The notes beneath the pieces were generated by a model. The model did no database searches, was not told where the DNA came from, and was given only the letters and a program-made list of their open reading frames with translations. DNA of 34,286 bases, from NCBI GenBank assembly GCA_000934665.2, contig JYFJ02001050.1:62001-96286 (forward strand), in the 5' to 3' direction. Position numbers and translations under genes: made by a program. This DNA is from Catajapyx aquilonaris. Its lineage: Eukaryota. Position 1 is the stretch's first letter; every line of letters starts with the position of its first letter. Of the stretch, positions 1-34,286 are shown piece after piece.

Positions 1-1542
1 AAGCGGACCAGAGCAACGACATCGCAGTGCCGTGCTTCTTGCAGTATGATTGTTGCATGCTTGGTCGGAGTTTGCAGCAACACCTCCTGCAGAAAAAGAA
101 TCAAATAATGAGATCCCTTGTTGCATCCCAACCTGAAGATTTTACAAGTCAGCATTACTCACTAATTATGAAATATGCAGGAGGCATAAAACAGTTTAAG
201 AGTAATTACGCATTACCTCAGCCAACTGAACAAGTGCAGAATCATCTAAATTCAACGCCACTAATAAGCATAGTACTGAATGCTACTATTTTCATATTGC
301 TTGCGCCATGGGGCGACACGGTGGCGGAGTGGTTAGCGCCGCAGCCTTCCACCTCTAAGGTCCCGAGTTCGATCCCCGGGTCGGACGGAGGATTCTTATG
401 TGGATAGAGTTTCGACGGGTTCTCTCTGTATTCGCATGGGTTTTCTCGGGGTTCTCCCTTTTCCTCCCTCAATCAAAATCCATCACAGTGCAGGCAATGA
501 TTAAAGTTGGTCAATTAAAAGACGATCCCCTAAGAGGCCCAAGGAGGCTTATCACGGGGTATCCATTATTATTATTATTATTGCTTGCTGCATGTCAACT
601 GAACGGCAGTTCATAATTGGTTATGCACCAGAAAATTGCATCTGATTCTAATGATGGGCACTATTCAGATTGCAGTTGATTCACAGCTTCATAGGGCCAT
701 CTTGGCTTATATAACTTGGTAGGGTATCTGACCATAAAATTGCGAAATGTACCAAGTCGCAGACCTAGATGATTGCATATCTCCAGTCAACACACCCTAA
801 TTACATGTGGCATCCTCGCCTGTGTATCAGTAAGCTATAGGAGAAGACTACCCCACTACTTTTATCTATAAAAACGAGTGGCCCCCATATCATGTGCATT
901 AAAGCGTATCAGGCAGCAAGTTCGGACAAAAAAATAATTAGCACGCTTGTGAATACCCTGGAAAAATCCAACGAAGCGGATAAATCCCCAACTTTGTTTC
1001 CCCCCCGTATTTTGAGTAGGCCGATCAATAAGTCATATCCGTTCTGATCCGTTCGTATAAGCCCACCCCAATCCACAGGTTCCATGCGGCAATATTGATC
1101 CAGCCCACTAGATGTCCCTGGGTGCACCTCAGGCATCGCACACACTGTACAAGGAGATTATAAATATATCTTTGCTAAAAAAGAAAAAAAGCTGTGTCCT
1201 TCGCTTGAGGAAGTCGGTGCAAACTGCAGGTCAGCGTCCAACCCAAGGTTCCACCCCCTGCGCCCCACCTAAGCCCCCCTACCACAATCCCTTTTAGACC
1301 AACATGCTCTCTGCACTTTCTCTCTGCACATTTTTTTTCCTCCAGCTTGTTCTGATCGAATTTCAGGTGTGTCGTACCCTGAGGTATGAGCTGCATGCGG
1401 CTAGAAGCAGACGATGAGCCCTGACGCTCCGTCCCTGGCAGCAGAGGGTCACGTCCACGAAAGCCTCGGTGGACAACAGACGCTGGAGAGACCGGACAAG
1501 CCCGGACTGGTGGTGTCTCCAGGACACACGAAGCATCGCCAT
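1..1542 (-). CDS. Tramtrack/bric-a-brac/broad-type BTB-domain protein, 5' part (exons 1378-1542 and 1-86; continues beyond window)
   Basis: Exon 1542-1378 begins at CAG|ATG and encodes MAMLRVSWRHHQSGLVRSLQRLLSTEAFVDVTLCCQGRSVRAHRLLLAACSSYLR, ending at a phase-0 donor GTACGA. Exon 86-1 follows the acceptor TTTCTGCAG and encodes EVLLQTPTKHATIILQEARHCDVVALVR. Together these match the TTK-type BTB pattern (W..H, DVTL.C.G....AH...L.ACS.Y, then H..IIL). Confidence 0.9.
311..582 (+). mobile_element. tRNA-derived SINE with V-SINE-like central domain and (ATT)n tail
   Basis: A-box TGGCGGAGTGG at 322-332 and B-box GAGTTCGATCC at 365-375. The segment TGTGGATAGAGTTT...GCATGGGTTTTCTCGGGGTTCTCCCTTTTCCTCCC (about 399-468) resembles the V-domain. 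(ATT)n tail at 565-582. Flanking imperfect direct repeats TATTGCTTGCGCCATG (295-310) and TATTGCTTGCTGCATG (579-594). Confidence 0.85.
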
Positions 1543-2720
1543 CTGTGGACATACACACATTAATACATGATACACCGAGATACATAGCCAGCCCCATGTA
1601 TACCAAGGGGTAACGAGGATCAATTAGGCCAGAATCTGATGTGGATGTTAAATTCTTGCGGTACAGCTTTTGTGAATGGATACATGGCTGGTATGAAAAT
1701 TTATAGAGCCGCCTTTCAGTCCGTCCGACTGGTTTTCCCCGACCTGCCTCAGCCCGTTTTCTAGTTACTGCATGCAGGTGATAATACAAACGAAACAGTA
1801 TTTGACTGTCAGGCTGATTATTACTACTTTGAGTTGTTTGTCACACACGCGGATACTGAACTGACAGCCAGATATCAAAGTGCAACATGGTATAGCACAC
1901 AGCAAGTGTCGCAGGTTATGCCCTTTTGAGACATGCAGGGCCAAGTGGAAAGTTGCACCGTGAAAGTAGGTTGTCCACCAGTTTTAAAAACGTGTAGGGA
2001 AGTTCTCTCTCTCTTTACAAAGCACCACTTGGAAGACTCTGTTACGCAATGTACACTATACACAGCGACACCTGTTGTGCCGACGACAGTGCATAATCCC
2101 AGCGGTATACACACAACCGGCACACTCACGTCGTTCGACTCGGTCCCTGGTGGAGACATGGCCTGCTGCTGTATTGTTGCCATGATGATGATGTGTGCAC
2201 TGACAGGCAGCCGGGTGTGGACTGCTGATTCGAACGCGTTGTACTATGTTGTTGGTGTGTGGCAGAGGGGTACGTAGAGGGAGAGAAAGCGCAAGTGGGA
2301 CAGACAGAGAGACACACACACAACCGCACTACTTGGAGGGAGTCCGGAGCAGAACAAGCGGGGGCCTGTTGAGGTAGGTCCTGGTCCCCGCTCCTTGTCC
2401 AAGGTCACGGCTCTCTCTCTCTCTCTCCTACCCCCCTCCCGACGGCCTCTACACCACCGCCAACCGACCGACATACGTCATGGCGTATTGTACCCTCCCA
2501 CCGCCCGCCACATATGCGCAACATATACGAATGGAACGCACTCTATTCAATCGAACCATGCACTTCGAACAGCGGTACCGTTACGTACGGGGCGAATACG
2601 TGATTGGCTGCAGGGAAGGAAATGGGCGGGGCTACATGTATAGTTGCCTCGGGGGTCTGTGACTCTGTCCGTGGTCACGTCATCTATGTGGGGGACATGG
2701 CACTACAGTCCTTTAATACA

Positions 2721-3316
2721 CCAAGAACGATCTGACGTCACGGTTCAGCTCCAGCACCCGGCTCTTACTACTGCGCATGCTCAGAAAACAGCTGGGGGTG
2801 ACGTCATATTGTTTAAACCAAAGAACGGTATGACGTCACGCCAGCCCTGTTTTCTGCGCATGCGCCTGCAGAGATATTCGGGGACCTGATTGGAGGGGAG
2901 AGCCGGGCTGAACGTGACGTCAGATCGTTCTTTGGTTTAACGGACTTGGGGCCACTGACGTCATCGTTTTGCTTGCCGCAATTTCTAGTCAACGGAAATC
3001 TTCCGAATGAACCCGTGGAACCTAAAGATGCCCTCACACAACAATAAAAGTAACACTGCTGTTTACTCCAGTTCATTCCCATTGTTGCATGAGGGCATAT
3101 CTCCATGGAAAACTTGAAAAAGTGGGAGGTTCCAAGTGGTCCGTTCGGAAATGATGACGTCAATTGCAAGTTGTGGTATGCTCATATGACGTCACGGTCA
3201 GCCCCTCCACCCTGCTCTTCCCTCCAATCCGAATGGACCTGCAATAAGCAATTACTAACCGCGCATGCGCATAAAACACGACTGGTGTTACGTCAGTTCG
3301 TTCCTTTCGCTTTAAA
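2721..3316. repeat. Nested inverted-repeat (fold-back/MITE-like) element with seven TGACGTCA palindromes
   Basis: 2721-2765 is the reverse complement of 2899-2935. About 2812-2925 is inverted relative to about 3185-3316. 3001-3023 is inverted relative to 3128-3150. TGACGTCA at 2733, 2799, 2831, 2915, 2956, 3155 and 3187. Confidence 0.75.
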
Positions 3317-6300
3317 AAGGAGAGAGCTCCGGTCGTGGCTGTTTCATATTATGAAGTACGGTACACGTACCGTTCCGCGCGGTACTCGGTGCTGCGTACG
3401 TACCCCCCCTCGAAATTTGCGCCGTGGCCTTACCGGGGGCCGTTGGTCCCACGCGTATCGATCCGAAGAGTTTTTGCGTCCAGCAGCAGCAGGTACGACA
3501 ACCCTTCCCTCATCAAGGAGCGCTTCCCTAGCTGCTGCAATGCGCAATGCGAAAACGTAACGCTGACCACGTTACGTAAGGTCATACGGTCGTGTGTGAT
3601 GCAAACGGCGATCGAGCCAGTACCAAGCGTGCTGCATAGAAATTACCGCGGAAACTATACTGTTACGCAATTTCATTTATATATATTTTGTAGCGTTTTA
3701 CGAGAGTTATTGCTTCACCGTGTGTGTCATGATGCAGGCAATTTACGTAACATTTACGGCGAGGAGGAGAATCTCCCGGCATTCACCGGTGGTGCGTACG
3801 GTACGCATCTATAGGAAGTCTCGCACTTGAGCAACTCACCGTTGTCCGATGGGGGTCAACAGTGAGAGCTCAAGTGCACACATGATTAGGCGTACATACT
3901 GCACAATGCATAGCGCACACATGTGTGTAGACACCTGTGTGCCGACGGGAGCATAAAATCGGCGCAAACATAATAACCTTTGCGGTATGCGTATGTTAAC
4001 CAGATATACTATATACCGTAAGTATATACCGAAAGGGGCAAGTACACAGCCTTGGCAAAGGGGGGGTAAAAAAGACAACACTTGCATCGTTGAGCAACAG
4101 TGCTACAGCAGAGAGTCGGGTCTCGCTCAAGGACGACGAACGCCCAATCTGGGGGGATTCGGGCATCCAACACATACACGCACGCTCAGAAATACAACAC
4201 GTGCCGCATACATGCACACTCGTGTACGGCGCAACGTTGTTTCCAGGACTGGAAGGGACAAGTAGACCTTGGGCTCTGTCGCTTTTTTTAACCAGGAAAA
4301 AGGAAAAGGGCGAAGGCCTCACAGGGCCATTCACACACACACACACACATTAATAATACACACGTACACACCATGTACAAGACGGCATGGTATAGATATT
4401 GCGGAGAAAAGCTGCACAGGTGGACATGCACGCAATGCATGTCTTCTATACACATACTATCGCACTTGTAGGGATCCAACTCGTCCGGACCTCAGACAAC
4501 TTCGTGCCACTATTAATAACCAAATAAGTTGACCATCTAATGAGGACCCAGAATGAAAAAAAAAAAAAATGCGTTTATTATCATGTACAGGCAGACTATT
4601 GTTGGTAGTGTGCGCGCGCAGTTTAAATGGGGAAAAAAATGTAGGTTTACTCGTCCCGTTACATGTAATCTGAGATTATTTCCTAACGCAAAACTGGCGT
4701 TGATTCAACATCAGCAGGGTTATGAGAATCCGGTTTCGCAGTGTGCATAGAATCCCACGGGGTTTCTTTTAAAACTCCCGTATTCATCCCATCTCAGGTT
4801 GGCATGCAGGAGGTCAAACCCTTCTTCTTTTTTGGCAAATTATTTCAGGGGATGACCCTTGACGTGCTCGCAATGACTCGGCATAAATTGGCGGAAACTT
4901 CATCTTTTCCTTCTCTATGTGCATGGAGGCACAAATTGCGTCTTGTACTCGGCAAATTGGAGCATGTGTATGAAGAGGGCCCTTCTTCCACTCGTATATT
5001 ATATACAGAAAGGCATGTAGCCAGTGGTTGGTCAAGGGTCATCTTCTTATTAGTATGGGAAGCACGCACTGGCCACTTTAATGGCCGGACTGTCCCACTT
5101 TATTGTTGCGGGGGCAACAATGTGTGCTGGACAAGCAGGAACACTCTTTCCCTGACCAACCCACACACAGTACCCAATTCATTGGAACCCCCGCAGGCTC
5201 TGTGGGTCACTTGGAAGGGTCGGCGCCAACATAATAAAACACCCGAACATAACGCAACATATTCTGCTCGTGCCTCACTTCCGCATCTACACAAACACTT
5301 GGTGACAATCTAGGCTGCCAAAACAACTCCTGACGCAGGGATTCGCAACAAAAAAAGACTCAATTACATTATGTAATAACATATTATATAAAAAATAATG
5401 TGCACATCTAAATTCCACGTCTCAATATATCAGAACTTTTCATTTGCATACCGCATACATTACGTCGTAATTATTGAAATGGTTGGCATTAGTTGTATTA
5501 ATATTATTCATATATTAACAACCTCGCATTCAGGTGGTGACATGTACGACACGCAATTAAATATGTTACAATAACACTGCATTTATAATACTGAATATTG
5601 GCTCTCCAATTTTTATGTGGTCGGTTTTCAGGCCCATAAATCACTTTTTTTCATTTTGCTTCATTTATGCCAGTCCTTCATGGCTGTTTTGCGATAATTG
5701 CTTTTTAGCAACACAAACAAGCGGGCATTCTCTTGTTGTGTACCGAGTGAATCCGCATCCCCAGCTGGCAGAGGAGGATTTCGGTTTTCTTCCGCTCGGC
5801 CTGACACCAATCTTTCTCTTTATGGTGGGTGGGTGGGTGGGTGCGGGTTCCATCCAGCATTTTTTGGTGGAAGCAGCACGCATGGACCGAATGACTGAGA
5901 GAGAGAGAAAGAACCAGTTGTGCAAACGGCAAAAAAAGAAAGTTGTGGTAGGTCAGTAACAGGACGGGGCTGGGGGTGAGTGACTGCATCATCGCTACGG
6001 CGTAACGACACCCCCCACCAATCTACAAAAGAGAGAGAGAGAGAAAAAAAAGAGAAGGAAAAAAAAAATTAATAATGACGGTGTACATGTGGCGGATTCG
6101 CGAATTCGGGTCATGCTGTTGCCCCTCGCGCTATAGGAAGAAACCGAGAGACAGGTCCTACTACTAGAAGCAGGAAACTGGATCCTAGACCCCCAGAAGA
6201 ATATCTAGTTATCTACCTGATACGCACTGGATGGGGTCACGTAGTACATGAGGCAGGAAATTTTAAACAAAAAAAAAAAGGAAAGAAAAAGAAATTGCAC

Positions 6301-6740
6301 ACATTATATCCTTCTCTCTCTCTCTGCAAGCTCGTTGCGCGGACCAGCTTCACAGATTTTCACCTGCGGATTCGCCCCCATTGTGTGCACAATCAGGCCA
6401 TACTTTGTATCACACTGTATACGCTACTCTGTGCAGGACAAAAAAAAAGAGAAGACCCGTAATATTGCGGTACAACCACTCGTGACATTGCGTTCATTCT
6501 CAGTCGAGCACTTTGTATAATTATTTTTGGGGGGTTGAATATAAATGCACAGCTCAAGTGCTGTGTCTTCCCTGTAAATATTTGGCCAATTAGGCTGCAT
6601 TTTTTTTTCTTCGAATTCCATAACTTGACATATCCAGTACATTGTACACAGCAAAACATTCTATGGAGCATCAATATATTTTTTTAAATCCTTTTTTGTT
6701 GCTAAAATGAATCACAAGAGCTATTGATGCGCTTAGAACG

Positions 6741-6791
6741 CCCCCCCCCCCCNCCCCCCCCCTTCCCACACACACACACACACACACACAC
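6741..6791. repeat. Poly-C tract plus (CA)n microsatellite
   Basis: Directly visible; contains an N at 6753. Confidence 0.9.
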
Positions 6792-9700
6792 CAATTTAAA
6801 AATACATGCAAATTGAACCTGACATGAACATAATTTTAATGGATCGTGTATTTCGTAATTGTTTTGATCTTTGCATGAACCTGGTTGCCATAAGCGCATC
6901 GAGTGGCCTTGAGATATGTCGATATATTGTAAATCGACGAGTGTTCGCTCAGTGACCACCTGTGAAATTATCTTAACGATAAAAGGACTGTCCTTATTCA
7001 CAAGTACAAGTCTTCATTGAATGTTGTTTTTTTTATATAAAAAAACGAGACTCATCTGTTGAAGCCTCTATTATACATTTTGTATTAGCAGATGTTTTTT
7101 CCCCGGCCCTTCGCTGAATAACTCTGGCCGTACAAAAGAGGCCCCCTTTTCCATGAGCTCTCTTGCATAGAATGAGAATGATTTAGATTGTTGTGCTAGT
7201 ACACATGACAGCACACATTTCCTGGCAGGTATACATTATTCCTCCACGCAACTGTACACGTGTGGGCCGAACCGGATTATTTCCCCGGTAACTAGGAAAC
7301 ATGTTGGCCCAGGTCATGATACGAGCCGACGAACAGGACAATGGGTTTTGATAGTTAGTGAGAGGGGGGGGGGGNAATAAGTGGCTCACGCATCACGAGC
7401 CCATCACGTGGACAGGCCACCGTGTGTAACACACACCACGCATTGTTACATACTCAGTGCATACATGTGTACAGCAGAGAGAATGGCTCCACTTGACCCG
7501 CCAAGTGAAAACCATGCACACGTTATATTCCGTATCGTTAAGAAAAAAAACAAGCTGCCGTACATAATAATTGGACGCCCATTCCTCCTGATACAAGGGC
7601 ATGACGGACTGTACGCACCTGCCTACCCAACAATTTTTATTTTAAAAGGCAGTACTTATTATCTGGCAAAAATAATATTTGACTCGTTTCTGGGTACGGA
7701 CTGGCACGGACCAGCCAACATTTGGGGACCTACTTACACCTCACTATGCCAGTTTTTTCTCTCTAATTAAAATGGGGTCACTAAACGTCGAACATTGTAT
7801 CAATTCCACGCTTATATAGCAAGGCTGCTATACCAACAGTATATTTTTAATAATAACAACAACAAAAAAGTGAAGCAACTTATTCTATTAACGCCCGTGG
7901 TAACAAAAGAGGATTTCCACGCGATCCTGTCGTATAAATCACCTCCTTCCTCTTAAAAAGAAACGGATTTTCTGTTTTACTTGGACCGTAAAATAAAGCA
8001 ACGAGGCAGCCGGAAAAAAAAAATCGCTCACGCTCATTACGCTCCACATAATGACGATTTTATTATTCCGCTCCGGAACGGCACACACTCGAGCCCACTG
8101 CACACACACAGGGTGATTCGTCGCAATGACTCCCAGCAAAAACAAGTTCCTGACCAATTCAGGGGTAAATTTCGTGAGTGGGTTCATTACTTGCATAATT
8201 AGCATCTGATGTGTACGACACGAAATGGCCATTTAATACTGTATGGAGCAGAAAGCGAGGCAGAAAGTTTGTCTGTATGTCCGGGCTACCTAAACCCACT
8301 TCTGGACTACTGAGTGTGTTGAAACTTGTCTTATAAACTCCTTTCATTCAATCAATTCCTGTTGCAAAGAACTGATGCACATACACATATTAATGTTATT
8401 AAAATGTGCACATCCGTCCTGCTGTAGCTACGTGGTTATCTGTGTCCCCTTTGGTGGTAATTGGTTGCGATTATAAATAATGTCAAGGGCAGTCTTGCGG
8501 CAGGCAGGCACAGTTAGGGCAGGTCAGCAGCAAGAGCTGATTGTCCAAGTGGCCTGTTCCGTTAGGGTAGGTCAGTCCTGCCAAGCCAAACAGCAGAGCT
8601 ATCATATAGAAGAAGCTAGAGAGGAATGAGGCTGGAGAGACATTGACCTGGTTTCTCCGGAACCTCGAGGATTTCGATTAGGTGGCCCGGGAGGGAATAG
8701 AAAAGGAAAAAAAAAAAAAATGAAGAGAGCTAGAGAGGAAGGTGCACAGGCATACACTGTTTCTAATCCCCCCCTTCCAACATGCAGTAATCGCCTCCTG
8801 ATAATGTTATCGCACGAACAATGCAAACCACAGGGTGAGGCAATCCACCTTCCCTTTAATGCCACACTCGCATGCAACTATTCCACTGGGCCCATGTTCA
8901 CACATACACGCCCCAGGAAATGTCAACTACTCCAGCAAACAAAATGGCAAGAAACTATACATTCAAATTACCCGCCTATAGGTCTTAAATGCGCATTCCT
9001 ACTGGTAGATCCGGATGTGTACACGCATGCGTATTTCCACTGGTAGATCCCGATGTGTACTGTACCGGCCGTTTTATTCCCCACTCCCAATTGTCGGAGG
9101 TGTCAACAAATTAGTGCGCTACAATGTTACATTACGCTTAACACCATTGTTAATACCGGTAATTACACATCTTGTGCACTGGCCGAATCGCCATTAAAAA
9201 ATGGGGGAGGAGTTACGACAATGTAGCAACAACCAGATGTAATGAAAAAAAAAGTCGTAACGTTTTCATGATTGGTACCGGGTGTACAGTACATTACGCA
9301 GGCTATTCAAACAGGGGTGACGTGCACTGTGTTCAAAAAAAAAAAGCCACGTGGAATTGTCCGCTCCAGCAACCATCAGTCCATATAATATTATAAAAAT
9401 AGAAGTGAATGTGGCCATGACTGGGTGTTGCAAAAAGAAGTTAACAGTTGGTTGCTGTAAACAATCCCTTGCTTCCCACTAGGAGTCGAGGCCTTGGACT
9501 TGGGCAGTGCACCATCCTGTTGTAATGTATCATGTAATTATAGTCTCTCTCAAAATCCGGTGCGCACTAGCGTACTCGCGCAATGTTTCATCATGCACGT
9601 ATATATGCTATACAACACAAATCCCCAACCAAAGAGGCGAGCTTGAGATTAGCCAAATCCGTATCGTGCAGCCGCCGGAGTCTAAAATAAAAGCGCAGGC

Positions 9701-10524
9701 CTTGAACCAGGTCGTTCGCCAATTTTTTTAAATATATACTACATTTTTTTTGCAGACACACACACTTCGCGAAAACAAGGCGCCAGAAATATTTCCTCAT
9801 CCAATAATTTAATATGCATCAGGTAACCCAAAAAGTGACGCAATTCGAATTCGCACTCAATCAGTCCTTGAAATTTCGCGAAAAAATATGCTCTCCATTC
9901 GTATAATAAGTGAAAGTGTGGAAATTTTGTGCATATATCGGATGATTGCCATGTAGACTTATGTGCTTTGCAACGTAGTTTATTTGCGGAGCTTTCAGTG
10001 GGGGGTGGGAGGAGGGTGTTATTTGGCGGAAGGCATTTTTGCAGAGTTGTGTTGGGATTGGTCGGTTTGGCAGCGCAGGGCTTGTAAGTTGGCCTTGGAT
10101 GCTTGCATGCGTTCTGACCTGGGTTAACAAACTCGCGCTCTGAGGCCTTGCAAAAGGGGGTGGGCGGGTGGAGGGGGAAATTCGCAAACAAAAAAAAACA
10201 CGGCCAACCAGCTCGCAAAAAAAAAGAGAGATGAAAACCTGTCCGCCTGCTTTCAAGCCACCACTACCTTTTCTAGCAAGCTTCAAAATTCGTGCCAATT
10301 TTTTTTTTGCAAACATATTGCAAAATAGCCAAGTAAAATCCTTGCACTTTACATTGGGAGCCATCAGGGTCACTGTGACAATTAGGGCCAGCTGCACTAA
10401 CCAAATCACTGCTGGATTGTTGCGTATATGCGTGCAATTGCTGGAAATGGCAAATCTGCAACGCTGAGCATTTCCTCAGTGGGTCCGTATCGTGTTTCAG
10501 TCTTTTCAAGATAAACCGTGCGAT

Positions 10525-13500
10525 TGTGAAACCTGCGACGCGGTTTAAAAATAAGACAAGACCGGTCCGCTCTGGACCTCACTGCTCTCTTGCACACTTG
10601 GGAGCGCATTGCAATAGACATGTTTCCGGAATGGAACACCCAGTCCGCGCTCCTAAATAAAACATTGGGGCTACCACGTTATGCATCCAACAGTACAGTG
10701 ACGTACAAAGTCCAACAATCACATGCTCCGATGGCTATCACTCTGAAAGAGCGTATAGCGTCAACAATCTACTTGACATTATTTCCAGCAAATGACATTT
10801 GGCCTTTCACCTGACTATACATGCAGCGCGTTGGAAATGGTGAGAAAGTCCTCTCTGTCCTACCTGAGGGTCAAACTCTGGCGATAAATCATTACCACAG
10901 CCCTTTTTAAATTATAATATATGTATTTTTTTTTTTTTGCTGGAATTTGCATTTGAAAAAAAAAAGAAGTAGCAGATCTGTTAACATCTGTGCAGTCCAG
11001 GATTTGCATCACTGGATTGTACAACAAGTGTGAAATATTGAGCGAAATGCCAATTTGCCCTACCTACAAGTGTCTGCCTTTATAATTCAGTTCCACTCTC
11101 CGCAACTTGTAACGGTCCGGCAGCAGAATCTCATCGGCATCCACGATTGTCGACAGCCTTTGGGCAATGCAGATGGACGAGCAGCCTCGTTTGAGGGCGT
11201 TCATTACGTCCTGTAAAGATCAGCAATTGGGGAGTCTCATTAGCTTCATGCCAACCGCAAATGACAAAATAACTGCACATTAAATGCATGTCAGGAATGG
11301 CATTAAAATCAGCAATATATGCAATCCTTTGTAACGGATGCCACAACAGGACAGAATTGCATGATTTGGTCAAGGTTGCTACCTTTTTGCTGCTCCTCCA
11401 CCCGCGCTGACCTACTTGGCTGGTCAAGCTAAAAAAAGCAACTGGCATCACTTGAAGGGCAAGGAATCGATTTTTAGACATACACTTGCATACATGAATG
11501 TTGTATTTTTTCCAGCGACAAGGAGCAATTTTGCAGCAAGGTCGGCTACCCTGATATCTACTATACCTGAGAGCGCCCCTGAGATGGCATTGCAGGCTGA
11601 GCCTTCACATTGAGCTACATTATGTTGCGTGAGCATTACAAGGTTTGCTTTGTGGGTATTTACAGTGGACGCAAGGATCAGCACTGTATAGTCAGAAACC
11701 TTGCAATCAACCGATACACACTAAAGCCTCATTATGCATTTGGAAGCCAAATCGTACCACCACACATCAAATTAGCAAGTGAAAACGCAAAAAAATTTGT
11801 GAAGCAAATGCATCGCAATGTAATGATGCACAATGCACATACTAAAGATGCAAGTTGTGCAACTCGGAAGCTGCTGCGTCAGAGCCGGTGGCAGTTTCAA
11901 CCTTGGAAACTTTGTGCTGCTCATGAGCAGGTTGCTTAAATGTCACCTGCAGTTATATTTCCCATGTTGCTGCTGAGTTCAGCGAGAAATTGGCACCAAC
12001 ACAAGTAATGGTCGCCAGCAATTGTGGATTGCCCTGCACATCTAATTAGTCGCTCACATGTTCAACTCTCCAACTGAAACCTGTATGAAACAGCAAAAAA
12101 AAGTTGTGTTTTTTCCTCACTACTTTCACAGCAGTACAGTACCAAAGCAACAATAATTACACCAGAACATGGTGGATCATTATTAGCAGAAACTTTGTAC
12201 ACCTTTTGTAACAAATCGTACAGATTCGCCTGAACCCTCGCAGAGGTTTCCATATTGGAGATTGCAGTATATGGACCCGTGGAAAAGAACGCAGTCCATT
12301 TCAACATCTGAAATTCTCTGCCTTCCGACCAGAATGGATCCTGATGATGGCTCCAGGAATGTGGTTCAGGAGTCTACCTATTGTTGACTTCCTACAATAC
12401 AAATTGCGTCCAAGTTAGGAGTGTTTGGGGACCGATACGTATACAACCCTCATTTGGAAGGCACTTTTATCAGCCTCTTGCATTGAAAGTGACAGCACTT
12501 TTTAAAGACATCTATTCCAAATCTGTCAATCGGCAAGTTGTAGGTAAACAACGTGAGGCAACCAGTATTAAGTCTTCAAAAGTGCAGTAAGTGGAAATCT
12601 CAAGGAGGAGATAGTACATCTGATTAAGCAGTATTTGGAAGGCCAATCATGTGTGCTTCGGCTGACATCCTTTTTTTTCTGCGCTGGGATCTGGACCTCA
12701 GATGAGGTAACACTAGGTTATCTCGCAGATATTCCTATCTAATCCTGCTGCTGGTCTGGCACCTGTTCCACAATAGGACTCCCTATGACCCCAATTCTTC
12801 TATTTAAAAAAAAAAATGTGTAAATTGCATGTACAACAGGCCAGGTGTTACCTATTACGGGGAAAAAAACCTAGCTAAAAATTATTCAGGTATGAGCCAA
12901 CAGTGATCTTAGAAACACGTCAGTTTGTTTAAGATGAGAAACATGTCACATATAAATAGTCTTGTTGAGCAATAGTAATGCATAACAGGAAATGTTACAT
13001 GTGACACAATTTTTTTCCCATCATGGCGCAGGTGAGCAATGTGCACAATTACATCTAAAAGCCAAATGCTGCGAGTGACCTGGTAATGCCACCCATCAGT
13101 TAAAGCGAAAATGAGTATGTATTTATTCCACCTTGGATCCCTAACCTACCCCACTCCCACATTTATTAGAGCTCCCGATATGCGATCCCAAGCACTGCGT
13201 GATGCAACCATCCATGACCTTACCTACACCCCAACCCATTAACCAACCTGATGACACTATCAGATAGGAGCGTCTCTTTAAAAGTCAAGGTTGTCTCGGG
13301 CAGACTTTGCGCCCCAGTCATTAACAAGTGATTGAATTTTGTTATCACTGACCTACAAGAGACACCCTTAAAAACCCATTCCCTTAATAAACCAAAGCCT
13401 CAGCTGACCACAATACATCAGAATGCCTGAGCCAATATCTCATCAAGCCTTGACTCACAAGACATATTTATGAATTCCCTCTGATGTTACTGCATGACTG

Positions 13501-14375
13501 TTACACAAAAGAGGCATAAATTTATCAGTACAGGTAGTGCCGTAAATATCTGCACTGTACAGGGCGAGTCTTACAGCAATTACTGAAAGGTCGAAGGTAA
13601 AAATCTGAACTTTCACATACGCATTACATGTGTATGTTTTTAACATGCCGGCTGACCTGCCTGCCAATTTCACAACAAGTCATGTCGGTCATTGCTGCGA
13701 TTGTCTTGGATGTTGCCGTTGCAAGCGTGGCATCGACAGTGATTGATTGTTGCTGGTGGCATTACCATGGAACAGGCTGCTGACAGTTGAAAAATGTCGC
13801 TTAAAGTCGCTTTTGCACCTGAGTGATTTGATCAGCAAAGTAATCGCTGAACAATGAATCCACGAAAATCGATTGTCACTTTCGACCCAAACAACACACG
13901 ATCCATTGCTCAGCAATGACATAGCCGATCAAATCGCTCACATGCCAATGCTCTTGGAGCCTCTCTAGTAAACATGGCGTTAAAATTTAAATGCAATCAA
14001 TCAGCTAAATACATTTTTGTAATGGGCTCTAGTGGTATTTTTACTGAGATTAAATTAGCATGCAAGAAATGCTGCAAATGAACAGGATGAGACTAGCCAA
14101 CAAGTAGCCAGAGAAGACAGGTAGGTTCTAATTTTGTCAGATCTAGTATAAAAACAATTTTTAATAAAATTGAATGAAATAATTATTAAATCATATCATT
14201 GCATAAAATTATATTATGCTATTGATTAATTGGATAGAAAGCGCTGGTTTGCCTGACGAGATGAGAAGGTCATGTTGATAGCTGTAGGAACAAGCTCCTT
14301 CGGATGGAACCCTGGTCCACCTTTGCAAAAACCGCATCGTGAAGACGGCTGGACCAACTCTCAGCATGGCATCTG
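10525..14375 (-). pseudogene. Decayed tandem duplicate of ABCB7 (remnants of exon 3, intron 5, exon 7, exon 8 and 3' flank)
   Basis: Colinear similarity to the intact gene: 14241-14372 to exon 3 (ATGCGGTTTTTGCAAAGGTGG...), 13121-13333 to intron 5 (17607-17818), about 12230-12391 to exon 7 with deletions, 11092-11210 to exon 8 (DVMNALKRGCSSICIAQRLSTIVDADEIL, then frameshift), and about 10525-10870 to about 15887-16210. Confidence 0.85.
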
Positions 14376-14636
14376 CAAATGAAATTAATTCAATATTGTA
14401 AATTTCATATCACATTCTAGTAAAACGACCAACAAAAAGATTAAGCGATGGACTTGGAATTACTTACACCAAAACCACACTGGTACGACCCACGGAAGGT
14501 TCCCTGCAAATCACTCAACAAATTCACGGTCATTATCAAAACAAATTTTTATTATCCTCAAACAGTCGCAGGTTATTACAAAAGATGCGGATCGTACAAA
14601 ATGCAAGTACAGGCGAAGGTATAACCACCGAAGCTG

Positions 14637-15483
14637 CTAATTGACAACGTGCTCTAGGATCCCCTGCCGAATGAGATTCTCGCATTGGCTCCGAGGCAAA
14701 AAGTGGAAGCTGTTCTTCTTGAGACTCACCACCTGCCCTTCCTCAGTCTCAAAGTCCCCAAAGTCCACCAGGCACCGGACCTCCACGTACAGGCACTTTG
14801 GAGGCTTCAAGTCCTGCGTCAAATCCAAGCCTGCGCCGTCGCCAATGGTGCGCATGTACGTCGCCAGGTTCTTGCTGTACTGGTTGAACCACCGGGTCTG
14901 CAATCAACACAATGCGGGGTTACTCTATTCTACCGGGCTTGTGGTGGAATTAAGCCCACCTCAGGTTCACACATGTTGCTCTTGATGTCGGCAGGCAAAA
15001 TGCTGCCAAACTCCCACCTCATTTGTCGGATTCGCTCGAGTCGGTCGTACCTGCGGAAATCAGTACTTGTTGACCGCCTGACTTACATTGCCCACATGCT
15101 GGGTCCACTCACAAGTACGCCAGAACGCATCGGTTGTTCCTCTCCAATGCTGCGTGCCTCAGGAACATGGAGTTCCACCTCTCCTGCACCTTCGAGCTCC
15201 TGCAAGATGAATGGGAAAGCGGTCAGACCCCTTGCTGCAGCTGCCCCCACAAAAGCTGGTCCCCCACTTGCCAGTCCTTCCTGTTCTCCTCGAAGAGAAG
15301 GTTCATCTCGTCAATCACCTGCCTCAGGATCATGTCCTGCCGAAAGAAAGAAAGAACCCCCAAAGGCATAAGGTTCCCATGCCAACAATGCCCACCCGGG
15401 GCAACTCTCACGTTGAAAGGCGGCAGTGCGTCCTGGCACCTCCTCAGCTCCTTCACCAGCTCCAGGGCCTTCTCCCCGTACAT
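14637..15483 (-). CDS. GINS1: DNA replication complex GINS protein PSF1, 5 exons (15412-15483, 15272-15336, 15113-15199, 14960-15050, 14637-14897), 191 aa
   Basis: Spliced product [13 protein letters not shown]...[16 protein letters not shown].../[35 protein letters not shown].../[31 protein letters not shown]...[13 protein letters not shown] is typical Psf1. Exon phases close only if intron 2 uses a GC donor. Confidence 0.95.
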
Positions 15484-16485
15484 CCCGCCAGCTGGACAGC
15501 CCTCCTGGAACACCGCAGGAAGCACTGGAATGTGTCCGGATAAAGGAACGAGCAACGAGACCGAGACAATGCAAAGGGGGAAAAAAAAGATGGCGCCTTT
15601 TTTTGAAGCTGCTATGTTATGTGTCGACCAAGGTATTAGTTACTTGTAATAGCAGCGATTTGCAGCCATGTTCCAAACTGCGACTCGTTCAAACTGCTTT
15701 TTTTTTCTTCTTCTAATTTGCGGATAAGAAGAAACGTGCAGAAAAAGTGGGGTTGACAGTACAACTGCATTGTTGGGGTCGCTGACTTTTTTATTACTAG
15801 TCTTTTTTTTTGTATCCACAGTGTGATCTGTACAATTTTGCTGAAAATGGCAATCTTCACTGTGCTCGGACATGTGTCATTTCAAAGTGAAATTTGCAGC
15901 GCGGTTTTAGAATGTGACGACGCCAGTCCGCTCTGGACCGCACCGTTCTCCTGTACTGCACATACGTGGGATGGGAGAGCATTACAAGAATTCCGCTGAA
16001 CGACCCACTGTCAGTAAATAAAACGGTCTTTTTTTTATCACAGAGGCTCCCATCCGTGAAGGTTCAATAAATATCTGCACCTTACAGTATGTACAAAAAC
16101 AATCCACTCACACGCTGCCACTCTGCAACAATGTGGTTAACAAGTTATCTGACATTATTTTCAAATGAGCTTTGGTCTCTCGTCTTGACTTTAACGCAAC
16201 AGTTGAGGGGTAGGCAAGTGTTCCTGGTGTTCAGATGTGCAATTTACAGCTTCGTAGGCTGCGGGCCAGAATTTCAAGTTGTTCTCATGGCGACAACCGC
16301 GTGATGCAACTTAACCCTTGTTGTTTGCATTTGAAAAGAGAAGCATCTGTGCGTCTGCCAGCATTTGCATCACCTGGGTGTGGTACGAGTGCGAAACACG
16401 GAGCAAAATGCCAGCCCTCAACCTGCTCCAATTCTGCCAATTTGTGCTACCTACAAAAGTCTCCGCATTAACCAGACTCCTCTTA

Positions 16486-19400
16486 TTAAGAGCCCATTTT
16501 CTGGGAGTCGGTTGCCACCCTGTGCTGCGCGTGCCACAACTTTGCGTACAGGGAATCACGAGCCATCAGTCCCTGGTGAGATCCACTCTCCGCAACCTTC
16601 CCACCGTCCAGCACCAGGATCTCGTCCGCATCCACGACTGTCGACAGCCTGTGGGCGATGCAGATGGACGTGCGGCCCAAGGTCGCTCGCTTCAGGGCAT
16701 TCATTATGTTCTGCGGAGGAAAACTGAGATAGAAATTTCGCACACAATGCATTAAGTACCGGTACGCACATGCTCGGTGATGGAGTCCAGAGACGAGGTG
16801 GCCTCGTCGAATACGAGAATGGGGGAGTCCTTCATAATAGCCCTTGCGATTGCGACTCTCTGCTTCTCGCCACCGCTCAGCTTCAATCCTCTCTCTCCGA
16901 CCTGGGTCATGTAGCCTTCAGGCCAACCCACCACCGCATCGTGCAAGTCTGCCATCCGCGACGCCCTCTCCACCTCCTCCGGACCCTTTGAGAGGTTCCC
17001 GTACAGCAGATTGTAGTAGATGGACTCGTGGAACAGAACACAATCCTGCGGAACTATGGAGATGTTGCCGCGGAGGCTGTCCATCTCCACATCAGATATT
17101 TGCTTCCCTCCAACCAGAATGGATCCCGATGACGGCTCCAGGAAGCGGTACAGGAGACGAACTATTGTCGACTTCCTACAAAACGCGTCGTCATTAATCC
17201 TGTTCCTATATAATCCCCCAAAATCATCCAGGTTGTACTGACCCGCTTCCTGACCCTCCGACAATGGCCACCTTCTTCCCTGGCTCCACTTTAAAGCTGA
17301 GCCCGTCCATCACTCGCTTCCCTGGCACATACTCGAAGGACACGTCCCTGAACTCAATGCTAGCGGTGTCGGGGGTCACAGACAAGGTCGGGGCACCTTT
17401 CTTGCTCTAAACATGAGAGCAGAGAAAGAAACACATTAATAATACTTTCATGCATGCAAACTTTAATGTATGTAAATCCATTTTTATTAGCCTCATACTT
17501 CTTGATGTAATCAATAAAGTAATACAAATTTGCCGTCCATCAAGTCCTACGCATGAACTCCCCACATAATTGTGCAAGTTGCGCAGTTGCATTGACGTAC
17601 GTATGGATTTATTCCACCTTGAATCCCTAACCTACCCCACTCCCACATTTATTAGGCCTCCGACATGCGATGCCACTACTGGTGTTACGCAACCACCCAT
17701 GACCTTACCTACTTCCCAACCCATTAATTATCCTGATGATATAATCAGATAGGATCCCATCTTTCAAACAATCAAGGTCGTCATGGACACACTTTGCACC
17801 TGTCATTAACAAGTGATTATCATCTGGCGTTCATAATTACAACTGTCCGACTTGCAGACTCACCTGTATTCCTGCAGGAACGGTCATGAGGGCAAACATG
17901 GTCTCCATGTCGATCAGGGCCTGTCTGACCTCCCTGTAGACCGACCCCAGGAATCCCAAGGGCAGCGACAGCTGGAAGAGCAGTCCGTTGACCATGACCA
18001 GGTCTCCAACGGTCATTCTGCCCGCAGCGATCTCCCGTGCGGCCAGGACCATGATCCCGCTGATGGCCACACTGAAGATGGCGTTCTGCCCGAAATTCAG
18101 CCACGCCAGGCTGGTGCTCGTCTTCAGGGAAGATACCTCGTACTTGCGCAACGACAGGTCGTAGCGCTCCGCCTCGTACGCCTCGTTGTTGAAGTACTAG
18201 AGGCGAAAAGCAGCAGCTGATATGTCCCCTCAACAATTTTCCCTCCCCTTCGAGATACCTTCACAGTCTCGTAGTTGATCAACGAGTCAATAGCCTTGTT
18301 TCCAGCGTCATTCTCGGCCTTGTTCATGTCCACCCTGAACTTGGTTCGCCACTGGGTCACCAGCAAGGTGAAGACAGCGTAGACTCCGACGCATCCCACG
18401 GCCACACCTGCAAACTCGGCCCCACACTTGAGGCCCAGAATGGTGGACACCAGGGCCAGCTCAAAGGCGGTGGGAACCACGTTGAACACCATGGCTGACA
18501 TCACAAAGTTGATCCCACGGCTCCCACGATCTATAGTCTGCTCTGGGGCAGGGCATTTAGGGAATTATATAGCGCCTTACTAAATGCGCACTTCCCGCAA
18601 AAGACGTACAACCGAAACTCACCCACTCACCTTGGAGAGAGCTCCGGTTTGCCTGCTGAGATGGAAGGACAGGTCGAGTTGGTGGAGGTGCAGGAACACG
18701 TTCTGCGCTATCTTGCGGATCGAATTCTGGGCCACCTTTGCGAAAACTGCATTCCGAAGCTCGTTGAAGCCTGCTGCACCAGCCCTCGCCACACCATCTG
18801 ACAAGAGAATGACCGGTGAATGCACATCCACATTTCATGCTCCATAAACGTACATCCGATGAGAATGGCAGTGGCGGATGCAAGGACGGCGTTCGGTGCA
18901 GTCTCCATGTTGAGCGTCGAACCAGTGTTGAGAGCGTCGACCCCATACTTGAAGAGGAATGGGACAGTCACCCCCAGCACCTTGGCTCCGACCAAAAGCC
19001 CAACGGCCGTCACCACCGTTCTCCGTACGCCAGGGTTGTCTTTTGGCCAGACGTAATCCATCATGGCACGGAGGACGTGAAGCCCCGACACCTTCGCATG
19101 ACTCAGGCCTATGGTGTCGCGAGATATCATGGACACTCCAGGGTGGAAGCACGGGCGGCGGTGGTCCAAGTACGGGGAGGACAGGGGAGAGGGCAGGGTC
19201 TGCAAAGAATTACATACGTCGTTAAGTATCGTACCGCTATAATCTGTACATAGTATACAATGAGAACATCATTATGTCACAGTAGGTTCAACCCTCTGTC
19301 CAAAATCCGCATCCACTCCTCCATAACAAACACGGCCCACTTAAAGCTGTCGCTCGGATCGGCCACAAGTCTCGCTGCATCCAACTGGCTCTCAATGTTC

Positions 19401-20687
19401 ATCCGCTTGCTCCTCAGCAACGTCGCCAGCACCAGTTTGGCTTCCTTGCCAGCTCCCGTGGCCAAGGCAACTCCTATCGGAACACTTGAAAACAAGCCTG
19501 CAGCTGCAACCTCCAGATTCCATGAGACGCCATCGTGGCTACAGAACATATCTTGTAAAACTAGCCGGTCCTCCACTTCCTTGGCTCGCTTTGAGTCGCC
19601 ACAAGCCAGCAGTTCCTCCCGAGTGAATGTGACCATGTCGTGCGGGTTGTCCTTCAGGGCGAACCCATATTCGGACAGCAAGGTCAGATTGGAATGAGCC
19701 CCGTACGGGATCAACACCTCGCTTCCTCTCCGGCACGTTTTAAGCGCACGTACTTCGTAGCAACGTCGCTCAGTGCTGAATGCGCCTGTTGCGGCACCCA
19801 CATCAGGGGTGTGATTGAGAAGGTCTAAAAACGGAGCCATGCAAACTCCATTTGGCAGGCTCAAACAACGAGTGTTCACATTCCAGTACGCAAGGCTAAA
19901 CAGATCCGCATTGCATTTTGCAAGTGCAGATTCGTACTTCGCATGCGATCGGTGGTACTCCTGCTGCATGTCAGGAGGCAGAAACTGTATCTCAACCTTG
20001 CGACACATTGCAAGAACCGAATGCTCTCGTGGAAGCGTATGAATGAACGGGGCATACCGCGATGTTGCTCCCAGCCTAATTTCTTCCAACAGCCGCATTG
20101 TGAGTTCAGCAGTGTCTGAAGCCGTTATAAGCAGCGGTTCAGGGACGGATATGATCAAGTCGCCTGGTTTGACCGTCTTGCTTGCAACAATCCCACGAAT
20201 TCCAGAGAACAGAGCGGGACGCAGGGAGCTTTGCGGCTGCCAGCCAACGCTCCGCATCCAGCGTGTCAGCCCCACAAACTGCGGCTCGTGATCAAGAGTC
20301 ACGGGATGCTCATCTCTTGCGCATCGTTTCCTCGCGGTCCTTCCCTTTCGTTTCATTCTTTTCAAAGCTGAAACAAAATCAGTTCAGCTTATCCGCTACA
20401 CGTTCTTCCAACATCATCCGTCTAATGAGTAATTAGTTTTTCTTAAAAAAATCCAGCATAATACATGTTTACGTAACCATCTTTTTTTCCGTTCCATATC
20501 TCACCCTATGTCCATCGAGTATCCAGCATCCTGTTACCCTGGATCCGAATCGAAGACGACTAGACACGAAGGAGATTGTCCTCCAGCTTCCCCGTTGGCC
20601 TGGACCCGGGGCCAGACCCCGGGCGGGGCTGCCCCGGGCAAGAACCCGGAGCGATCTCGATCCGACTCCGAACGTGAGGGCGGCCAT
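16486..20687 (-). CDS. ABCB7: Mitochondrial ABC transporter ABCB7/Atm1, 8 exons (20505-20687, 18854-19199, 18631-18797, 18259-18537, 17864-18196, 17243-17406, 16770-17175, 16486-16710), about 700 aa
   Basis: Arg/Ser-rich presequence; [59 protein letters not shown]; Walker A GGSGSGKST; signature [23 protein letters not shown]. All introns are GT-AG with consistent phases. The exon 1 donor could alternatively be at 20537. Confidence 0.96.
19277..20356 (-). CDS. SETD4: SET domain-containing protein 4-like lysine methyltransferase, intronless CDS (359 aa) nested in ABCB7 intron 1
   Basis: Basic N-terminus [11 protein letters not shown], then L..W, RGIVA....[24 protein letters not shown] and [15 protein letters not shown]. 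These are SETD4-type (Rubisco-LSMT family) motifs. Confidence 0.88.
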   Translation of the reverse strand: MKRKGRTARKRCARDEHPVTLDHEPQFVGLTRWMRSVGWQPQSSLRPALFSGIRGIVASKTVKPGDLIISVPEPLLITASDTAELTMRLLEEIRLGATSRYAPFIHTLPREHSVLAMCRKVEIQFLPPDMQQEYHRSHAKYESALAKCNADLFSLAYWNVNTRCLSLPNGVCMAPFLDLLNHTPDVGAATGAFSTERRCYEVRALKTCRRGSEVLIPYGAHSNLTLLSEYGFALKDNPHDMVTFTREELLACGDSKRAKEVEDRLVLQDMFCSHDGVSWNLEVAAAGLFSSVPIGVALATGAGKEAKLVLATLLRSKRMNIESQLDAARLVADPSDSFKWAVFVMEEWMRILDRGLNLL

Positions 20688-20945
20688 CTTGGAACACACT
20701 CTCGGGGGGCCGAACCCAACGCAGCAGCTGACAACCCCCAACAAATAGCTAGGGGAAATTGCGCCAATTGGAATATTAGCTAGAAATATAACAGGTTGAC
20801 AGAAACTTACAATTTATTTTAGCAAATTTGCACAATTTTTGCATTGTTAACAAGCGCAGTGTCCTGAGTACTGTCAGATCTCATTAGGTATAAACAATAC
20901 ATGCCAATGACATTGTAATAGCGTTTGTATTTAATTGTGATTAAA

Positions 20946-21860
20946 TCAATGCGCACTTTCCGCACTTTCCTGTTGAGTGCAAATCTGTCCAACTTGTTGC
21001 AAAAATGCAATGAATGGGTCCAATTTGTCCTCCTGGTTGACCCTCCGCCTCCAGAGCAATTCGCTGACGTTGGATGCAAACTCTTCCGGATCAGCCGCCG
21101 CATCAATCCTCCGGATCTTCTTCAGCATCTGGGCCATTGCAGCTTCCACCTCGGATATGTCCAGCCCCCGGTCGTCCTTCTCCGGAATGTGGTAGTCGTA
21201 ACTGTGGCTCAGCACAATGTGGCGGAATATCTCTTGCGACTGGCCGTCGTACGCCATCCAGCTGTCGGTGGATATCACGCTGCCCTTCTGGACGTGCCTG
21301 GACACTAGGGACATGAGGGTGGGAATGTTGTGCGAGTTGTCCTCAACCATGTCCAGCCGCGCTTGGGTGTCATCCACCAGACCGATCAGCCACAGTGTCG
21401 GGGCAGCATCACCATCGTGCCGCCTCTTCCGGCCTCCCACTTTAACCTCATGGATCTCAACCGGTTTGCCGCACCCACCAATCATCCTGCTGGGAGGTTG
21501 TATCTGAAGCGCCTTGCTGCACATACGTCTCGCCTGCTTGTACACACCGCATGCAACGTCTTCAGTGACAAGTTGAGGGCATTGGTCGGCCGCAATGCAC
21601 GGAGCCATAGAGCGTATGAAGCAGTAGGTAAGGACAAGCACCACGTCCATCGGCAACTGGTTCAAGTGAAGCCAGGGATGCCGGAACACCCTGTCGCACT
21701 TGCTGCATTCGAACCTGATGCTGCTTCGAGGCTGCATCGTCTGGCCATGCCTTGGGCATCTGGCCCGCAGCAGCCCCACCATCCTGCACCACTTGGCGGT
21801 CGTGGTCGGGTCCACCAGTACGTCTTGGCCCAGCCTCCGAAGATTCCATCTCCCATCCAT
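20946..21860 (-). CDS. IS1595/ISXO2 (Merlin)-transposase-derived protein A, intronless CDS, 304 aa, probably domesticated
   Basis: CPRH...CSKC zinc ribbon; IGGCGKPVEIHEVKVGGRKRR (family pattern IGG.G..VEIDE.K.G.RK); ISTDSWMAY; ELLWRR. The start at MDGRWNL was chosen by alignment to the neighbouring paralogue. AATAAA on the - strand at 20813-20818. Confidence 0.85.
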   Translation of the reverse strand: MDGRWNLRRLGQDVLVDPTTTAKWCRMVGLLRARCPRHGQTMQPRSSIRFECSKCDRVFRHPWLHLNQLPMDVVLVLTYCFIRSMAPCIAADQCPQLVTEDVACGVYKQARRMCSKALQIQPPSRMIGGCGKPVEIHEVKVGGRKRRHDGDAAPTLWLIGLVDDTQARLDMVEDNSHNIPTLMSLVSRHVQKGSVISTDSWMAYDGQSQEIFRHIVLSHSYDYHIPEKDDRGLDISEVEAAMAQMLKKIRRIDAAADPEEFASNVSELLWRRRVNQEDKLDPFIAFLQQVGQICTQQESAESAH

Positions 21861-22013
21861 CAAGCCACAGCTGGCCAGAAATGAATCAAAAATAAACATG
21901 GCGGACCTGTTGGTGGCTCCACTGGTGATGAATTTGTGATGAACTGATGAACAGAGCAAATGCTGTAAGTTGTGTGCCATGTGCAAATAGCAAGTACACT
22001 CATTACCTGGAGC

Positions 22014-22919
22014 ATGGAAGGCCACTGGAACCTGCTTCGCCTGCAGCTTGAGGTGTTCAGAGACCACGACACGACGGTGCGCTGGTGCCAGGCGGTTGGG
22101 CTCCTCCCGAGCAGAAGGAAGTGCGAGCGGCATGGCCTGCAGATGCGGATGACCACCAGGTTCGTCCATGGGTTCGGCTCCTTCAGATGCACTGACAGCC
22201 GCTGCAGTGTCCAGCGCAGCCTCTCCGTCGGAACCTGGTTTGAGAGCTGCAGTATTCCTATCGACACCGCCATCACGCTCACGTACTGCTTCACCGTGGG
22301 AATGAGCTACGAGGAGACTGGGGTCGAGAGCACCCTGCGGTTGAATGACCTGTCGCCACACACCATATCCACTCGCTTCCAGGCCTGCAGGCAAGTGTGC
22401 GCAAACGTGATCAAGCAGGACACGCTGCAGGTAGGCGGCGACTGCCTGGTGTACCTACATGAGGCCAGGGTGGGCCACGGCGTCACCAAGGGGAAGAAGG
22501 TGCGTCAAGGCATATGGATCCTCGCTCTGACCGACGGAAGGAACACACGTTACATGCCCCTCTCCACTCACACCATGGACCAGCTGATGCTAGTGCTGAA
22601 CAATGTTGTGGTGCCTGGAAGCACCATTGTTACAGAGTGCTGGAAAGCCTACGACGTAGACAAGGAACGGTTTGAGCAAACGCTGGACAAACATGGATTG
22701 TCATTCATGGAGACGCCGCAAGCCGTGGATGCAACCGGCGTTCCAGCTGTGTTCCAGGAGATGGAGAAGCACCTGGGAAAGGCTGGAGTGAGGCAGGAGC
22801 ACATCGAATTGCATGTGTGCGAGTTCCTCTGGAGGCAGAAAGTCAAGGAAGAAAAGAAAGATGTGTTTGCTGCGTTTGTGGCTGATATCGGAAAGGTCTA
22901 CAGCCTGCAGTCTAAGTGA
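22014..22919 (+). CDS. IS1595/ISXO2 (Merlin)-transposase-derived protein B, intronless CDS, 301 aa, probably domesticated
   Basis: MEGHWNL start; CERH...CTDSRC; RSLSVGTWFE; VGGDCLVYLHEARVG; VVPGSTIVTECWKAY; EFLWRQ. Third codon positions are GC-rich like those of the neighbouring host genes. Confidence 0.85.
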   Translation: MEGHWNLLRLQLEVFRDHDTTVRWCQAVGLLPSRRKCERHGLQMRMTTRFVHGFGSFRCTDSRCSVQRSLSVGTWFESCSIPIDTAITLTYCFTVGMSYEETGVESTLRLNDLSPHTISTRFQACRQVCANVIKQDTLQVGGDCLVYLHEARVGHGVTKGKKVRQGIWILALTDGRNTRYMPLSTHTMDQLMLVLNNVVVPGSTIVTECWKAYDVDKERFEQTLDKHGLSFMETPQAVDATGVPAVFQEMEKHLGKAGVRQEHIELHVCEFLWRQKVKEEKKDVFAAFVADIGKVYSLQSK

Positions 22920-23600
22920 GCTGTACATCCGCAGAGATATGTTGTGTAACAATGACTCTCTAATTTTGTACCAATGCAATATATTTGACATGGTTACATA
23001 AGCTTCTGTACTACAGTGCGGGAAACGAAACGGCAATCTGACATACATTGTTCTTTTTTGTTGACATTATTGTTTGCTCATACTGTTGTGTGAGGGTATT
23101 TCCATGGAAACCCCGATAATTGCAGTTTCATTTTCCGCACTGTATATTTATTTTGAAAATTCTTAACTTTTAAATAATCGTTTATGACAGGAATTTAAGT
23201 GCAAAAAGTCTCCACTGCACCTTCGCATGTTACTTTGCTCATTTTTAACAACAAGTCTACATGCAGTAATCAAATGTAGGTTTCAAACCCATATGTTAAA
23301 CTTTGCTGCAACAATGCCAAACTGTCGCTGAAAGACTCGTGCAATTCTGAAATGTTGGCCGTATATTTAAGATTTGTTTATTCCACACAAGTACTTATGA
23401 TGTTGACATACAGTAACTTTTAAGGAACTTGGTCCCTCGGAGGATGTAGTTATCAACGTAGCGCATGACAGCCTGAATTTGGGACTTCAACATCAGCAGA
23501 TCACTTTAGCTCCATCTTGCAGCTAACACCTGAAATCAACATGCAACTGGCGAATTAATCTCATCATCGTTCGCCGCAGTCGTGCTCATACCTATAGTTG

Positions 23601-23831
23601 CTAATATGGGCTTTCCCACCCTCCAGGTCCCCTCTTGTAGCCACTCATGTGGAACAAGTCGTTCTTGTCGTACAGGGGACCCCGCAGTGGTGAGTAGTAC
23701 TGGTACAGAACCTTGCATGTTGCTGCGCGGGGCACGGAAAAGTATTCCACGGCAACCTGGCTGATGGAGTCGCTGCGGCCTCCGTTCGCCTGCCTGGCTG
23801 CCAGCTCCTTCTCCTTGCTGTTATCTGCCAT
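23601..23831 (-). CDS. Unidentified small protein, 76 aa (MADNSKEKELAARQ...YYSPLRGPLYDKNDLFHMSGYKRGPGGWESPY)
   Basis: GCCATGG start context, strong G/C bias at third positions, and an upstream acceptor-like CAACAGCAG. A 61-nt GT-AG intron candidate (23531-23591) lies just after the stop, with AATAAA on - near 23147-23152. The ORF is divergent from UPRT. Confidence 0.55.
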   Translation of the reverse strand: MADNSKEKELAARQANGGRSDSISQVAVEYFSVPRAATCKVLYQYYSPLRGPLYDKNDLFHMSGYKRGPGGWESPY

Positions 23832-23974
23832 GGCCGGGTACCCGAAATTATTCTGCTGTTGATATACCAAAAGCGGTGCTTCAACTCACTGGAATAGAAC
23901 TGCTGAAAGTGTCGTTTGGGAAACCGACCATTGTTTGAAACACCCGCCGATTTGCACCTACACATGTACACCAC

Positions 23975-24110
23975 GATTCTGCGCATGCGTTGCACACATA
24001 CGCATGCGCCACACATGTGACTGTTCAAATTTCAAAATGGCTGCCTGCTATCTTTCCCTATTGAAGCCGCTTTAAACCGCCCATGTAGGCCGCCATCTTG
24101 CAGCTACGTT
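23975..24110. promoter_or_regulatory. Probable bidirectional promoter between the small ORF and UPRT
   Basis: NRF1/Ewg-like GCGCATGCG motifs at 23981-23989 and 24000-24009. YY1/Pho-like motifs in opposite orientations: CAAAATGGCTGCC (24033-24045) and GCCGCCATCTTG (24089-24100). Confidence 0.55.
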
Positions 24111-24289
24111 CAGGCGCGGACCAATCCCAGTGCGCGATTCGCCTCCACGTGACCGTCCAGATCCCCAACATGTCCGCCCATCTCCGGCTTCAAGTTTGGT
24201 GCATTGCACACCACACGTTGCATCGGGTTGGTGCTGCGCACCAGGGGTGATCCTCCCGGCCTTTTGGTGACAGCCGGTCACTCGGTGGG

Positions 24290-26040
24290 ATGGTGGCCGA
24301 GAGAGTGGAAGTGCAGCAGCAGCCGCAGGGAGAGATGAGCTGCGGATGCGCCAAGAACAAGTGCGACTGCAGCAGGCGCAAGCACAAGCTGGAGGAAGAC
24401 AATGCGGTGGTACCGCACGAGGAAGACGAGGTGAAGCAGCAGGTACAGCCAAGCAAGGCCAGCAGCACCTCGACGTCGTCTCCGTCCGACTCATTAGACT
24501 TCGGTGCCAACCTGAAGGTCCTGCCTGGAAACGACCAGATCAAGGAGATACAGACCATCATCAGGGACAGAAACACCACCAGATCAGACTTCAAGTTCTA
24601 CGCAGACCGACTGGTCAGTATAGTACGCACCGTTCAGGTACCATTTGAGTTGCACCAAAAATTGGTGCATTGAACAGCTGCCAGTAGCATTGCCACGTAG
24701 GCTAATTACCAAGCAGGTGGTACTTATGCAAGTTAAAGTGTGAAATCCGGGAATGCAAAAAGAGACGCATTATCAGTCCAACCTTGGAATAGGTTAACGC
24801 TCCAATTTCAATTTTATATCATTTGATTGACCTTCATGTCGACTGGTTTTTCGATGGCGATCCGGCTTTCCATGAACTTGAAGGGAAAGTGGTTTTAGTT
24901 CCGGGGGGAAAAAACAATCCTGTTGTCTGCGATGGCACAGATAAACATTTTGCCAAAGTGTCAATATCCAGCGCTAAACAAAAAAAATCAGATAAGAATA
25001 TTCTTTGCATCAGTCTTCATTCTCCTTATCTTGCATGACTACTGTGCAATCAGGGGGGCCTCTCTGCCCCATTTGAGAGGTCGTTAAACTGACGCCTTGA
25101 TTTTTATCGGGCGGACATTTCTTCCACTTTTGTTGCTATACGGACTGGCTGTAAACATTGTGCATCACAGTGATTGTGAGGAAGGCGTGACAATGGTGTC
25201 CTTTTTCCTGTCAGATCCGCCTGGTGATTGAGGAGAGTCTGAACCAGCTGCCATACTCCCCGATGACAGTGACAACCCCAACAGGATACGAGTACCATGG
25301 CCTGCGATACGAGAAGGGTAACTGTGGGGTGTCCATTGTGAGGAGCGGAGAGGCCATGGAGCAGGGGCTGAGGGACTGCTGCAGGTCCATCCGCATTGGG
25401 AAGATCCTGGTTGAGTCGGACGTAGACACGCACGAGGCCAGGGTCGTGTACGCCCGCTTTCCAGATGACGTTTGCAACAGGAAGGTGCTCCTCATGTATC
25501 CAATCATGAGTGAGTTAACTCGTCTTGATATGCAAAGAATTTTAGACGATCCCACTGTGACCTCATTATGCACCATCACAGTTGGGTCTATCAACTAGGC
25601 AGGAAGAAGTGCCACAATGTGTCAGGCACTTACTGAAAGGTTGTAGTACAGCATAACTTTCCCCAAGTTACGCAACAGATTGTGTACAATGTAAGATCAC
25701 GTAAAGGGGTGCAAAATATTTAAAATTTTACTGCCCATTATTATTCATGCAGCAGTAAAACACGCCAACTTGTATAAGGCATTGTTCAGATTACGTTTGC
25801 GCTTGTTTGTCAATGTCGCAAAATTATTTTCCAGGCACCGGGAACACTGTGATCAAGGCTGTGAATGTCCTGCGAGAGCACGACGTTCCAGAGGACAACA
25901 TTATTCTGGCCAACCTCTTCTGCACGCCACAAGCAGCTGCCATGGTCACTCAAGTTTTCCCGCAGATGAAGATTCTTACGTCAGAGGTCCATCCAATCAC
26001 ACCAAATCACTTTGGGCAGAAGTACTTTGGGACTGACTAA
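24290..26040 (+). CDS. UPRT: Uracil phosphoribosyltransferase homolog, 3 exons (24290-24613, 25215-25509, 25835-26040), 274 aa
   Basis: NDQIKEIQTIIRDRNTTRSDFKFYADRL/IRLVIEESLNQLP...CGVSIVRSGEAMEQGLRDCCRSIRIGKILV...LLMYPIM/STGNTV...PNHFGQKYFGTD is the animal UPRT type. AATAAA at 26041. Confidence 0.95.
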
Positions 26041-26873
26041 AATAAACCCAGGACGCAAATTGTACACAGATTTATTTACAGACCAAGTAACAGAAAAACA
26101 AAAAAAATGCACTCCAGGTCAGCAAAAAAAATGAGTGATTTATAAACATGTGGAGCTCAACTGTGCATCATGCGAATTATGCAGGTATTTCGACCACATG
26201 ACAATTGCATAAACATTAGACACTTGCGCTTTTCACATATTTAAATAACTAAAAAAACGCAAAATGTTGAAGGATATTGCGTATCGTTGTGCATAGGCAG
26301 TCATTGCTGTTACGTTAATTACAATGGCCGAATTTAGTTAAATAAAATAATGTTTACTTAACGAGAAGCCTTTCATTTCCAATTCTGAATTGAAACTAAT
26401 TCTTATTCGCTTCTAGCTAACCATTAGTTTCAGTCTTTTTGCATAGTCCCACGTCTTGGGACAATATTCCTGTGTTTGCACTTGCAGATTGAAATCATTA
26501 CAGCCTTGAGGCAATTATTGCACAGCTGGCAGAGAGAGAAATTAGACTAGAGGCAAGTGGCATCCATTTCCGCTCTTCACATTAATAATTGCAAAGAATC
26601 ATTGAGCTTAACTCAAAATTTGTAGCAAGAGCCATGAAATGAGCAAGTTATTATTTTTTTTAAAATTAACCCAACCTCTCGGAACAAGTCGAGTTTTAAA
26701 CAACCATAAACAACAAAGCAACGTTTCCCCTTCCACACATGCGAAGAAAAAAAAATTTGATATATAATATGATGATGGGCTCAGTAAAATTTTTCCACAA
26801 TAGAAAGTGTCCCAACTCACACAGTGGCAGTTGGATGCTGATTTTTTTCCCTCTGGTTTCCTTTCACACCTCA

Positions 26874-29800
26874 TCACTCTTCCTCTTCGCCTTCTTGTTC
26901 GTCTTCGTCTTCCCCTCCTCCTCCAACCTGCTCTTCTCCCTGATCCCCCTCGTCAGCTGGTGCCTGACGGAAAACACATGCCATTAGTTCAAGAGCTCCT
27001 GGCATGAACATTGTACCTTAGATTGTACCAATCAAGCCTTACAATCATAAGATCTAATAAACGTTTATTTTTAACTAGTGCCTCTTGCTTTCAACAGACC
27101 ACTGATACAGTTAAGACATGTCCATTGTGAAATTTTTGTTTGGAGGATAAATCAACCTATTCTGCAATCAGCGGTTTACAACTAGTGCTCTGATCATTCA
27201 ATTTCTATAATTTATTCCAAACCATGTGACACTAGGCTCCACTCTTGTGTGCAACCTTGGCTTTTGGACCAACAGTGCCTACAAGTGCATTTCTATCGCT
27301 CCTGCATGCATGCCCACACCAGGCTGTCAGCATCACCAGACAGCCCTCTTCAACAAGAACATGACCTTTCCCACCATGAGATCACCTGCCCAGTGATTCT
27401 TGACGGCTGGGTTATGTCTCATTCTTCCTCAGATGACGGATTAAACAATGGAATAGCCAAGGCATGTAAATGCTGGTTAGGTCAGGGAAGGTCTCCAGAT
27501 GCATTAATTCCTTATCAGTGCAAATCAATTCTTTTTGGTAGGTCAGCCACAGAAACACCGATGTAGGCACACAATCGGTGAGTGTGGCAAATATGTCATC
27601 TTACAGATTCTACCAGTCTTGCATTCAACTATTAAAGGGCTGGTTACATCACTGTGGGAATCTCAGACTCTTAATGCAAACGAACTCGAATCATTAGTGG
27701 TCTGGCTCAACTGGGTTCAGTTCTCTTTACATCACGCAGAGATTGGACACATTCATAATCCGACATTCCTGCGGAGTCCTCAGCCCTCAGTGGGCTGTGT
27801 GCTGACCTCTTGTTGACGTTAAGTACACTAAAAAAAATTATCGTATTTCACAAGGGGTGTACACAAGGCCACGTTTTAACATTAGTTTTAATCTTTGTCT
27901 TGAGGACATTGGAAAAAAAAAAATCTTGCCATGAACCTGCTTTAATGTGCTCTTTGACATCTGTTTGCTGGCTTGTGACAACCTTTTGCACATACGCACA
28001 TGGAGTCTGTATAGAAAGAGTTCGTTTTCTTTTTGAACAGCCCTGGTATAAGGACAACATGAGTGACAGATTGACACACATTATTGGCAATCTCCTGTTT
28101 GAACTACACTCTGGGAATTGAAAACTATTTCTATGAAGGGAACTCCCACATCATCCACTGTGTTCCCAGCCACATGGCTAGTTTACCCTGCGTGTCTCAT
28201 TTAGGTACTGCCAATGACAAATTCTAATTGCAACATGTTCAAAATCATGCCAGTGTCTGACTCTGAAGCACATTTGGGAACTTTGGTTTCCGCTAAATGA
28301 TCTCCCATCAAGTAAGGCAAGAAATCTGCAGGACACCTGTAGTTTTCTCCCACCCCAAAATTTTTTGTTGTTCACATATATTTGACAATGCCCACTGGAA
28401 AAATGAATGTTAGACTTTCAAACTAGGCTGAGAGAGCACATTACCTGCAGGCACTACTTGCAATTTTCAAGTTCCAAATAGCCCCAGATGGTGCTGTGAA
28501 CCAACAATTAATTTCAATTTTCATGGCACAGACAGACAATGCCCACGATTAACAAGCGTTTAATTAATTTGCAGAGTTTGCAAAACTAGTTGTAACACTC
28601 CATTTGAAAGGATGTCCTGCAAGTTGACATTATTAAGCATCTCTGCACCAGCAAGTAATAAGAACACCGGATGTGTCCTGTAGGTTCCCTAGTTTATACG
28701 TCAGGAGACTTTTCAAATGAACCAGAGTCAGGGTTTCCCATCTTTTCTTAGCAACTCACCTCGCCCCCAGCCTCTTCCCCTCCGTCCTCCTCCTCGCCTC
28801 CTTGCTCTTGGTCGGGCTCAGGGGAAGCAGCGTCTTCCACTGCATCCTCAGCTGCTGCTGCCACCACCGCCACTTCTTCTGCTGCTTCCTTCTCAGCTGA
28901 GGCCTCCCGACTGGACACGCCATTCTGGTTCACCTCCCCATTGTCCCCACGGTCTTCACTCCGCCTCTGAAGGTTCACCTGCGCTCGGGACACCTTCTCC
29001 ATCTTCAGGAATACTTCCAGCTCATCTGTCTCATTTGCAAGGTCAAACTCCTCGTAGTCCTAAAAAACAGAATGCAAGAAAGCACTTTAGATAAAGGTGG
29101 ACTGGGATATCAACTACTAAATGCAATGGCAGTTGTTTCACTTTTGATGCATCGTTTATGGGCATTGTTCAAAGTTGCAATGCATACATTATGACAAGAA
29201 CAGCCTTAGCAGGAAAACATGTCCATGCATTGCACACAAACATGTCAGTCTGACTCATTAATCTTACTTGTTGACCTCTTCCAGCCATATGTATAACATT
29301 GTAATCAGATTATGTGGAATGGATCATAGGGTCTGACGCAGCCAGCCATACGAGTGGGGGAAGTAAGTAGTGATTACTGCTTTACTATCCCACCCGACCC
29401 TAACATCTTGAGTGGATCAATCACTGGTCAATTTTTACATATGTATTACTAACGCATGTGCCTCAGATAAATTCATGGACTATATCAGATGTTCATAATG
29501 ATAACATTGGGCACTTCCAGCAGCACAACCCAATACATCCCAGTACAAGCAAGTGAACCAAGTCTCCTACTAGAATCTCCGTATGTAACCCATTCCAGTT
29601 GGTGTCCATTCAACTGCGCCTACTGTATTTCTTCAAGGATGGCACCCTACGTTGACAGCTCTGTTACATATCCAAAACAACAGGTTGACAAAAATTTCAG
29701 TACCATGTGACTGCATCAGACGTCAGGATACACCATGGCGGGTGCTCCAATGCTCTGAGAGCTTTCATTGAGCATGTATTCCTCACTTCCTCTGCTCAAG

Positions 29801-32248
29801 GCTATTAGTTTACTGCCACACACACATGCTGACGTACAAAAGCCAATTGGATTGGTTTTTCACCGCACTGTTAGCGGTACTACTGTCAACAACTAGTAAC
29901 TAACCCACCAGCAAGCTGACGTGCCAATACTGACTATCAGGAGAGGAAAAACCCAACCGATATAAACACCATCATGTGCCTCACATAGCAAAGTGAGCTC
30001 CAAGTTAAAACCCTGTGCATTGGGCAACAGGCAGAGTAAATTCCGCCTTGAAATTATCCACATAAATCCTGTAGCCACCACTTTAAAATGGGGGAAAAAC
30101 TCAACACCCACGCAGCTGTTCTGATAACATTCATTACAAAGAAGCTTATTACAGGCAACACAATCGCTTGGAGGAAATCCTTTTCGATATCAGCACTTTA
30201 TCAGCGGTGCCTTATCTATTTGGTGTCACGGGTAATGATTTTTCTCTGGCAAAAACTGAAAATCATGGCTAGGCCAGCAGTGCACGATTTACACTTGTTT
30301 GTGGAATACGTACACACTGACGTGAGCATCACATTCACCGAGGCCGTGGCTGGAGTGGAATGTAACTTACCCCACAATAGGCCTCTTCATTGAACATCTG
30401 AGGCGGGAGGGGGTGCTTGGAGTTCTTTGCATTGCTGTTCTGCTGCATAAAGTTCTTCTCGGACTCCTTCCCTGGTTCGGCGATGTCTACCACTTCGTAC
30501 TCGATGCACTTGCTGTCCAGGATCATCAGCACACGCTGCTGGTGCTTCTTCACCTGCAAACACAATACGCCAATGATTTCAGATAACGAGACTTCACATT
30601 GTCACAAACAATAGGCAGCCGCTTCAATGGGAACACTGGGTTGCACGATTCACTGAAGCAAAAACCAGATCTGTTGGTTGCAATAATAATAGTACCTAGT
30701 GGAAGAGACGCCGCAGCGATGATGCTATGCAATTAGTTCCTGCTACCGTAAAAACGTGTGTTTTCCAGGCAACTTCATTGTTATAGGTTTAATCTGTTCA
30801 TCTGATCTTAATCTTGGCATGCAGACATGGTGGGCCTGAACCAGCATGTAATTAGCATGCTTGTCTGCACCTCCCAGCCTCAAACGAGATAAAAGGAAAC
30901 AATTTAGTGGGTTTATGGGTCGAGGGCATTGTCCCTCCACATTTTCTTCTTTTCCCTGCCCCGGCAGAGGTTCTCAAACTTTTATTGCACCCAAGTTCAC
31001 CTGGTAGGAAGAAGTTCCTTGGATTTACTGGAGCAGTGACAAAGGAGATGGAATGCTAATCATTTACACTCTTTCCTTCTTTTTCTTCCCTTGAGAGAGT
31101 TTTGCCTCCATGGTCTGGCGAAGACGAGCCAAATTGGTTGGAGCCAATTTGGCCCCATTCTCTGGACCTTGGCCAACAGTCCGGTGGCTTCTCAGACCCT
31201 TACCAATGAATACCTTTTTTCCCCTCCCCCCACCCTCCTCAGGAGTTGCCACATAGTGCAAACACAAATCATCTGCAATCCCTTTTGATTTAACATCCCG
31301 AATCATTGTGGACCCACTGAGTCATTGGCATCCCACAATTGGAGCACTTAAATAGCGCAGAGTTGGCTGCTCCCTCGTTGCATAATTACAGTGCTACTCA
31401 ACCCACCGTAATGCTTATGACACATAAAGTAAACTTTCCATTGCTTCCTCAAGCTCTGCGGTTCAGCAATCCTATTCATACCAATCGCAGAAAACATTTT
31501 GAAAGTTGCAATGAACCGGAAAGAGTGAACAAACTTTCAAGGTATTGCTCATATTTTTAGTTTGACATGCACAACCTCCAATCATTAGTGGTAACTTATC
31601 AATAATAATAAATCATAATGGGACATACCCCCGTGTGTGAACTACAGGCCTTTTTCGGATACCACGTTGCAAACTAATGACTTTTACTGGTTCTTAAAAA
31701 TTCCTACCGTTTACCGATTTACCACGGAGATTAGTATTTACCAATACTAATCTCCGTGCGGTGCTCGACGTAACAAACAATTTTCTGTACTGTGACACGC
31801 GACAGGTAATGTGCCTATTAATACCGTATCATTAGAACACTTCTGTTCCATTTTAGCTACCTAGCCACAAGCTGCTTATCTCTAAGCAGCTAGTTGTTAG
31901 CTACCCTACAGTGGCTATTAAGATTAATATTAGAACTGCGCGTTGTTCCATTCAGGCCAGCCAACAATATTGGCAGCGTTGAATGGACCATCTGCTTGAT
32001 GCAACTTGGAAGCGGGACAGCCTGCATAACACTAACCCCAATTTAATCTCCAGCTACCTTTTTTTTCTCTCCCCAACTTCCCACCACCCTCGAGGTGTCA
32101 TGTCCTAGGCCTGGGAAAGAAAAACCCCAACTACGCCCCATTCCATTTTGTTTTTGTTTTTTTCCCCACTTTTTCTTTTGTCCCCACCCTGATGGAGCCT
32201 CACCTCCTTGTTCCCGGATATTCCGGAGACATACACCTTGACCACCAT
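26874..32248 (-). CDS. SH3BGRL: SH3 domain-binding glutamate-rich (SH3BGR/SH3BGRL) protein, 4 exons (32204-32248, 30371-30553, 28760-29059, 26874-26963), 205 aa
   Basis: MVVKVYVSGISGNKE/VKKHQQRVLMILDSKCIEYEVVDI...PLPPQMFNEEAYCG/DYEEFDLANETDELEVFLK followed by an acidic tail. All introns are phase-0 GT-AG. Confidence 0.92.
31601..31662 (-). mobile_element. Degenerate 3'-tail fragment resembling the SINE at 311-582
   Basis: AATAATAAT...AATGG..ATACCCCCGTG...GGCCT resembles the reverse complement of 525-582 (AATAATAATGGATACCCCGTG...GGCCT). Confidence 0.4.
31723..31758. repeat. Perfect 16-bp inverted repeat with 4-nt spacer
   Basis: CACGGAGATTAGTATT-TACC-AATACTAATCTCCGTG. Confidence 0.9.
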
Positions 32249-32662
32249 GGCTTTGTCCTTCAGCTGACACAACACGGAGGAACACTCGAGGGCATCGGAA
32301 TGAACAGGGAATCAGTCAGGAAAAAGGACAGCCACAATTTCGTTCGAAATGAAGTGACCCCGACCCGTTCAGGACGCCGACTGAAATGGAAGGATTAAAA
32401 AACGAACGGCCTAAGCGGGAAAGGGGAGGTTTCCGAACGGGATTGACCACACCCACTCACGCTGACGTCACACACGGCCGTCGACCGCCAACTTCAAATT
32501 GAACACCGTAATAAAATTCCTCCACCTTTAATCGTCATTACTACTTTTTAAAAATAAACTTCCCCAGTATAAATATAACAATCAGCGCCTGGCTGTACAA
32601 CTTGGTGCAGTAAATTATCTAGCAGTGAGTATCTCTCCCAACAGTGATCGTTGAGCTATTGT

Positions 32663-34005
32663 TCATGTCGGTTCCGGAGTGGTCCATCTCAATGAGTGGA
32701 CCAGGTTTTCCAGTGCGGTTCTGTAGTCGCTGGATGGGAAGCTGGATATGTCCTGGAGGGTCGTGAAGATCAGGTCCTCCATGAAGAACTGCGCTTCTTC
32801 CATCGCGTCACCGGACACAACCACTTCTTGAAGCTGGACAGAACAATGGGTTACACCAATGTGATTGTGAGCAAATAAGGAGGACTCACCTTCTTGTAGT
32901 CTACTCCGTTTTCTGAGAGGACAATGTCAAGGACTGATCTGGGATCGGTCTTCATCTGCAGTAGGACCGGAAGCGAGATTAGTGGGAACTCGTCGCTTCC
33001 GTCTCCGGCGCTCCTGAAGAGCTGTATGTCCGCATGCGCCTTCCAGGAGAGGACCGTGCCTTCCGCCACCTTCCCACCAATTTGGACCACGTGTGGGGCA
33101 TGGTCTGCCAGCATCAGGGCAGCCATGGTTGTCCCCGCAACAATAACCCCGTCCGAACCCGAGTGCCAGTGTCGCCACTTCTCCTCGGTCCAGTCAGTGT
33201 TCAGGCTGACCTCGCCCCTCTTCCCCCAGGGCTCCAGCTCAAACTCGGTGCGACACATCTCCTGCAGAGACTCCATTATGACAACAATGGCGCTGGGGTT
33301 GTCCAGCTCAGCCATGGCCATTGAAGCCACAATCTGGAAAAAGTCGCCGCTCAAGACTGTCAGCTTGAGCCTGCTTTTCATGTCCTCATCCATCTCAGAC
33401 GGCTTGGAGGATGTGTCTGGGTCTTCCGGCTCGTCAGGTTTTAGTCCCTGGTGCAGAAAGCAGCCCATGTGAAGCAGCTCAGTTATCTTCGCTACCGAAC
33501 GCTGCCTGCAATGAATAATCAGAATAACAGGCCACGCATGCTAATTAACAGCTCGATAAAAACGGACTCACTTTCCAGTGACCTCCAGTGTGTGCGTATC
33601 TGTATTAAGTTGCGCTGCAGCCTGAGACATCAGAAGCACCAGAAGGCCTCGGGCTGGAGCGCTGTCCAGCTGGCCAGACATTACTCCTCTACGAGAAATA
33701 AACCAGTTACCAATCAATCACATATTTACGATATGTGCAAATAGTGCGTACTTTGTGTACTGAACCAATGGATTGTTGATGTCGAGGCTATCAAGCGTGA
33801 GGTTCATCTGGCTGATCTCCTCGCTGCTTACGTCCTTCATTCCGCTCCCAAAGAAATCCGGGTAGTCAACCAGCGCCTTGCCCTCAGCCAGAGCCTGCTG
33901 GAAATCCAACTGGCGGCGGTGACGAGTCTGGAACTTCTGCACATTGCGAGTCAGTGCCCTGCGAACCCGGCTGGCCAGGTGGACCAACTTGCGCGCCGGA
34001 AGCAT
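32663..34005 (-). CDS. PDSS2: Divergent decaprenyl-diphosphate synthase subunit 2-like protein, 4 coding exons (33752-34005, 33572-33688, 32890-33505, 32663-32833), 385 aa
   Basis: AEGKALVDYP, RGLLVLLMSQAA, QRSVAKITELLHMGCFLHQGL, VLSGDF, ADIQLF and SLPVLL parallel PDSS2 motifs (EAEK.VGYP, RGLVVLLISKAA, QRSLAEITELIH, LSGDF). No DDxxD is present. Exon phases are consistent. Confidence 0.8.
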
Positions 34006-34286
34006 CCTCCACAAGTCTATTGTTCTGCAATGAAACAAGTGCATCATTAGTAATGAAGCTAATCACTTTTAAGTGAGACAGATATTACTCCCTGTAGGTA
34101 GTCTACTGCAGCATGTTACGAAATCAACTGGAAAAATTTCCCAGGCGATTCTCACTATCTGATTACCTTTTTAAAACATCACTGAGACCCTTTTGGGGCA
34201 TGCAGTACCTCTTAAAATAAATATTATTGCAGAGAATTGTCTGAAATGTGGGCTCACCCGACCCCTAAAAAGTACCGTTACATTGT

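Follow-up and report, generated by a model that had tools for sequence, protein, structure and literature searches.

Two divergent open reading frames of about 300 codons, here called A and B, are homologous to Merlin/IS1595 transposases and colinear with full-length members of that superfamily, and neither retains a complete D-D-E catalytic triad. Inverted repeats were not found around them, both frames carry a coding signature and lie largely under contigs derived from RNA, and both proteins are predicted with confidence to fold. The explanation that we favor, and consider moderately probable, is that A and B are a single-locus host gene pair descended from one Merlin (IS1595-like) DDE transposase that was domesticated and duplicated and may now act as a non-catalytic DNA-binding pair.

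Organization of the locus

The pair lies in a window of 34,286 nucleotides (the whole stretch of Catajapyx aquilonaris DNA that was analysed). The sequence-only reading, an earlier interpretation of this window, had described two intact ORFs of about 300 aa facing apart with 153 bp between their ATGs, and we confirm both the coordinates and the spacing (Table 1). Among the stop-to-stop ORFs of the whole window, the longest are the frame of A (502 aa), a SET ORF (368) and the frame of B (316), followed by one of 237; since the frames of A and B are among the three longest, they represent more than chance. We also considered a 407-aa version of A starting from an upstream ATG at 22169, and rejected it as the gene because the 304-aa form matches full-length family members from its Met1 onward, the upstream extension being antisense to B. 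The spacer is presumed to be a shared bidirectional promoter or a region of overlapping 5′ UTRs.

Pfam identifies an ABC_tran exon, the SET ORF and a UPRTase exon as neighbors, in keeping with the earlier description of a pair wedged among housekeeping genes. The first exon of the ABCB7-like gene lies 211 bp downstream of the stop codon of A, on the same strand. A scan of the entire window against Rfam gave no family at the gathering score.

Table 1. Positions in the window of the two genes, their key residues and modules, and the transcript contigs over them
Feature	Positions	Strand	Description
ABCB7-like gene, first exon	20505..20735	-	X5 joint 19199>20505, CT..AC = GT..AG on the minus strand
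X5 unspliced contig, 732 nt	20861..21592	unstranded	3′ two thirds of A and 85 nt past its stop; 0 other letters
Gene A	20946..21860	-	304-aa Merlin/IS1595 transposase-derived ORF, stop codon included
A Glu239	21144..21146	-	catalytic Glu kept
A Asp199	21264..21266	-	second catalytic Asp kept, STDSWMAY
A His137 codon CAT	21450..21452	-	column of first catalytic Asp, VEIHE
A zinc ribbon C35-x2-H38...C52-x2-C55, residues 35-55	21696..21758	-	motif and alignment
X5 unspliced contig, 1112 nt	21709..22820	unstranded	A 5′ end, spacer, 807/906 bases of B; 1 other letter
A N-terminal helix, residues 3-15 (G.WNL.RL)	21816..21854	-	core of predicted A-B interface; model helix 7-14
Spacer, A ATG to B ATG	21861..22013		153 bp; bridged by X5 RNA-derived contig
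Gene B	22014..22919	+	301-aa paralogue of A, stop codon included
B N-terminal helix, residues 4-15	22023..22058	+	counterpart in predicted interface; model helix 7-13
B zinc ribbon C37-x2-H40...C59...C64, residues 37-64	22122..22205	+	motif and alignment
B His149 codon CAT	22458..22460	+	column of first catalytic Asp, VYLHE
B Glu208 codon GAG	22635..22637	+	column of second catalytic Asp, TECWKAY; D in 123/137
B Pro244	22743..22745	+	catalytic Glu column; consensus E in 86% of proteins

Merlin/IS1595 ancestry and predicted fold

The Merlin/IS1595 ancestry first proposed from the letters of the window is borne out by a Pfam match, a profile search and a family alignment. Against the Pfam family DDE_Tnp_IS1595 (PF12762), the check that had been suggested for both proteins, A passes with 33.9 bits (E 3.8e-8; gathering cut-off 27), while B falls short of the 27-bit cut-off with 17.9 bits (E 0.0032). 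BLASTP links B to the family through A (E 1e-33) and through family members (E 5e-45), and A and B align with each other end to end at 28% identity (E 1e-33, 112 bits). The profile search returned 2537 matches at E<=1e-3, the best of those of about 300 aa aligning from residue 1 to the end; the matches span query positions 1-325 over match residues 1-306, which indicates full-length colinearity with the family. The best HMMER match of about 300 aa is an intact transposase (190 bits), and the closest relatives with a name are found in the tick Ornithodoros turicata, the mite Oppia nitens and a pseudoscorpion, where they are multi-copy genes. A 131-aa fragment encoded on a 1237-nt Logan contig (P0134) has an N-terminus close to those of both A and B.

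The AlphaFold2 models are confident for both A (pLDDT 87.1, pTM 0.86) and B (pLDDT 89.9, pTM 0.87), and Foldseek matches the model of A to retroviral integrases and to the ISCth4 and Sleeping Beauty transposases. The pair shares its architecture with Merlin and IS1595-IS1016 elements: an N-terminal helix, a zinc ribbon, an LTYCF helix, an RNase H-like core and a C-terminal E.LWR helix. Unlike those elements, it has an incomplete DDE triad, lacks TIRs, has no further copy detected at >=90% identity in a DNA run and has lost the excess of conservation in the core over the N-terminal part.

In word-based searches of 5.8 billion protein clusters, neither A nor B had a relative at E<=0.001 (465 and 784 candidates, respectively). 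This cluster collection probably does not contain the proteins of the source genome, because the window's own protein was absent from both searches. Scans of metagenome contigs gave 55 pattern matches for A and 246 for B, none of which tblastn confirmed. Thus, we found no orthologue of A or B, syntenic or otherwise, in the protein and metagenome collections searched, conservation across species being what usually proves domestication. As a control of coverage, the adjacent SET ORF also matched only SETD4 proteins of about 30% identity, and the collections may lack relatives of this organism.

Catalytic residues and N-terminal motifs

The family alignment comprises 137 proteins, A and B among them, 95 of which have D-D-E. 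The catalytic positions are occupied by H137-D199-E239 in A and by H149-E208-P244 in B. D is found at the first catalytic Asp column in 122 of the 137 proteins, and only A and B have His there. The catalytic loss described in the sequence-only reading therefore stands, with His for the first Asp in these two proteins alone and, in B, further changes of D to E and E to P. Its description of A also proved accurate: D and E are kept and the neighboring N and W are lost, with Ser and Met replacing the family Q/N and W around Glu239. The VNHS motif of A is partly lost, as is the conserved W after the Glu.

All the motifs listed for the pair are present, namely M(D/E)G.WNL.RL, CxxH...C..C, LTYCF, ELLWR/EFLWR, VEIHE/VYLHE and STDSWMAY/TECWKAY. 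However, the N-terminal motif, LTYCF and E.LWR are general in full-length Merlin transposases and, like CxxH, cannot serve as signatures of the pair because they are found across the family. In the 137 proteins the four zinc-ribbon columns hold C in 122; C in 92 and H in 21; C in 125; and C in 85. We considered the CxxH ribbon as a sign of erosion and rejected it, because His is also found at this position in 21 of the 137 proteins. PMC8101967 describes eukaryotic Merlin elements as lacking the Zn_Tnp_IS1595 Pfam domain; despite this statement, a CxxC/H...C..C ribbon is visible by eye across the whole aligned family. Taken as a whole, the sequence-only reading holds for ancestry, catalytic loss, absence of TIRs and GC3, and does not hold where it took general motifs for traits of the pair.

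Immobility and copy number

To judge terminal repeats, inverted matches between the sequences flanking each gene, and between those flanking the whole pair, were compared with shuffles. The best flank matches scored 18-20 against shuffle medians of 16-19, so the earlier impression that no TIRs are visible agrees with matches at shuffle level. A seed-based search for inverted repeats found matches solely between the homologous coding parts of A and B. According to PMC8101967, Merlin TIRs begin with GG and the TSDs are 8 or 9 bp long.

In the DNA run X1, a single contig of 5480 nt spans 18500-23105 with zero letters other than those of the window. Each of the 17 bins over the pair has a summed depth of 31.5 in this run, whereas the bin with a real repeat has 2245; depth is not equivalent to copy number. 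Many near-identical copies had been named as evidence against a domesticated pair; over 18500-22868, run X1 contains no second copy at >=90% identity; more diverged copies may exist elsewhere in the genome.

Transcription

Run X5, whose kind is unrecorded, contains contigs that are spliced at 4 introns in the UPRT and ABCB7 genes, with GT..AG or CT..AC joints, and therefore derives from RNA. A lack of transcription had likewise been named as evidence against a host gene pair, and we find that unspliced contigs of this one unstranded run cover most of both ORFs (Table 1), with 1 letter differing from the window in the 1112 nt of the longer contig. The contig that runs across A and B does not show that there is a single transcript, and either gene could owe its cover to antisense read-through of its partner or to an upstream ABCB7 start. 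Stretches of the region without X5 cover are 19271-19527, 20042-20298, 20736-20860, 21593-21708, 23126-24153 and 24668-25181, holes of this kind proving nothing.

Coding signature and constraint

The host-like GC3 noted earlier is confirmed, at 0.707 for A and 0.751 for B, in line with the exons of ABCB7 (0.67) and UPRT (0.765); flanking non-coding DNA has 0.33-0.45 G+C. Over 274 aligned codons, A and B are identical at 0.54, 0.566 and 0.358 of first, second and third positions, with third positions near saturation. We simulated neutral change with substitutions only and no indels (2000 replicates per gene): after 0.1 changes per site 94 and 96 of the 2000 frames were still open, and after 0.2 changes 6 and 4. 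As expected of a domesticated transposase gene, the pair is immobile and keeps intact frames with a coding signature long after mobility was lost.

The distribution of identity along the proteins is also unusual. For A and B, the N-terminal parts are 0.298 identical and the cores 0.270, which gives a ratio of 0.91, whereas control pairs with intact DDE and similar overall identity (n=2817) have means of 0.209 and 0.417 and a median ratio of 2.02; only 0.07% of them have a core to N-terminal ratio as low as that of A and B. Thus, the pair conserves its N-terminal module as well as its catalytic core, unlike intact transposases. The N-terminal part of B is 0.25 identical to intact transposases, which among themselves reach 0.23.

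These data bear on a different explanation, which we rate as unlikely: A and B could be the immobilised remains of one or two Merlin copies, without host function, whose ends were lost fairly recently and which are decaying, their frames still open for lack of time. The failure to find orthologues in the collections searched fits such remains, as does the position of B under the Pfam cut-off. So do the many departures from the family at the 33 columns with >=80% consensus (10 in A and 15 in B, against a family median of 3), which place both among the strongest deviators, and the long end branches of the two proteins in the family tree (1.91 and 1.50; median 1.03), a pattern expected under relaxed constraint. 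However, both frames, each of about 300 codons, are intact at 72% amino-acid difference, when so few neutral replicates survive 0.2 changes per site; third positions have diverged far more than first and second positions, and GC3 stands at 0.71-0.75 amid non-coding DNA of much lower G+C. Furthermore, erosion is centred on the core and has spared the N-terminal part, both ORFs lie under RNA-derived contigs, and both models are confident folds. We therefore prefer selection for a host function as the likelier reason why A and B persist.

Kinship of A and B

It had been proposed that one transposase was duplicated in inverted orientation. In its favor, A and B are sisters in a tree built under a site-heterogeneous model (support 100/98, stem 0.77), a grouping consistent with an inverted duplication at the locus once the first Asp had become His; against it, two long branches meet in this tree and foreign intact transposases outscore the partner of each protein. 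In leave-one-out trees, A and B each fall in the same broad clade, without support. A and B share the rare replacements D>H and R>H at two strongly conserved columns, and at least 2 identical shared replacements are seen in 39 of 9045 control pairs, or 25 of 465 pairs of strong deviators. The sister grouping, as judged from these alignments, is not secure.

If instead each gene arose from a separate insertion, by elements of different Merlin families landing head to head by chance, long-branch attraction and a parallel Asp-to-His change would have to account for their likeness. We consider this improbable, and the comparisons cut both ways. By BLASTP, A and B score 112 bits with each other, A scores 130 with P0005 and B scores 148 with P0006, both foreign intact transposases. 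A is never the top match of B, ranking 17 of 143 for the N-terminal part, 49 of 137 for the core and 21 of 100 for the C-terminal part, and long branches do meet in the tree. Conversely, B is the best match of both the N-terminal and C-terminal parts of A (rank 1 of 92 and 1 of 45). The same codon, CAT, replaces the first Asp in both genes, none of the 135 other aligned proteins has His there, and the second common replacement, R>H, falls in a column conserved at 88%. The strong sister support was obtained under a model that allows for site heterogeneity, and the two starts are 153 bp apart with no ends found for either copy. We also tried shared rare residues as a test of synapomorphy, which was not decisive: A and B have 5 in common, close to the control 95th percentile (4.0 for three of the identity bands, 6.6 for the highest) but within the control maxima of 6 to 8 by band, and A has 7 in common with another protein. 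A single ancestral insertion followed by inverted duplication is the origin that we consider likely for the pair.

Some RNase H-like nucleases use histidine to coordinate metal, as at the Argonaute PIWI and Cas9 RuvC sites, and in the IS1595 family the third catalytic residue can reportedly be E, N or H (Siguier et al. 2009). Such variation, together with the second Asp and Glu of A and a core better kept in A than in B (mean identity to the 95 intact proteins 0.291 against 0.202), would suit a still-active unusual element, in which A, an H-D-E transposase, would be assisted by B as a non-catalytic helper, either in a two-gene transposon or as a nuclease that the host keeps to cut DNA; this is very improbable, given that His stands at the first position in none of the 135 other aligned members, that both the conserved W following the Glu and part of VNHS are gone from A, that inverted repeats are absent around either gene and the pair, and that run X1 holds no second copy at >=90% identity.

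Predicted A-B complex

A heterodimer of A and B had been suggested, along with a model of the complex. The predicted complex scores 0.70, against 0.01 for the best of three controls, and joins the two N-terminal helices, which supports the suggestion at the level of a structural prediction. Of 78 solved complexes, 51 attain the mark applied to such scores, as do 2 of 108 mismatched pairs; in a eukaryote benchmark, 39 of 65 solved pairs without a like older complex attain it, as do 2 of 126 unrelated pairs. The prediction was run without the family alignments made in this analysis; its runs agree in at least 100% of contacts, and the partner has a pLDDT of at least 81. The predicted interface brings A 3-15 and 76-97 together with B 4-15 and 88-110, the contact with the least error being A:7-B:7. 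In 10 of 12 cases close cousins of a true partner also passed, so this test does not separate a heterodimer from homodimers.

A model for the pair

Collectively, we propose that a Merlin copy inserted between ABCB7 and UPRT and then lost its ends, and that His replaced the first catalytic Asp before the gene was duplicated in inverted orientation. Both copies would have been kept open and transcribed while the core eroded further, to H-D-E in A and to H-E-P in B. What would have been retained is the N-terminal helix, a DNA-binding module made of a helix-turn-helix and the zinc ribbon, the RNase H-like scaffold and the C-terminal helices. In such a model, A and B would be produced from one divergent promoter and would form a heterodimeric DNA binder that does not cut, joined by its N-terminal helices, as the ancestral transposase probably dimerised. 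The likeliest role would be that of a regulator or repressor acting at sites like Merlin ends.

A bolder version of this proposal, which we put forward as tentative and rather doubtful, is that the locus is the first animal host gene system derived from Merlin, an obligate heterodimer of complementarily degenerated paralogues expressed from one divergent promoter, which would recognise sites like Merlin ends, either silencing relatives of its ancestor or regulating host genes. B would contribute an N-terminus of ancestral type and A more of the core, possibly with a residual H-D-E metal site.

Relation to known systems

Full-text literature searches yielded no characterised animal host gene derived from Merlin, which agrees with the earlier statement that no characterised animal gene pair of this sort is known; in its accessible part, PMC8101967 proposes protist candidates alone, and the word Merlin is absent from the main text of a preprint on transposase capture in tetrapods (10.1101/2020.05.07.082677). 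The protist candidates, from groups of Stentor, Perkinsela and Symbiodinium, resemble the pair in that, as presented in PMC8101967, they are Merlin ORFs kept without TIRs or TSDs, some without a conserved DDE, and are proposed on the same indirect grounds. They belong to ciliates, kinetoplastid endosymbionts and dinoflagellates, whereas the pair described here lies between ABCB7 and UPRT genes of animal type with GT-AG introns. Unlike those candidates, as far as that source describes them, A and B are a diverged head-to-head pair with a common derived Asp-to-His change.

If the pair is limited to this species, it is a single-locus curiosity. If it is conserved in related species, the Merlin superfamily joins the list of recruited transposases, and the locus offers a compact case of duplication with asymmetric decay, in which the DNA-binding end is kept by one copy and more of the core by the other, with the predicted dimer contact retained, as well as a tractable system for studying the re-use of a dead transposase dimer.

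Transposases of hAT, piggyBac, Tc1/mariner-pogo, P, Harbinger and Mutator elements are well known to have been recruited as host proteins, and complexes of domesticated transposase proteins include PiggyMac with its catalytically dead PiggyMac-like partners in Paramecium, HARBI1-NAIF1 and ALP1-ALP2. Some or all subunits of these complexes lack catalytic residues, one PiggyMac partner being still catalytic. They differ from A and B in deriving from piggyBac or PIF/Harbinger elements, and the Harbinger pairs trace back to two distinct transposon genes rather than to duplication of the transposase. The Arabidopsis proteins FHY3 and FAR1 are paralogues derived from a Mutator-like transposase, immobile and conserved in angiosperms, that bind DNA through an N-terminal zinc domain and act as transcription factors in homo- and heterodimers, a function that has been shown experimentally. 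Although they belong to the MULE superfamily and their genes are neither adjacent nor divergent, FHY3 and FAR1 may, by analogy, be the closest model for how A and B work.

Family membership, fold and catalytic residues

A (P0001), a 304-aa open reading frame, scores 33.9 bits against the Pfam family DDE_Tnp_IS1595, above the gathering score of 27, and its 301-aa paralogue B (P0002) falls below it (17.9 bits, E 0.0032). With an A+B profile, HMMER retrieved 2537 matches at E<=1e-3 from 1.84 billion representative proteins, 576 of them at E<=1e-10 and 7 at E<=1e-30. The best matches of about 300 aa (190 bits and below), which are ordinary Merlin transposases carrying VEIDE, TDCW.GY and IE..W, are colinear with the pair from end to end; among the matches listed, those with a name belong to the tick Ornithodoros turicata (one cluster, 5 members on several contigs), the mite Oppia nitens, a pseudoscorpion and a cockroach. 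AlphaFold2 gives confident models of both proteins (pLDDT 87.1 and pTM 0.86 for A; 89.9 and 0.87 for B), and Foldseek recovers retroviral integrases and the ISCth4 and Sleeping Beauty transposases (E about 2e-4 to 1e-3). All motifs quoted in the sequence-only reading are found in A and B, but those it presented as shared by the two are not specific to the pair: M.G.WNL..L...D..T..W....LLP, the zinc ribbon, LTYCF and E.LWR are family-wide in our alignment of 137 members, which comprises A, B and the 135 listed matches of 230-450 aa (15 of the 150 listed fell outside this range and were omitted). Of the 137, 21 have the ribbon in its CxxH form.

The catalytic erosion proposed earlier is borne out by this alignment, where an intact D-D-E is present in 95 of 137 members. 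Asp occupies the first catalytic column in 122 members and His in just A and B, with CAT as the codon in both. At the second Asp (D in 123 of 137) the residues are D199 in A and E208 in B, and at the Glu they are E239 in A and P244 in B; three residues further on, the Trp is replaced by M in A and by F in B. Where consensus reaches 80% or more (33 columns), A differs from it 10 times and B 15 times; the median over all 137 is 3.

A separate 131-aa N-terminal fragment (P0134), on a 1237-nt Logan contig outside the window, carries ..GRWNIERL.. and has Asn as second ribbon ligand (CPKNG). It scores 57.8 bits against the N-terminal part of A and 79 bits against that of B, ranking second for both among the 150 listed matches plus the paralogue (first for A is B), and may derive from a protein related to the pair in some other organism.

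Coding signature and divergence of the reading frames

Among stop-to-stop frames in the whole 34-kb window, the longest are those of A (502 aa), a SET-domain ORF (368 aa) and B (316 aa), followed by one of 237 aa. G+C at codon positions 1, 2 and 3 is 0.586, 0.421 and 0.707 in A and 0.561, 0.405 and 0.751 in B; the third-position values agree with the host-like GC3 noted before, given values of 0.67 for the exon of ABCB7 and 0.765 for that of UPRT, and non-coding DNA beside the pair has 0.33-0.45 G+C. End to end, the two proteins are 28% identical (BLASTP E 1e-33), and across 274 aligned codons identity is 54%, 57% and 36% at first, second and third positions.

That the pair is a recent remnant in undirected decay we regard as unlikely. 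Under simulated neutral substitution drifting toward local non-coding composition, without indels (2000 replicates), the frame stayed open in 94 (A) and 96 (B) replicates at 0.1 changes per site, or about 20% amino-acid difference, and in 6 and 4 at 0.2. Since so few simulated frames stay open, A and B acquired most of their 72% difference with their frames maintained. In control pairs drawn from intact-DDE family members (2817 pairs, overall identity 24-34%), mean identity is 0.417 in the core (A 126-250) and 0.209 in the N-terminal part (A 1-125), with a median ratio of 2.02; A and B show 0.270 and 0.298, a ratio of 0.91 that only 0.07% of control pairs match or fall below. The decay is asymmetric: compared with the 95 intact proteins, B has an identity of 0.25 in the N-terminal part (0.23 among the intact proteins themselves) and 0.20 in the core (0.446 among themselves), and A retains more core (0.29) and less N-terminus (0.19).

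Genomic neighbourhood and mobility

The start codons of A and B face apart across 153 bp, and the pair occupies most of the gap between the divergently placed ABCB7-like and UPRT genes (table). Contigs of two public runs, X5 and X1, were mapped to 18500-26200. X5, a run of unrecorded kind, is taken as RNA-derived because its contigs are joined across four stretches with canonical intron ends. The first ABCB7 exon thus defined places the SET ORF inside ABCB7 intron 1 and the end of A 211 bp upstream of exon 1, on the same strand.

Features of the window and the evidence for each
Feature	Position	Strand	Evidence or remark
A	20946-21860	-	intact reading frame, 304 aa
B	22014-22919	+	intact reading frame, 301 aa
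ABC-transporter exon	16755-17309	-	Pfam
First ABCB7 exon	20505-20735	-	X5 joints
X5 joints, ABCB7	18797>18854 and 19199>20505	-	CT..AC, GT..AG on minus strand
ABCB7-like intron	18798-18853	-	56 nt, X5 joint 18797>18854
SET ORF	19277-20356 (19280-20356 in the Pfam scan)	-	intronless, 359 aa; Pfam SET 31.2 bits
Uracil phosphoribosyltransferase (UPRT) exon	25191-25598	+	Pfam
X5 joints, UPRT	24612>25214 and 25509>25835	+	GT..AG
MITE-like element	23012-23144		about 133 bp
MITE-like ends	23012-23037 / 23119-23144		26-nt inverted, 88% complementary
MITE-like core	23069-23117		highly repeated in genome
Direct repeats	10526-13283 vs 15887-17768		six blocks, 76-93% identity, spacing 4.5-5.5 kb
Example repeat	11112-11186 = 16603-16677		85% identity
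229-aa open frame	32851-33540	-	PF00348 polyprenyl synthetase, 16.2 bits, weak, below cut-off

The SET ORF, on the ABCB7 strand and partly covered by an X5 contig (19564-20029), has vertebrate SETD4 proteins as its best database matches at just 29-32% identity and may represent a SETD4-like gene that is nested, evolving fast or retrocopied. The 56-nt ABCB7 intron points to a genome with very short introns. The direct repeats indicate a partial second copy of the ABCB7-like 3' exons upstream in the window, which could be a tandem paralogue or a pseudogene, so local duplication has taken place in the region. The weak polyprenyl synthetase match may mark an exon of a PDSS-like gene.

Consistent with the lack of terminal inverted repeats reported from the sequence, local alignment of each flank with the reverse complement of the other found none for A, B or the pair (best scores 18, 19 and 20; shuffle medians 16, 18 and 19), and a seed-based repeat search found inverted matches solely between homologous coding parts of A and B. 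X1, a public DNA run that is possibly the window's own source, has a single 5480-nt contig over 18500-23105 with 0 differing letters, and its summed depth over the pair, which is not a copy number, is 31.5 in 17 of 17 bins; together these indicate that X1 has no other assembled sequence that is 90% or more alike. The MITE-like element lies 93 bp downstream of the B stop; its ends lack the initial GG of Merlin ends, and at its core X1 summed depth reaches 2245 (against about 32) and many contigs end.

Origin of the pair

In an IQ-TREE phylogeny (LG+C20 PMSF) of A, B and the 45 best-ranked matches of 270-360 aa, A and B are joined with 100/98 support on a stem of 0.77, a grouping in which two long branches meet and the bootstrap has not fully settled; the pair's end branches, 1.91 and 1.50, exceed the median of 1.03. 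In trees with only one of the two, A and B each fall into one and the same broad clade of poor resolution, with P0008, P0009, P0005 and P0006 as the nearest rows both times. Sisterhood is favored by identical replacements at two strongly conserved columns (D to H and R to H), since two or more such shared replacements occur in 39 of 9045 control pairs, and by the fact that B is the top match, 1 of 92 and 1 of 45, for the N-terminal and C-terminal parts of A. Other observations speak against sisterhood: two or more shared replacements are also seen in 25 of 465 control pairs of strong deviators; in whole-protein BLASTP the foreign intact transposases P0005 (130 bits with A) and P0006 (148 bits with B) outscore the A-B match (112 bits); searches with the N-terminal part, core and C-terminal part of B place A only 17th, 49th and 21st; and A and B have no unusual number of rare residues in common. 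In view of their adjacency and common His, we take local inverted duplication as the better reading, if not a proven one, and two independent insertions as a quite improbable origin.

Transcription and predicted pairing

Two X5 contigs cover the pair: one of 732 nt (20861-21592, 0 differing letters) and one of 1112 nt (21709-22820, 1 differing letter) that runs from inside A over the spacer and through 807 of the 906 bases of B. Neither shows a joint, so A and B are intronless over the covered parts. These contigs are unstranded and come from one run, and a contig across two genes does not equal one transcript; either the 5' ends of A and B overlap or one gene is read through in antisense.

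The suggestion that the two products are partners was followed up with ESMFold2, in three runs and three controls without supplied alignments. The A+B complex scored 0.70 and the best control 0.01; in calibration, 51 of 78 solved complexes and 2 of 108 mismatched pairs attained the score mark, as did, for eukaryotes, 39 of 65 solved pairs without a like older complex and 2 of 126 unrelated pairs. Contact agreement between the runs was at least 100% and partner pLDDT at least 81. In the predicted, nearly symmetric interface, residues 3-15 and 76-97 of A meet 4-15 and 88-110 of B (least-error contact A:7-B:7); this interface is the N-terminal helix, the part best conserved between A and B. This model supports, but does not show, A-B binding, and it does not separate a heterodimer from homodimers, because in 10 of 12 cases a close cousin of the true partner passed as well.

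Discussion

We consider it probable that the pair descends from a domesticated Merlin transposase that underwent loss of the first Asp and head-to-head duplication, leaving two proteins that are non-catalytic and that probably bind DNA and dimerise. The retained helix-turn-helix and zinc-ribbon module would bind DNA, the N-terminal helices would hold the dimer, the RNase H-like fold would serve as a scaffold, and the divergent arrangement could provide co-expression. A still-active H-D-E enzyme with a helper, for which D199 and E239 of A might speak and against which the His in both proteins and the missing Trp of A weigh, is the least probable of the explanations considered.

Our full-text literature search found no characterised Merlin-derived host gene in animals. 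The available text of one study proposes domesticated-Merlin candidates in protists only and records Merlin sparsely in chordates, with 90 sequences from 31 species (PMC8101967), and the main text of a preprint does not mention Merlin (10.1101/2020.05.07.082677). The protein and metagenome collections searched contained no orthologue of A or B, which says little, given that the window's own proteins are absent there too and that the SET ORF also matched only vertebrate SETD4 of about 30% identity. DDE transposases are well known to become domesticated, and the pair would be a further case. The closest working models for the pair are FHY3/FAR1 and the PiggyMac/PiggyMac-like complexes.
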